NCBI GenBank assembly: GCA_964202905.1
Contig: CAXNJO010000002.1
Span: forward strand, 448,001-512,000
Direction of reading: 5' to 3'
DNA: 64,000 nucleotides
DNA from: Polyangiales bacterium
Lineage (GTDB): Bacteria > Myxococcota_A > Polyangia > Polyangiales > JADJQN01
Shown here: piece after piece, positions 1 through 64,000 of the stretch
How the letters are laid out: each line of letters opens with the position of its first letter
Position numbering within the stretch: the stretch's first letter is position 1
The notes under the pieces: model-generated
Told to the model about the DNA's origin: nothing
Database searches by the model: none
The model's input: only the letters and a program-made list of their open reading frames with translations
Program-made: the position numbers and the translations under genes

Positions 1-753
1 GAGGGCGCGGCGTCCTTCGCTCCGCATCGTGGTCGAGAGCGCCTCGCCGAGCGCGCAGGCAAGCCGATCGTTCATCGCGAAGACGCCGCCGGGCAGCCCC
101 TCCTCGCGCTCGGCCCAGATCTGAAAGCCCTCGCTCACATCGAGCGCCCGCGCCGCGAGACGCACGTGTTCGTCGCGACGACGCAGCGACGACTCGACGA
201 CGACCGTCACGTCGAGCGCGCGGCCCAGCGCCTGCGGATCGTCGGCCACCGACGCGAGCGCGGCGAGACGCTGCGCGGACACGGCCCGCACGCGGAGCCC
301 GCCCGCGCGCGTGAGTCGATCCACGAGGTCCTGCGTGAGCTCCTCGGCGAGCTCCGCATCGCCCGCGGCGACCCGCATCGGCAGCACCGCGACGGTCAGC
401 GTCGCCACCGGCAGCGGCGCGACCTCGAGCGCACGCGCGCGCGGGTCTCGCTGGATCGTGACCGCGGGAGTCCACGCCCCCGGCTCGAGCGCGGCCAGCG
501 CGGCAAGCGCAGCGAGCTGCTTCGCGAGCTCGAGCGCGGTCGTCGCGTCGTGCGGCCCGACGCGCGCGAGACGCGTGGCGAGCGACTCGCCCTCGAGCTC
601 CTGGTCGCGAACCTTGAACACGCTCCCCATGCCGCCCGCGCCGAGCACGCCGAGCATGGCGTAGCGCCCACCGAGCAGGGTGCTCGAGGCGTCGAGGGTC
701 GGGGAGAACCAGGTCTCGTCCGCGGTGACGGGCGGCGACGTTGCCAGAGCCAC
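1..753 (-). pseudogene. Internally deleted Ser/Thr kinase fused to a TolB-N-like domain (runs off the window edge)
   Basis: Manual translation from GTG at 753 gives LLGGRYAMLGVLGAGGMGSVFKVRDQEL, then directly EGESLATRLARVGP, then VAVLPMRV...ELAEELTQDLVDRL...ALGRALDVTVVVESSLRR...DVSEGFQIWAER. VAxK, HRD and DFG motifs are absent and there are frameshifts. Confidence 0.7.
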
Positions 754-757
754 GCGC

Positions 758-1852
758 TCAGCGCCGCCGCACGAGCAGCGTCCGCGTGATCTCGAAGACC
801 TTCTCCGGCACGCGGGCGTCCTTCTCCTTCGCGAGCTCGGGCGTGAAGAGGTCGCGCCCCGCGGCGAGCAGCGTATCGGGGCGCGCGTTCTTCGTGCCGA
901 CGAGGCGGAAGGTCAGCTCGCCCCAGCGCACGTCGAGCGGCTTCGCGTCGAGCACGCGCGAGGCGGCGTAGAGCGTGTCGCCCGCGAGCACGCCGCTCGG
1001 GTGCGCGCCCTCGTCGAAGCCAAGCTCCCACGCGGCGTTCCCCGCGACGTCGCGGCTCGCGAGCGCGGCCACCCACGCGAAGACGAGCCCGCCGTAGACC
1101 ACGCGCGTGCCCTGGAAGCTCTGCCGCTCGACCTTCGCGTAGTGCTCGTCGAAGTGGAGCGGGTGCGAGTTCCGCACGAGCGCGGTGAGCTGCATGTGCT
1201 CGCTCTCGCCGACCGTCTTGCCGAGCTGGTGCAGCACGACGTCGCCGGCGGCAAAATCCTCGAAAAAACCGCCAAAACCGGCCGGTCGCGCGGGCGGCGC
1301 GGGCAGCACGCGCAGCGCCTCGGGCAGCGCGGGCACGTCGGCGGGCGGCTCCGTGAGCGCGGTGATCGCCGCGTCGGCCGGGCGCCCCTCGAGGCGCCCC
1401 GCGCGCACGAGCGCCTTGCGCTCGAAGACGCAGACCGCGCGTCCGTCCTCGGCGAAGAGCGACGTGCGCACGTGCACGACGCCGCGATCGCCGCTCGACG
1501 CGGGCTTCACGCCGAGCACGCGCGACTGCCCGGTGACCGTGTCGCCCGGGTAGCACGGCGCGGGGAAGCGCACGTCGAGGTACGCGAGGTGCGCGATCGC
1601 CTGCTCGGAGACGTCGTGCACCGAGAACGAGAGGCCGAGATTCAGCAACAGAAGCGGGTGCACCGGCCGATCGCGGAAGCCGAGCGCCTGCGCGTACACG
1701 CGCGACGCGAACGTGGGCGAGGCGTCCTGAAAGGACGCCTGAAAGAGCGCGAGCATGCCGCCGTCGATCGTGACGTCCCAGGGATGCGCGTACGTCGCGC
1801 CGACCTCGAAATCGGAGAGCATCCGCCCGTAGCGCGGGGTGTGCGTCGTCAT
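758..1852 (-). CDS. Double MaoC (hot-dog fold) dehydratase, mesaconyl-CoA hydratase (Mch)-like
   Basis: Two MaoC halves: SVHDVSEQAIAHLAYLDVRFPAPCYPGDT and GFFEDFAAGDV...NSHPLHFD. GAGGAG RBS upstream. Confidence 0.8.
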   Translation of the reverse strand: MTTHTPRYGRMLSDFEVGATYAHPWDVTIDGGMLALFQASFQDASPTFASRVYAQALGFRDRPVHPLLLLNLGLSFSVHDVSEQAIAHLAYLDVRFPAPCYPGDTVTGQSRVLGVKPASSGDRGVVHVRTSLFAEDGRAVCVFERKALVRAGRLEGRPADAAITALTEPPADVPALPEALRVLPAPPARPAGFGGFFEDFAAGDVVLHQLGKTVGESEHMQLTALVRNSHPLHFDEHYAKVERQSFQGTRVVYGGLVFAWVAALASRDVAGNAAWELGFDEGAHPSGVLAGDTLYAASRVLDAKPLDVRWGELTFRLVGTKNARPDTLLAAGRDLFTPELAKEKDARVPEKVFEITRTLLVRRR

Positions 1853-1873
1853 GGTCGTCTCCTCGGTCGCGGG

Positions 1874-2915
1874 TCAGCGAAGCAGGAAGAACGCGGCACC
1901 GAGCGCGAGCACGCCGAGCAGCGCGAGCCCGGCCACGGCGCCGACGATCAGCGCGACGGGCAGCCCGCTCCGCGCAGCCTGCGGCGTCGCGGGTGCCGAC
2001 GCGCTCCCCGCATGCACGGCCGCCGCGGACGCAGCACCGCGCAGCCACGCCGCTGGCTGCGGGATGGCGTGGAGCGCCGCGAGCATCTCGCCGGCGTTCG
2101 CGAAGCGGCGGTCGGGCATCTTCTCCATCGCGCGCGCGACGACGGCCTGCAATTCGGGCCGCACCTCGAGCCCTTCCTTCGTCGCCGCGAGGTCCGGCAC
2201 CGGCGCGGTCAGGTGCATGCGGAGCATCTCCATCTGCGCCTCGGCCACGAAGGGCCACGTCCCCGTCAGCACCTCGAAGAGCACGATGCCGGTCGAGTAC
2301 ACGTCCGACCGCATGTCGACCTTCTGGCCGGTCGCCCTGCTCGGGCGGCATGTACGCCGGCGAGCCGAACACCGCGCCCATCATCGTGAGCTTCTTCGCG
2401 GGCCCCCAGCGCTCGTCGTCGACGAACTTCGCGAGGCCGAAGTCGAGGATCTTCGCGACGTACGAGCCATCCGCGAACCGCGCGACGAAGACGTTTTCCG
2501 TCTTCATGTCGCGATGCAGCACGCCCTGCGCGTGCGCGTAGGCGAGCCCGGCGACGACCTGCTTGCCGAGCTCGAACGCGAGCCCGGGCGGCGGGTCCTG
2601 CTGCTCGAGGAAGGCGTCGAGCGGCATCCCGTCGAGCAGCTCCATCACCAGGAAAGGCCCCTCCGGCGTCATGCCGAAGTCGACGACGCCGACGATGTTC
2701 GGGTGTTGCAGCCCGCTCAGCGCGCGCCCCTCGCGCTGAAAGCGCTCGCGCGACTCCGGGTCCGTGCCGTACTCGGCGTGCAGCATCTTCAGCGCGACGT
2801 GCGGCCCGCCGCCCGCGCGCTCGGCGCGATAGACCGCCCCCGCGCCGCCCGCGCCGAGCTTCGCGAGCACGCGATAGCGACCATCGATGACCTGCCCGAC
2901 GAGATCCGCTGCCAT
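1874..2915 (-). CDS. Hanks-type Ser/Thr protein kinase with C-terminal TM helix (frameshift near 2335)
   Basis: LGAGGAGAVY, VALKML, LHRDMKTEN, KILDFGLAK and GSPAYMPPEQ lie in ORF 396..2915. RSDVYSTGIVLFEVLTG...PDRRF and the TM helix lie in ORF 1874..2314. Confidence 0.9.
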
Positions 2916-3015
2916 GGTGGGGCGGGACTATACAGCGCCCCCGGTGCGCTGCGCGGCCCCCCCGCGCGCCGCTTTTTCCGATGACGACCGCGCGCGGGCC
3001 CTTTTATCCTCGGCC

Positions 3016-4128
3016 ATGCCCTCGCGCCCTCCCTTCACCGCCACGCCCCGCTCGACGCTCACCCGCCCCGCGGCGTACCCCGTGCTGACCGCGCTGCTCC
3101 TCCTCGCCGCGTGCGGCGACGATCGACGGCCGGGCGGCGTACTCCCCGACGACGGCGGGGTGCCCCCGGGCGACGCCGCGCCCCGCGTCGATGGCGGCCC
3201 GCGCACGGACGGCGGACCGGGGCCGAGCCCGACGGGGCCCGTCGACCCGATGTGCACGGACGGCCGCTACACGGAAACTCTCCCGGACCCGAACGCCCCG
3301 ATCGACGACGTCGCCTTCGCGGGGGATGTGCCCGCCTTCGTCGATACCGTCCTCGGGCGCCGCTACCCGTTCGGGCTCGAGCTCGTCGAGGGCGGCCGCA
3401 CCAACACCTCGTTCGGCAGCGACTGCTCCGTGCTGTTCGCCGGCTCGCCCGCGAGCGCGGCGGACGTCTACCGCGCGATGTCGACGATCACCCACGAGTG
3501 CGGACATTTCTGGGACGGTGAGCGCTCGCGCGGCGCGACGAACGTCTACGAGCTCGCGACCGCGCGCACGCTCACGGCGATGCGCGGCGACACCACCTCG
3601 CGTGGGGGTGACACCTTCGCGCGCAGCCTGATCCGCCTCGACAGCTATCAGACGATGCGCCCGCCCTGCGGCGGGAGTTTCCGACGCGGCTGCGACTCGT
3701 ACGCGGACATCTACCTCGACGGGAACCCCGCCGACGCGACCTTCGAGAGCGGCGATCAGGGCTTCAACCTGCTCTTCGAGGAGACCGTGCAGTACGTGAA
3801 CTCGCTCGCGACGGAGTACGCCTTCGCCGATCGCATCCGCAGCGGCTCCTCGACCAGCGCCCGCGACGGCATCCTGACCTTCCTCTGGTACGTCGAGCGC
3901 TACCTCCGCCTCGCCCGCACCGAGTACCCCGCGGCCTATGCACGCATCGCGGACGACGCCGCGTGGCGGGACGCGATCCTCACGGTCTGGGGCCGCGCGT
4001 GGCTCTATCTCGGCCTCACGGCGGAGAACCCGGCCCTCGGCCTCGAGGACGACGTGCTCGAGGGATACGTGCTCGACCCGGTGCTGCTCGACGAGATCGA
4101 CCGCCTCCGCGCGCTCTCGGGCTGCTGA
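3016..4128 (+). CDS. Lipoprotein with HExxH motif, putative zinc metallopeptidase
   Basis: LLLLAAC lipobox, DGG linker, THECGH at 3493-3507, downstream LFEETVQY. Confidence 0.65.
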   Translation: MPSRPPFTATPRSTLTRPAAYPVLTALLLLAACGDDRRPGGVLPDDGGVPPGDAAPRVDGGPRTDGGPGPSPTGPVDPMCTDGRYTETLPDPNAPIDDVAFAGDVPAFVDTVLGRRYPFGLELVEGGRTNTSFGSDCSVLFAGSPASAADVYRAMSTITHECGHFWDGERSRGATNVYELATARTLTAMRGDTTSRGGDTFARSLIRLDSYQTMRPPCGGSFRRGCDSYADIYLDGNPADATFESGDQGFNLLFEETVQYVNSLATEYAFADRIRSGSSTSARDGILTFLWYVERYLRLARTEYPAAYARIADDAAWRDAILTVWGRAWLYLGLTAENPALGLEDDVLEGYVLDPVLLDEIDRLRALSGC

Positions 4129-4400
4129 CGCGAACGGCACACGCGGCGCCGCGCACTCCCCGCATGCGCGGCGGGAGTCCCGCGCGCTTGCCCGCTGCGT
4201 GCCAGCCTCTTGCCGCCCTCCGTGCGCCGTGAAAGGCTCCAGCGCCTCCGAGGCGAGCAACCGAGAAGAAGCCCCTCGCAGTGAGCGCGGCCTGCGAGGT
4301 GGGCCCAAGATCGACACCGCCGCCCGGGAGCGGAGCACTCCGTTCACCCGGGGCTCACCGCGCTTCCACTCGCGCCGAGCGGTCAACCGAAGAGCGAACG

Positions 4401-5660
4401 ATGGCACCCAAGGCCGACAGCCCGAAGCATGGGGACGACGCGCCGACGCCCTCGCCCCAAAACGCGCCCGCGTCGGCGAACTCCCCCGCGCCGCCGCGCT
4501 TCCGGCGCCGCGCCGTCGTGGTCGGCGCGCTCATCCTCGCGTCGGTCGGCGTGGCCGCCGTGCTCGCGCCTCGTCTCGCGGCGCGGCAGGAGCCGAACGA
4601 GACGCCGCTCCGGGACTGGGGTCGCCTCACGCGCGTCCAACTCTTCCTCGAGCAGCCGCCGGGCAACATCGCGCCCACCGACTGCCTCACCCGCGACCCC
4701 GAGTGGGCGCTGCCCGACGTTCGCACGCCCAGCCAGGCATGGGGCCTCTTTCGGAGCGCCGGACTCGACGACGACGACGCCCAGGCGCTGCTCGATCGCA
4801 CCCGCTGCGAGGCCGGGAGCTGCCGAACCATCCCCCCAGCCGCGGTGGTCGAGGGCCTCGGCTCCGACGCGCGGGGCCACCTCTACGAGCAACTCGCACG
4901 CTCTCCCGAAAACCCGTTCCATGCGTTCCCCTTCACCCGCCCTGCGGGGGAGGCGCGCTGGAGCGGACTCGCGTCGATCGTCGGCACACCGCTCCTCACA
5001 CGCCTCGAGTGGCGCCGCGGCAACCAGGTCCAGATCTCGGACTTCGAGGTGCTCTGCCGGGCAGCGGACACCGACGGTGAGCGAATCCTCATCTCGGAGA
5101 CCTTGTCCCGGATGAGCGCGATGATGGCATGGCTCACCCTGCACGAAGACGATCCGCTCGATCCGCTCATGCGTTACTGGAGCCGCGGTGCGCGAACGCG
5201 CGACCTCCGTCCGATCCTCGAGGCGATGGCCCGCGTGCCGGGCGGCGGTCGTCTCGACATCATGCACCTGCTCCCCCCGTTCGCGCGTCGGCGGCTCAAC
5301 ACCTTCCCCCAGCCGGGCGACCCGCCCCGCAACTGCTTCTGGTCGGCGCTGCATTTCTTCGACGTCACGGCCCCGCCCGACGCGGTGATCGGCGAGGTGG
5401 AGTTGCGCCCGATCATCGAGCGGGACTACGAGCCCGTGGGCTGGGACTCACGTGGGTTCGGCGACGTCATCCTCTTCCTCGACCGGCGCGGTGGCGCGAT
5501 CCATGCGGCGAACCACATCGCCGGCGACCTCGTCTTCACGAAGAACGGCTACCACGAGCGGCGCCCCTGGGCGCTGCTGCCCCTGAGCGAGGTCCGCGAC
5601 ATCTACCCCGAGACGACCGACCTGCGCGCCTTCCACCTGCGCGCGCTTCCCTCCCGATGA
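4401..5660 (+). CDS. Membrane-anchored protein with C-terminal papain/NlpC-P60-like Cys-His domain
   Basis: N-terminal TM helix; RNCFWSALHFF ... GDVILF ... IHAANHIAGDLVFTKNG. Confidence 0.6.
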   Translation: MAPKADSPKHGDDAPTPSPQNAPASANSPAPPRFRRRAVVVGALILASVGVAAVLAPRLAARQEPNETPLRDWGRLTRVQLFLEQPPGNIAPTDCLTRDPEWALPDVRTPSQAWGLFRSAGLDDDDAQALLDRTRCEAGSCRTIPPAAVVEGLGSDARGHLYEQLARSPENPFHAFPFTRPAGEARWSGLASIVGTPLLTRLEWRRGNQVQISDFEVLCRAADTDGERILISETLSRMSAMMAWLTLHEDDPLDPLMRYWSRGARTRDLRPILEAMARVPGGGRLDIMHLLPPFARRRLNTFPQPGDPPRNCFWSALHFFDVTAPPDAVIGEVELRPIIERDYEPVGWDSRGFGDVILFLDRRGGAIHAANHIAGDLVFTKNGYHERRPWALLPLSEVRDIYPETTDLRAFHLRALPSR

Positions 5661-5758
5661 CACATCCGCGTCGCTCCGCGTGGTGCCGGGCGCGAGGCGC
5701 GGCCCGTGACCACCGCGTGCGCGCGGTGTCGGTGCGCACGCCTCTCGCGTGAGCCGCG

Positions 5759-6289
5759 CTACTCCGCCGGCGGGCGGACGGGCGCCGGCGGGTCGGCCGC
5801 AAGCCGGGTGCCCGCAGGCTCGGGTCCGGCCGCTTGTGGCCCGGAGGTCCCGGCAGGCGCAGGCAGCGCGCAGGGCACCGTGCGGAAGACGACGGGCTCG
5901 ACGAAGTTCGAGAACTGTTGCCGCCCCTCCGCACCGACCGACACGAGGAGCACACGCCCGAGGTGGTAGTACTCCGCGGAGATCGGCGACCCCTCGATCG
6001 TGACCGCCGCGCCGCTCCGCGGGGTGACCTCGAGACAGACCCCGGCCCCGATGCTCCACGTCGTGTGGTACGCGGACTCGCCGCTCACGGTGTCGATCTT
6101 CACGCGGAGCGGGCTCGACTCGACGCTGCCGAGCTGCAATTCGCTCCCTTGCTCGAGCCCGACCAGGAGCGGATGGCCCACGCTCGTACCGAGCGCGACG
6201 GGTACCTGCCGCTCGCAGCCCGCGCCTCCGACGAGCAGGGTCGCTCCTCCGAACGCCAACATCCGCCCCAGCCGCGTCCTCGTCCCCAT
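5759..6289 (-). CDS. Hypothetical lipoprotein
   Basis: MGTRTRLGRMLAFGGATLLVGGAGC lipobox-like signal; composition is protein-like. Confidence 0.55.
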   Translation of the reverse strand: MGTRTRLGRMLAFGGATLLVGGAGCERQVPVALGTSVGHPLLVGLEQGSELQLGSVESSPLRVKIDTVSGESAYHTTWSIGAGVCLEVTPRSGAAVTIEGSPISAEYYHLGRVLLVSVGAEGRQQFSNFVEPVVFRTVPCALPAPAGTSGPQAAGPEPAGTRLAADPPAPVRPPAE

Positions 6290-6552
6290 CGGCGACCTCC
6301 GCGCACGGTTGTACGATTGCGGGGCGCGCGTGGCGAGCACCGAGTTGCGCGCTGGGGCCACGGGCGACGGAGACGATCCGCCCCTCGAGGGGATCGACCG
6401 ACCCGCCTCGTCCCGCCCGGAGCGCGACCGGGCACGCCCCAGGGCGATGCGCGCGGCGGTTTCGTCGAGGAAGATGGTGTGCGGCCTCCGCCATCTCCCT
6501 CAGGTCGTCCCCGTCGGGGGTTTCCCGGACGGCCTCCGGCGCGCCCCGGCGC

Positions 6553-6581
6553 TTGACAACGCCGCCGACCCCGGCCAATTT
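6553..6581 (+). promoter_or_regulatory. Putative sigma70 promoter of rpsT
   Basis: TTGACA at 6553-6558, 17-nt spacer, CAATTT at 6576-6581. Confidence 0.55.
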
Positions 6582-6693
6582 CCGCCTCCCCGGACGCCCC
6601 GCGGCGCCCGACGCAGACCGCATCGCAGCGACGCTGCGACGAGGCCGCGCAGAGACCGCTCAGAGACCGCAGAGAGACAGCAGAGAGACACCC

Positions 6694-6966
6694 GTGGCGA
6701 ACCACCCCTCCGCAGAGAAGCGCAATCGGCAGAACATCAAGCGCCGCGAGCGCAACACGCACGTCCGCTCGAGCGTGCGGACCCTGGTCAAGCGCGTGCG
6801 CGCCGCCGTCGAGTCGGGCAACGTCGCCGAGGCGAAGACGGCCCTGTCCGACGCGATCCGCCACATCGACCAGGCCGTGACGAAGGGCGTCTACCACCAG
6901 TCCACCGGGTCGCGCTACGTGTCGCGCCTCTCGGCGCAGGTCGCCGCGCTCTCCGCCGCCGCCTGA
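6694..6966 (+). CDS. rpsT: 30S ribosomal protein S20
   Basis: GTG start; ANHPSAEKRNRQNIKRRERN...IDQAVTKGVYHQSTGSRYVSRL. Confidence 0.97.
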   Translation: MANHPSAEKRNRQNIKRRERNTHVRSSVRTLVKRVRAAVESGNVAEAKTALSDAIRHIDQAVTKGVYHQSTGSRYVSRLSAQVAALSAAA

Positions 6967-7240
6967 GGCACTCCGCCCGCGACGCGCTTCGCCCCGCCGG
7001 GTCCGCCCGCGCGGGGCGTCGTGCGTTCCGCTGCCGATGCATTCGTTGCATCGCCAACCGTTGCAGCTCCAACCATCGGCGCGGCCGCGAGCGCGCCGCC
7101 CTCGGTCGCGGTCGCCTCGGTGTCGCGCAGGGCCCGCATCGCCGGGCGCACCGCGTCGATTCCTTGCCCGCACAAGCACGCCGCGGATACTCGCGCCCGT
7201 GACCGACGGCGAGACGCAGGGTGCGCGCGAGCGCGGCGCG

Positions 7241-8800
7241 ATGGCCGGCCGTGCGGGCCTCGTCGCCACGGGCACGCTCGCCTCCCGCGTGCTCGGCGCC
7301 GTGCGCGACTCCGTGATCGCGCACCACTTCGCGCTCGGCGCGACCGACGCGTTCTACGTCGCCTTCACGATCCCCAACGCGCTGCGTGGCCTGCTCGGCG
7401 AGGGGGCGGTCGGCGGCGCGTTCATCCCCGTCTACGCCGAGGTCAGACAGCGCGAAGGCGAGCCTCGCGCGCGCGCATTTTACGCGGGGCTGACGGGCGT
7501 GATGCTCGCGATCCTCGCGCTCGTGTCGATCGGCGGCGTTCTCTTCGCAGGGCCGATCGTCAAGCTCTACGCGGCGGGCTACGACGCGCGGAAGTACGCG
7601 CTCACCGTGACGCTCACCCAGCTGGTGTTCCCGTACATCTTCTTCATGGGCGTCGCGGCGCTCGGCATGGGCGTGCTGAACGCGCTGCGGCGCTTCTTCG
7701 TGCCCGCCTTCGCCCCGGCGATGCTGAGCGTCGCGATGATCGCGGCGCCCGTGGCGTTCGTGCCGCTCGCGATCGCCCTCGGGCTCGATCCGATCACTGG
7801 GCTCGCGCTCGCCGCGCTCGTCGGCGGCGCGCTGCAGGTGGGCGCGCAGATCCCCGCGCTGCGCGGCGTCGGCTACCTGCAGCGGCCGCGCTGGGGCTGG
7901 GGCGATCCGTACGTGCGCAAGGCTGTCGGGCTGCTCGGCCCGATGCTCGTCGGGCTCGGCGTCTACCAGCTCAACCTCATCCTCTCCCGGCAGTTCGCCT
8001 CCTTCCTGCCGGAGGGCTCGCAGAGCTACCTCTACTACGGCTCGCGGATCGTCGACATCCCGCAGGGCGTGTTCGCGCTCGCGATCGCGTCGGCGGCGAT
8101 CCCCTCGCTCTCGACGCTCCGCAACGCGGGCCAGCACCTCGAGGTCAAGCGCACCTTCACGTACGCGCTGCGCCTCTCGCTCTTCGTCGCGGTGCCCGCG
8201 AGCGTGCTGCTCGTCGTGCTCGCCGAGCCGACGTGCGCCGTGCTCTTTCAGCGCGGCAACTTCGATCACGCCGCGACGCTCGAGACGGCGCGCTCCCTCG
8301 CGTGGCAGGCGACGGGGATCTGGGCCGTCGCCGCGGTGCGGATCGTCGTGCCGACGTTCTATGCCTACAACGACACGCGCACGCCGGTGATCTGCAGCGT
8401 CGTGAACCTCCTCGCGTTCGTGGGCGTCGCGCTCGCCGCGATGCCGACCCTCGCCCACGTCGGGATCGCGCTCGCGCTCTCGGTCGCGAACACCGCGCAG
8501 CTGCTCGCGCTGCTCGCGCTGCTGCGGCGGCGCGCGGGGCTGCTCGGGATGCGCTCGGTCGTCGTCAGCGTGCTCAAGACGTCACTCGGCTGCGCCGCGA
8601 TGGCCGCGGCGGCCGGGGGCGTCGCGCGGCTCGGGCGCTGGGAAGCGGGCGGCAACGACCCACGCAACCTGCTCGTGTTCGCGGGGTCGCTGCTGGTGGC
8701 CGCGGTCGTGTACCTCGGCTTCGCGCACCTCGCGCGCGCGCCGGAACTCGCGGACGTCGTCGGGGCGCTGCGCCGCCGCCTCGCCCGTCGCCGCGCCTGA
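7241..8800 (+). CDS. murJ: Lipid II flippase MurJ (alternative start GTG 7199)
   Basis: TLASRVLGAVRD, TDAFYVAFTIPNALRGLLGEGA, YLYYGSRIVDIPQG, FYAYNDTRTP; adjacent to rpsT. Confidence 0.95.
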   Translation: MAGRAGLVATGTLASRVLGAVRDSVIAHHFALGATDAFYVAFTIPNALRGLLGEGAVGGAFIPVYAEVRQREGEPRARAFYAGLTGVMLAILALVSIGGVLFAGPIVKLYAAGYDARKYALTVTLTQLVFPYIFFMGVAALGMGVLNALRRFFVPAFAPAMLSVAMIAAPVAFVPLAIALGLDPITGLALAALVGGALQVGAQIPALRGVGYLQRPRWGWGDPYVRKAVGLLGPMLVGLGVYQLNLILSRQFASFLPEGSQSYLYYGSRIVDIPQGVFALAIASAAIPSLSTLRNAGQHLEVKRTFTYALRLSLFVAVPASVLLVVLAEPTCAVLFQRGNFDHAATLETARSLAWQATGIWAVAAVRIVVPTFYAYNDTRTPVICSVVNLLAFVGVALAAMPTLAHVGIALALSVANTAQLLALLALLRRRAGLLGMRSVVVSVLKTSLGCAAMAAAAGGVARLGRWEAGGNDPRNLLVFAGSLLVAAVVYLGFAHLARAPELADVVGALRRRLARRRA

Positions 8801-8867
8801 GCGCGCCCGGCGCCGCCTCGGGGTGACCGCCCGGTACGCGCTGGGGGGGCGTGCTACACGCTCGGCC

Positions 8868-9758
8868 ATGTCTGCGCCCGCGCCGCTCCCTTCTCCGCTC
8901 GACGTGCTCGACGCCGTCTTCGTCGCGACGGCCGTGAAGGTGAGCGGCCTGCCCGCGCCGGCGCTGCCCGAGCTCGCCTTCGCGGGCCGCTCGAACGTCG
9001 GGAAGTCGAGCCTGATCAACACGTTGGTGCAGCGGCGCAAGCTCGTGCGGACGAGCGCGACGCCGGGCGCGACGCGCGGGCTCAACCTCTTCCGGGCGAC
9101 GCTGCGCGGGGGCGAGCAGCTCGATCTCGTCGACCTGCCCGGCTACGGCTACGCGAAGGTCAGCAAGGTCGAGCGCGGGTCGTGGGGCCCGCTCATCGAG
9201 GGCTTCCTCCAGCGGCGCGCGGGGCTCCGCGCGGTCGTCGTCATCGTCGATGCACGCCGCGGCCTCGAGCCCGACGACGCGCAGCTGCTCGAGTTTTTGC
9301 AGCACCTCTCGCTGCGCGCGTTCGTCGTCGCGACGAAGGTCGACAAGCTCCCGGCCAACAAGCAGAAGCCGGCGGTCGCGGCGATCGCGCGCGAGGCCGG
9401 CGTGCGTGCCTTCGGCTTCTCGAGCGAGGACGGCACCGGGCGTGACGCCCTCTGGCGCGCGCTCACCCGCGCGGCGGGCATCGGCGAGTCCGAAGCGGTG
9501 ACCACCGACGTCGCCGGGGCCGAGGGGACGAGCGAGTCGGCCGCGCCTGCGGGGAGCCGCGCGCCGGCTCAGCGCACGGCAGGCGAGCCGGCCGCGAGCA
9601 CGCCGGTCACGCCGTCGCCGGGCCGCGCCGCGAAGACCTCATCCGGACCGCGCTCCGCGAGCCGCGACGGGGCCTCGGGCGCTGCGGCGAAGTCCCGCGC
9701 GCCGGGCGCCTCCCGCCCGGCCACGAAGACCTCGCGCCGGGGCCCGACGGGCAGGTAA
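8868..9758 (+). CDS. engB: Ribosome biogenesis GTPase YihA/EngB with low-complexity C-terminal tail
   Basis: FAGRSNVGKSSLIN, TSATPGATR, DLPGYGYAKV, TKVDK. Confidence 0.93.
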   Translation: MSAPAPLPSPLDVLDAVFVATAVKVSGLPAPALPELAFAGRSNVGKSSLINTLVQRRKLVRTSATPGATRGLNLFRATLRGGEQLDLVDLPGYGYAKVSKVERGSWGPLIEGFLQRRAGLRAVVVIVDARRGLEPDDAQLLEFLQHLSLRAFVVATKVDKLPANKQKPAVAAIAREAGVRAFGFSSEDGTGRDALWRALTRAAGIGESEAVTTDVAGAEGTSESAAPAGSRAPAQRTAGEPAASTPVTPSPGRAAKTSSGPRSASRDGASGAAAKSRAPGASRPATKTSRRGPTGR

Positions 9759-10435
9759 CGCGCCCGCCCCTCGCCCTCGACGAAGGCTTTCACGATCGAT
9801 GGAGCGCGGAGGCTCCAGTCGTGCAGCCGCGGCCGCAGCAGGCCGCCGAAGAGCCCGTCGCCGAAGTCGGCCATGAGGCCGTACGAGAGCAGGCTGCGCG
9901 CGTCGCCCTGGGGACGCACCGTGAAGAAGCCCCACGCCGCGCGCACCGAGTGCGGGCGGCTCGGGTCGAGCGCGAACGTGAGGTCGCGGCGCGCCGCGTC
10001 GACGCGCGCGCTGAGGGCGTAGTGCGCGCGGATCGGGCCGACCTCGTGCTCGAGCGCGACCGTCCGGCGATCGCCGCGCGACGAGAGCGTCCGCGCCGCG
10101 GTGCAGGCGGGCAGCATCTTCGGGTAGCGCGCGGTGTCGAGCAGCGCGCGCCAGAGTGCGTCGGCCGGGAGCGCGATCACCTGCCAGCTCGTGCCGCCGA
10201 CGAGCACCTGCCCGCCGCGGCGCTCCGAGCGGCGCCGGACCACGAGGCCGCCGCTCTCGAGCGTGCGGCGCTCGGCGGACGTGAACGCGCGCGGCGCCGC
10301 GGACGAGGACGCAGGCCGCGATTGGGCCCCGGCGCGCCCGGGCGACGACGCGGGCCCCGCCGCGAACATGCCGAGCGTGCCGAGCGCGCCCACGACCGCG
10401 AGCAGCGCCGCCCGCGTGGTGCGGGCGCGGGCCAT
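9569..10435 (-). CDS. Secreted SRPBCC/START-fold (polyketide cyclase-like) protein
   Basis: Signal peptide; WQVIALPADALWRALLDTARYPKMLP; RAAWGFFTVRP. Confidence 0.7.
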   Translation of the reverse strand: MARARTTRAALLAVVGALGTLGMFAAGPASSPGRAGAQSRPASSSAAPRAFTSAERRTLESGGLVVRRRSERRGGQVLVGGTSWQVIALPADALWRALLDTARYPKMLPACTAARTLSSRGDRRTVALEHEVGPIRAHYALSARVDAARRDLTFALDPSRPHSVRAAWGFFTVRPQGDARSLLSYGLMADFGDGLFGGLLRPRLHDWSLRAPSIVKAFVEGEGRARYLPVGPRREVFVAGREAPGARDFAAAPEAPSRLAERGPDEVFAARPGDGVTGVLAAGSPAVR

Positions 10436-10520
10436 CGGGGCGCGCTGCGGGCGGGCGGGCGGTCGCGTCATCGGGAGCAAGGCTATCAGAACGCGCACGC
10501 GGCGGTCTTGCCCGGCGCGG

Positions 10521-11339
10521 TCAGGGATGGAGCGCGAGCGGTGCGCCCGTCGCCGCGCCGCCCGGCGGTGTCCCAGGGTACCAGGGCCAGAAAGGCGCGC
10601 GATCCCGGCAATGCGGGCGATCGGACGGATCGCAGTAGATGCGGACGTGAAAGTGGTTGCGGTGCGGGTGACCGCGTCCGGGCTGCACGAGCAGCGCGGC
10701 CGCGCGATCGAGGACGGCGCGGCTCGCCCCGCGGCGCCGCCCCTCCTCGAGCAGGCGGGCACGGAGGGCGGTCCCGACGAACACGTACTGCACGCGCGCG
10801 TCGGGGTCGCTGACGAGGCGCGCGACGAACTCCCAGTTGCGCGCGTCGTCGAAGCGCAGGCCCTCGTTGGGCGTCTTGCCGAGGCCATCCGCGCCGAACT
10901 CGGCGAACGCGAACGGCTCGAACGGGCGCCCCGCTCCGTCGAGCATGTAGAACGCGACGTCGACGTCGCGCCCGCTCTCGTGCGAGCCGTGTCCGTCGAT
11001 GTCGCCGCCCTCGCGCTTCGAGAGTTCGCCGACACTCAGCTTCGCGCCGGGCACGCGCCGCGCGACCACGCGGGCGGCCCGCTCGAGCAACTGCACGAGC
11101 TCGTGCGTGCCCCAGAAATGCCCCGCGGGTGCGTATTCGCCGGCGTGCCGCACCCACTCCGACTCGGGCAGTTCGACCCCGTCGCGCAGGCGCCCCTGCC
11201 ACGGGTAGCCGACCGAGCGGCTCCGCGGCGCACGCACACGCCGGCGCGTCCCGGCGCGCGGAGGCGTCGCGCGCGCGGCCTCGGCCACGAGGAGCGCGGC
11301 GCAGCAGAGCGCGATCGCGAGGACGAGCGGACGACGCAT
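10521..11339 (-). CDS. Penicillin-insensitive murein endopeptidase (MepA family)
   Basis: Signal peptide; SVGYPWQGRLRDG, WGTHELV, GHGSHESGRDVD, HRNHFHVRI. Confidence 0.88.
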   Translation of the reverse strand: MRRPLVLAIALCCAALLVAEAARATPPRAGTRRRVRAPRSRSVGYPWQGRLRDGVELPESEWVRHAGEYAPAGHFWGTHELVQLLERAARVVARRVPGAKLSVGELSKREGGDIDGHGSHESGRDVDVAFYMLDGAGRPFEPFAFAEFGADGLGKTPNEGLRFDDARNWEFVARLVSDPDARVQYVFVGTALRARLLEEGRRRGASRAVLDRAAALLVQPGRGHPHRNHFHVRIYCDPSDRPHCRDRAPFWPWYPGTPPGGAATGAPLALHP

Positions 11340-11463
11340 AGCGCGTCCCGATGGATAGGCTGCGCGCAGGGAACCGCCAAGTTTGCGGGCAACGAGGTGT
11401 CGCTGCGGGGTGTCGCGAGCGCGGGAGCGCGCGTCGTGCGGAACGAACTGAGCCGACCGCGCG

Positions 11464-13054
11464 TCAGGGCAGCCCGACGACCGCGACCGGCACGAGGGAA
11501 TCCACGGTGTCGTCGTTGCCGAGACGCCCATCCGCGCCCGTGCCCCAGCAGAGAGCGGTCCCGTCCCCGCGCGCGGCGCAGGTGTGCTCAGCGCCCGCGG
11601 AGACGTGCACCGACGCGGCCGCGCAGCGACGACCGAAACGGGCGTCGGGCGGTCGGAGGACGTGCCGTCGCCGAGGCACCCGGCCGCTGTTGCTTGCCCC
11701 AGCACTGCACAGTGCCACCGTCGTCGAACCGCGCGCAAGCGTGGCGGCATCACCTGCTGTGAGTTGCGAGCGCGCCATCCGTGAGACCCGGCGACGATCG
11801 GCGCGCCGCGCTGCTGATCTGTCGGTCGACCCGTCGCCGAGCTGCCCGCCCGCGTTGCCACCCCAGCAAGCGACCTGGACACGCGCGCCGCCGACGCGCG
11901 CGCAGTTGAAGTCGCCGCCCGACGCGACGTCGCGCGCGGCGGCGAGCGTGGTCACGACCGTCGGCGCCCCCCGATCCGTCATCGATCCGTCGCCGAGCTG
12001 CCGAGCACCGTTCTCGCCCCAGCAAAGGCCGCTGCCATCTTCGAGGATGGCACAGCTATGTTTGCCACCGCCGGAGACGTCGACGACCCGGAGCGGCAGC
12101 GTGACCTCCGTCGCGACCGCGAGGTCGCCCCCCGCGACGCCGAGCTGCCCCCTGTCGTTGCGCCCCCAGCAGGACAGGAGCCCGCCCACGCGCAGCGCGC
12201 AGGTGTGCTCGCCGCCCGTGGCCACGCGCACGGCGTCGGTCACGGCGGTCTCGACCGGGGCGAGCCGATCCATCTTGAAGCCGTCGCCGAGCCGTCCGTT
12301 GCCGCCGTCGCCCCAGCAGACGACGCGCCCGGTCGCGCGCACCGCGCAGGCGTGGACCGTGCCCGCGTCGAGGTCGACGGCATCCTCGAGGCCCATCACC
12401 TGCACGGCCGTGTTCGACGCCGCGGCGGAGCCGCGCCCGAGCTGCCCGACCGCGTTCGCGCCCCAGCAGTAGACGCGCCCACCCGCGAGCCGTGCGCACG
12501 AGAAGTCCGACCCGGCGGCGACCTGCACGACGTCGTTCGCGGGCCACGCACGCCGACGCCGCGCACATCTCGCCCGACGCACAGGCGCGACCGCAGGCCC
12601 CGCAGTTCGCGGGATCGTCGGCGAACGAAAAGCCCTCGTCGACGAGACCGTCGCAGTCGTCGTCGCGCCCGTTGCACGCCTCCGACACAGGGCCGCAGCC
12701 CGCGTCGACGTCGCCGGCATCCGACGCGCCGCCGTCCGCCACGCCACCTTCCTCGGCGCCGCCATCCGACGGGCCGCCATCGACATCCCCCGCGTCGACA
12801 TCGCCGCCATCGCGCGGTCCGGGGCCTCCATCGGCGCCCGCCTCCGTCGGATCGCCCCCGCCATCGACGCTCGCGAGCCCCGTGCGGGTCGCCGAGCACG
12901 CAGCGAGCGCCGCGCAAAGCGCAACCGTGACGACGGTCCAACGCCGCGTTGCACACGAACGAGCCGGTGCACACGAACGAGCCGGTGCACACGAACGAGC
13001 CGGTGCACACGAACGAGAGGGCGGCGCGGCGTCGGGAAAAAATGCTGGATGCAT
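11464..13054 (-). CDS. Lipoprotein with Cys-rich motif and RCC1 repeats (frameshifts near 12545 and in 11600-11830)
   Basis: ALAAC lipobox, EACNGRDDDCDGLVDEG, repeated (AG/GG)xHxCA...CWGxNxxGQLG units spread over several frames. Confidence 0.85.
12950..13017. repeat. 18-bp tandem repeat TGCACACGAACGAGCCGG, about 3.8 copies
   Basis: Units start at 12950, 12968, 12986 and 13004 (partial). Confidence 0.9.
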
Positions 13055-13236
13055 GGGAAGACCTCGGACGTACGCATGACCCAGGCGCGAACTCGCCGAG
13101 CGTAGACGGAAATCCTTTCGCCGTGAACGGATGTCCGACGACGAGCCTGCACGCGAGAGCGTTGACGGCGTAAGGCCGCGGATGTTGCGATGGGCCGCGC
13201 GCCCGTGACGTCGTGTGGAGCGCCTAGGAGTCCGCC

Positions 13237-14472
13237 ATGCCCCGTCCCGCTCCCGTGCTGGATCGCCCCCTTCGACGCGCCGCGACGCTCCTGCTGGCCG
13301 CGTCCCTCACGACCCTCGGCGCGGCCTGCGGAGGCTCGGATGCGCCGACCGGCGCCGATGGCGGCCCCCGTGATCTCGGGGGCGTGCGCGACGCGGGCCC
13401 CGAGTTGGACGCAGGCGCAGACAGCGACGCGGGCTCGGGCATCGATGCCGGCGCAGACAGCGACGCAGGCGCAGACGGCGACGCAGGCGCAGACGGCGAC
13501 GCAGGCGCAGACGGCGACGCAGGCGCAGACGGCGACGCAGGCGCAGACAGCGACGCGGGCCCACCGCCCGACATCGACGCAGGCCCATCGCCCGACGGCG
13601 ACGCAGGTCCACCCGACGCCATCCCCGCGTGCCCCACCTTCGCCGACGCGGTCGAGCGCGCGCGCACGCCCTACGATCCGTTCTTCCCGAGCCGCAGCGT
13701 GCGTGAGGCGAGCGGCCTCGCCGAGAGCCGCCGCAACCCCGGCGTGCTCTGGCTGCACAACGACTCGGGCGGCGGTCCGCGCCTGTTCGCCGCGCGGATC
13801 GCGCCCGCCGGGACCGTGTTCTACGACCTCGCGGACGCCGGTGCGCGCGACTGGGAGGACATCGCCGTCGGCCCCGGCCCCGAAGCGGGCGTGTCCTATG
13901 TCTACGTCGGCGACATCGGCGACAACGGCGAGTCCCGCGCGAACATCGACGTCTACCGCGTCGCGGAGCCCGCCGTCGGCGCGGCCTCGGCGACGCCCCT
14001 CACGCTCACGGGCGTCGAGCGCTTCACGCTCGTCTACCCTGACCGCGCGCACAACGCCGAGACGCTCCTCGTCGACCCGCGCACTGGCGACGTGTTCGTC
14101 GTGGTCAAGAGCGGCTCGGGCGACTCGCCCGTCTACCGCGCCGCGGCCCCGCTCGCCGCGGGCACGACGACGCTCGAGCTCGTCGCGACGCTGCGTTTCG
14201 GGGCCGACCCGCTGCCTGGCAACGCGCTGACGACGGGCGGGGACATCTCCCCCGCGGGCGACGAGATCGCGATCCGCACCTACGACGCCGCCTATCTGTG
14301 GCGGCGCGCGCGCGGGGCGACCGTCGCCGAGGCGCTCGCCACCCCGCCGTGCCGCATCCCGCTGCGCCGCGAGACGCAGGGCGAGGCGCTCGGCTTCGCG
14401 GCGGATGGCAGCGGCTACTACTCGGTGAGCGAGGGGAACCTCGAGGTCGTCTCGTTCTACGCGCGGCGCTGA
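13237..14472 (+). CDS. Lipoprotein with DAGADG repeats and a beta-propeller-like domain
   Basis: LGAAC lipobox; [44 protein letters not shown]. Confidence 0.8.
13462..13557 (+). repeat. 18-bp coding tandem repeat (GACGCAGGCGCAGACGGC; DAGADG), about 5 copies
   Basis: Visible directly in the sequence. Confidence 0.85.
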
Positions 14473-14612
14473 CGCCCCCCCGCGACCGCCGCCGCGCCAC
14501 CGCAGCCCGGCCCGCTGCGACGCCGTGTCCCGTTGACGCAGCCCACGGACGCGTCCAGCTTCGCCGCGTGTCGCCGGCCGTCCCAGCCCCTGCGCGCAGC
14601 GCGCCGAGCGCC

Positions 14613-16487
14613 ATGGAGCTCGTCGGGGACCCCGCGCGCCACCTCGCGTTGCTGAAGGCGATCGCGCGGCGCACCGGGAACTCGGTCATCGTCACCGACC
14701 CCGCGGGCCACATCGAGTGGGTCAACGAAGGCTTCACCCGATTGACGGAGTTCCTGCCCGAGGAAGTGCTTGGCCGCCGCCCGGCGGAGCTGTTGCAGGG
14801 CCCCGATACCGAGCGTGCGACGCGCGCGCAGATGGCCGCCGCGATCGCGCTCGGGCTGCCGTTCGAAGTGGTCGTCCTCAACTACACGAAGTCGGGCCGG
14901 CAGTATTGGGTCCGCATCGAGGCCGAGCCCACGCGCGACGAGGAGGGCACGCTCACGGGTTTCATCGCGCTCGAGACGGACGTCACCGCGCAGCGCATCT
15001 CCGAGGCGCGCGAGGGCGTGACGAAGCGCATCGGCGACCTGCTCCTCATCTGCGACTCCATCGAGCGCGCCGCGCAGCACGTCGTCCGGGAGCTCTCGCG
15101 CACCCTCGACCTGCGTACGGCGCAGGTCTGGACGGTGACCCCCGGGCAGCCTCACCTGCACTACGTCGCCGGGGCCTGCGCCGACAACAGCGGGCAGGAG
15201 TGGCTCGACACGAGCGCGAACCGCACCTTCGCGCGCGGCACCGATTGGGTCGTCGGCGTCGGCGCGCCGGGCGTCGCGTGGGGCACCGCCGCGCCCTGCA
15301 TCAAGACGGACTTCTGGCAGTACGACAGCCGCGGGCAGCTCTCACGCCGTGCAGCCGCCGCGAAGCTCGCCGGGATCCGCACCGTCTGCGCGGTGCCGGT
15401 CCTCGGTCCCGAGGGCGTCATCGCTATCGTCGAGATCGGCGGCTCGCACAACTACCCGGGGAACGATCAGCTGCCCTCGCTCGTCGAGCGCGTCGCCCGT
15501 CAGCTCGGCGCGTCCATCGTGCAGCTGGAGAGCCGCCGCGCGTTCGAGGCGCTCTTCCGCCAGAGCCCCGACGCGCTGCTCGTCGTCGACGCGGAGGGCC
15601 TCGTGCAGCGCGCGAACGCCCGCGCCGTCGCGCTCTTCGGCGACGCGGTCGGGCAGCGGCTCGACGCGCTCCTCGCGGGCGGCGAGGCGCAGCTCTCGGC
15701 GGAGCGCCCCGCCTTCGGTGATCCCACACCGCTCCAGCAGCTCGCCGGCACGCGACCCGACGCGACGCGGTTCTCCGCGGAGGTCGCGATCTCGTCGACG
15801 ACCGCGACGGGCGCGCCGTCGAACATCGTCTCGGTGCGCGACCTGACGGAGCGGCACCTCGCGGAGGAGGCGCTGCGCCGCTCCCTCGAGGAGAAGGTCA
15901 CCCTCGTGCAGGAGGTGCACCACCGCGTGAAGAACAACCTGCAGATCATCTCGAGCCTCGTCTCGCTGCAGGCCGAGGACCTCGAGAGCGAGTCCGCGCG
16001 CGCCGCCCTGCGCGACACGTCGAACCGCATCCAGTCGATGGCCCTCGTGCACCAGCAGCTCTACGCCAACGACAACTTCGCGCGCATCGTCTTCGGGGAC
16101 TACGCGCGCGCGCTCTGCACCGCGCTGCACGTCTCGCTCGCGCCCGACGCCTCGCTGACCGTCGACGCCGACTTCGTCGAGACGACGGTGGAGCGCGCGG
16201 TCCCGGCGGGCCTCATCCTGAACGAGCTGCTCACGAACGCCTTCAAGCACGGCCACGCGCCAGGGCGCCGCGCGGCGATCCAGGTGCGCGTCGAGCGCCT
16301 CGAGGCGGGCTTCGCGTTCGTCGTCGCGGACGGGGGCCCGGCGTTCGGCGATCAGCCCGCGCGCAAGGGCTCGATCGGCCAGACGCTCATCCACGCGCTC
16401 GTTCGGCAGCTCCGCGCCAAGCGGACGTACACGCGCACCGCGACGGGCAACGAGGTCCGCGTCGAGCTGCCGAACGCGCTCGCCTGA
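14613..16487 (+). CDS. PAS-GAF-PAS sensor histidine kinase (HisKA_2 type)
   Basis: [12 protein letters not shown]...LQGPDT...[34 protein letters not shown]. Confidence 0.92.
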
Positions 16488-16542
16488 CGGCGCGGCGAGG
16501 CCGCCACGCGACGGACGGGCCCGCGCTGCTATCGTCCGCGCG

Positions 16543-17715
16543 ATGCGCGCGACGCCCTGCCTGCTCGCCCTCGTGCTCGTCGCGTGCGGCGGCGCGCCCC
16601 CTCCCGCCCCGTCGGATGCGCCGGCACGTGCCCCCTCGGAGGCCCCACGCGCGGTGCGCGCCGCGCGTGTCCCGGATGGCGCGGACGCAGCGCGCGCCAC
16701 GACACCGGGCACCGACGCGTCGGCCGCGCGCGTGCTCGCCGGAGATGCGACGTTCGGCGACCTCGTTCGCGCGGCGCAGGCGCTCGAGGCGGGCGGCGCT
16801 GCGGCCTCGTCCGCAGGCTGTGTGCTCCGCGCGCCGCGGGGACCCGGCGCGTCGTACCGGCTCGACGCGGACATCTCCGTCGCGCTGCGCCCCTTGCCCG
16901 CCGCGTGGGAGGACCTCGACGCGCACCTCCGGGGGCGGCGCGGGCCGGCGCGGCTGCTCTCGCGCTGGGGCCAGACACGCGCCGAGCCGTATGCGCTCGC
17001 GCTCGCCGCGTTCACGGGGACCGCGCCCGTCGACCCTACCCTGCCCGCGGCCGCGATCGTCCTCACCGACGCCGGGGCGTGGGTGCTCGGCACCACGCGC
17101 GAGGCGCCCGCTGCCACGACACCGGTGCCGCTCGCCGCGCTCGCCGAGGCGCTCCGCGCGCTCACGCCGAACGGCGCCCCCGCGCAGCTCGCGGTGACCG
17201 CCGAGGCCACGCTCCCGCTCGCGACGCTGCGCGACGCGCTCGCCGTGCTCGCCCCACTCGGCGCGCCGATCGCGCTCGCCGTCCCGCTCGCCCCGGACGT
17301 GCGCCTCCCGGCCGAGCCCGTCGTCGCCCCCGAGGTGATGGACCGCGGCTTCTGCGGCAGCGGGCTGCCCGAGCCCGCGCCGGACGCGACCGAGGGCGAC
17401 CTGCCGGCGAGCGCCCTCCGCGCCGCGCTCGACCCGCTCCGCGAGGCCGCCGCGCGCTGCCTCGGCCAGACCGCGGGGCGCGCCGCGAGCGGCGGCCGTC
17501 TCGACCTCGCGCTGCGGGTCGGAGCGGACGGTCGCGTCGCGGAGGCCTGCGCCGTCCGCGACCCGATCCTCGACCCCGCGCTGCGCCTCTGCGTGCTCGC
17601 GGCCGCGCGCGCGCTGCGCTTCCCGCTGCCTGACCCGGCGGGCTTCGTGGATCTGGCGCTGCCGCTGCGCCTCGCGCCCGACGCCGCCCTCGCGCAGCGC
17701 CCGCTCTGCGAGTGA
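16543..17715 (+). CDS. Lipoprotein with C-terminal AgmX/PglI (TonB-C-like) domain
   Basis: LVAC lipobox; GRLDLALRVGADGRV...LRLCVLAAARALRFP...LPLRL. Confidence 0.7.
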   Translation: MRATPCLLALVLVACGGAPPPAPSDAPARAPSEAPRAVRAARVPDGADAARATTPGTDASAARVLAGDATFGDLVRAAQALEAGGAAASSAGCVLRAPRGPGASYRLDADISVALRPLPAAWEDLDAHLRGRRGPARLLSRWGQTRAEPYALALAAFTGTAPVDPTLPAAAIVLTDAGAWVLGTTREAPAATTPVPLAALAEALRALTPNGAPAQLAVTAEATLPLATLRDALAVLAPLGAPIALAVPLAPDVRLPAEPVVAPEVMDRGFCGSGLPEPAPDATEGDLPASALRAALDPLREAAARCLGQTAGRAASGGRLDLALRVGADGRVAEACAVRDPILDPALRLCVLAAARALRFPLPDPAGFVDLALPLRLAPDAALAQRPLCE

Positions 17716-17736
17716 GTCGCGCGGCGCGCGCCGCGC

Positions 17737-18378
17737 TCAGCCGTCGATCTTTGCGCGGATTTTACGGTTCAAAGCGTTGAACGCGTTCTTGTAGTCGAAC
17801 CAGCCGCGCGCGATCTTCTGGATCGGCTCGCCCGACGTCTCCGCGTCGTACTCGGTGCCCGACGCGTCGAGGAAGGCGATGTACTCGCTCACGCCGCTGC
17901 GGAGCGCATCCGAGGCGGCCGACACGGCGCGCACGTCCTCCTGCAGGTCCACCGGGGGCAGCAGCACCGCGTACTTGTCGTGCATCTCGCCGAGCCGCGG
18001 CATGCAGCGGTCTCGCACGAGCGCACCGAAGCGCGGACCACCGCGGCCCGCGCGCTGGTCGAGCGCGTTCTTCAGGTCCGTGTTGTTCCGCAGGCGCTCG
18101 TACGCGTTGCCCGACTGCAGCGCGCACTCCCAGAACTTCAACCATTGGTCGTTGTGCAGCGCGTTCACGGACTTGCCGAACTCGCGGTACACCGCCGCCT
18201 CGTCCCCCCGCGTCAAGTACCAGCCGAGCCCGCCGACGACGGCGAGCACGGCGACGACCATGACGGCCAGCATCGGGCCCTTGCCGGAGCGCATCGCGCG
18301 CTCCTCGTCCTCGAGCGAGGGCCCTCCGAGCGGGCTGCCGAGCGGGCTACCGAGGGGGCTGTTCGCAGGTTCCGCCAT
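17737..18378 (-). CDS. Hypothetical bitopic membrane protein
   Basis: SPLG x3 (12-bp repeat), TM helix, helical soluble domain. Confidence 0.7.
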   Translation of the reverse strand: MAEPANSPLGSPLGSPLGGPSLEDEERAMRSGKGPMLAVMVVAVLAVVGGLGWYLTRGDEAAVYREFGKSVNALHNDQWLKFWECALQSGNAYERLRNNTDLKNALDQRAGRGGPRFGALVRDRCMPRLGEMHDKYAVLLPPVDLQEDVRAVSAASDALRSGVSEYIAFLDASGTEYDAETSGEPIQKIARGWFDYKNAFNALNRKIRAKIDG

Positions 18379-18414
18379 GATTCCGGGCCTCCGGCGGGCC
18401 GCATCGGGCCCGCG

Positions 18415-20136
18415 TCACTCGTTGAGGTTCAGGCGGAACCCGCCGCCGCCTCCGGCCCCGGGCCCGCCGAGGCGGAGTGTCGACGGGTCGCCGCCGCGAA
18501 GCAAGGGCTCGCTGTCCCCGCCCTCCCCGCCGAGCAGCGCCGGGCCGTCGTCGCCCTCCCCGCCGCCGAGCAGCCGCGATCCGCCGCCGAGCTGCAGCGC
18601 GCCCGGGTCCCCGGCGGGCGCGCCGTCGTCCTCGTCGAGCGCCTCCGCCTCGTCGTCCGCGAGCGGATCGGCCTCGAGCGCGGTCGGGCCGAGCACGCGC
18701 CCGATGAGGGTGCGGACCCCGTCGCGCTGGGCCTCCGGCGCCGCCTCGAGCGCACGCTGCGCCTCGCGACGCATGTCGCCGTAGCGGTTCGCCTGCTTGT
18801 AGATCCGCGCGAGCATGAGGCGCCCCTGCACGTCCTCCGGGCGGCGCGCGACGCCCTGCTCGGCGTAGGCGATCGCCTCGTCGACCTCGCCCTCGGCGAG
18901 GTGGTAGTTCGCGAACAACATCGGGAGCGTGTGCAGATCCGGGTCGAGGCGCTTCGCGAGCTCGAGCTCGCGGAGGGCCTCTTCCGTCTCGCCGCTCTGG
19001 AGGTGGATGGCCGCGAGCGTGCCGTGCGCACCCGCGAAGTCCGGCGAGGCCTGCAGCGCCGCGCCGACCTCGCGCAACGCGCGCTCGACGTCGCCCTTCA
19101 CGAGGAAGATCCCCGCGAGGTTGTTGCGGCGCGGCGCGTCCGGCCGCACCTCGACGGCGGCCTCGAACTCGCGCACGCCCTCCTCGACGCCGCCCGAGGC
19201 GATGAGGATCGCGCCGCGCGCGCCGTGCACCGCGGCCGAGCGCGGCGCGAGCCTGAGCGCGTTCGTCGAATCCGCGAACGCGCGCTGCGCGTCCCCCTCG
19301 CGCACGAGGCGGTGCACGGCCCGCGCGTTGACCACGGCGCCGAGCGCCTCGACGTCGGTGAGCACGCGGTACTCACCCTCGACGGGCGCGGTGCTGCGGC
19401 CAAGCCAGGGGTCGAGCAGCGTCGGCGTCCCCGCGCCGGGCGCGCTGGGATAGACCGCGACGACGAAGTAGCCGAGATGCCCCGACGGGTCGGGCGGGGC
19501 CTGATCCCCCGGGAAGGAGAAGGCCTCCGCGAGCATCGCGTCGACGCCCTCCGACCGCAGCGCCGCGACGGCGACCGCGGCGACCTCGATCGGGTACATC
19601 TTCGAGCGCGCGTCGTCGCGCGTCATCAACTCGTAGGCGCGTGCCGCGACGCGCGGCGGCGTGTCGCGCGGCTCGGTGAGCGACCACGGCGCGAAGGCCT
19701 TCTTCGCGGCCCGCGCGCGGATCGCCGCGACGACGCCACGCGCCTTGTCCACGGGCCCGTCCTTGCCGCGGACCGCGGCCTCCGCGAACGACTCGAGCGC
19801 GTCGTCGGCCTCGAGCAACGCGAGGTGATCGCGGACGTCGGCGCGGGTCTTGCGCGCGTACCCCGCGAGCTCCGAGGCCGAGAGCGGGCGCAGCGGCGCG
19901 TCTCCCTCGACGGCGTCCGGCGTCCGACGCGCCCACCACGCCCAGCCTCCCGCGGCGAGCCCGAGCACGGCGACGATGGCCACCGGGAGCACCCAGCGCG
20001 GCGTCTCCTTCGCGGGCGCCTTCTTCGGGGTGCCGAGCCGCTCGATGCCGTGCACGCGCATGCACTTCGGGCAGCGCGGCTTCGCGTCGTCGGAGTCGAA
20101 GCGGTGATCGCAATGGACGCAGAGGTAGCGGGGCAT
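18415..20136 (-). CDS. Zinc ribbon - TM - transglutaminase-like fold - TPR protein
   Basis: YLCVHCDHRF...CPKCM; TM helix; GYFVVAVY...LLDPW; several TPR helix pairs. Confidence 0.78.
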   Translation of the reverse strand: MPRYLCVHCDHRFDSDDAKPRCPKCMRVHGIERLGTPKKAPAKETPRWVLPVAIVAVLGLAAGGWAWWARRTPDAVEGDAPLRPLSASELAGYARKTRADVRDHLALLEADDALESFAEAAVRGKDGPVDKARGVVAAIRARAAKKAFAPWSLTEPRDTPPRVAARAYELMTRDDARSKMYPIEVAAVAVAALRSEGVDAMLAEAFSFPGDQAPPDPSGHLGYFVVAVYPSAPGAGTPTLLDPWLGRSTAPVEGEYRVLTDVEALGAVVNARAVHRLVREGDAQRAFADSTNALRLAPRSAAVHGARGAILIASGGVEEGVREFEAAVEVRPDAPRRNNLAGIFLVKGDVERALREVGAALQASPDFAGAHGTLAAIHLQSGETEEALRELELAKRLDPDLHTLPMLFANYHLAEGEVDEAIAYAEQGVARRPEDVQGRLMLARIYKQANRYGDMRREAQRALEAAPEAQRDGVRTLIGRVLGPTALEADPLADDEAEALDEDDGAPAGDPGALQLGGGSRLLGGGEGDDGPALLGGEGGDSEPLLRGGDPSTLRLGGPGAGGGGGFRLNLNE

Positions 20137-20192
20137 GGGCGCGCACGACGTACCGGACGCACCCCGGCGGCGCAAGCGCCCCCCGTTTGCGC

Positions 20193-20834
20193 TCAGCCCG
20201 CGACGCTCGCCGCGATCACGAGCTGTCCGCCGAAGTAGAGCGGCAGTCCCCACGCGCGGTTGACGAACGCGTGCGCCACGAAGCGATCCCGCGCGACGGC
20301 GAGATCCGACGCGTAGAACATCAGCGCGCCGACGAGCCCGACGACCCCGCCGCCACGTCCGCTCGCGCCGACCGCGCACGCGACCATCGCCGAGATGACG
20401 AGGACGTAGGCCGCGACCGGCCCTCGCATGGACTTCTCGACGTGCGGCGCGAGCCAGCGCAGCGCGAGCCCGCTCGACAGCAGCACGAGCGGCAGCGCGA
20501 CGAGCAGCCGCGTCATGTCCGGGTCGCGCACGACGAAGGCGACCACGAAGGCGACGTGCCCGAGCAGGAACGCCACGAGCCCGCCGAGGAACGTCTTCGC
20601 CGACTTCGGGATGAGCAGCAGGTCGCCAACGAGCGAGAGCACGAGCCCCGCGAGCACGACCTGCCCGTACGTCGAGTCGAGCGCGCCCGCGCCGAGCGCG
20701 GCGATCACGAAGCCGAGCGCCGCGAGCGGCTTGGTCGCCCACTTGCCCGCCTGCGAGCCGCGCCATTCGGCCGCCATCAGGCCGGCCGTGCACGCGGTCG
20801 TCAGGGCGCAGCCGGTCGCGAAGAGTGAAGACAT
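20193..20834 (-). CDS. YhhN family lysoplasmalogenase-like membrane protein
   Basis: TKPLA, SLVGDLLL, GLVAFLLGHVAF, FYASDLAVARDRF, LYFGGQ. Confidence 0.9.
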   Translation of the reverse strand: MSSLFATGCALTTACTAGLMAAEWRGSQAGKWATKPLAALGFVIAALGAGALDSTYGQVVLAGLVLSLVGDLLLIPKSAKTFLGGLVAFLLGHVAFVVAFVVRDPDMTRLLVALPLVLLSSGLALRWLAPHVEKSMRGPVAAYVLVISAMVACAVGASGRGGGVVGLVGALMFYASDLAVARDRFVAHAFVNRAWGLPLYFGGQLVIAASVAG

Positions 20835-20896
20835 GCGGGCGCGAGCATACCTGCGCCGTGATAGCGTGCGGGGCCGCATTTCCCCGAGGAGTTCCC

Positions 20897-23188
20897 GTGT
20901 CGACAACCTCCCCGCTCCGCCTCGCGCTCGCCTTCGCATCCGTCCTCGCCCTCGCGGCCTGCGCCGGCAACGCGACGCCGCCCCCGGGGCGCCCGGATGG
21001 CGGTGGCATCGGAGACGGCGGCGCGCGCGACGGCGGCGGCGCCTGCGCGACGAACGCCGACTGCACGGACGACGGCATCTTCTGCAACGGCGGCGTGCTG
21101 TGCCGCGAGGGCGCCTGCACGACGACGCCCCCGCCGACGTGCAGCGACTCCATCGCGTGCACGCGCGACCTGTGCCTGACCGCCACCGACGCCTGCCAGA
21201 ACACCCCCGATGACGCGCTCTGCCCGATGGGCACGGTCTGCGAGCCCGGCGCGGGCTGCGCGACCCCCGCCGCGTGCGAGTTCGACGCCGACTGCACGGG
21301 CGACGGCGTCTTCTGCAACGGCGACGAGGTCTGCGTCGGGGCGATGTGCGTCTCGCCCGGCATGCGCAGCTGCGACGACACCGACTCCTGCACCGTCGAC
21401 GAGTGCGCCGAGTCGATGGGCCGCTGCGCGAACACGCTCGGCGATCACCGCAACGACCCGCTGCGCTGCGGCCCGACGGGCGCGAACGACTGCGTCGTCT
21501 GCCCCGCGCCGACGGCCGATCAGGTCAACACCTCCGCGTCGTGCAGCGTCGGCCTGTGCAGCCTCGCGTGCGCGACGGGCTTCGCCGACGCGGACCGCAA
21601 TGTCGCGAACGGCTGCGAGTGCGCGATTGGCGTCGGCACCGACGTGCCCGACGGAACGTACGCGGACAACGACTGCGACGGGATCGACGGCGACCGCGAG
21701 GCGGGGCTGCTCGTCTCGAACACGCTCGGCGCCGACACCGCGGACTGCGGCCTCGACTTCGCGACGCCCTGCCAGACCATCGCCTTCGCGACGACGCGCA
21801 CCTTCGCCGCGCGCCGCTTCGATCTCTTCGTGATGGCGGGCACCTACGACGAGGTCGTCGTGCTCTCGAGCGGCATGCGGGTCTTCGGCGGCTACGACAC
21901 CACGTGGCGCCGCGGCGCGCGCAGCGACAGCGCGCACCGCACCGTGATCCGCGGCGCGCTCGACGCGCCGTCCGGCCAGTACCTCACGGTCAAGGCGCGC
22001 AACCTCGTCGTCGAGTCCGTGCTCGAGAACCTCGTCCTCGTCGGCCCCGCCGCGAGCGGCACGGTGATGGGCGCCGGCAACGGTGCGTACGTCATCTACG
22101 CGGAGTCGGCCTCGGCGCTGCGCCTCGAGCGCGTGACGCTCCAGGCCGGCCCCGGCGCGCCCGGCGCCGACGGGACGAACGGCGACGACGCGGCGAGCCT
22201 CGCCGTGGCAGCGGGCGGCAGCCGGGGCGGGAACGGCGACGAGTACGACAGCGTCTGCGACACCTCGTCGCGGGGCGCCGGCGGCGGCGCCGGCACCAAC
22301 AGCTGCCCCGACGGCGCCGCGGTCCATGGCGGCGCAGGCGGCGCGGGCGGCACGATGGACACCTCGTGCGGCTTCAGCGGGAGCTGCGTCCTCAGCGGAA
22401 ACTGCGCGGCGCGGAGCGGTGACAGCGGCGCGGCCGCGGCGTTCCGCGCGGGCGCGTTCGGCGCGCCGGGCGGCGGCGCCGGGACGTGCAGCGGCAGCGC
22501 GGGTGCCGGTGGCCCGGGCCGCATCGCGAACGGAGCCGGCGGCGCGGGCGCAGGAGCGCGCGCGGCCTGCTCGTCTCGTCCTTCTGGTACGGCGCCTCGG
22601 GCGGGAGCGGGGCGTCGGCGAGAACGGCGGCGGAGGCGGTGGCGGAGGCGGCGGTGGCGGCTGCGACAACGGCATCGACTCGTACGGCGTCGGCGGCGGC
22701 GGCGGCGGCGCGGGCGGCTGTCGGGCGCGGGGCGCGGGCACGGGCGGCGGCGCGGGCGGCGGCAGCTTCGGCGTGGTCGTCGTCAGCAACTCGACCATCA
22801 CCGCGACCGACTGCGACGTGCTCCGCGCGAACGGCGGCGCGGGCGGACGCGGCGGCAGCAGCGGGCGCGGTCGGCCGGGCGGCTCCGCGGGCGCCCCGGC
22901 ACGCCCGAAGACTCGAGCGAGGGCGGTGCCGGCGGGACAGGCGGCCACGGCGGGCACGGCGGCGGCGGCGGCGGCGGCGCGGGCGGCGTCTCCTACGGCT
23001 TCTTCTCGCTGCGCTCGACCGTCACGCAGAGCTGCGCGTTCCTCTCGGGTGCGGGCGGCGCGGGCGGCGCCGGCGGGGCCCATGCGCCCTCGGCGCCCAC
23101 CCCCGAGCGCGATGGCAACGACGGCACGGCCGGCGTGACCGGCGCAATCGGCGACGTGCTCGTCTGCGCCGCGGCGACGGGCTGCTGA
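20897..23188 (+). CDS. Cys-rich / Gly-rich (PGRS-like) surface lipoprotein with compensating frameshifts
   Basis: LAAC lipobox; DDGIFCNG repeats; DNDCDGIDG. The Gly-rich tail moves between frames near 22555, 22615 and 22900. Confidence 0.8.
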
Positions 23189-23324
23189 ACGCGGCCTCCG
23201 CGCAGCCGCGTCGCCACTGAATGACCATTCAGCGCGACGCGCGCGACCGAATCACCATTCAGCGCGATGCGCGACGACCGCGCTCAACGGCCGCGCGCAA
23301 CGACCGCGCGCGACGCGTACGCCG

Positions 23325-23984
23325 TCAGCCCTTCGCGAAGAGGCCGATCGGGCAGGTCACGCCCGTGCCGCCGATGCCGCAGTAGCCGTCCGGGTTCTTC
23401 GCGAGGTACTGCTGGTGGTAGTCCTCGGCGAAATAGAGCTCGGGGCGCGGGAGGATCTCGGTGGTGATGCGGCCGAAGCCCGAGGCGCGCAGCCGCTCCT
23501 GGTACGCGTCGCGTGACGCCTCGGCCCGCGCGCGCTCCTCGGCCGTCGCGAGGTAGAGGCCCGAGCGGTACTGCGTGCCGACGTCGTTGCCCTGCCGCAT
23601 GCCCTGCGCCGGATCGTGGTTCTCCCAGAAGACCTGCAGGAGCGCGTCGAAGGCGATCCGGCTCGGGTCGTACACGATCAGCGCGACCTCGTTGTGGCCC
23701 GTGCGGCCCGTGCAGACCTCGCGATACGTGGGGTTGGGCGTGAGCCCCGCGGCGTAGCCGACCGCCGTCGTGTAGACGCCGTCGAGCTTCCAGAAGATGC
23801 GCTCGACGCCCCAGAAACAGCCCATGCCGACGAGCAGCTCGGCGCTGCCTTCGGGGAAGGGGCCGACGAGCGGCGTCCCGAGCACGAAGTGCGACGCGGG
23901 GACGGGCATGCGCTCACTGCGGCCGGGCAGCGCCTGCGCGGCGGTTGGGATGCGGGCCTTCTCGGAGGAGGTGAAAAACGACAT
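23325..23984 (-). CDS. msrA: Peptide-methionine (S)-S-oxide reductase
   Basis: [46 protein letters not shown]. Confidence 0.97.
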
Positions 23985-24061
23985 TCGCGGGAATCTCGGT
24001 CCGGCGGAGGCGCATGGGAAGGGGCATCTGCCGCGCCCGGCGACGCGAACCCGCGCCGGGG

Positions 24062-25555
24062 TCAGCCTGCGCGTCGGCGCCGCACGAGGATCGCTGCGCC
24101 GCCGACTGCCCAGAGGGCGAGGAGCGGCGCGGTCCCCCGGCCCCCGCCTGCGCGGCAGCCGCAACGCCCGACGAGCGGCGCGTCCACGCTGCCGTCGGCA
24201 CGATCGCGGCCCCCACCGTCGCGCACCGCGCCAGCGTCGGCGCCGCCATCGGGCACGCCCGCGTCAGGCGGCGGGTCTTCCCCGCAGCGCGCGAGGGTCG
24301 AAGACGTCTCGACGCAGCCCCCGGTACAGGCGCGCTCCGCATACGCGCCGAGCGTGCAGACGCCGAGCGTCGCGCCGTCGCGACAGAACGCGCCATCCTC
24401 TGCGCCGAGCTCGGCGTTGCACAGGAGATGGACGCAGTGCGCCTGCGCGGGCGGTCCCGCCTCGCTGCACGTCGCGCCGTACACGCCGCAGTCGCCCTCG
24501 CTGAGGCGGCCGAGCTCGCAGGTCCCGATGCGCGTCGCGTCGAGACAGAAGCCCCCCTGCTCGCCGCCCTCGAGGTTCGCGGGGCAGTACGGGTGCACGC
24601 AATGCGCGAGGCCGCCCGCCGTCGAACAGGGCGCGCCGAAGAAACCGCAGTCCCCCGCGAGCACGGGTGCGCCCTCGCTGCACGACGTCGCGACGGTGCC
24701 CTCGCACGCCTGGAAATTGCGGTCTCCGCGGCAGAGCGGATCGATGTAGTCGGGGCAGTGCGGGGCCGCGCCGCTGCCGCTCGCGTAGAACGCGAGGTGG
24801 TTGCCCACGGTGCGCTCGGAGCCGTCGGACGGCCGGTTCTTCACGGCGCCGTTCACCACCATCGTGGAACTGCCGCCCCCATCGAGCGCGACCGCGTCGT
24901 GGGCGCCCTCGAGCGCCATCACGAAGGCGAGCTCGTCACAGGTCATGCCGGCCGCGCCCGCGCGTCGACCGTCGACGACCATCACGATCAGCGTGCGGTG
25001 ATCCTCGGTGAGCCCGAGCACGGTGCGCGGGTTGCGGTTCGTGCAGAGCGGATCGCCCGGGCTCCCGACGACGGCGCCGCGGTGCAGGAGCGTCGGATGA
25101 CCGCTCACGATCTCGCGCGCCCACGGCGGCGGCGTGCCCTCGAGGCCGTGGAGCGGGAAGTCCACGTGCGCGGAGCCAAACGCGATCGGCGCGACGTAGG
25201 TGTGGTTCGGCCCGCCCCAGGTCGCGCCGTCGTGCGCGGAGGGGCCATCGGTGTTGAACGCGCCGTCGAGGCTGAAGAAATCGCCGTTGATCGCGGCCTG
25301 CGCGCCGACGTCCGACGCGAAGCGGCTCACCCGGCGCCCGCGCTCGCCCTCCGCCGTGCCACGCACGCTCACGCCCGCCGCGCAGAGGTCGAGCCGCAGC
25401 ACCCACAGATCCTGCCCGCCCTCGACGTGGTGCTTCAGCGTGCCGCCCGCGAACGGCGTCGTGATCTCGTCGTACGCGCGCGCCTCCGCGGCGAAGGACA
25501 GCCCGGCGACGAGACCGGCGACGACGATGGACGGCAGCGTGTGACGCACGCGCAA
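24062..25555 (-). CDS. Phosphodiester glycosidase (NAGPA) family protein with Cys-rich region and MYXO-CTERM-like tail
   Basis: [41 protein letters not shown]-terminal GC-TM-RRRR. Confidence 0.87.
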
Positions 25556-25664
25556 CAGAATCGCGCTCCGGCCCCGATGTCAACGCGCGGCGTCCCGGCT
25601 GCGCCGGCCCGCGGCGACGGATCGGCGCCGACAGGCCCGAACGAGAAGCGCTAACGTCGCGCGC

Positions 25665-26915
25665 ATGGCGAACGGGAAGATCGCATTCGCGATGGTGGGG
25701 CTGCCGGCGCGCGGCAAGACGTACATGGCGCGCAAGATCGCGCGCTACCTCTCGTGGCTCGGCCACGACACGCGCGTCTTCAACGTCGGCAGCTACCGTC
25801 GCAACCGCATCGGGGCGCGGCAGACGCACGAGTTCTTCGACCCCGAGAATCCATCGGGCGCCGAGGCGCGTCGGCAGCTCGCGCTCGCGGCGCTCGACGA
25901 CATGCTCGGCTGGCTGCGCTCGGGCGGCGACGTCGCCATCTACGACGCCACGAACAGCTCGCGCGCGCGACGCGACCTGCTGCGCGCGGCCTGCGCGGAG
26001 CGCGGCGTCGAGCTCGTCTTCGTCGAGTCGGTCTGCGACGACGCCACGATCGTCGACGCCAACGTGCGCCTCACCAAGGCGCGCTCGCCCGATTACGCCG
26101 ACGTCGACGCCGACACCGCCGTGCGCGACTTCCTCGCGCGCATCCACCACTACGAGCACAGCTACCAGACGGTGAGCGACGACGAGGGCGCGTACGTCCG
26201 CGTGATCGACGTCGGGCGCAAGGTCGAGGCCCACCGCATCCGCGGCTCGATCGCGGCGCGGGTCGTGTACTTCCTGCTCAACCTGCACATCCAGCCCCGC
26301 AGCTTCTGGCTCACGCGACACGGCGAGAGCGAGGCGAACGTCCTCGGCGCGATCGGCGGCGACACGGGCCTCAGCCTTCGCGGCCAGGGCTACGCCGACG
26401 CGCTCGCGGAGTTCGTGCACGCGCGTGTCGCGCCGGGCGGCTCCCCCCTCGTCGTCTGGACGAGCACCCTGCAGCGCACCATCGCGACCGCCGCGCCGCT
26501 CGGCCTGCCGACGACGCGCTGGAAGGCGCTCGACGAGATCGACGCGGGCCGCTGCGATGGGATGACCTACGCCGAGATCGCCGGGCAGATGCCCGAGGAG
26601 TGGGCCGCACGGCAGACGGACAAGTTCCGCTACCGCTACCCGCGCGGCGAGTCCTACGAGGACGTCATCACCCGCCTCGAGCCGATCCTCCTCGGCCTCG
26701 AGCGCGAGCGAACGCCCGTGCTCGTCGTCGCGCATCAGGCCGTCATCCGCGCGCTCTACGCCTACCTGCTCGATCGGCCCGCCGCCGAGTGCCCGCGCAT
26801 CGACGTGCCGCTGCACACCGTGCTCGAGCTGACGCCGACGGCCTACGGCTGCGACGAGAAGCGCTGGCCGCTCGCGCCCTCCCCGCTCGATCAGGAGGGC
26901 TTTCGCGCGGTGTGA
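25665..26915 (+). CDS. Bifunctional 6-phosphofructo-2-kinase / fructose-2,6-bisphosphatase (eukaryote-type PFKFB)
   Basis: MVGLPARGKT, FNVGSYRR, YDATNS, FVESVCDD, SPDY; then LTRHGES, WTSTLQRT, LDEIDAG, YRYPRGESY, AHQAVIR. Confidence 0.95.
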   Translation: MANGKIAFAMVGLPARGKTYMARKIARYLSWLGHDTRVFNVGSYRRNRIGARQTHEFFDPENPSGAEARRQLALAALDDMLGWLRSGGDVAIYDATNSSRARRDLLRAACAERGVELVFVESVCDDATIVDANVRLTKARSPDYADVDADTAVRDFLARIHHYEHSYQTVSDDEGAYVRVIDVGRKVEAHRIRGSIAARVVYFLLNLHIQPRSFWLTRHGESEANVLGAIGGDTGLSLRGQGYADALAEFVHARVAPGGSPLVVWTSTLQRTIATAAPLGLPTTRWKALDEIDAGRCDGMTYAEIAGQMPEEWAARQTDKFRYRYPRGESYEDVITRLEPILLGLERERTPVLVVAHQAVIRALYAYLLDRPAAECPRIDVPLHTVLELTPTAYGCDEKRWPLAPSPLDQEGFRAV

Positions 26916-26965
26916 GCGAGACGCGCTGCGCGTTTCCAGGGACGCGCGGCCTCCCGTGCCGCGAT

Positions 26966-29900
26966 TCAGTAGGTGACGAACTCCACCCCGTCGTTGGCCA
27001 GCGTGAAGTTCGTCGCGTTGCGACCGGGGCGGAAGTACGCCGCCGACCCGGCCGAGTCTTCGACACCCTGCGTGATGGTGCGCGACGAAGTCGGCAACGA
27101 CGTGGTGTGGATCTGGATGCGGTCGGTGGTCTCGAAGAGGATGATCTGCGTCGTCACCGGCGTGGACGTCGCGTAGTACGGCACGGAGATGTACGACACG
27201 ACGAACGTGCGGTTGGGCGCCGCGCCGCGCGTCTGATAGCGGATGGTCCCGCTGCTCGTGAGGCTCAGATCCGTCCACGCGGCCGCGATGAGGTCGTCCG
27301 TAAAGTCGAAGGACGGAATCGTGGACCCCGAGCAGCAACCCGAACCGATGCCCGTGTCGAAGCTCAGGAAGCCGTTCGAGGAGATCGACACCTGCGTGTA
27401 GGTGTTGTTGAAGAAGCGGAAGCTGAACCCGATCGGGATCGCTCCGGTGGTGCCGTCGTCGGTGGCCGCGAGGACTGACGTCCCCGTCGTCGCGACGGGC
27501 GCGAAGGGGATCGCGTAAGCGCCCGGCGTCGTGACCGAGCAGCCCTCGTCGGTGCTGCCGTTGCAGTTGTCGTCGGCGCCGTTCGCGCAGACCTCGGCCG
27601 TGGAGCTCGTCGCGTCGTTGCAGACGAGCGCCCCGCCCGAGCACACGCGGGTGCCCTCGACGCAGAGGTCCGTGTCCGCGCCATCGCACGGCGCACCGCC
27701 GCCCGGATTGCCATCGTCGGTGATGCCATTGCAGTCGTCATCGAGGCCGTTGCACGTCTCGACGCTCGTGCCGGTCACGTCGTTGCAGACGAGCGTGCCG
27801 CTCGCGCAGGTGCGCGTGCCCTCGTTGCAGACGTCGCCGTCCGACCCGTCGCAGGGCGTGCCGCCGCCGGGGTTGCCGTCGTCGATGACGCCGTTGCAGT
27901 CGTCGTCGGCGCCGTTGCACGCCTCGAGCGACGTCCCCGTCGTGTCGCTGCACACGAGGGCGCCGCCCGTGCAGGTGCCGACGCCCTCGTTGCAGAGGTC
28001 ACCGTCACCCCCGTCGCACGCCGCGCCACCGCCCGGATTGCCATCGTCGACGATGCCATCGCAGTCGTCGTCGGTGCCGTTGCAGCTCTCTGCGACCGGG
28101 CCGACCCAGCCCGCGCATGTGCCCCACGTCGAACCGACGCCGCCCGAGCCCGAGACGCACGTCTGCGCGCCGGTCACGCACGCGCCGACCCCGCTGGTAC
28201 CCGACGAGCCGCCGTAGCAGCTGCGCGTCGCGCCGAGTGAGCAGTCGCAGCCCTCGTCCGTGGCGCCGTTGCAGTTGTCGTCGACTCCATTGCAGCTCTC
28301 GGTGTTGGAGCCCGTCGCGTCGTCGCAGACGAGCATGCCCGCCATGCAGCGGTTCACGCCCTCCTGGCAGCTGTCCGCGTCCGCGCCGTCGCACGCGCCG
28401 CCGTCCGCGCCGTCGTCGGCCGTGCCGTCGCAGTCGTCGTCGAGCCCGTTGCACACCTCCGTGCCCGGCAGCCCGCTCGACGCGCTGCACGTCGTCCCCG
28501 CGCCATCCGCGCGGCAGACGTACGCGCCCGTGCGCGCGCACCCGCCGACGCCGACCGTGCAGGGGCGGCCGAGCTCGGTGAAGGGCTCGTCCACGACTCC
28601 GTCGCAGTCGTCGTCGATCGCGTTGCACAGCTCGGTGCCGGGCGCCGCCGCGCCCACGCTGCACGTCGTGCCGCTGCCGTCCGAGCGGCAGACGACCGAC
28701 CCGGTGCGCGCGCACGCGCCGACGCCCACCGAACACGCGCCGCCGAGCGAGAAGCCGTTGTCGACGGCGCCGTCGCCGTCGTCGTCGCAGGTGTTGCAGA
28801 ACTCGGTCGCGACGCAGCGGCCCCAGCCGCACGCGTCACCGCAGGTCTGGCTGCCGATCGTGCCGCAGCCGGGCACGACGCACGGCCGCGTCTCGCCCGC
28901 GCGGCACTCGACCGTGCTGCCCGGGCCGGGCTCGTCGATGCGACCGTCGCCATTGTCGTCGCAGCCGTTGCACGTCTCGGTCGGAGCGAGGCACGCGCCG
29001 AGACGGCACGCGCCGTTGCACGTCTGCGAGCCTCCCGTGCCGCACGTCGTCGTGCAGGTGCGCGCGCCCGAGCCGAGCGCGCATTGCATGCCGGGGCCGT
29101 CGTCGACGCCCACGGGGAACGCCGCGCCCCCGCCGGAGCAGTCGTTGTCGACACCGTCGCAGAGCTCCGCCGCGCCGGGGCGGATCGCGCGGTTGAGGTC
29201 GTCACAGTCGGCCCCCGACGCGCAACCGATCGCGGTGAAGCCGTCCCCGTCCGCGTCCGAGCCGCCCGCGACGCACATGCCCGGCTCCACGCAGGAGTCC
29301 GTCGTGCACGCGAGGCCGTCGCTGCAGTCGAGTCGCGCCCCCGCGACGCAGCCCATGCCAGGCGTCGTGCCCGTCACGTCGCAGCGCTCGGCGCCGTTGC
29401 ACACGAGGCCGTCCGAGCACGCCGCGTCGTTCGCGTCCTGGACGCAGGCGTCGGTCATCGCGTCACAGCGGCCGACGGAGCAGCCGATCGAGTCGCGGCA
29501 CTCGGGGGCCGTGCCCGACACACAGCCCGCCATCGCGTCGCAGCGCTCGGCGCCGTTGCAGAAGACCGCGTCGTCGCACGCCGCGGCCTCGGGGACCGCG
29601 ACGCAGCCGCCGGTCATCTCGTCGCAGACGTCGCGCGTGCAAGCCACGGCGTCGTCGCAGGCGAGCGCGGCGCCCGACACGCAGCCCTCGCCGTCGGCGC
29701 CTGCGCCGCCGGGCACGCAGGTCTCGGCCCCGTTGCAGACGAGCCCGTCGTCGCACGCGGTGTCCGCGGGTGCGCTCGCGCACGCGTCGCGGGTCGCGTC
29801 GCACGCGTCCACGGTGCAGGCAAAACCGTCGTCGCAATTGGGCACGTCCCCGCGCCGACAGCCGAACGCCGGGTCGCAGCGCTCGGCGCCGTTGCAGAAG

Positions 29901-30332
29901 ACACCATCGTCACAGGTGGCATCCGATTCGCAGGGCCGCGGCGCCGTGCAGCCGTCGATGCGGTCGCACATCAGCCCCACCGGGCACCGCGTGTCGTCCG
30001 CCGCCGCAGAGCACGCGCCCGTGCCGGGATCGCAGGCGTCCGCCGTGCATCCGATCGCGTCGTCGCAGACGACGGGCGTGCCGGGAACGCACACGCCGGC
30101 GATGCACGTCTCGCGCCCGTTGCAGGCGTCGAGGTCGTCGCAGGCGGCTGTCGTCCGCGCAGGTCGGCCCGGCGTCCCGGTCGCCGGGGTTCGCGTCGAC
30201 CTCGGCGTCGAGCGCCGCGTCCGCGGCCGGCCCTGCGTCGAACGCGCGCCGTGGCGGCACACCGCTCGCGCAGGCCGCGAGAGCGCCCGTCGCGAGGGCG
30301 AGCGCCGCCATCGAACACAGCACGTGGAACAT
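26966..30332 (-). CDS. Large Cys-rich lipoprotein (CDDG/CNG and MopE-like repeats) with C-terminal NIDO-like domain (frameshift near 30150)
   Basis: ALAAC lipobox in the 29910..33893 frame; many ExCNGxDDDCxG repeats; DDGTTGAIPIGFSFRFFNNTYTQVSISSNGFLSF. Confidence 0.85.
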
Positions 30333-30497
30333 GGACCTCGGGCGGGCGGGCAAGGCGCGGCAGAAAGTCATCGAGAGACCGTACGCGAATGACGCGGTCG
30401 AGATCCATGGGACTTTCCGAGCATTGCGCGGGCGGGGTACGCTCGTGCAGCCGCATCGGGTCTGCCGCCCGACCGCGCGCACCGAGAGACACGCCCC

Positions 30498-33400
30498 ATG
30501 ACTCCCACCGTGCGTCCCGCCTCGATCTGGCTCGCCGTGCTGATCACGACCGCAGCCGCCTGCGGAGGCGCAGGGGATTCCGGGGGCGGCGGCATGACGC
30601 GCGCCGACGGCGGCCCGCCGCGCACCGACGCGGGGCCGACGGGCATGGACGGCAGCACGATCGGGGAGGACGGAGGCGGCTCCGGGGCGGACGGCGGTGA
30701 CGTGGACGCGGGCCCGACCGACGAACTCTGCAACGGCGTGGACGACGACGCGGACGGCCGCGTCGACGAAGGCTGCGGCTGCGAGTCCGGCACCACGCAG
30801 GCCTGCTGGCCGGGCGACCCGTCGCTCGCGGGCGTCGGCCTCTGTCTGCTCGGACGCCAGACCTGCGTGGACACCGGCGCCGAGTTCGGCACCTGGGGCG
30901 CGTGCATCGGGGCCGAGCCGCCGGGCACGGAGGCGTGCGACGCGCGCGACAACGACTGCGACGGCGTCGTCGACGACGGCTGCGACTGCACGGCGGCCGA
31001 GACGCGCCCCTGCTACGAGGGTCCCGCGGGCACCCTCGGCATCGGAGCGTGCCGCGGCGGCACGGAGCGCTGCGCGTCGGGCGCGGGCGGCATCGGCACC
31101 GCATGGGGAACGTGCGCGGGCGCCGTGCTCCCCGCTACGGAGCTGTGTGACGGCATCGACAACGACTGCAACGGCGCCGTCGACGAGGGCTGCGGCTGCA
31201 CCGACGGCACCGCGCGCGATTGCTACACCGGCCCAGCGGGGACGGAGGGCGTGGGCCTCTGCCGCGCGGGTCGGCAGTACTGCTCGGTCGACGCGACGGG
31301 CCTCGCCGTGTGGGGCGCGTGCGACGGCGTCGCGCTGCCCGGGGCGGACACGTGCAACGGCATCGACGACGACTGCGACGGCACGGCCGACGAGGACTGC
31401 CTCTGCCCGCCCGGCTCCGTGCGCAGCTGCTACGAGGGCCCCGCCGGGACGCGCGGCATCGGCCTCTGCCGCGCGGGCACGCAGGCGTGCACGCTCGTGA
31501 CGGGCGGCGCGGGCTCGGATTGGGCCGCGTGCACCGGCGAGCGCCTCCCGAGCGAGGAGCTCTGCAACGGCACCGACGACGACTGCGACGGCCTCCTCGA
31601 CGAGGGCTGCTCGTGCCGGCTCGGCGAGACGCGCAGCTGCTACTCGGGCCCGGCCGGCTCGGTCGGCTACGGCATGTGCCGCGCGGGCACGCAGACCTGC
31701 GCCGCGGGCAGCGACGGGTCGCCGGGCTGGGGCCCGTGTGGCGGCGAGCGCACGCCCGACCCCGAGGTCTGCTTCGATGGTCTCGATGGCGACTGCGACG
31801 GCGTGGTCGACGACGGCTGCGTGTGCCGCGAGGGCACCCCGCGCGGCTGCTACGCCGGCCCCGCCGAGACGCGCGGCGTCGGCCTGTGCACCGACGGCGT
31901 GCAGACGTGCGCGCTCGCGAGCGGCGGCGCGGGCGCGGACTGGGGCACCTGCACCGGCGGCCGGCTGCCGGCGGGCGAGCTCTGCGACGGCCTCGACAAC
32001 GACTGCGACGGCACCGCCGACGAGGGCTGCGACTGCCGCCCCGGCGAGCGGCGCGGCTGCTACACGGGCCCCGCGGGCACCGACGGCGTCGGCATCTGCG
32101 CGGGCGGCGAGCAGACCTGCGACGTGCGCCCCGACGGCACCGCGAGCTGGAGCGCCTGCGCGGGCGCGGTCCTGCCCGGCACGGAGGCGTGCAACGGCCG
32201 CGACGACGACTGCGACGGCCTCAACGACGAGGGCTGCGAGTGCGACGTCGGCGCGACGCGCGCGTGCTATCCGGGCGCGGCGGCCACGCGCAGCGTCGGC
32301 CTGTGCGCGGACGGCGTGCAGAGCTGCGTCGGCTCCGCGTCCGGCTCGAGCTGGGCGGCGTGCACCGGCGCCGTCGAGCCCGCGCTCGAGGTGTGCGACG
32401 GCCGCGACAACGACTGCAACGGCGTCGTCGACGAGGGCTGCGGCTGCACGCCGCGCACGACACGCAGCTGCTACGCGGGGCCCGCGGGCACGCCGGGCGT
32501 CGGCCTCTGCCGCGAGGGCGTGCAGACCTGCGCGCTCTCGGCGGATGGCACGACGTCGGCGTGGGGCGACTGCGCCGGCTCCGCGCTGCCCGCACCCGAG
32601 CTCTGCAACGGCGCCGACGACGACTGTGACGGCGTCATCGACGACGGCTGCGCGTGCGTGCCGGGTGTCACGCGCTCCTGCTACGAGGGCCCCGCGGGGA
32701 CGGCGCGCGTCGGCCTCTGCCGTGATGGCAGCCAGCTGTGCCTCTCGGGCGCGGGCGGCGTCGGCTCGAGCTGGGGCACGTGCATCGGCTGGCTCGGCCC
32801 CGCGACGGAACTCTGCGACGGCGCCGACAACGACTGCGACGGCGTGCCCGACGAGACCTGCGCGTGCGCGATGGGCACGTCGCGCGGCTGCTACTCGGGC
32901 TCGCCCGCGACGCGCAGCGTCGGCGTGTGCCGCGACGGCGCGCAGATGTGCTTCTTCTCCGGCGGCAGCGCGGGATGGGGCGCCTGTGCGGGCGAATCGC
33001 TGCCCGGCGTCGAGTCCTGCAACGGCCTCGACGACGACTGCGATGGCATCGTGGACGATGGTGTCTGCTCGGTGGCGCCGCTCGCGATGTGCCCGGCGCC
33101 CGCGACCACGCGCCCGCTCGTCCCGGTGACGCTGACCGGCAACGGCAGCGATCCGGACGGCGGCGTCATCGCCGCGTGGCGCTGGGAGCTCGTCTCGACG
33201 CCCGTCGGCGCGACGGGCACGATCTCCGCCCCGAGCGCGCGCACGACGCAGTTCACCCCGAACCTCGTCGGCGTGTACACGCTGCGTCTCACCATCACGG
33301 ACGATGAGGGTCAGACGGCGACGTGCACCACCACCGTGACGGCCACGGGCGAGGGCATCCGCGTCGAGGTCACGTGGAACACCGCGACCGACATCGACAC

Positions 33401-33830
33401 GCACATGCTCCGCCGCGCGGGCGGCACGGGCTGGTTCAACAGCCCGAACGACTGCTACTACAGCAACCGCACGCCGCTCTGGGACGCCGCCGGCACCGCC
33501 GACGACCCGCGCCTCGACATCGACGACACCAACGGCTTCGGCCCCGAGAACATCAACATCGACGTCCCCGTGACCGGCTCCACCTACGGCGTCGGCATCC
33601 ACTACTACTCGGGGACGCCGGCGACCTCGGTCGTGGTGAAGATCTACTGCGGCGACATCTCGACCACGCCCGTGCGCACCCTGACGCGTACGCTGACCGT
33701 CGGCGGGGCCGGGTCGGAGTCGAACGACTTCTGGCGCGTCGCCGACGTCGTCTGGAACGGCGGCGACTCGTGCACCGTCAACACGATCAACACGCTCACG
33801 ATCGCGTCGACGGCGCGCACCTCGCCTTGA
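30498..33830 (+). CDS. Large Cys-rich repeat lipoprotein with PKD-like and YfaP/DUF2135-like C-terminal domains
   Basis: AAAC lipobox; 11 units of about 70 aa plus a partial unit; LTGNGSDPDG...GVYTLRLTITDDEG; VTWNTATDIDTH...LDIDDTNGFGPENI. Confidence 0.9.
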   Translation: MTPTVRPASIWLAVLITTAAACGGAGDSGGGGMTRADGGPPRTDAGPTGMDGSTIGEDGGGSGADGGDVDAGPTDELCNGVDDDADGRVDEGCGCESGTTQACWPGDPSLAGVGLCLLGRQTCVDTGAEFGTWGACIGAEPPGTEACDARDNDCDGVVDDGCDCTAAETRPCYEGPAGTLGIGACRGGTERCASGAGGIGTAWGTCAGAVLPATELCDGIDNDCNGAVDEGCGCTDGTARDCYTGPAGTEGVGLCRAGRQYCSVDATGLAVWGACDGVALPGADTCNGIDDDCDGTADEDCLCPPGSVRSCYEGPAGTRGIGLCRAGTQACTLVTGGAGSDWAACTGERLPSEELCNGTDDDCDGLLDEGCSCRLGETRSCYSGPAGSVGYGMCRAGTQTCAAGSDGSPGWGPCGGERTPDPEVCFDGLDGDCDGVVDDGCVCREGTPRGCYAGPAETRGVGLCTDGVQTCALASGGAGADWGTCTGGRLPAGELCDGLDNDCDGTADEGCDCRPGERRGCYTGPAGTDGVGICAGGEQTCDVRPDGTASWSACAGAVLPGTEACNGRDDDCDGLNDEGCECDVGATRACYPGAAATRSVGLCADGVQSCVGSASGSSWAACTGAVEPALEVCDGRDNDCNGVVDEGCGCTPRTTRSCYAGPAGTPGVGLCREGVQTCALSADGTTSAWGDCAGSALPAPELCNGADDDCDGVIDDGCACVPGVTRSCYEGPAGTARVGLCRDGSQLCLSGAGGVGSSWGTCIGWLGPATELCDGADNDCDGVPDETCACAMGTSRGCYSGSPATRSVGVCRDGAQMCFFSGGSAGWGACAGESLPGVESCNGLDDDCDGIVDDGVCSVAPLAMCPAPATTRPLVPVTLTGNGSDPDGGVIAAWRWELVSTPVGATGTISAPSARTTQFTPNLVGVYTLRLTITDDEGQTATCTTTVTATGEGIRVEVTWNTATDIDTHMLRRAGGTGWFNSPNDCYYSNRTPLWDAAGTADDPRLDIDDTNGFGPENINIDVPVTGSTYGVGIHYYSGTPATSVVVKIYCGDISTTPVRTLTRTLTVGGAGSESNDFWRVADVVWNGGDSCTVNTINTLTIASTARTSP

Positions 33831-33930
33831 CCCGTCACCCCGCTGCGTCGCGCGTCTCGACCGCGGGGCGCGCAGGCGCAGCGGTGCGGCCAAGGATGTG
33901 CGCGGGCGGCCGGCGCATCGGCCCGCAGTC

Positions 33931-34812
33931 TCAGCGGCGCGCCGCGGCGAGCAGGGCTCGGGCGAGCGCGTCGGCGCCGTCCGCGGGCGGGGTCGTCACG
34001 TGGAGCGCCGCGCGCATGGCGCCGTCGTCGTGCGCGCGGCGGATCGGCACCCAGCGTGTGTTGCGCGCGAAGCCGAGGGTCTGCGCCTCCCAGAAGGTGT
34101 TGTAGCCGGGCGCGGCGACGAGCTGGTCGCCCTCGCGGAGGGCCCCGAGCCAGCGCGCTGCGGGAAACGGCGCGCCCGCGTCCGCGAGGTCGAGCGTGCG
34201 CCATCGCCCCGGGTCGAGGGCGCGCGCGGCGTCCTCGAGGACGGCGCGATCCTCGGGCAGCCCGGCGCGGACCACGAGACGGAGCGGGCGCGACGCGGGC
34301 TCGTCGAGCAGCGCGCAGAGCGCGTCCCGAGACACGACCTCCTCCGGCCGGGCGACGACGAGCGGCGACCAGGGCTCGAACGGCTCGAGGCCCGGCGCCG
34401 GCTCGATGGCGAGCACCCTCTCATAACGCGATGCGTCAAATCGCGCCTCCCGCGGCCCGACGAGCCACGCGGGGGGTACGGACCGGAGCAGCAGCCACGC
34501 GGGACACGGGAGCGGCACGAACACGAGCGGCACCCAGAAGACGTCGATCACGAGGACGTCGGGTGCGAACGCCGCGAGGGCCTGCGCGAGGGCGGTCGTG
34601 GGCGCGCGGGACCGATCGCGCAGGGCCGCCGGATCGATGGACACCGTCTCGAGCCACGGCGCCGCGCGGGCGGCGAACGGGGATGGCGGCGAGAAGATGC
34701 GGTAGTCGGCCTCGCCGTTCCGCGCGAGCGCGCGCCCGAGGGCGACGCCCCGCACGAGGTGCCCCGCGCCGGCGCTTCCCGCCGTGAAATAGGCGATCCG
34801 CGGCGTGGCCAC
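33931..34812 (-). CDS. Putative GT-B fold glycosyltransferase
   Basis: IAYFTAGSAGAGHLVRG; PDVLVIDVF; LVAAPGYNTFWE. Confidence 0.7.
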   Translation of the reverse strand: MATPRIAYFTAGSAGAGHLVRGVALGRALARNGEADYRIFSPPSPFAARAAPWLETVSIDPAALRDRSRAPTTALAQALAAFAPDVLVIDVFWVPLVFVPLPCPAWLLLRSVPPAWLVGPREARFDASRYERVLAIEPAPGLEPFEPWSPLVVARPEEVVSRDALCALLDEPASRPLRLVVRAGLPEDRAVLEDAARALDPGRWRTLDLADAGAPFPAARWLGALREGDQLVAAPGYNTFWEAQTLGFARNTRWVPIRRAHDDGAMRAALHVTTPPADGADALARALLAAARR

Positions 34813-34817
34813 GCGCC

Positions 34818-37205
34818 TCAGGACGACGCGCAGAAGTCGGCGAAGTCGAGGTCGCCGAGGTCGGTGCAGTCCGCTTCGGCGGCGCAGGAGACACCGGACA
34901 GGGGCGGCACGCTCACCGGAATGTCCCCGGCGAGGAACGGGCACGCGCCGGGCTCCGGCTCCTGGAAACGGAACAGACCGTCCGGCCCCGGGTCACCGTC
35001 GAGGCAGAAGCGTCCATCCTCGCGCGGACGCACGATCGCGACGTCGTCGACCGCGCGGACCTCGAGGGGAACGCGAAGCGGGACGCCCCCGCCGAGGAGG
35101 CGGCCACGGACGCAGGTCGCGAAGGTCTGGGTCGTGAGGACCTGCGGGCCGAGGTCGAGGCAGTCGGGGCCACCACACACCGCGACGGCGCCCGACGCAC
35201 GCGTCCGGAAGAAGGCGTGGTCGCGGCGGGTTCGCGTCTCGCGGACGATCTCGACGGTCGAGTCGAGGTCGCGCCGCGCCGACACGCAGAAGCTGCCATC
35301 GGCCGCCGTCTCGGTGCGCGTCGCACGCGCGCTGCCGACGGGCGCGGCACGCACGATGGCGCCGGCGACGGGGGCACCGCTCGCGTCGAGGGCGGTGCCC
35401 CGCAGGCAGCCCACGGTCTCCGCGACGAGGTCGGCCGACACGCACGTGGCCGGCGCGCCGCAGGAGCCCGCCGCCGCCGGGACCACGACGCCGCGCCGTT
35501 CCGCGGCCTCGGCGGCCGTGCCGTCCCGCTGGAAGCGGACGATGTCGTACACGCCGCCGGCCGGGACGGTCGCGCAGTACGTCCCGTCCGGCCCTGGGCG
35601 CGTGTAGGCCACGCCCAGGCGTCCGAGGATGGCCAACGGGTTGCGGTCGGGCGACTCGGCGAGCCCCGTGTACGTGCCCGCGATGCAGGCGTTCGCGCGC
35701 AGCGTGATGTCCCCGGCGTCGGCGCAGGACGGGCCGCCACAGCTCGCCTCGGACGACGGCGGCGTCTCGAACGCACTGCCGCGGATTGGGGCACCGCTCG
35801 CGTCGCGCCCCTCCACGAAGAGCCGTGATGGCAGCGCCCCCACCACGGGCACGCAGAACGTCCCGTCCGCACCGCTGCGGGTCGATGCAGTGCGACGGGA
35901 CGTCACGGCCAGCACATCGGCGTCCTCGACGGGCGCTCCCGCGACGTCGACGGCACGCCCGCGGACGCAGCCAACCGCCTGCGTGACGTCGAAGGTCAAC
36001 TCGCCGACGTCCGTGCAGACCCCGGGAGCGCCGGTGACGACGCGGGCCGAGGCGGGGCGCACGGCATCGACGAAGCGCGCGACGAGCTCGACGGTCGACG
36101 ACGCCCGCGCGAAGACGGTGAAGCGTCCGTCGCCGTCGATCGCGCCGTAGGCCGCGCCTGCATAGTCGACACCGACGGTGGCGATCGAGGCGAGCGCGGT
36201 CGCGAAGCCCGGGGACGCCAGCGCGCGCCCCGTGATGCAGGTGCGGGTCGCGGGTTGGTCGGCGTTCCACCAGGTGAAGTGCGGGACCGTCAGGCGATGC
36301 AGCAGCGCGCCCGAGCCCGGCTCGACCTCGAGCGCTGCGGTGCCCTCCTCCACCCAGAGCCCTTCGACCTCGTCGAAGGACCACATGGGTACGCGCGCGT
36401 CCTCGAGCGACGATGGGCCGGCAGGCAGCCGGAGGACCGCCTCCCGCCCGGCCGCGAGCTGGACGGGCGCGCCCGTCGCATCGTCGAAGAGCCGGACCTC
36501 GGCGGCGCCCCGGCTCTCGAGAAACACCTCCTCGCCCGTCGCGGCGCGTGCGGACATGTCTCCGGGAAACGCGAGGAACGCCTCGCCGACGAGCTCACCC
36601 CCGCCGAGCGTTGGGATCGCCGCGATGTCCATCCGGACGCGCGCCACGGCCGCTCCCGACGCGTCGACAACGCCGCCGGCCGGCAACTCGACACCGACGA
36701 GCGCGCCGCCTGTCCCGCAGGGCGTGACGGGCCGAACCCGCTCGCCCGCGGAGAGATCGAGCACGGTCCGGCAGCCGCGGAGGAGACGGGCGTCGATGCG
36801 CGCGACGCCGCCCGGCGCCACGTTGACCACGAGGTCGGAACTCGAGAAGACCGCCCCCGTCCCGGGCGGCTCGACGTGCACCAACACCCGCGCCCCGGAC
36901 GGGACGTCCGTGAGTTCGAACGACCCGTCCGCGCCGGTCACCGCGCGCGGCCCGCCCCCCACGGAGACCGTGCACCCCGCGATCGGCGCAGCGTCGAGCG
37001 TGAGCGCCTCGAACACCCGCCCGGACACGCGCCCGAATCCGCCCGACCCCGCATCCGTCGCGGCGTCGGGCGGCCCGCCATCGGGCGTTGCGGCGTCGAC
37101 GGGCGCGCCCGCGTCGACGGGCGTGGCGTCCTCGTCGCCGCACGCGGCGAGCACGAGACCGGTGAGCAGAGCGAGGCCGAAGAGACAAGCGCGTCGTGCG
37201 AGCAT
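34818..37205 (-). CDS. Lipoprotein with carboxypeptidase-regulatory-like (Ig) repeats and an HFT motif domain
   Basis: LAAC lipobox; repeated CxRGxAxDxxGAPVxxA...TxADGxFC; WSFDEVEGLWVEEG...VPHFTWWNAD. Confidence 0.8.
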   Translation of the reverse strand: MLARRACLFGLALLTGLVLAACGDEDATPVDAGAPVDAATPDGGPPDAATDAGSGGFGRVSGRVFEALTLDAAPIAGCTVSVGGGPRAVTGADGSFELTDVPSGARVLVHVEPPGTGAVFSSSDLVVNVAPGGVARIDARLLRGCRTVLDLSAGERVRPVTPCGTGGALVGVELPAGGVVDASGAAVARVRMDIAAIPTLGGGELVGEAFLAFPGDMSARAATGEEVFLESRGAAEVRLFDDATGAPVQLAAGREAVLRLPAGPSSLEDARVPMWSFDEVEGLWVEEGTAALEVEPGSGALLHRLTVPHFTWWNADQPATRTCITGRALASPGFATALASIATVGVDYAGAAYGAIDGDGRFTVFARASSTVELVARFVDAVRPASARVVTGAPGVCTDVGELTFDVTQAVGCVRGRAVDVAGAPVEDADVLAVTSRRTASTRSGADGTFCVPVVGALPSRLFVEGRDASGAPIRGSAFETPPSSEASCGGPSCADAGDITLRANACIAGTYTGLAESPDRNPLAILGRLGVAYTRPGPDGTYCATVPAGGVYDIVRFQRDGTAAEAAERRGVVVPAAAGSCGAPATCVSADLVAETVGCLRGTALDASGAPVAGAIVRAAPVGSARATRTETAADGSFCVSARRDLDSTVEIVRETRTRRDHAFFRTRASGAVAVCGGPDCLDLGPQVLTTQTFATCVRGRLLGGGVPLRVPLEVRAVDDVAIVRPREDGRFCLDGDPGPDGLFRFQEPEPGACPFLAGDIPVSVPPLSGVSCAAEADCTDLGDLDFADFCASS

Positions 37206-37354
37206 GCCGCGCGGTAGCGTCCGACCTCGCGCATGTCAACGCCGTTCCACGGCGGAGCGTCGTCACGCCGCCTGCGCCTCGAAGCGCGCCGCGAGGACGC
37301 CTACACGCGTGTCGTTCGCGGGCACGGTCCTGCGTCTCCGTTATCCTCTCGGCC

Positions 37355-37975
37355 GTGCAGACGAACGTCGAGGGCTACTTCACCGAAGGCTGCGGGCGCT
37401 GCACGAAGTTCCGCACGCCCGCGTGCAAGGTGCACCGCTTCCCCGAGGGGCTCGCAGCGCTGCGCGCGCTGCTCCTCGACGCCGACCTCACCGAGACCAT
37501 CAAGTGGGGCGCGCCCTGCTACACGCACGACGGTCGGAACGTGGCGATGCTCGTCACGCTCATGGACTCGTTCGGTCTGAGCTTCTTCGGGGGCGCTGCG
37601 CTCGACGACGCCGACGGCCTGCTCGAGCTGCCCGGCCCGAACTCGCGCATCGGGCGTGTCGTGCGCTTCCGCTCGAGCAACGCATTCATGGCGCGCCGCG
37701 CCGCGACGAAACGACTCGTCGCGCAGGCCGTCGAGCTCGCGCGCACCGGCACGCGCGTCGCGCGAAACGCGGAGCCTGAATCACTCCCGGACGAACTCGC
37801 GGCCCATCTCGCGGGAGACGCCGCCCTCGCGCGCGCCTTCGCCGCGCTGACGCCCGGGCGCCAGCGCAGCCACATCCTCCACGTGCGCGGCGCGAAGCAG
37901 GCCGAGACACGCGTACGGCGCGCGGCGCAATGCGCGCCGGACATCCTCGCGGGCCGCGGTTATCGCGAGCGCTGA
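37355..37975 (+). CDS. YdeI/OmpD-associated family protein
   Basis: EGCGRC, ETIKWGAPCY, LPDEL, FAALTPGRQR, AKQAETRVRR. Confidence 0.9.
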   Translation: MQTNVEGYFTEGCGRCTKFRTPACKVHRFPEGLAALRALLLDADLTETIKWGAPCYTHDGRNVAMLVTLMDSFGLSFFGGAALDDADGLLELPGPNSRIGRVVRFRSSNAFMARRAATKRLVAQAVELARTGTRVARNAEPESLPDELAAHLAGDAALARAFAALTPGRQRSHILHVRGAKQAETRVRRAAQCAPDILAGRGYRER

Positions 37976-38087
37976 GCGGTACGCAGCGCGACGGCGCGAT
38001 GAGTTCCTGGTCCCCTGCGAACGCTACGTCGCGCGACGGGACCCAACGTGGCTCGACGTGATCGTGGGATACCCGCCGCCTCCCCCG

Positions 38088-39372
38088 CTACGGCGTCGGC
38101 TGAAAGCGCTCGAACCACGCGATGTCGCGTTGGATGTAGTCGGCGTACATCGGTTGCTCGGCGCGCATGACCTTCACCTGGAAGCGAATGGCGCCGAGCG
38201 AACCCGTCTCTGCAACGATCGCGGGAAACTGAGGGGGATTCATCGACACGAAGACGCCGATGGCGTCGCCATCCCGGTTGAAAAAACCATCCGCGTTCAC
38301 GAACCCCGCTGCGCGCAGCTCAGCCGCCATCGCGCGGGAGGTCTCGCGCGAAATTCCGGCGATGCGGCTGAAGCGCTCGTCGTACAAGGGTGATGGTGGG
38401 TGCTCGACGTAGTCCGTCGCGATGCCGCGACTGGCGAGCATGCGAGAGTTCGTGCGCGCCTCGCTGTTCGAGACCTCGGGATTGTCTTCGTTGCCGCACA
38501 TGAACCAAGCCGATGGCGTGGTCGACATGGGCCCGGAGCGTGCCGCCGTGGCGTCCGCGCAGTAGCTGCGCCACGGCGGCAAAGCGCAGCCGCGGGAAGT
38601 CACCCGCCGCAGCGCTCGCGCCGACGGTCCCGAGGAAGTGGCTGAACGAGCCGCCCGCGGACATGCCGAGCGCAAACTTCGGTAGGCCTGCGGGCACGAG
38701 GCCACGCGTCTCGAAGCTCGCGAAGAGCATCTCGAGGTTCCGGAGATCGACGTTGTCCGCACGAAAGACGGCGGCGCTTGCGAACCATCGCTCCTTGCCG
38801 TCGCCATTCAGGTCTCCCGCGACGGCCTCTTCCGCTTCGGTGCCCATCACGCCATACCCGGCGCGCACGAGCGCGACGGCCAGCGCAAAGGGCTCGGTGC
38901 CCTCGATGAAGGTGTTGGAGCCACCGGTGCCGTGGCTGAAGAGCACGACGCCGCGCATGTCGGCGGGGAAGTGATAGCGCACGGTCTTCGGCCGACTCGT
39001 GCTGCCGAGAAACGTCTCCACCAGGAGCGTGAGCGGCTGAGGCTCGCTGACCGCCACGAGGCGCACATCCCGCTCAGGCATCACGAAGCTCGTGTGCCAC
39101 TCCGAGGGTTCGGCCAGCAGAGAGGCGTCACCCTCCCAGGGCCGTGCGACCTCGGCCGTGGCCGAGGCCGCCTACCACACATGCACCGTCGTGCCTGCGC
39201 GATACGTGCCGGAGCCGTATCCGCCCACGACCTCCACCGTGAAGGGATCCCCCGCATCCGCGGGTGCGCCGGAATCTGCACCGTGGCCGTGTCCTCCCGG
39301 CGCCCCTCCACAGGCCGCGACGCAGACGAGTCCGAGCCAGCAGGCCGAGAATGGGATTCTGAATGTCATCAT
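38088..39372 (-). pseudogene. Alpha/beta-hydrolase lipoprotein interrupted by in-frame TAG (39172-39174) and a frameshift near 38565
   Basis: VAAC lipobox; FSHGTGGS; LGMSAGG nucleophile elbow; three ORF pieces join into one gene. Confidence 0.75.
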
Positions 39373-39515
39373 CGATGTACCCCCAATGCCATGGAAACGA
39401 GGACTGTTGTCTCCCACGCAGCACTCTCACACACCGACCTTACGGAGACCTGAACGAGCCGCGCCGCCCATCATGTGAGGCGTGCGGCGCACGTGCCGAC
39501 GTGCGACGCGACAAC

Positions 39516-40112
39516 TCAGCGTCCGGCGCCGATGCGACGCGCGCGGGCCTCGACCTCGCGCAGCCACGCCTCGCGACGCGCCGGCGTCGTGCGCTTGAGC
39601 CGCGCGAGGAAATGCCGCCGCACGCTGCGCACGCCGCAGTACCAGAACACGGCGAGATACACCGACACGAAGCCCGGATCGAAGAGCCCGACGAGCGCGG
39701 GCGCGTCGAGCGTGTAGAAGAGATGCACGGTCTTCCCGCGCAGCAGCCCCCGCGGAAACACCGCGTTCTCAGGCCGCCCCTCGTAGGTGTAAGCCACGCC
39801 CGAGACGATCACGCGATCGACGAAGCCCTTGAGCATCGCGGGGAATCCGCCCCACCACATCGGATAGACGAACACGAGCACGTCGCACCACGTGAGCAGC
39901 GCGCGGTGACGCTCCGTCTCGGCGACCTTGTCGAGCTCGCGACGCCGCCGCGTCTCGTCGACGACGAGCGCCGGGTCGAAGCCCTCGGCGTAGAGGTCGA
40001 GGACTTCGACGCTCGCGCCGCCCGCGCGGAGCCCGGACGACACCGCCGTCATCACCGCGTGCGTGAAGCTCTTCAAGTTCGGGTGGCAGTAGACGACGAG
40101 GACCTTGCGCAT
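39516..40112 (-). CDS. NAD(P)H-dependent oxidoreductase (flavodoxin-2 / quinone reductase family)
   Basis: KVLVVYCHPNLKSF, DLYAEGFDP, YPMWWGGFPAMLKGFVDRV. Confidence 0.92.
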   Translation of the reverse strand: MRKVLVVYCHPNLKSFTHAVMTAVSSGLRAGGASVEVLDLYAEGFDPALVVDETRRRRELDKVAETERHRALLTWCDVLVFVYPMWWGGFPAMLKGFVDRVIVSGVAYTYEGRPENAVFPRGLLRGKTVHLFYTLDAPALVGLFDPGFVSVYLAVFWYCGVRSVRRHFLARLKRTTPARREAWLREVEARARRIGAGR

Positions 40113-40229
40113 GGGTCGCGCAGCGTAGCCCGCGCGACGCGGCGTCACGAGGCGGGCGCGCAGCGGCGACGGGTGCGCCTCAGCGCTCCGACGGGTCGCT
40201 CGAACGCCAGCCGCACTCCTCGAGGCGCG

Positions 40230-40870
40230 TGTAGAGCGTCTTGCGATCGACCTGTACAACCGCACCCGGAGGCTCGCTGCCGGCTGCTTTGCCATCGTGC
40301 GCTCGAAGCGCGCGGGTTCATGTTGCCCTGCGCCGAGCGTCGGCGCTCTAGGTTGTCGATGACCTCGAGGTAGTCGAACAACTTCGTCTTCGCGTCCGCG
40401 TGCGAGTCGAAGCGCTCGCCGAGCTCGAACTTCACGGCGGAGAAGAAGCTCCCCAACACAGCATTGCCGTCGCAGTGGCCCCGGCGACTCATGCTGCATG
40501 TCAGCCCGTTTTGGCGCAGCCGTCGTGGGTCGTCGCTGGCGTACGGGCTGCCCTGGTCGCTGTGATGCAGCAGGTCACCGCCCGGCCGCCGGTGCTGCGG
40601 CGCCGCACGGAGCGCCCTCATCACGATGTGACGGTCGTTCGCGGCGCTGGTCGCCCAGCCAACGACGAGGCGCGAATGAAGGCCGAGCAGGGCAGCGAGG
40701 AACCGTCTCGCAGCGCCGAATCCGTGAGGTCGAGATTCTTCGCGACCTGCGTGACGCTGCCGCTCTCCTTGAGAGCCAGGGCGACCGCCCCGGCCCTGAA
40801 CTCGTCGCTGAAACGACGCCGCGCGCGACGTGCCTTGCCCGACACGTGAAGATTGTGCCGCGCGGCACGC
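40230..40870 (-). mobile_element. Internally deleted IS3-family remnant
   Basis: orfA piece RRRFSDEFRAGAV...VTQVAKNLDL joined to orfB piece SRLVVGWA...HHSDQGSPYAS...SMSRRGHCDGNAV. Confidence 0.85.
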
Positions 40871-40900
40871 TCGCATGGCGCTCGGCGAGGATGCACCGTC

Positions 40901-41425
40901 ATGGAGCACGACCGAAGCGGCGATCGGACGGGCCATACGCCCTGAGCCACACGGCATCCCGGCGATCCAGGAGGGCGTCTCCGACGGTCGCTTGGTCGAG
41001 CCGCTGGTGCGGCAGGTCAGCGCGAAGTCGAGCTGAACACGCTGGCAAGCGATTCGGCGATCCGCATCGCGCGCGCATCGCCCGCCGACGGCGAGAGGTG
41101 GAATGCGATCCGCGACACGGCGAGACCGCGCGAGAGTCTCTGCGTGCCGACGGGCTCGCGGCCCGCGACGAGGTGTGTGTCGGGCGCGGCGTGGACGTGC
41201 TGCCGACGCTCGAACCAAACGGGCCGTCCGACGTCGTGTTCGTCGCCGCCGACAAGACGAGCTACGACTGCGCACGGGCGCTGGGCCGCCGCGCATCCAC
41301 GTCCGAGAGACCCCCTTCTCGACGACAAGGTGCACCTCTTCGGCGAACTGCTCGCCGGCACCCCGTTGGCGCAGACGCTGCGACGCTTTCACGAAGACGC
41401 CCGAGCGCTCTTCGAGACCGTGTGA
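40901..41425 (+). pseudogene. Degraded O-methyltransferase
   Basis: GIPAIQEGVSDGRLVE; VECDPRHGETARESL...LPTLEPNGPSDVVFVAADK; multiple frameshifts and stops. Confidence 0.6.
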
Positions 41426-41510
41426 ATCCCTACGCCTGACGGACTGCTGGTCGGCGTGAAGCGCTGATGTGGCCGGCGACGAACCCGCGCAATCCATGTA
41501 GGCTCACGCG

Positions 41511-42866
41511 ATGGTTGATCGACTCGAACTCGGAGTGGTCGTGGCGATGCGCGCAGAGGCGTTTTCCTATGTCCGGATCGACGCTCCTGGATTTTTTACC
41601 CCCGCGCAGCTCGTCACCGCCCTCTCGGACTCTCGTCTCGGCGAGTTCCTTCGCGGCAGTCGTCGCACGTCGGTGTTGCTGAATGCTTCGCTGGCCGAGC
41701 GGATCGGCACCGACGACACCGACTGGCTCGGCGCGACGTGGGCGCCGATGATCGCCAGTATCGGGGTCCGCAAGCTCGCGTTGGTGTCGCCAGAGCCTAT
41801 CCATCAGCTGTTTGGTCAGGTGTTTCAGCTCGCCGCGCGGAAGGCGGCCGGCGCCGGGATCGAACTGCGCTGCTTCCCAAGCGGGCAGTTCCACCAAACG
41901 TGGGAGTCGGTGACGTGGTTCGACGACCCGGGCGGCGCGGGCGGCGCAGCCGGCGCAGGCGGGGCGCCAGTCGTCGAGTCGCGCGCGCCCTCGCTGCGCG
42001 GCAGTATCGAGGTCGCGGTGCCGCGCGATCACTGGAGCGCGGTGTTCGCGTCTGCGGCCGCCGGTGGCGCGGTGACGGGAGCCGCAACGATGTCCGCTTG
42101 GCTGGGCATGGTCCGCTCGCTGGGACTCGCGGAGGTGATGTTCGAACCCTCGATGTTGCTCCCGGCAGCGCTCGTTGGCGTCGTGAGCGGGCTCGCTGGT
42201 ACGTATGTGGTGCTGCTGCTGCGCGACTGGCCGCGCACGCGCATCGGCTGGGGTGAACAGACCATCATCGAGTACGTGGGCGAGCGTGCGCGCACAACCG
42301 TCGACCGCGCGCGGATGCGCGCGGTGTGGACGTTTTCCAGGGTGCAGTTCGTCCGCAACAGGCGCGCGATCCGGAGCGGGATCGGAGGGCGCATGTTGCA
42401 GCTCTCGGACGGCAGCGGGCCGACGATCACGGTGGCGGAGGGCGAATTTCGGGCGCCTTGGCTGCGCAATCAGCCCTGCCAGGTCACCTCGCTCGATCCG
42501 TTGCTCGCCCTCGTGCCATCGGCTGCCGAGGGCGCGATCGTGCCCTCCGATCGGGCCTACCATCATCGCACGTCGGTATTCTTCGGGCTTCTCGCCGTGA
42601 TGGCCTATGGCGCGTTCTGCGCCGGGATCGTCTTGACCAACACGCGCACCGAGGTCGCCGCCGCCGCGTTCTCGTTCCTCGTCGGCGCGGCGCTCTTCGG
42701 CCTACGCGCCCTCTGGCCCACCGCGCGTCTATGTCGTCGGGCGCCGGGGGGGCGCCTCGCGGCCGGCGCTGAGCTCGTGCTTCGACTCTTTGCGACCACG
42801 CTCGTTGGCGTGCCGCCCATGGCGTGGCTGCTGATTGAGTTGGTCAATTCTGCGATGCGTCATTGA
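41511..42866 (+). CDS. Membrane protein with N-terminal STAS/SpoIIAA-like domain
   Basis: DTDWLGATWAPMIASIGVRKLALV...ELRCF; several TM helices. Confidence 0.6.
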   Translation: MVDRLELGVVVAMRAEAFSYVRIDAPGFFTPAQLVTALSDSRLGEFLRGSRRTSVLLNASLAERIGTDDTDWLGATWAPMIASIGVRKLALVSPEPIHQLFGQVFQLAARKAAGAGIELRCFPSGQFHQTWESVTWFDDPGGAGGAAGAGGAPVVESRAPSLRGSIEVAVPRDHWSAVFASAAAGGAVTGAATMSAWLGMVRSLGLAEVMFEPSMLLPAALVGVVSGLAGTYVVLLLRDWPRTRIGWGEQTIIEYVGERARTTVDRARMRAVWTFSRVQFVRNRRAIRSGIGGRMLQLSDGSGPTITVAEGEFRAPWLRNQPCQVTSLDPLLALVPSAAEGAIVPSDRAYHHRTSVFFGLLAVMAYGAFCAGIVLTNTRTEVAAAAFSFLVGAALFGLRALWPTARLCRRAPGGRLAAGAELVLRLFATTLVGVPPMAWLLIELVNSAMRH

Positions 42867-42884
42867 CTCGAGGGCTCGATAGAT

Positions 42885-43135
42885 TGACCTGCCCTCGATA
42901 TTTCGGACCACTGGCGATGTGAGAAGACGAGCTCCCCGACAGACCGGGAGGGCACAGCTGCGCAAGAGCGGGTTCACGGACGAGCAGAGGATGAAGATGT
43001 TTCGCGAGGCCGAGCGGACATCCGTCGGCGAGGTCGCGAAGAAGCACGGTGTCAGCGAGCAGCCGGTGTACGCGTGGCGCAAGCGCTTCGGCGGCATGGA
43101 GGTCGGCGACGCGAAGCGGCTGAAGGCGCTCGAGT
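42885..43135 (+). mobile_element. IS3-family left end and orfA fragment
   Basis: TG-initiated end TGACCTGCCCTCGATATTTCGGACCA; RKSGFTDEQ...EVAKKHGVSEQPVYAWRKRFGGMEVGDAKRLKALE. Confidence 0.85.
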
Positions 43136-43210
43136 TCGACTTTGGTGCGCGCGTCGATGCGCACGCGCTGCCCGCGATCCCCGCGCGGCATCGTGTACCC
43201 TCACGCCGCG

Positions 43211-43780
43211 ATGACGCCGCTCCTCCGCCTCTTCGTCGCGACCGCCCTCTATCTCCCCGTCGTGACGGGCTGCGCGGTGCGCTGCCCGGAGACCTGCATC
43301 GACGAGAGCGACGCCGGCGCGGATGCCTTCGCACCCGACGCCCCCGCGCCCGACGCCCCGCGCGACGCGGACGTCACCGACGTCGGCACATCGGACGCGG
43401 GCGCCGCAGACGCGTCGTTCGATGCCGCCGGGGACGTCGACGCCGACACGCTCGACGCGGCGACCTCGGGCGACGCCGCTGCGAGCGACGACGCAGGCCT
43501 CGCGTGCGATCCGACGCGCATCCGCTTCCTGCCCGCGGGCACGCTCATGGAGGGCCGCCTCTGCGACGACGTCTTCGCCTGCGTGCCCACGCGCGCCGAC
43601 GCCGTCGCCCTCGAAGCCGCCGCGCCCCTCTTCGACTGCGCGATCCCGACGGAAGGCGCCTGCGGGGGCGTGAGCTGCGTGATGCGCCCCTCGCTCCTCG
43701 ACGCCGCCGAAGTCGCCCAGATCTGCGCGGTGACGACGCTGCCCGCGCTCACCGATCTGGTCTGTTTCGTCTACCTCTGA
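43211..43780 (+). CDS. Small Cys-rich lipoprotein
   Basis: VVTGC lipobox; DA-rich linker; C-terminal Cys domain. Confidence 0.65.
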   Translation: MTPLLRLFVATALYLPVVTGCAVRCPETCIDESDAGADAFAPDAPAPDAPRDADVTDVGTSDAGAADASFDAAGDVDADTLDAATSGDAAASDDAGLACDPTRIRFLPAGTLMEGRLCDDVFACVPTRADAVALEAAAPLFDCAIPTEGACGGVSCVMRPSLLDAAEVAQICAVTTLPALTDLVCFVYL

Positions 43781-44345
43781 GCGGCCGAAGCACGCCGGCC
43801 CGGCCTTCCACGCGCGCCCCAGCTCGCGCGGATGCGCGAGACGGCAGCCCGTGTAGACGAGCATCGCCGCCAGCGCCGCGAGCGGGTTGCGGCGCACGAG
43901 CCCGGGCGCGAGCGCGACGAAGAACAGCAAGAAGAGCCCGAGGAAGAGGTTGGCGCGACGCGTGCGGCCGCCGCCGTCCACGTTGGCCGACGAGCGCACG
44001 ATCTCCGAGATCATCGGCAGTCCACCGAGCAGGCCGGCCACGACGTTCGCGTCGCCCTGCGCGACGAGGTCGCGGTCCAGCGACGCGCGCCGCCGCCACG
44101 GATCGAGCGTCTCGATCGCCTTCGCCGAGAGCACCGACTCGAGCCCCGCGACGATCGTGAAGAGCGCGACGTGCTTCCAGAACGCGGGCTCGGCGAGCGG
44201 CGCGAAGTCGGGAAACGTCACCATCGCCGAGAGCCGCTCCGGCACACGCACGAGGTGCTCCGGCCCGACGCGGAACACCGCGTCACCCCACGTCAGCACG
44301 CGCGCTTCGCCGAGCCCGAGCAGCCCGCCGATCGGCATCGTGACG
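43781..44345 (-). pseudogene. SulP (SLC26) anion transporter internal fragment
   Basis: LESVLSAKAIETLDP...DRDLVAQG...GGLPMISEIVRSSANV...PLAALAAMLVYTG; both ends missing. Confidence 0.85.
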
Positions 44346-44394
44346 AGCCCGCCGCGCGCACCGAGACGCAGCGCTTCCGCACGCGCCGCCTCGC

Positions 44395-44645
44395 GCGTCA
44401 GCCCGTCAGCATCGTCTCGGCGCGCCCGCTCCCCGGCTTCCGCTTCCCCGCCGATCTCGGCACGCACCCGATGATCCTGCCCGGCGCGACGAGCGAGCTG
44501 CGCACCGAGTTCGACGCCCTCTGCGAGCGGCTCGGCGTCCGCCCCCGCATCCGCGCCGAGGTCGACGACATGGCCACGATGTGTCTGCTCGCGCGCGACG
44601 GCGACGCGCTCGTGCTCGTGCCCTCCGTCGTCGTGCGCGACGACG
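44395..44645 (+). pseudogene. LysR (NhaR-like) substrate-binding domain fragment
   Basis: PMILPGATSELRTEFDALCERLGVRPRIRAEVDDMA...VPSVVVRD; no HTH. Confidence 0.75.
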
Positions 44646-44662
44646 AAGGGGATGCGTGCGGC

Positions 44663-45298
44663 TCAGCCCGCCGCGACGACCGCGCGCACGCCGTCGATCA
44701 CGAACTGCACGGCGAGCGCCGCGAGCAGGAGCCCCATGATGCGCGTCAGCACGCTGGTGCCGGTCGGTCCGAGGACGCGCGCGAGCCGCGGCGCGAGGCG
44801 CATCACCAGCCACGTCGCCGCGCAGGTCACCGCGATCGCGGCGAACACCACCGCGCGCTCGGCGACCGACGACGCCCGCCCGGAGAGCATCACCACGCTC
44901 GCGATCGCACCCGGCCCCGAGACGAGGGGAATCGCGAGCGGGATCACGGCCACATCCTCGTGTTCCCGGTGCGCGCCCTCCGCATCCGGGGCGCTCTGCT
45001 GCGGCGCGCGCTCGCCGCGCACCATCTCGAGCGCCACGAGGAAGAGCAGGAGCCCCCCCGCGATGCGGAACGCGTCGAGCGTGATCCCGAACGCCTGAAA
45101 GACGATGTGCCCCGCGGTCGCGAACACGGCGAGCACGCCCGCGCCCACCAGCGCGGCGCGCCGCGCGACGGCGCTGCGCTTCTCCGCCGGGAGATGGCGC
45201 GTCGTCGCGAGGAAGGGCGGTGCGATGCCGATGGGATCGACGACGGTGAAGACCGTCGTGAACGCGACCAGCGCGAACCGCCAGAGTGAGCCCTCCAT
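44663..45298 (-). CDS. MarC family membrane protein
   Basis: VVDPIG, FRIAGGLLL, PLAIPLVSGPGAI, TRIMGLLLAALAVQF. Confidence 0.92.
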   Translation of the reverse strand: MEGSLWRFALVAFTTVFTVVDPIGIAPPFLATTRHLPAEKRSAVARRAALVGAGVLAVFATAGHIVFQAFGITLDAFRIAGGLLLFLVALEMVRGERAPQQSAPDAEGAHREHEDVAVIPLAIPLVSGPGAIASVVMLSGRASSVAERAVVFAAIAVTCAATWLVMRLAPRLARVLGPTGTSVLTRIMGLLLAALAVQFVIDGVRAVVAAG

Positions 45299-45515
45299 GG
45301 CGCCCACGTCCTACGCCCGGCGCGCCGCGCTGTCGAGGGACGAAGACCCGCAAGCCGACCCCGGACGGACATCGAGTCGCCGCGGTGGTGGCGTTCGGCG
45401 AAATAACGATGAACGGATGGAAGCCCGTCCTCCAGCGAACCTCGTCTGCACTTGAGCACGGCCGCGGGCATTGCGCGGCTTGCTCGCGAGAGTGGGGTTG
45501 GGGCACGATGCGCGG

Positions 45516-46202
45516 ATGAACGGCGACCTGTTCGTTGATCACCAAAACGACTATCGCGTGTTTCGTGATGCGCAGGGGCGACTGCGCATCGGCGTGCTCG
45601 CTGGCAGCGTGGCCATGTATGAAATCGGGGTGACACTCGACGACGCGGAGCTCAAGGAGCTCGTCGCGTCGTCGAAGGCGTACTTCGATGCGCTTGCGCG
45701 CACGATCTTGCACGAGCCGCATCGCCATTCTCTGCGTGACTCGCTCGAGAGAGGTTTCACTCAGCACACATCACTGCGGTATTCGGACGTGCATGGCCTG
45801 TGGGGCGGCATGGTCGTCGACGTCGGCGGTGACGGCACGCTGAAGGTGATGGCGAAAGGGCCAGGAGGCCCGTTTCGTGGTGACGCGAAGTTTTCGGCGC
45901 AGGTGACGACTGATGAGCTCCGCGAGCTCGCGGCGATTCTGGTCGAAGGGCGCGTGTGGGAATCGGTGGCCACGATTCAATCGCGTCATCCGAAGGGACT
46001 GCCGCCCGACACGAAGCTCGCGACCATCACCTTGACGCTCACGAACGTTCCGCCGTTCGAACGCGTCGAAGCGATTCCGCACGGAGAGTCGACCTCGTTC
46101 GTCACGAAGCTCAAAACCTGGTGCGAAGAGCGTGCTCGAACATACGCGTTGTCTGCCTCGTTGAACCAAGAGGATCCCCTCGGAATACGCCGTCGATTCT
46201 GA
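45516..46202 (+). CDS. Hypothetical protein, visibly more AT-rich than flanks
   Basis: Open ORF with protein-like composition (GSVAMYEIGVTLDDAE). Confidence 0.65.
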   Translation: MNGDLFVDHQNDYRVFRDAQGRLRIGVLAGSVAMYEIGVTLDDAELKELVASSKAYFDALARTILHEPHRHSLRDSLERGFTQHTSLRYSDVHGLWGGMVVDVGGDGTLKVMAKGPGGPFRGDAKFSAQVTTDELRELAAILVEGRVWESVATIQSRHPKGLPPDTKLATITLTLTNVPPFERVEAIPHGESTSFVTKLKTWCEERARTYALSASLNQEDPLGIRRRF

Positions 46203-46375
46203 GAGTTTCCGGGCATGCCGCACGCCCGTCGTCGCCCTGCTCGCCGCCGCCGCCCTTCGCACCCGCTGTGTCCGGAGAGGGCAGGCGCAGAGGGCCTTTT
46301 CGACACTCCGTGCTTCGACGCGCGACCTCGCGCGATTCTGGGAATGTCCGCGCGCCCGTGGCACCAATGCGCCCC

Positions 46376-47380
46376 ATGCGAAATCGACGAACCGCCGCGA
46401 TCACGATGTCCCTCCTGCTGGCGCTCGTTGCTGGTTGCGTAGAGGACGACGGTCCGGCCGACCTCGGAGGACGCGATGCCACGGTCGACACGGGCATGGC
46501 CGACGCAGGGCCGGTCAGCGACGCAGGGCCGGTCAGCGACGCAGGGCCGCCGAGCGACGCAAGCTCGCCGCTCGATGGGGCCGTGCCGGCCTGCTCGAGC
46601 GAGTCACCAGGGGTTGGCTTCACGCGGATCCCGGCCGGCACCTTCATGATGGGCTCACCCCTCGGCGAGCCCTTTCGCGAGGCAGAGGAGGGGCTGCACG
46701 AGGTCACGTTGTCACACGACTTCTGGCTGGGCACCACCGAGGTGACACAAGCGCAGTGGCGCGCGCTGATGGCGAGCAGTCCATCGGGGTTCCCGGCGTG
46801 CGGCGACACCTGCCCGGTGGAGTCGATCAGCTGGCTCGAGGCCATCGCCTATGCGAACGCTCGCTCACGCGAGGAGGGGTTGCCCGAGTGCTATCTCGCC
46901 GACGGAAACGTCGTGGCCGGAGGGAGCATCTACGAGTGCTGTGGCTATCGCCTTCCGACGGAGGCTGAGTGGGAATACGCCGCGCGCGCCGGCACCACGA
47001 CCGCGACGTACGCCGGCGACCTCTTGGGTGGCCCACAGGATTGCGCCTCCGAGGGGACCGTCGTGAACGGGAGCGCGTGGTGGTGCGGGAACTCTGGGCT
47101 CCAAACGCATCCAGTCGGCGAGAAGGCGCCGAACGCCTTCGGTCTCCGCGACATGCTTGGCAACGTCTGGGAGTGGACGCACGACTGGTACGGCTTCAAC
47201 GCGGGTCCGATCACCGACCCAGCCGTCTCGACCGACGTCGAGGGACTCGGCTCTCGACTGCTCCGCGGTGGCAGTTGGATCAATCAAGCCGGACTCCTGC
47301 GCGCCGCGTACAGGGCGCGCGCGCTACCGACGGACGCCGACACGATCACTGGGCTCCGCCTCGCGCGAACCGCGCTCTGA
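46376..47380 (+). CDS. Formylglycine-generating enzyme (FGE/SUMF1) domain lipoprotein
   Basis: VAGC lipobox; IPAGTFMMGS, TEVTQAQW, YRLPTEAEWEYAAR, PNAFGLRDMLGNVWEW, RGGSW. Confidence 0.92.
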   Translation: MRNRRTAAITMSLLLALVAGCVEDDGPADLGGRDATVDTGMADAGPVSDAGPVSDAGPPSDASSPLDGAVPACSSESPGVGFTRIPAGTFMMGSPLGEPFREAEEGLHEVTLSHDFWLGTTEVTQAQWRALMASSPSGFPACGDTCPVESISWLEAIAYANARSREEGLPECYLADGNVVAGGSIYECCGYRLPTEAEWEYAARAGTTTATYAGDLLGGPQDCASEGTVVNGSAWWCGNSGLQTHPVGEKAPNAFGLRDMLGNVWEWTHDWYGFNAGPITDPAVSTDVEGLGSRLLRGGSWINQAGLLRAAYRARALPTDADTITGLRLARTAL

Positions 47381-47506
47381 GCCGCGCCCGCCGACGCGCG
47401 GGGGCTTGGTACGCTCCCGGGCGATGCGAGACGCGCAATCGACCGACACCCTCGACGCCCATGCGCCCACCGCGCCGGCACGCGGCGACGACGACGACGA
47501 CGACAT

Positions 47507-47538
47507 CACACGGGCCCCGACGGGCCCGTGTGTCGTTT
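47507..47538 (+). terminator. GC-rich hairpin, possible intrinsic terminator
   Basis: CACACGGGCCC-CGAC-GGGCCCGTGTG (11-bp stem) followed by TCGTTT. Confidence 0.4.
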
Positions 47539-47590
47539 GGGCTCTACACGGCGTTTGACCGACGACAGTGTCCACGACGACACTGCGACG

Positions 47591-48364
47591 ATGGTCCCTC
47601 GCCTCATCACGATTCCGTTTTCGCACTACTGCGAGAAGGCCCGTTGGGCCCTTGACCGTCGCGGCATCGCCTTCGTCGAAGAGGGCCATCTTCCCGTTTT
47701 GCACACCCGCGCCACCCGCGCCGTCGGCGGCCGCAGCACGCCGCTGCTTGTCATCGACGACGGTGGTCAGCTCCGGTCGCTGACGGACTCCACCGATATC
47801 CTCCGCTACGCGGATACGGCCGGCACCCGCGGCGAGCGTCTCTTTCCCCCCGCCGACAGCGCCGTTGGTGAGGAGGTCGCTGCGTTGGAGGACCGCTTCG
47901 ACGAGGTCCTTGGGCCCCATGCCCGGCGGCTGGGCTACTTCTTCCTCCTCGACGACACGACAGCGATGCGGGGCCTCCTCAAGGGTGCGGCAGTGCCTGG
48001 CTTCGAGCGGGCGCTAGCCTTGTCGGCGTTGCCACTGGTCAAGGCGATGCTCCGTCGGGGGCTCAAGATCTCGGCGGACGGCGCCGCCCGGTCCCGGGTT
48101 CGCATCGAGGAGGTCTTCGCCGACGTCGAGGCCCGTCTGGCGGATGGTCGACGCTTCCTGGTGGGCGACCGCTTCACGGCCGCCGACCTCACCTTCGCGG
48201 CCCTGGCGTCGCCCCTCGTCATGCCGCCGGCCTGCGAGGGGTACCTGTTGCCCCTCACAGCTTTTCGCGAGCCCTTCCGACGTTCCGTCGACCACTGGCG
48301 GGCAACGCGGGCCGGGGCCTTCGCGATGGCGATGTTCGACAGCGAGCGCACCGCGAAACCCTGA
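47591..48364 (+). CDS. Glutathione S-transferase family protein
   Basis: IPFSHYCEKARWALD, LTDSTDI, FLVGDRFTAADLTFAAL. Confidence 0.92.
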   Translation: MVPRLITIPFSHYCEKARWALDRRGIAFVEEGHLPVLHTRATRAVGGRSTPLLVIDDGGQLRSLTDSTDILRYADTAGTRGERLFPPADSAVGEEVAALEDRFDEVLGPHARRLGYFFLLDDTTAMRGLLKGAAVPGFERALALSALPLVKAMLRRGLKISADGAARSRVRIEEVFADVEARLADGRRFLVGDRFTAADLTFAALASPLVMPPACEGYLLPLTAFREPFRRSVDHWRATRAGAFAMAMFDSERTAKP

Positions 48365-48420
48365 GCGCCCTCAGGGCAGGATCGGGGTGACTGCGGCTTC
48401 GGCGCGCCGACGTGCGCGGC

Positions 48421-48687
48421 TCAGGCGTCGGCGGACTTCGGCGCCGCGCTCTTCGCAGCGGCCTTGCTCTTCGCGCCGGGCAAGGCGACCGCGTTCGGGT
48501 CCTCCTCGGGCGTCACCGGCACATCGCGCGTCGTGCCGGGATACATCGACTCCGCGAGCCGGCGCAGGATCGCCGTCGCCTCCTGCTGCGAGCGCCGCAT
48601 GATGTTCAGCTCGCGAGCGATGATGAGCAGCATGAGCAGCACGATGACGAACAGCGCGATCAGCAGAATGACGTCGGTCGTTTGCAT
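48421..48687 (-). CDS. Small single-TM hypothetical protein
   Basis: GAGGAG RBS; N-terminal hydrophobic helix. Confidence 0.65.
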   Translation of the reverse strand: MQTTDVILLIALFVIVLLMLLIIARELNIMRRSQQEATAILRRLAESMYPGTTRDVPVTPEEDPNAVALPGAKSKAAAKSAAPKSADA

Positions 48688-48793
48688 AAGCGGTCTCCTC
48701 GTTGGGCCTCGACGGTACAGCAGAACGACGCACGCGACGGGGCGCTGATTCGCGGCGCGGCTGCAGGCGCTGTGGTTCCGCGGTTGGCTGCCT

Positions 48794-48820
48794 TGACCTG
48801 CCCGCATTCTTCGGACCACC
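48794..48820 (+). mobile_element. Isolated IS3-family terminal inverted repeat
   Basis: TGACCTGCCCGCATTCTTCGGACCA closely matches the end at 42885. Confidence 0.6.
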
Positions 48821-48885
48821 GATGGCTGGAGTCGAGCGGCTGCACTCGCACCTCGAGCCGGCGGAGTCGCGCCGCGGCGCCACGC

Positions 48886-49386
48886 TCAGGGCGGGCGCTG
48901 ACCGCCGTCCGGCGCGACCGGGATCGTGTGGATCTGACCATCGCGGTCCACGGTGATCGCGATCTCACCGCGAGCAGCCGCCTCGGCGAGCGCCGCCGTC
49001 GCTGGATCCACGTCGTCGAGGCTCATCCGCTCGTCGTACGCGTCCTGCGACGCCCGCTGCAGCGCCTCGCGAACGCGGTCGCGCTCCGTGGCGCGGATCC
49101 ACATCCCTGCAACCGAGACGAGAAGCATCGGCAGCGCCATGAGCAACAGCATCGCGCGCGTCGGCGGCGGGCGCTTTGGCGCAGGCGCCGCTACGCCCGC
49201 GTCGGCCTCGGGCACGTCGTCCACGGCGCGCGGAGCGCCCCTGTCGCCGCGGCCCCGCGCGACCAGCAGCTCGCGGGCGACGCCGCGCGCCACCTCGGAG
49301 TCATCACCGTTCGCAGCGATGTCGCCGAGCGTCTCGTCGGAGTGCGCCTCGAACTGCACCCGCAGGCTGTCGCGGTCTATCTTCAT
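48886..49386 (-). CDS. Hypothetical single-TM protein
   Basis: MKIDRDSLRVQFEAHSDETL...; TM helix. Confidence 0.6.
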   Translation of the reverse strand: MKIDRDSLRVQFEAHSDETLGDIAANGDDSEVARGVARELLVARGRGDRGAPRAVDDVPEADAGVAAPAPKRPPPTRAMLLLMALPMLLVSVAGMWIRATERDRVREALQRASQDAYDERMSLDDVDPATAALAEAAARGEIAITVDRDGQIHTIPVAPDGGQRPP

Positions 49387-49429
49387 GGGGGTGGCCCGCT
49401 CCAGTGTAGGTCGATGCGCCTGCCGCTGG

Positions 49430-49567
49430 GAGCGCGAGAGCGACGCCGAGCGCTGCGTCGACACGGCTGATGGACTCGCGCGGCAGCGTACCGAAGACTC
49501 CCGCGAGCTCGTCCTTCCACAGCGTGCCGATCTCCGCGTGCTTCGCCGTGCTCGGGGTCGGGACGTA
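49430..49567 (-). pseudogene. PemK/MazF-like toxin C-terminal fragment
   Basis: PSTAKHAEIGTLWKDELAGVFGTLPRESISRVDAALGVALAL resembles the PemK C-terminus; no N-terminal half is recognisable. Confidence 0.45.
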
Positions 49568-49701
49568 CGGCTCGCGACGCTGTTTTACACGGAGCGTCGT
49601 GGGGTGGGGGACCCAGAGGGCTTTGCCCGATGGGGAGAGTCTGCGGCAGACCCTCCGGAAGAAACCACATGATGGATCGCGGTCGACGCGATCCTGTGTA
49701 G

Positions 49702-50541
49702 TCAGCGCGCAGCGTCGTGTGCTTGTGGCGCCGGCACGTCGGGCACGAACGGGCTGTCCTCCATGTCGCGGTAGATCTGCGCGTAGTCGCTCGCGAACGG
49801 ATCCGCGTCGCTCGCGTAGAGCCAGCCGGCGATTCCTGACACGTTGAGCAGCGCGGCGAGCGCGCCGATCACGACGGCCGCCCAGAACGTCGATGGACGC
49901 GTGAGCACGCCGGGCAGGCGCTGCTTCATCACGCCGAGCGCGATCGGGACGCCGTGCGCCGCGTGATAGACGCCGGCGACGCCGAAGATCGCGTAGTACG
50001 GCAGGAAAAACCACGGCAACCACGCGATGCTGAACTGCAGTCCGACGAACTCGGGATACACGCCATGGACGAGCGAGGCACCGCGCGTCGCGAGGACATG
50101 GCCTGTCATGACCAGCAGCAAGTACCACGCTGCATAGCGATGGAGCCGTGTCCGAATGGGCGCGTCCGTGGTGCGAGTGCGGCGCTTCACCAACGCGCGA
50201 ATACCGGCGACGACATGCACGAGCAGCGGCAGAAAGACGAGCAACACCTCGATCACCGGGCTCTGATAGGCGCGCCGCACGATGCGTTGAAGCGGGTCGT
50301 AGGCGCCGGGGATCGCCGCGAGCATGGCGTTCAGCAGATGCACGGACGCGAACGAGGTGAGCGCAATGCCGCTGATCGCCTGCGCGCGTCGGAACGCGAG
50401 GTGGAGGGCGCGCTCGCGTGCGCTCGGCACGGCAGAACTCGCGGTCGTTCCAGCGCTGGAGCCTGCAGTCGCGTCGGCGCGGGAGCCAGGGGTCGAGTCG
50501 ACGGGAGAGACGGTTGAGTGAGTGTCCCCGGGGGACTCCAC
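49702..50541 (-). CDS. His-containing multi-TM protein, cytochrome-b-like / MCP1 (DUF1691)-like
   Basis: FASVHLLN, YQSPVIEVLL, LLVHVVAG, MTGHVLATR, VYHAAHG. Confidence 0.65.
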   Translation of the reverse strand: MESPGDTHSTVSPVDSTPGSRADATAGSSAGTTASSAVPSARERALHLAFRRAQAISGIALTSFASVHLLNAMLAAIPGAYDPLQRIVRRAYQSPVIEVLLVFLPLLVHVVAGIRALVKRRTRTTDAPIRTRLHRYAAWYLLLVMTGHVLATRGASLVHGVYPEFVGLQFSIAWLPWFFLPYYAIFGVAGVYHAAHGVPIALGVMKQRLPGVLTRPSTFWAAVVIGALAALLNVSGIAGWLYASDADPFASDYAQIYRDMEDSPFVPDVPAPQAHDAAR

Positions 50542-50627
50542 GCGCCAGACGAGGCAGACGGGCCCACTGTGACACGGCGACGAAGACGTTCTGCGCGCTC
50601 GCGTTGGAGCGCTGGACTCAGAGCTGA

Positions 50628-50669
50628 GACAACGCCGTCGCCGAGAGCTTCTTCACCACCTTGAAGAAG
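50628..50669 (+). mobile_element. IS3 transposase catalytic-motif scar
   Basis: Translates DNAVAESFFTTLKK, preceded by TGA where TGG is expected. Confidence 0.6.
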
Positions 50670-50734
50670 GTCTTCGCGAAGCTCGCCACGTGGACGAAGC
50701 TGCAGGTAGGGTGAGGCGCGAAGAAGGGGTCTCC

Positions 50735-51403
50735 TCAGGGAACGAACCCGTCAAGGAACTCGTCGACGCAAATCGTGCCCGGACCGCAACCCACAATGCC
50801 CATGATGCCCGTGTCCGTGCACGTGGCGTCGCCGCAACCCTCGCATGTGCCGCTGACGGCGTACGCGCACGTCCCCACGTCGCTCGCGTCGGCAGGGGTC
50901 GCCGAGCGACATGAACCGCCGACGTCGAAGGTGCAGCGCGCGAGGAGGGTGCCAACCGGCCCTGTTTCCGTCGTGCACTCCGAGTCGGAGCGACACGCGT
51001 CTGTCGTGCCAACGGGGCCGGCGGGCCGTTGGCAGCGTGGAACGCTCTCGGGGTCGTTGCGACAGACCAAGCCTTCGAAACATTGCGACTCGCTCGTGCA
51101 GCGGATGCCGGGTTCGAACTTGGAAACGCACAACGGCACGCTGCGGCCGTCGAGGAAGGCGCAGACCAGGTCGACAGTGCATGCGTCATTGCCAAGCATC
51201 GGACAGCAAGGGGCGTACTCAGCGCCAGCAGGAGGGAGACTCGTGCAGTCCACGAGCGCGGGGTCGGGGACACCCGTGGTTGCATCCGGACGGCCGCCGT
51301 CGCTGTCGCCGTCCACCACGCTGCCACGACGCCTATCGGTGCAAGCGATGAGAGTGATGGCGACGAGAGCGACGAAGGCGAGAAGGGCAGGCAGCTTCCT
51401 CAT
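50735..51403 (-). CDS. Cys-rich lipoprotein
   Basis: LIAC lipobox; numerous Cys. Confidence 0.7.
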   Translation of the reverse strand: MRKLPALLAFVALVAITLIACTDRRRGSVVDGDSDGGRPDATTGVPDPALVDCTSLPPAGAEYAPCCPMLGNDACTVDLVCAFLDGRSVPLCVSKFEPGIRCTSESQCFEGLVCRNDPESVPRCQRPAGPVGTTDACRSDSECTTETGPVGTLLARCTFDVGGSCRSATPADASDVGTCAYAVSGTCEGCGDATCTDTGIMGIVGCGPGTICVDEFLDGFVP

Positions 51404-51450
51404 GGCGCGGAGGATTCCCCCCACCCCGCGTTCGAGTCAACGGGGACTTG

Positions 51451-51530
51451 CGAGCTTGCTCCAGTTCAGTAGACAGATTGCCAACTCGCTGCTGCCTGCT
51501 TTGCCATCGTGCACTCCAAGCGCTCGAGGC
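51451..51530 (-). mobile_element. IS3-family right-end remnant
   Basis: Shares CTGCTTTGCCATCGTGC with the remnant near 40285; terminal (C)GAGCTTGCTCCAGTTCAGTAGACA resembles the end at 63283. Confidence 0.6.
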
Positions 51531-51589
51531 TCGGCTCGCCGATGATCCGTTCGAAAAGACAGAACGTTGATATGCGAAACGCGCTATTT

Positions 51590-52015
51590 CCATGCACCGC
51601 GCGCTTCGCCGAGGCTGTCGGCGTCCCGTCGGTCGGAGGCGCCGGATTCTCGCTCTCCATCGAGGGCCGCTACGTCGTGGCACTCCCGCTCTCGCTCGAG
51701 GCCGTCTTCGGCGTGCAGCTCGGCGGGCGCCTGCGCTTCGTCGACGTCGGCGGTTGGCCCGAGCTCGACGGCGCGACGCAGTGGGGATTCTCCGTCGCAC
51801 CCATCCTCGGCATGCAACTCCCCATCTGGCGGATCAACGACCTCGGCTCGCGCGCGCTCCTCGCGCTCGAAGGCGTGCCCGAGTGGCGATTCCGGGCCGA
51901 TCCGCGCATCTCCGCGCCCGCCACCGACTTCGTCACGCGCGACCGGCTCGCCGCCGCGCTCTCGGGAACCGAGCTCGGCGTCCGCATCCAGATGGGGATT
52001 CGCCTCGAGCTGTGA
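51590..52015 (+). pseudogene. 3' portion of a beta-strand-rich (outer-membrane-like) protein
   Basis: Amphipathic strands ending GVRIQMGIRLEL; no signal peptide; IS remnant lies just upstream. Confidence 0.4.
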
Positions 52016-52048
52016 GCGCGCCGGCGGCGCCCCTCGTTCCTCGCCGTC

Positions 52049-52252
52049 GAAGAGAGCCTCAAGGCCGGCCCGCCGAGCGGTGTGCCCCCCGAGATGATCG
52101 CCTCCATCCGCGAGACGCGCGTCGCGCTGAAGGGCCCGCTCGAGACGCCCGTCGGCTTCGGCGAAAAGAGCGCGAACGTCACGCTCCGCAAGCTCTTCGA
52201 GACCCACGCGAACGTCCGCCCCGTGCGCGAGATGCCCGGCGTGCAGACGCCA
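52049..52252 (+). pseudogene. icd: Isocitrate dehydrogenase N-terminal fragment
   Basis: SGVPPEMIASIRETRVALKGPLETPVGFGEKSANVTLRKLFETHANVRPVREMPGV, after which similarity ends. Confidence 0.85.
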
Positions 52253-52644
52253 ACTCGGCGCGATGCGCCAGTTCTGATTGCGCTGAATCCCACGCTACCC
52301 CTCCGAAAAATGGATTCGCGACTGCCGCCTTCGTCCCATCTCGAATCCATGCGCGGGACGATTGGACCGCAGCGCCATCGCCCCGCGCGGGGCCTCGACG
52401 TCAGCGTGAGTCCGGAGTCCGCTGCGCGTCCGCGACGCGCCGCCGTGTACGGCCGTGCACGTCGCTCGGCGAAGCCATCGACGAGCAGCCCCACACCGCA
52501 GAAGAAGACCAGCGCGATGCCGAGTCCCTGCGTGCAGTCACTGCGCGTCTTCGGCGCATCGCGACACCGGACATCTCACGACGTCGCCCGCCCCCTGCGC
52601 GGCGCCCACGCCAACAGGCCCACCGCGGGCATCGTCACGCTCGG

Positions 52645-53476
52645 CTACGGCGGCAGGATCCGCGAGATGAGGAGCGCGTACACGCCCGCGGCACCGAGCA
52701 CCGCGATCGGCAGGGACCGCCACGCGAGCCACCGCCACGAGGCCGGCGCGACACCGCCGCCCTCGTCCGCGGGTCGGAGTCCGGGGACCTCGCTCAGGAT
52801 GAAGATGTCGTTGGGGTCGCGCGCGGCGTGCACGAGCACGGGATTCGGATCCGCAAGGACCCGATGCCCCTCGGACCGGAGCAGCGTGCGTGTCGTCGCC
52901 ACGTCGCCCTGCGGCGTCGCGTACGTGACGCCGAGGCGCAACGTCGCCCCGTTGTCGTGCTGCAGCACGCAGCGCGCCGCCGCCATCGTCCCTGTCGTGA
53001 GCAGCCGCAGGAGTTTGCGGTTGGCCGTGGAGATCGTCACCAGAAAGAACACACCGACCAGCGCGCCGAGCGCGAGCCACACCGGCGTCTGTGGATGGTG
53101 CGGACCCTCGCCGTCGAAGGCGACCGCCAGGTCCGGACGCGCGAGCGGCACCCGCGCGCTCAGCAGGCCCTCGAACGGCGGGCTGCTCAGGTCCCCCACG
53201 GCGCGGCGCGTCCGCCCCTCGTACGCGAAATCGGCCTCCACGCGAAACCCCTCCCAGCGGGGCACGTTCTTGCCGCGGCTCTCCGAGGTGGCGTGGACAT
53301 TCACGGCATGCGCCGGCACGTCGATCGACTCACGAAACCAGACCACATAGGCGCTGTCGGCGAAGGCGTTCGCCAGCCCCCCGAAGCCACAAGGCGACCC
53401 AGAGCGCAGGCATCCACAGCTCCCGGAACAGGATCAGCGCGCGCGCGCTGAGCGGGACGTAGCGTCGGCCAGCCAT
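52645..53476 (-). CDS. Membrane protein, DUF3592-like (frameshift near 53385)
   Basis: RBS GGAG; TM helices flank small beta domains; split over ORFs 53330..53869 and 52645..53346. Confidence 0.55.
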
Positions 53477-53799
53477 GGTTCTCCTCGTTCGCGCGGTGAG
53501 CGCCTCGCGCGCAGACACGAGCCGTATAGGCCCCACGCGGCATGCGGTGCAATGCAGGAGCGCGACTGGGCGCACGTGTCGTGCACCAAGTCGTAGGCCC
53601 GCACCTGGTGCGGTCCGGTCGCCGGCGTTGGACGTGGACGTGACGCGGCCACGCGACGACGACGCCTCTTCCGAGGCACCTGCAGGCGCTCCACGCGCCA
53701 GAGGCGATGCGCCCGCGCCGCGCTCATCCGGTGCCCCTCGCGCGCCAGGAAGAAACGAACGCGCAGTCCGCGCCGCGAACGCGCCCGCCGCCCAACGGC

Positions 53800-54744
53800 T
53801 CAGCGCGTCGTCGCGGCGCCGAACGTCGCTGTTCCCCAGGCCACCGTCGCGGCGACGGCCTCGTCCCACGGCGTCGGCGCGAGACCGAACTCCGCGCGCA
53901 GGCGGGCGTCATCGACGGTGAAGGGCTGCTCCCACTGATAGAGAATCTCCACGAGCTCGCGCACCGTGGGGTTGAAGAGGCCCATGAGCCGCAGGGCGAG
54001 CGCCGGGACACGGGCGACGCCGAGGTCCGCGCCGAGCGCCCGATAGAAGCGCGCGATGACCGCGCGCGTCGTCTCCGCGGGCTGCACGGGCAGCATGTAG
54101 ACGCCCTCGGCGCTCGCCGACGTGCCGAGCGCCACGAGCCCCGCGGCCACGTCCGGCACGTACGAATAGCTGTGGAGCATGTCGGGATCGCCGAACGACT
54201 CGCCGGGCTTTCCGGCGAGCACGCGGCGGAAGAAGCGCTCGCCGAAGATCGCGGACAGCGTCGCGCCCGACCCGAAGAAATCGGCCGCACGACCGATGGC
54301 GACGCGGCGCCCGCCCTTCATCCCCGGATCGCCCATCAGCTCGGCCGCCCGCGCACGCAGCACGCCCTTGCGCGAGCACGGCGCGACGATGGAGCCCGGG
54401 TGCATCCGGGCCGTGTCGCCGTACATGTAGAGGTTGTCGAGGGCGACGAGGTTCGCGCCGCTGCGCTTCGTGCCCTCGACGATCCCCCGCGTGAGCGGGA
54501 GCAGCCGCTTCGGCCACTCGACGTAGAGCGGATTCACGCAGTGGTAGACGCTCACGGCGCCGTCGGTGACGCGGGCCACGGCCTCCGCGTCGCTGACGTC
54601 GGCCGACACGCACTCGACCCCCTCGACGCCGACGGGCTTCGCGGACTGGCGCACGACGCGCTCCCGATGTCCACGTTCGCGCAGCCCCCGGGCGACGAGC
54701 GGCCCCACCTGTCTGGCCCCGAGCACGACGAGCAGTTCACCCAT
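53800..54744 (-). CDS. NAD-dependent epimerase/dehydratase (atypical SDR)
   Basis: VVLGARQVG, LDNLYMYG, GRAADFFG, HSYSYVPDVA. Confidence 0.9.
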   Translation of the reverse strand: MGELLVVLGARQVGPLVARGLRERGHRERVVRQSAKPVGVEGVECVSADVSDAEAVARVTDGAVSVYHCVNPLYVEWPKRLLPLTRGIVEGTKRSGANLVALDNLYMYGDTARMHPGSIVAPCSRKGVLRARAAELMGDPGMKGGRRVAIGRAADFFGSGATLSAIFGERFFRRVLAGKPGESFGDPDMLHSYSYVPDVAAGLVALGTSASAEGVYMLPVQPAETTRAVIARFYRALGADLGVARVPALALRLMGLFNPTVRELVEILYQWEQPFTVDDARLRAEFGLAPTPWDEAVAATVAWGTATFGAATTR

Positions 54745-54820
54745 GACGCAGCCTCCTTGACCGGGCTCATGTTGTGGATTGCGGAGACGCCGCTCAGGCT
54801 ACTATTTTGCAGGCAGCCAC

Positions 54821-54834
54821 TTGCGAAATCGCAA
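54821..54834. promoter_or_regulatory. LysR-type palindrome (T-N11-A)
   Basis: TTGCGA-AA-TCGCAA between the divergent SDR and LysR genes. Confidence 0.6.
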
Positions 54835-54901
54835 TCCACGCCTCCCGCTGCCCGGGGCGGCACCTCGCGCGCCGACGCCCCCCCACGCCGACGGAGTCCC
54901 G

Positions 54902-55858
54902 ATGTCCGACGCCGCCCTCCCCTCCTGGGATCAGGTCCGACTCTTCCTCGCCCTCATGCGCGCGCGCACGCTCTCGGGCGCCGCGAAGCGCGTGCAGCTC
55001 GACGCGTCGAACGTCAGCCGGCGACTCGCCCGCCTCGAAGAGGAGATGGGCGTCGCGCTCTTCGATCGCACACGCGACGGCCTCGTGCCGACGAGCGCCG
55101 CGGAGAACCTGCTCGCGCACGCCGAGGAGGCCGAGCTCGGCATCGCGCGCTTCGCCGCGGCGAGCGCGCAGGTCGAGACGCGCATCGAGGGCGTGGTGCG
55201 GGTGACGGCCCCGCCCGGCGTCGCCGACACCTTCGTCGCGCCGCTGCTGACGGAGCTCCACGCGCGTCACCCGCGGCTCACCCTCGAGCTCGACGCGAGC
55301 GTGGGTTATTCGGACCTGACCCGGCGAGAGGCGGATCTGGCGCTCCGCACGGCGCGCCCCGAGAGCGGTGATCTGATCGTCGCGCAGGTCGTCGGCACGC
55401 GGGAGCGGCCGATGGCGTCGGCCGACTACGCGCGCGAGGTGGGCCGCCTCCGCGCGTTCGCACACGCACGCTGGGTCGCGTGGGGCGACGAGCTCGGGCA
55501 CCTGGCGGGGCCGCGCTGGCTCCGCAAGCACGCGCCCGACGTCGTCCCCGTGCTGCGCAGCAACCACTTCTCGAGCCTGCTCGCCGCGACGCGCGCGGGC
55601 CTCGGCGTCGCCGTCCTGCCCGAGCCCTACGTGCTGACGGGCCTCGTCCCGATCGCCCACGGCCCGAAGCTCTCGGCGGCGTGGGCGGCGCTGCCTTCGA
55701 CGGAGCTGTGGATGGCCGCGCACCAGGCGCTGCGCCGGACACCGCGGGTCGCGGCCGTGTGGGAGTTCCTGCTCGAGAAGCTCCGGGGCTTCCCCTCGAC
55801 GCGCGAAGGTGAAGGCCGCCGCGCGCGGGGCGCACGGCCTCCCGCGGCACGTCGCTGA
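54902..55858 (+). CDS. LysR family transcriptional regulator
   Basis: WDQVRLFLA...LSGAAK...VSRRLARLE...LFDR; DLTRREADLALR. Confidence 0.93.
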   Translation: MSDAALPSWDQVRLFLALMRARTLSGAAKRVQLDASNVSRRLARLEEEMGVALFDRTRDGLVPTSAAENLLAHAEEAELGIARFAAASAQVETRIEGVVRVTAPPGVADTFVAPLLTELHARHPRLTLELDASVGYSDLTRREADLALRTARPESGDLIVAQVVGTRERPMASADYAREVGRLRAFAHARWVAWGDELGHLAGPRWLRKHAPDVVPVLRSNHFSSLLAATRAGLGVAVLPEPYVLTGLVPIAHGPKLSAAWAALPSTELWMAAHQALRRTPRVAAVWEFLLEKLRGFPSTREGEGRRARGARPPAARR

Positions 55859-55887
55859 GATCGGACCTCCGCGGACGGACGCCCCGC

Positions 55888-57290
55888 TCAGCGGGCGGCC
55901 GTCGGTGGAGGGGGCCATCCCCTCGACGACGACGATGTCGAACGCCGCGGCCTCGGCGCGCAGCGCGATGGCGTCCTGGTAGGCCGCCGACTGGAAGCAC
56001 GCGCGCGCCGCAGCGAGGCTCGGGAATCTCCACGAAGTACGGGCGTTGGCTCACCGTGCCCTCGACGACCTCGGCGACGTCGCCGCGCGCGAGCACGCGT
56101 GCGCCGTACGACGCGAGCGTTGGCCCCGCGAGCGCGGTGTACGCCGTGAACCGCGCGGGGTCGCTGATGCTCGCCAGGACGAGCCAGTAGCCCTTCGCGG
56201 CGGGCGCCGTGTCGGCGTCGAGCGCGGGATAATCGGTGTAGCCCTTCTCGCCCCCACCGTAGAACGTGCTTCGATCTCCGGCGGCGAGGGGCGCGCCGAG
56301 CTGGAGGCGTCGAACGAGGTCGGGGTTCGACACGAAGGGCGCGCCGAACGACACGGCCTGCGCGGCGCCGGCCTCGAGGACCGCCTCGGCCGAGTCGCGG
56401 TCGTAGCCGCCGTTGACGATGAGCGGCCCACGGAACAGCGGGCCGAACGTCACGACGGTGTCGCGCGGCCACGACGGGAAACGCGCGGCGTCCGGCGTCG
56501 CGCGCATCAGGTGCAGGTACGCGAGCGGCAGCGCGTTCAGCCGCTCGATGAGGTACGAGAACGTCGCGAGCGGGTCGGAGTCGACCATCCCGTTGTGCGC
56601 GAGCGTCGGCGACAGACGAATCCCCACGCGCCCGCCACCCCACACCCGCACGAGGCGCTCCAGGATCTCGAGCACGAAGCGCGCGCGGTTCTCGATGCTG
56701 CCGCCGTACGGGTCGGTGCGCTGGTTGGCAGAATCCACGAGGAACTGATGCGGCAGGTAGCCGAACGCGCCGTGCAGCTCGACCCCGTCGAAGCCCGCCG
56801 CCTTCGCGTTGGTCGCGGCGCGCTCGAAGTCGTCGACGGTCGCGCGGACCTCGTCGGTGGTGAGTGCATGCGGCACCTTGTAGTCCTTCGGCCCCGTCGG
56901 CGTGAAGGTCTTCTAACCTGCGATCGCGACCGCCGAAGGCGCCACGGGAAGACGGCCGCCCCGCACGTCCGAGTGGCCGACACGCCCCGTGTGCCAGAGC
57001 TGCATCACGATGACGCCGCCCTCCGCGTGCACCGCGCTCGTGACCTTCTTCCACGCGTCGACCTGCGCGGCGCTCCAGATGCCCGGGGTCCACGGCGAGC
57101 CGATGGCGTCGGCCGACACTTTGGTCGCCTCGGTGATGAGGAGCCCCGCCGTCGCGCGCTGGACGTAGTAGCGGACCGTCAGCGGGCCGACGACGCCGTC
57201 GGCGTCCGCGCGGCTGCGGGTCATGGGGGCCATGACGACGCGATTCCGGGTGTGGAGATGACCGAGTGTCGTGGAGCTCAGGAGTGTCAT
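55888..57290 (-). pseudogene. Old Yellow Enzyme (alkene reductase) fused to a DUF1330 domain; in-frame TAG at 56913-56915, frameshift near 56025
   Basis: NRVVMAPMTRSRA, QLWHTGR, GFDGVELHGAFGYL, TFYGGGEKGYTDYP; then KGYWLV...YGARVLARG...FPSLAAARACFQSAAYQ. Confidence 0.85.
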
Positions 57291-57334
57291 GACGGCGTCC
57301 TCTTCGAAGGCGAACGACTGGAGCGGGCGAACCT

Positions 57335-57375
57335 GCGTGCGCCAAACCGCGTGCGCCAAACCGCGTGCGCCAAAC
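57335..57375. repeat. 14-bp tandem repeat GCGTGCGCCAAACC x3
   Basis: Units start at 57335, 57349 and 57363. Confidence 0.9.
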
Positions 57376-57410
57376 TCCGCACGCCGCGCGATCACGACAA
57401 GCGCGCCGAT

Positions 57411-57429
57411 TCGGGACAGACTGTCCCGA
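57411..57429. promoter_or_regulatory. Perfect 9-bp inverted repeat abutting the LysR start (putative operator)
   Basis: TCGGGACAG-A-CTGTCCCGA. Confidence 0.65.
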
Positions 57430-58427
57430 TGGCGGGTCACTTCGATCTCAACGCGGCCCTGGTGCTCGTGCGCGTCGTGCAGGTGGGCAGCTTCCGCAGC
57501 GCGGCGCGGGTGCTCGGCATGCCGAAGACCACCGTGAGCCGCAAGGTCGCCGAGCTCGAGGAGCAGCTCGGCGTGCAGCTCCTTCAGCGCACCACGCCGT
57601 CGCTCGCGCTCACGGACGCGGGCGCCGTCTTCGTCGAAGAGGCCGAGGGCGCCATCGCCCGCCTCGAGGCGGCCGAGGCCGCCGTGAGCGAGCTGCAACG
57701 CGAGCCGCGCGGCCGGCTCCGCGTGACCACGACGGTCCCGATCGGCGAGATGCTCCTCGCGCCCGTCGTGGCCGAGTTTCTCGCGGCCTATCCTGCGCTC
57801 GAGGTGATGGTGCACCTGACGGACCGCCACGTGGATCTCGTCGCGGAGCGCTTCGACGTCGCGATTCGGACGGGCGCCCTGCCCGACTCGTCGCTGGTCG
57901 CGAGGCTCATCGGCGGCTCCGCCTACCGAGTCGTCGCGAGCCCCGCGTACCTCGCGCGGCACGGCACGCCCCGGCGCCCGTCGGATCTCACGGCGCACCC
58001 GTGCCTCCGTTTCACGAAGTCCGGGACGGCGGTGCGCACGACGTGGGCGTTCGGGAAAGGAAAGCGCGCCACGGAGGTGCCCGTCAGCGGCCGCCTCGTC
58101 AGCGACGATTTCGTGGTCCTGCGCCAGGCGGCCGAGCGCGGCCTCGGCATCGCGCGGCTGCCCAGCGTCGTGGTGCACGAAGCCATTCACGCGGGGAGCC
58201 TCGTCAGCCTGCTCGATGCGTTCGCCCCGCCGCCGACGCAGGTGCACATCCTCCACACGGGCGGGAGGCATCTGCCGCCGCGCACGCGCGCGCTCATCGA
58301 TTCCGGATCGCGCTCGTGCAGGCGTTCGCCGAGTGTCGGCGGCATTCGCGCGCCATGCGCCCAACGTGGTTCCGCGGCGCGTGGTTCGCCGCGCGCGCTT
58401 CGAGTCGATGGCCGACCGCGCCCGTGA
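57429..58427 (+). CDS. LysR family regulator (CrgA-like); C-terminus probably frameshifted near 58303
   Basis: DLNAALVLVRVVQVGSFRSAARVLGMPKTTVSRKV; VDLVAERFDVAIR. Confidence 0.92.
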   Translation: MAGHFDLNAALVLVRVVQVGSFRSAARVLGMPKTTVSRKVAELEEQLGVQLLQRTTPSLALTDAGAVFVEEAEGAIARLEAAEAAVSELQREPRGRLRVTTTVPIGEMLLAPVVAEFLAAYPALEVMVHLTDRHVDLVAERFDVAIRTGALPDSSLVARLIGGSAYRVVASPAYLARHGTPRRPSDLTAHPCLRFTKSGTAVRTTWAFGKGKRATEVPVSGRLVSDDFVVLRQAAERGLGIARLPSVVVHEAIHAGSLVSLLDAFAPPPTQVHILHTGGRHLPPRTRALIDSGSRSCRRSPSVGGIRAPCAQRGSAARGSPRALRVDGRPRP

Positions 58428-58449
58428 CGGCGCGGCCCCGATCACGACG

Positions 58450-61400
58450 TCATCCCTTCGTGGCGGACCGTTCAGGCTCGCGACACCGCCGCGCGTCGAG
58501 TGGATGACCCGCCTGGTCGAAGCGCCTCGCCGCGAGGTCGAAGCGCTCCGCGGCGCCGCGTCGATCACCCGTCGCCGAGGCGATGTGTCCGCGGACTTCG
58601 TCGAGGGCGGCGTCCCACGCGGGCAGGCGCATCACGACGTCGGCGAGCCACTCCGTCTTGCGGCCGTAGTCCTGCGCGAGCTCGATCTCGCCCGCGCGCG
58701 CCGCGGCGATCGCGGCAGGGACCGCGAACGTGATGCGGCATCCGGGGCACGTCTCGAAGGGACCGCGCACGGACTCCTCGGCCTCGTGCACCGCCGCGAG
58801 GGCCGCGTCGCGATCGCGCTCGAGGACGATGCGTGTGCCGTAGATGCGGTCGAGAAGATGAAATCCGATGTCGCTGTGCCGCGCGACGTCGAGCGCGCCC
58901 TGGACGAGGCTCCACGCCTCGCGGAGTCGGCCTCGGTACATCGCGAGCTCCGCCTGCCGCTGGAGCGAGAGCGCCTCGCCCGTGGCGCCCCCGATCGCGC
59001 GGTGCAGGCGCGCGCCGGCGACGAGATCTTCTTCGGCGTCGTCGAGGCGCCCCGACAGCAACTTCGCCTCTCCGCGAAGCGTCACCGCGAACGCGTGCCC
59101 GCGCGCGGCGCCGAGCCGACCCGCCTCCGCCGCGAGCGCATTGGCGAACTCGATCACCTCCGCATACGGCCGTGCCCCATAGAGAAAGCGTTGTGTGATG
59201 CAGAGGTGTCCATCGAAAACCCGCATCGCGAGATGCGAGAGATGATGCGTATCCCAGAGATCCGCCCACACGCTGCCATGCAATTCACCGCGCGCGTGCG
59301 CGGCCGCCGCTTGCGCCCACGACGCGATCACGATGGCGCCCGTATCCCCCGATTGCAGCGCGATCCGTCTGCACTCGGCCGCCTTGGCGGTGCCGAGCGC
59401 GGGATTCGCAAAGCCGAGCGCGGCCGCGCCGCTGTACGTGAGGGCTTCGGCGAGTCGGCCCTCGACCGTCGTCGGAGTGACACCGTGCACCGCGTCGAGC
59501 GCGCCTTTCGGATCACCCATCTTGAGCTGCGCCAGCGCGCGCAGCGCGCGCAGATCGTCCGCAGATCCGGGCTGGGCGGCGCCCACCGCGGCGTCGTACG
59601 CGACGAGCGCCCGCGGATCCCCGAGGGCATCGAGACACGTCGCGCGCAGCCGCAGCCCTTCCGCGTGACTGGGCACCTCGGCCAGAAGAGGCTCCAGATG
59701 CTGGAGCGCGTCCCGGAACGCCGCGACGCCCACCGCCTCGCGCGCCGCGCGCGCCAGCCATGGAACGGCGTCCGACAACCGTCCACCCGAGAGCCAGTGA
59801 TGCGCGACGAGGGCCGCCGGCGCGTTCGACGTCGCGAGCGCCGCGGCCGCCTCGCGGTGCACCACCGCGCGCCGATGCGGTGGGAGTTGCTCGGCGAGGG
59901 CCTCCTGCACGATCGCGTGCCGAAACCGGTACCGCGCATCGACCACCTCCAGCACCCCGCTCGCGAGGGCCCGATCGAGGAGGGCGAACGCGTCCGCCTC
60001 CGAGCGGTGGAGCAGCGCGGCCGCGATGCCGGTGTCGAACGCACGCGGCCCGCACGCGAGTCGACGCAGGCCCGTGAGCGCCTCTTCATCGACGTCGCAG
60101 AGACGCGCCGCGATGGCGTCCGCCGCGCGGGCGGGGAGCGGATCGGTCACACGCTTGCGAGGCGTGCGCGCGAGCTCCAGCGCGAGAAAGGGATTTCCCT
60201 CCGCCCCGCGGACCCACGCCTCCACGAGCGTGGCGTCGAGGGGCCCGTCCACCGTCTGTCGAAGGAGGCCCTCGATCTCCGATGGCGCGAGCGGCCCGAC
60301 GTCGATCGCCTCCACGCGCCCGTGCCGGAGGAGCCGCGCGACGCCACGCTCGAGCGTCGGCGACGTCGCGAGCGCGCGCAGCGCGAGGAGCGTGCGAATC
60401 GGCGCGCCGGTGGCGATCAGCTGCAGAAGCACGTCCGCGCTGCCCTGATCGAGCGCGTCGGCGTCATCGACGGCAAGCACGACCGGCGCGCTCGGGCACA
60501 TCGCGACGAGCAACGCGTGAAGCGCCCCGACGACCTGATGCCGCGTGAGCGGGCCCGGCAGCGCGGCCTGCGGGCGCGCGAGCGGCGTGAGCGTGGCGAG
60601 CACGCGGCGCACATGAACGTCGACCGCGTCGAGGAGCCGCCGATCGGCGCGGAGCAACTGCTCCGCGACGTCGACGACCACGGCATAGGGCTGCGACGGG
60701 TCGGCCGGCACGGCGAAGACGGCGCCCCAACCATCGCGCTTCGCGAGCTCGACCACGCGTCGGGCCAGCGCCGTCTTCCCCATCCCGGCGGCGCCTTGCA
60801 GCACCACGCCCACGGGGCCGCGCTCATCCGCTGGGCTGAACACGTGTTGCACGAGCGCGAGCTCGTTCTCACGGCCCACGAACCCGTGCTCGCGCGGCGC
60901 GAGCCCCGCCACGCACTCGGCGTAGAGGCGCTCCGTCTCCTTGCTCGGCGGCACGCCGAGGCGGCTCTCGAGCGCGCTGCGAAGACGGCCGTACCAGCGA
61001 ATCCCCGCCGTGCGCTGCCCGGACGCGATCGCGGCGCGCATCAGCGCCTGGTGCGCGGCCTCGTCGGTCGGCTCCTCCTCGGCGAGCCGCTCGATGCGGT
61101 CGGCCTTGCGGAGCAGCTGCAGGAATTTCCCGCGAAGCCGCGCGCGGGGCGCATCGATCCACGGCTCGTACAGCACGCCCGGGAGCAAATCACCGGTGTA
61201 GAGCGCCGCCGCCGCGTCGCAGGCCCCGCGATCGCCGCGAGGAAGCGCGGCATCGGCGGCCTGCTCGAACTGCGCGACGTCGGTGACGACGGTGCCCGCC
61301 GGGAGGATCGCGACCCGACCGTCGCGCAGGCTCAACGCGTCGGCATGCCCGAGCGCGCGACGCGCGAAGTGCAGCGCCTTCCGGAGGTTGGCGCTGCCCG

Positions 61401-61611
61401 CGTCCGCGTCGAGCTCCGGCCAGAGCGTCTCGACCACCTGATCCCGCGCCAGCCGCTGCTGCCGCGCGAGCGCGAGAAGCAACACGAGCTCGCGCGCGCG
61501 GCGCGTGGAGAACGCCGCGTCGCCGACCTCCACCCCATCGACGACGAGACGGAAGGACCCGAGCATGTGGAGCCCGATCTGCGTGGGCGGGGTTGTGGCG
61601 GTCGGTGTCAT
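58450..61611 (-). CDS. SARP-like regulator: wHTH-BTAD-AAA (STAND) ATPase-TPR
   Basis: LGSFRL...LARDQVVETLWP; LYTGDLLP; FVGRENEL; GAAGMGKT; AVDDAD; GNPFLALEL; YRFRHAIVQE. Confidence 0.9.
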   Translation of the reverse strand: MTPTATTPPTQIGLHMLGSFRLVVDGVEVGDAAFSTRRARELVLLLALARQQRLARDQVVETLWPELDADAGSANLRKALHFARRALGHADALSLRDGRVAILPAGTVVTDVAQFEQAADAALPRGDRGACDAAAALYTGDLLPGVLYEPWIDAPRARLRGKFLQLLRKADRIERLAEEEPTDEAAHQALMRAAIASGQRTAGIRWYGRLRSALESRLGVPPSKETERLYAECVAGLAPREHGFVGRENELALVQHVFSPADERGPVGVVLQGAAGMGKTALARRVVELAKRDGWGAVFAVPADPSQPYAVVVDVAEQLLRADRRLLDAVDVHVRRVLATLTPLARPQAALPGPLTRHQVVGALHALLVAMCPSAPVVLAVDDADALDQGSADVLLQLIATGAPIRTLLALRALATSPTLERGVARLLRHGRVEAIDVGPLAPSEIEGLLRQTVDGPLDATLVEAWVRGAEGNPFLALELARTPRKRVTDPLPARAADAIAARLCDVDEEALTGLRRLACGPRAFDTGIAAALLHRSEADAFALLDRALASGVLEVVDARYRFRHAIVQEALAEQLPPHRRAVVHREAAAALATSNAPAALVAHHWLSGGRLSDAVPWLARAAREAVGVAAFRDALQHLEPLLAEVPSHAEGLRLRATCLDALGDPRALVAYDAAVGAAQPGSADDLRALRALAQLKMGDPKGALDAVHGVTPTTVEGRLAEALTYSGAAALGFANPALGTAKAAECRRIALQSGDTGAIVIASWAQAAAAHARGELHGSVWADLWDTHHLSHLAMRVFDGHLCITQRFLYGARPYAEVIEFANALAAEAGRLGAARGHAFAVTLRGEAKLLSGRLDDAEEDLVAGARLHRAIGGATGEALSLQRQAELAMYRGRLREAWSLVQGALDVARHSDIGFHLLDRIYGTRIVLERDRDAALAAVHEAEESVRGPFETCPGCRITFAVPAAIAAARAGEIELAQDYGRKTEWLADVVMRLPAWDAALDEVRGHIASATGDRRGAAERFDLAARRFDQAGHPLDARRCREPERSATKG

Positions 61612-61651
61612 GACGTCTCAGCGCGCACCTTACCCGCGCCCCGGCCGCCGG

Positions 61652-61670
61652 CGGGAACGATTCGGGAACG
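61652..61670 (+). promoter_or_regulatory. Direct repeat CGGGAACG x2 at 11-bp spacing (SARP-type box)
   Basis: Copies at 61652 and 61663, upstream of the globin gene. Confidence 0.55.
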
Positions 61671-61728
61671 GCCCCCGGCTAGTCACCGCGTCCCGAGCAG
61701 TGGCGCTCGGAGGAAGAGACACAACACC

Positions 61729-62112
61729 ATGATGCAGGATCAGGCAGCGGCCCCACGTTCGCTTTACGACCGGCTCGGTCAGCACGCCGGTATCGACGGA
61801 ATTGTCCGCGACGTCATCGCGGCCCACCTCGCCAATCCGCTGATCAAGACGCGGTACGAGGGCGTGAAGGACTTCGACCGCCTCCACCGCGTGTCGGTCG
61901 AGTTCTTCTGCGCGGGCTCGGGCGGCCCCCAGCCCTACACGGGGCGCGACATGATCACGAGCCACAAGGGCATGAACATCAGCGAGCAGGAGTATCTCGC
62001 GGTGGTCGACGACATCACGACGACGCTCGAGAAGCACGACATCGACGCCCAGACGCGCAGCGACGTCGTCGGCATTCTCTATTCGCTGAAGGCGCAGATC
62101 CTCCGGCTCTGA
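61729..62112 (+). CDS. Group I truncated (2/2) haemoglobin
   Basis: SLYDRLG, FFCAGSGGPQPYTGRDMITSHKGMNISEQEY; GGAGG upstream. Confidence 0.92.
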   Translation: MMQDQAAAPRSLYDRLGQHAGIDGIVRDVIAAHLANPLIKTRYEGVKDFDRLHRVSVEFFCAGSGGPQPYTGRDMITSHKGMNISEQEYLAVVDDITTTLEKHDIDAQTRSDVVGILYSLKAQILRL

Positions 62113-62211
62113 AGCGCGGGTCCGGGCCCACGAGGGACTCCCTCGTGGGCGCGCCGGTGGGGCTCGCACGGCTGCGCGCCACGCCCTCACCCCACGACCG
62201 ATCCGCCCTTG

Positions 62212-62592
62212 TCATTGCGTCGGCGGTCGCGTTGTCGGCACGCGTCGCCGGACTTGCCAGGCACACGCGAGCGCCGCGACGACCGCGCCGAGAATCCATG
62301 GCGTCGCACCATGCAGCCCGAAGCCCGTCACGGACCGCTGCGCGTTCGGCGCGTCACCCGTGGCGTCCGGCTCGAAAGGCCTGTTGCGGACGCACACGAG
62401 TGCGCCGCCCATCTGCCGACACGTACCGCGTGCGCGCCTGTTCGCGTCGACCGTCCACGCACAAGCGTCGTCGAGGGAGCGCTCGACGCGCGCATCCCAA
62501 GGTGCTTCGTCGACGTGCCCCGGATGCGCCGCCGCGAACGATGGCGACATCCATGCGAGGGCGGCCAGCGCGAGCGGCACCATCGCTCTCAC
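62212..62592 (-). CDS. Hypothetical protein with signal peptide, AHPGH motif and C-terminal TM
   Basis: GTGA overlap with the upstream gene; SFAAAHPGH. Confidence 0.5.
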   Translation of the reverse strand: MRAMVPLALAALAWMSPSFAAAHPGHVDEAPWDARVERSLDDACAWTVDANRRARGTCRQMGGALVCVRNRPFEPDATGDAPNAQRSVTGFGLHGATPWILGAVVAALACAWQVRRRVPTTRPPTQ

Positions 62593-63282
62593 GGGCAATC
62601 CGCGGCGCAATTGGCGGCGGTCTCGGGACCGTCGCAGGCCCCGTCACCGCAGCAACCCCTCGTTTGACCGGGCGCACACGCGGCCGGCATCCCACCGCCG
62701 CCGGGAGGCCCGCCGCCACCTGCCGTGGCGACGATGTCCCCGTGAAAACAGCCCGATGAACATGTTCTCTCCGGCGCCCGCCGAGTGGTAGTGATACCCG
62801 CGGACGTCATCGCGATGTCCCCGGCACGAGTCGAGATCGGACGGTTCCGTGGCATCTCCGTCCAACATCGCGTGAATGGCATATCCATCGATGGCATAGC
62901 CAATCAACGCGGCATGACCGTCGCCGCTCTCCACGGAGCGGGAGCACCCCGTCGCCGCGTGATAGTGATAGCCCGCCACGAGGTTCACATGCCCCCCGCA
63001 GTCGTCGAACGCAGCGATCGTGTGGGCCGCGAGAATCGCCTGCACGGGGGCGGGCGGATCGAACGCGACACCGTTCAACGCGGCGCCGACGGCTGGAACG
63101 CGCCCGATCTCCAGCGGGGTGGCCAGCGCCTGCGGATGCTTCGGAATGAGCAACGTCGTGACGACGCCACCCGCGACGTAGTCGAGCGCGCACTCGACAC
63201 AATAGTTGTTGTACGCGGGATCGACGTCCGGCCGGGCGGCCGCCTGACAGGACGCCATCGTGTCCGTCACACGGACACGACC
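62589..63282 (-). pseudogene. YHYH-domain protein, 5' end cut by IS3 insertion (frameshift near 62750)
   Basis: VGAALNGVAF, DDCGGH...GYHYH, IGYAIDGYAI, DLDSCRGH...GYHYH; Cys-rich tail in ORF 62589..62903. Confidence 0.85.
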
Positions 63283-63341
63283 TGAGCTTCCCCCCGGTTT
63301 GCGGACACCCCGGGTAGCGCGAAGATGCGCGAGGAGTGTCC

Positions 63342-63650
63342 ATGAAGAAGCTGAAGACAGGCCGGCGAGCAAAGCGATCGTTCACGCCGGAGTTTCGAGC
63401 AGACGCGGTGCGGCTGGTCGTGAGCGGGAAGTCCGCGACGCAGGTGGCGAAGGACCTCGACCTCACGGAGACGACGCTGCGCGAGTGGGTGCGGCGAGCT
63501 GAGGCAGACGCAGGCGTCGGAAGCCCCACGGTGCTGATGACCGAAGAGCGGGCCGAGCTGGCGCGGCTGCGGCGAGAGAACAAGCAGCTCCGAATGGAAC
63601 GCGAAATCCTCAAAGCGGCGGCCGCCTTCTTCGCCAAGGAGAACGCGTGA
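63342..63650 (+). CDS. IS3 transposase OrfA
   Basis: RSFTPEFRADAV...VAKDLDL...LRRENKQLRMEREILKAAAAFFAKE. Confidence 0.92.
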   Translation: MKKLKTGRRAKRSFTPEFRADAVRLVVSGKSATQVAKDLDLTETTLREWVRRAEADAGVGSPTVLMTEERAELARLRRENKQLRMEREILKAAAAFFAKENA

Positions 63651-64000
63651 AGTACGCGTTCATCCTCGCGTGGACGGTGGCCTACCCCGTGACCGTGATG
63701 TGCTGCGTGCTCCGCGTCTCGACGAGCGGCTTCTACAGATGGAAGGCGCTGCCCGTGTCGAAGCGGAAGGCCCGCAACACCGAGCTGCGCGCGAAGGTGC
63801 GCGAGGCCTTCGAGGCGAGCCGACGAACCTATGGGAGTCCTCGCGTCCGCGCCGAGCTGCAGGCCGACGGCGTGATCGTGAGCGAGAAGACCGTCGCGAA
63901 GATCATGCGCGAAGACTGCCTCGTGGCGCGGGCCAAGAAGCGCTTCCGCGCGACGACCGACTCGAAGCACGGTGACCCGATCGCGCCGAACGTCGTCGAT
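63647..64000 (+). CDS. IS3 transposase OrfB (partial)
   Basis: GTGA overlap; KYAFI...VMCCVLRVSTSGFY...RTYGSPRV...TTDSKH. Confidence 0.9.
   Translation, partial: MKYAFILAWTVAYPVTVMCCVLRVSTSGFYRWKALPVSKRKARNTELRAKVREAFEASRRTYGSPRVRAELQADGVIVSEKTVAKIMREDCLVARAKKRFRATTDSKHGDPIAPNVVD

Follow-up and report, generated by a model that had tools for sequence, protein, structure and literature searches.

The window analysed here, a stretch of 64,000 nucleotides from a Polyangiales bacterium, contains an intact, ATG-initiated open reading frame at 25665..26915 on the plus strand, which according to the ORF list and its translation encodes a protein of 416 amino acids. An earlier reading made from the sequence alone had described it as a complete eukaryote-type PFK-2/FBPase-2, and the position, strand, start codon and length given there match ours exactly. 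The gene is present in a single copy in the genome and stands alone, as no operon context was found in the window. A divergent intergenic region of 109 bp (25556..25664) separates it from a NAGPA-like gene on the minus strand (24062-25555), and a convergent gap of 50 bp (26916..26965) from a MopE-repeat gene, also on the minus strand (26966-30262). The neighbours in the window (MsrA, NAGPA-like and MopE-repeat proteins) are unrelated to sugar metabolism. The region 25556..25664 presumably holds the promoter of the PFK-2/FBPase-2 gene. A scan of 25300-27200 gave no sites with the sigma-70-type consensus, being blind to other promoter types, and no terminator-like hairpin, the 50 bp gap included. 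In a synteny comparison with the same-family genome G002 the PFK-2/FBPase-2 gene alone matched, and among the 20 runs listed none provides RNA data with the gene.

A Pfam search identified two domains in the one chain. The kinase domain 6PF2K (PF01591) covers residues 3-211 (25671..26297, plus strand) and profile positions 11-223 of 223, with an E-value of 2.1e-72 and a score of 243.5 bits (cut-off 27). It is followed C-terminally by a histidine phosphatase (FBPase-2) domain, His_Phos_1 (PF00300), at residues 214-401 (26304..26867, plus strand; E 2.3e-39, 135.5 bits). The kinase motifs named in the sequence-only reading are located in the translation as GLPARGKT (Walker A, 12-19), DATN (94-97), ESVC (121-124) and SPDY (141-144), and those of the phosphatase as RHG (218-220, containing H219), WTSTLQRT (265-272), LDEID (289-293) and AHQA (356-359). 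In a search against solved structures, PFKFB1-4 were matched end to end with E-values of 1e-120 to 1e-126. Human PFKFB3 (4d4j/2axn) scored 2.3e-126, its positions 33-428 pairing colinearly and in a single stretch with residues 3-397; the rat liver and testis enzymes gave 1e-121 to 1e-125, and the isolated rat FBPase-2 domain (1c7z, 1fbt) about 1e-65. Judged by these scores, the similarity to the PFKFB enzymes is far beyond chance. The domain pair, which the earlier reading had proposed to look for with profile searches, together with the full-length PFKFB3 alignment bears out its assignment to the eukaryotic type. NCBIfam holds no bacterial equivalog model for the protein (14 matches, none at its cut-off), and the JGI label for its family reads only 'broad specificity phosphatase PhoE/predicted kinase'.

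The protein shares with the animal isozymes (2axn/4d4j, 1k6m, 5htk, 1bif) the order of the two domains, an uninterrupted alignment, Walker A and B, the F6P-site residues, and the RHG His, the Glu and the second His of the phosphatase. It lacks the animal N-terminal (about 30 aa) and C-terminal (about 90 aa) regulatory extensions. As had been noted from the sequence, the long tails are absent: the first residue corresponds to PFKFB3 position 31-33, and about 19 residues follow the equivalent of position 428 of 520. Control by protein kinases in the animal manner is thus unlikely. Furthermore, in the structure-search alignment Arg271 occupies a position where PFKFB3 has a Ser, the residue that weakens the phosphatase of PFKFB3, so that the two activities of the window protein are expected to be more evenly balanced.

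The gene fits its host. Its GC content is 0.717 and its GC3 0.96, compared with 0.86-0.96 in six neighbouring genes, and its synonymous-codon fractions correlate with those of the neighbours at r=0.99, in agreement with the earlier impression that the codon style is that of the host. The draft genome comprises 5.68 Mb in 19 contigs, with a completeness of 94.49% and a contamination of 0.41%; the window is 448-512 kb of one large contig, more than 470 kb of which precede the gene. The 5' junction is spanned by near-identical contigs from two runs, at 24803-25877 (X1 record 4) and 25420-26033 (X2 record 12), and the 3' junction likewise at 26625-27068 (X1 record 6) and 26802-27008 (X2 record 14), the two runs belonging to one study that may be the source sample. 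A chimeric contig, which would have undermined the sequence-only reading, is therefore not supported, as both junctions are bridged, the contig is large and contamination is low.

Among 401 sampled Myxococcota genomes, 81 encode 6PF2K above the Pfam cut-off, and among 8000 scored database proteins at least 4526 matched at E<=1e-20. The expectation of merely scattered bacterial homologues was thus not borne out. Deposited homologues with 52-94% identity occur in Sorangium, Sandaracinus amylolyticus, Byssovorax and Polyangiaceae MAGs, and some of them (Sorangium, Sandaracinus, Polyangiaceae) already bear the NCBI annotation 6-phosphofructo-2-kinase/fructose-2,6-bisphosphatase. Like the window protein, the deposited bacterial proteins are about 400-430 aa long with the same architecture and fall in one clade in both trees, and nothing substantive distinguishes them from it. 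By sequence, the window gene is one more orthologue of a known family and no sequence novelty. Presence in Thermodesulfobacteriota is based on Atlas cluster taxa only, and a protein search from P0140 returned only the names 'Deltaproteobacteria bacterium' and 'Myxococcales bacterium'.

Fructose-2,6-bisphosphate (Fru-2,6-P2) is treated in textbooks and reviews as a eukaryotic regulator. The available text of a 2022 paper (PMC9721465) states, citing Rider et al. 2004, that it is absent from bacteria except Desulfovibrio desulfuricans, and the available part of a 2025 review on the evolution of prokaryotic glycolysis (PMC12525153) does not mention it. No experimental characterisation of a bacterial homologue was found in the literature searched; Rider et al. 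2004 and Michels & Rigden 2006 may discuss such proteins.

An alignment of 144 bacterial sequences (P0001-P0121 and 23 from the loci) revealed strict conservation of both active sites. In the kinase K18, R45, R69, D94, T96, K138, R159 and Y163 are kept in 144/144, as are R218, H219, N225, R271, E291, Y302, R316, K320, Y331, H357 and R362 in the phosphatase, with T19 (142/144), N97 (143/144), R102 (143/144) and Q358 (142/144) close to invariant. The structure-search alignment shows K18, R45, R69, D94, T96, R102, K138, R159 and Y163 to be identical in PFKFB3. From the PFKFB literature we take R45, R69, T96, R102, K138, R159 and Y163 to be F6P-site and catalytic residues of the kinase, the RHG His, the second His and the Glu to form the phosphatase triad, and R316, K320 and Y331 to bind the 6-phosphate. 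Since the catalytic and substrate-binding positions checked are kept in 142-144 of the 144 sequences, both activities appear to be under selection.

Family labels placed on the gene tree required 16 changes, close to the minimum of 13 and far from the average of 55 for shuffled labels. Four of the 81 loci (L030, L036, L059, L086) were left out of this tree because the coordinate-based extraction held a stop; the ORF in G030 reads intact, so that in this case at least the stop is an extraction artefact. On these trees the bacterial genes are one clade with mostly vertical descent within Myxococcota families. Tree labels were derived from Pfam architecture, a few source names and Atlas cluster taxa, and most representatives of the F2KP type are metagenome proteins presumed eukaryotic by architecture. 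The F2KP-type enzymes of plants, algae and stramenopiles, exemplified by the CBM20 protein P0133 of Cafeteria roenbergensis and the Tanacetum F2KP P0286, have the same catalytic core, and in both trees such cores are some of the sequences closest to the bacterial clade (P0286 was left out of the ML tree, its matches being split). They bear an N-terminal starch/glycogen-binding module, AMPK1_CBM being found in the representatives P0125, P0128, P0134, P0136, P0142, P0143, P0160, P0169 and P0171, whereas the bacterial proteins have N-terminal extensions of only 0-22 aa and carry neither a CBM nor any other N-terminal domain. The sister relationship of the bacterial and F2KP-type sequences is weak in the ML tree (SH-aLRT 82-90), whose backbone is mostly without resolution (29 of 80 branches below 80); the trees have no outgroup rooting. 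The long protein P0123 falls within the bacterial cluster in the ML tree and outside it in the larger FastTree. Most probably, the gene entered bacteria through one ancient exchange with eukaryotes, in either direction.

Candidate targets of Fru-2,6-P2 are encoded in the genome. Its sole PF00365 phosphofructokinase (L025:1465-2805) contains GGDDTLKT and PKTIDND. The signatures of PPi-type PFKs described in the available text of PMC12203962 are GGDD, PKTIDXD and, four positions downstream of the second Asp, a residue bulkier than Gly, and this PFK displays them; PKTIDXD by itself is, according to the same text, not diagnostic of a PPi-PFK. The best PDB match is the PPi-PFK 9dqm (E 1e-34). The protein falls below the NCBIfam equivalog cut-off (best NF041103 PFKA_PPi_Ttgales, 240 bits vs 550), so the phosphoryl donor is assigned from motifs only. 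The genome also encodes one class I FBPase (L026:1453-2487), with 471.7 bits to NF006778 against an equivalog cut-off of 368 and PDB matches to 2gq1 (E 5e-103) and mammalian FBP1 (about 1e-90), as well as a pyruvate kinase; GlpX was not found in the genome. In plants, Fru-2,6-P2 activates PPi-PFK and inhibits the cytosolic FBPase, and the enzyme set of the window genome matches this pair, differing in that its PFK is not of the long plant PFP type (TIGR02477, 125 bits vs a cut-off of 588). Activation of plant PPi-PFK by Fru-2,6-P2 is confirmed in the text available from PMC12203962.

Of the 81 genomes with 6PF2K, 73 have a class I FBPase, compared with 139 of the 320 without 6PF2K, an odds ratio of 11.9 that ignores phylogeny. 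Counted by family, the same association is 6/7 vs 9/23 (30 itemised families; Fisher p=0.08). A coupling to the orthologue of the window genome's PFK was rejected, close orthologues being found in 18/81 and 75/320 genomes, respectively (odds ratio 0.93). In 7 of the 81 loci, from three genera and two families, a divergent PFK-family gene is located about 80-310 bp from the homologue; these PFKs are only 33-35% identical to that of the window genome. In an unbiased clustering of the neighbours at the 81 loci, PFK was the only metabolism-related neighbour that recurred across families. Ser/Thr kinase-TPR proteins and sigma-54 activators also recurred, which we take as chance since both families are very abundant in myxobacteria. 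An FBPase was adjacent to the homologue in none of the 81 loci.

We propose that the protein works as a PFK-2/FBPase-2 with both activities and that its Fru-2,6-P2 signal most likely acts at the F6P/Fru-1,6-P2 node, and we put the probability of this reading at about 0.6. The N-terminal kinase would transfer the gamma-phosphate of ATP to C-2 of fructose-6-phosphate (F6P), yielding Fru-2,6-P2, and the C-terminal histidine phosphatase would remove the C-2 phosphate via a phospho-His219 intermediate. As phosphorylatable N- and C-terminal tails are missing, metabolite concentrations, chiefly that of F6P, probably determine the balance between kinase and phosphatase, in which case Fru-2,6-P2 would report the availability of hexose phosphates. 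The better-supported target is the single class I FBPase, which Fru-2,6-P2 would inhibit, and it possibly modulates the single PFK with PPi-type motifs as well. Such control would keep a futile cycle from running and let the cell change over between sugar use and gluconeogenesis. The two enzyme activities, the presence of Fru-2,6-P2 in the cells and the identity of the responding enzyme are what we infer from these data. The suggestion in the sequence-only reading that the bacterium makes and degrades Fru-2,6-P2 appears to be the best one, strengthened by the conservation of the active sites, by the presence of candidate targets and by the divergent PFK genes at 7/81 loci.

The alternative that survives best, although we consider it unlikely, is that Fru-2,6-P2 is made and degraded but has a target different from PFK and FBPase. 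Pyruvate kinase, the target of Fru-2,6-P2 in trypanosomatids, is present in the genome; a novel sensor or regulator is another candidate, and the phosphatase might instead serve mainly to destroy Fru-2,6-P2 acquired from eukaryotic prey or substrates. In line with this, 6PF2K does not co-occur with the PFK type of the window genome, 13 of the 81 6PF2K genomes gave no match at E<=1e-20 to the PFK-family query used, and eight have no class I FBPase. Moreover, characterised bacterial PPi-PFKs are described as non-allosteric in the available text of PMC12203962. A purely scavenging role is opposed by the kinase site, which is conserved as strictly as the phosphatase site; the classical node is favoured by the PFK pairing and by the presence of class I FBPase in 90% of the 6PF2K genomes, and no alternative receptor was identified.

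It is less probable that the fused enzyme arose in, or passed through, Myxococcota or Thermodesulfobacteriota, was passed on by such a bacterium to the ancestor of eukaryotes and still switches the PPi-PFK/class I FBPase node in myxobacteria. A parallel is the proposal on myxobacterial sterol synthesis, as set out in the available part of a preprint (bioRxiv 10.1101/2024.11.01.621555). If this bacterial origin were true, Fru-2,6-P2 signalling would not be a eukaryotic invention, and some bacterial PPi-type PFKs or FBPases would be allosteric, against current belief.

Lower still we rank the possibility that the enzyme uses a different sugar phosphate, such as another ketose-phosphate or a bisphosphate (e.g. 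a sedoheptulose or glucose derivative), and that its product under physiological conditions is not Fru-2,6-P2. The missing NCBIfam equivalog and the unspecific JGI label leave room for this, and some bacterial PPi-PFKs also accept sedoheptulose-7-P according to the text available from PMC12203962. The residues that we take to contact F6P (R45, R69, T96, R102, R159, Y163) and the 6-phosphate (R316, K320, Y331) are, however, essentially invariant and as in PFKFB3, and a full-length match at E 1e-126 leaves scant scope for a re-tooled pocket. Finally, the gene might be suspected of being a eukaryotic contaminant, the product of a chimeric join or a functionless, decaying relic of a recent transfer, since the closest characterised relatives are all eukaryotic and the genome is a draft, but this is already refuted in practice by the host-like composition, the position deep in a large contig with bridged junctions and low contamination, the occurrence across the phylum, including single-contig genomes (G159, G183, G040), the invariant active sites and a gene tree that follows family taxonomy.

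Returning to the preferred reading, a Fru-2,6-P2 switch at the F6P/Fru-1,6-P2 node, this is not a new kind of system; the sequences already stand in public databases, some of them with annotation. Signalling by Fru-2,6-P2 in bacteria nevertheless becomes a concrete and cheaply testable hypothesis, because a fifth of the sampled Myxococcota keep the canonical enzyme with both active sites invariant, because genomes with 6PF2K almost always hold class I FBPase as well, and because three genera have the gene in head-to-head arrangement with a PFK gene. Cultured carriers exist in Sorangium and Sandaracinus. The enzyme adds one more eukaryote-like trait to the Myxococcota and is relevant to the debated exchange of genes between these bacteria and early eukaryotes.

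The PFK-2/FBPase-2 gene (window positions 25665-26915, + strand) is an open reading frame of 416 codons with an ATG start, and every motif quoted in the sequence-only reading, which had claimed a eukaryote-type PFK-2/FBPase-2, is present in its translation. The HMM scan proposed there located 6PF2K (PF01591, residues 3-211, E 2.1e-72) followed by His_Phos_1 (PF00300, residues 214-401, E 2.3e-39) in one chain using Pfam. No model of NCBIfam, the library that NCBI applies to prokaryotes, reached its cut-off for this protein, the only matches being generic histidine-phosphatase models. Among solved structures, residues 33-428 of human PFKFB3 aligned with residues 3-397 in a single stretch (E 2.3e-126), and PFKFB1, PFKFB2 and PFKFB4 from man, rat and cattle scored nearly equally. 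The reported lack of long regulatory tails was also borne out: the animal PFKFB1-4 have N- and C-terminal extensions, whereas the window protein has neither. The observation was correct and the family assignment is secure.

Positions were transferred from PFKFB3 via the structure alignment and counted in 144 bacterial sequences (P0001-P0121, the window protein and database homologues, plus 23 translated from loci). The kinase positions mapped are those we take to be nucleotide-binding, F6P-binding and catalytic in PFKFB3, and the phosphatase positions are presumably its catalytic triad and 6-phosphate binders. Nineteen positions were conserved in 144/144 and four more in 142-143/144. Variation was seen in the ESVCDD motif at two positions that are less critical, C124 being found in 125/144 and D125 in 21/144. 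All 144 have Arg at position 271, which aligns with a Ser of PFKFB3. This pattern indicates that the kinase and phosphatase active sites are both under selection.

The gene is native to the genome. It has a GC content of 0.717 (GC1/2/3 = 0.71/0.49/0.96), and its codon style is that of the host, as had been noticed from the sequence (synonymous-codon fractions r=0.99 against six neighbouring genes). On its contig, C2, the window spans 448-512 kb, and the genome (5.68 Mb, 19 contigs, completeness 94.49%, contamination 0.41%) contains one 6PF2K match. The possibility of a chimeric contig, raised earlier, is not supported; both gene ends are bridged, with 0-6 differences, by contigs of two public lake-water runs from one study, among which the source sample may be.

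The earlier suspicion that bacterial homologues might already be in databases proved right. Among named records, MAGs of Polyangiaceae and Sandaracinaceae come closest (57-60% identity), which places the organism with the myxobacteria of the Polyangia. The source name "6-phosphofructo-2-kinase/fructose-2,6-bisphosphatase" is used in Polyangiaceae MAGs, Sorangium sp., Byssovorax and Sandaracinus amylolyticus, the homologue of the latter being on a 10.75-Mb contig. JGI names the family "broad specificity phosphatase PhoE/predicted kinase". Of 8000 candidates scored in a word-indexed protein search, 4526 reached E<=1e-20; the 120 homologues listed are 405-432 aa long and 62-94% identical. When 50%-identity representatives were searched exhaustively, 10316 passed E<=1e-3, 3690 passed E<=1e-10 and 1240 passed E<=1e-30. 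The top-scoring representative, P0122 (1069 aa, E 8e-171), contains two tandem PFK-2/FBPase-2 units, with 6PF2K and His_Phos_1 twice each. The ESM Atlas has two more clusters of this two-domain architecture, with 339 and 182 members, labelled "commonest Thermodesulfobacteriota". This is a lead that fits an old remark naming Desulfovibrio desulfuricans as a bacterial exception (PMC9721465); a separate protein search gave no confirmation of Thermodesulfobacteriota homologues by source name. Since the bacterial branch is already deposited and partly annotated as PFK-2/FBPase-2, sequence novelty is nil, and the window gene is a further orthologue of that known branch.

With the source genome counted in both, PF01591 was above cut-off in 16/41 relatives and in 81/401 sampled Myxococcota genomes. 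It is near saturation in some coded families (f38, 28/29; f36, 8/9 with weak matches counted) and absent from others (e.g. f41, 0/12; f26, 0/6). In the within-phylum gene tree, from which 4/81 loci were dropped, family labels imply 16 changes, compared with 13 at the least and a mean of 55 after shuffling, and f38 (26 rows) and f55 (9 rows) each form a monophyletic group with support of 97-98. At order level the labels intermingle, needing 8 changes where 2 would be the minimum. In a FastTree analysis of 133 core sequences, 33 known bacterial rows and two short unlabelled proteins formed one clade (SH-like 98). An IQ-TREE quick search (LG+C20 PMSF, 83 rows) clustered 32 bacterial rows (SH-aLRT 87, stem 0.055) together with the unlabelled 539-aa P0123, whose FastTree relatives were left out of that set; in this comparison the backbone is weakly supported and the trees are unrooted. 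The nearest neighbours of the bacterial clade are long proteins. An N-terminal AMPK1_CBM domain was found in 9/82 proteins scanned, and the named relatives of neighbours of this type are a protein of Cafeteria roenbergensis and a plant F2KP. We read this as one old acquisition followed by mostly vertical descent and many losses. Michels and Rigden reportedly described the enzyme in 2006 as near-universal in eukaryotes and patchy in bacteria, and because of this distribution transfer from eukaryote to bacterium is assumed by default.

The genome contains one PFK gene of the PF00365 family, a count outside which PfkB-type and ADP-dependent kinases fall; it encodes 446 aa with GGDDTLKT and PKTIDND. 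According to the review PMC12203962, PPi-PFK signatures are GGDD, PKTIDXD and a non-Gly residue four positions on, and PKTIDXD by itself is not diagnostic; the review also describes the bacterial PPi-PFKs characterised to date as all non-allosteric and those of plants as activated by Fru-2,6-P2. For the genome's PFK, the top-ranking NCBIfam model is a PPi-PFK equivalog, at 240 bits and far under the 550-bit cut-off, and the top PDB match is Trichomonas PPi-PFK 9dqm. The gene, on contig C11, begins 10 bp past an ORF (L025:52-1455, +) whose translation, judged by eye, resembles the C-terminal portion of a biotin-dependent acyl-CoA carboxylase. The genome also has pyruvate kinase and one class I FBPase gene, above the NF006778 cut-off and matching mammalian FBP1 at E about 1e-90; no GlpX was found in it.

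Phylogenetic profiles of 6PF2K, class I FBPase and PFK were compared in one shared set of 401 genomes. Class I FBPase was present in 73/81 genomes with 6PF2K versus 139/320 without (odds ratio 11.9), the naive Fisher p of 2e-15 being inflated by relatedness. With 30 families itemised, 6/7 families with a strong 6PF2K match were FBPase-positive versus 9/23 without (p=0.08). Close orthologues of the genome's PFK (E<=1e-100) occurred in 18/81 genomes with 6PF2K versus 75/320 without (odds ratio 0.93); there is therefore no link of 6PF2K to these orthologues, and coupling to the genome's own PFK orthologue was rejected. Read off the profile tables, PFK-family matches at E<=1e-20 to the same query were found in 68/81 genomes with 6PF2K and in 310/401 overall.

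Gene neighbourhoods were compared in 81 loci, the window and 80 other 6PF2K-positive genomes, with about 5.5 kb on each side where contigs allowed. A divergent PFK-family gene adjoins the homologue in 7/81, the alignment ends being some 80-310 bp apart, and these paired PFKs are 33-35% identical to the genome's PFK. GGDD and PKTIDND are combined in genomes G100, G159 (family f55, genus g121) and G268 (f49, g112). GGDG (ATP-type) occurs together with PKTIDND (PPi-type) in G125 (locus L097), G179 (L099), G243 (L102) and G204 (L104), all f55, genus g136. This mixed signature is shared with the "PPi-like" ATP-dependent trypanosome PFK described in PMC12203962, and the g136 proteins may be bacterial cases of a phosphoryl-donor switch. 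FBPase was next to the homologue in 0/81 loci, and all-against-all clustering of the 2955 flanking ORFs revealed no other metabolic neighbour common to several families.

In the window itself, a divergent NAGPA-like gene and MsrA are found on one side and a convergent MopE-repeat gene on the other; compared with a same-family relative, the PFK-2/FBPase-2 gene is the sole shared element. The MsrA ORF (23325-24164, -) has its PMSR domain at residues 110-261, preceded by about 109 residues, and the TTG at which it is listed to begin probably lies too far upstream. Cys-rich proteins carrying putative metal-binding repeats of the MopE type are encoded by two divergent genes of very large size (26966-30262, -; 30498-33830, +), and one of the two proteins also has PKD/Big_9 domains; matching public contigs have many repeat-induced joints at 27.4-28.5 kb. 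A PAS-domain histidine kinase of HisKA_2/HWE type (14298-16487, +) is unrelated to the PFK-2/FBPase-2 finding. Elsewhere, a 1199-aa neighbour of the homologue in G069 of f38 (L039:6073-9669, +) has Dicty_CTDC ("Dictyostelium (slime mold) repeat") domains, and neighbours of this type recur at 5 loci in 4 genera.

Taken as sequence evidence, these results favour a real Fru-2,6-P2 cycle at the F6P / Fru-1,6-P2 node, the functional steps of which we infer. Class I FBPase is the candidate target most consistently co-present with PFK-2/FBPase-2; the one gene found physically paired to the latter is PFK, a pairing confined to a minority of lineages. No study of bacterial PFK-2/FBPase-2 was found in the literature searched, subscription journals being mostly beyond the reach of that search. 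The physiology of the bacterial enzyme looks unstudied.
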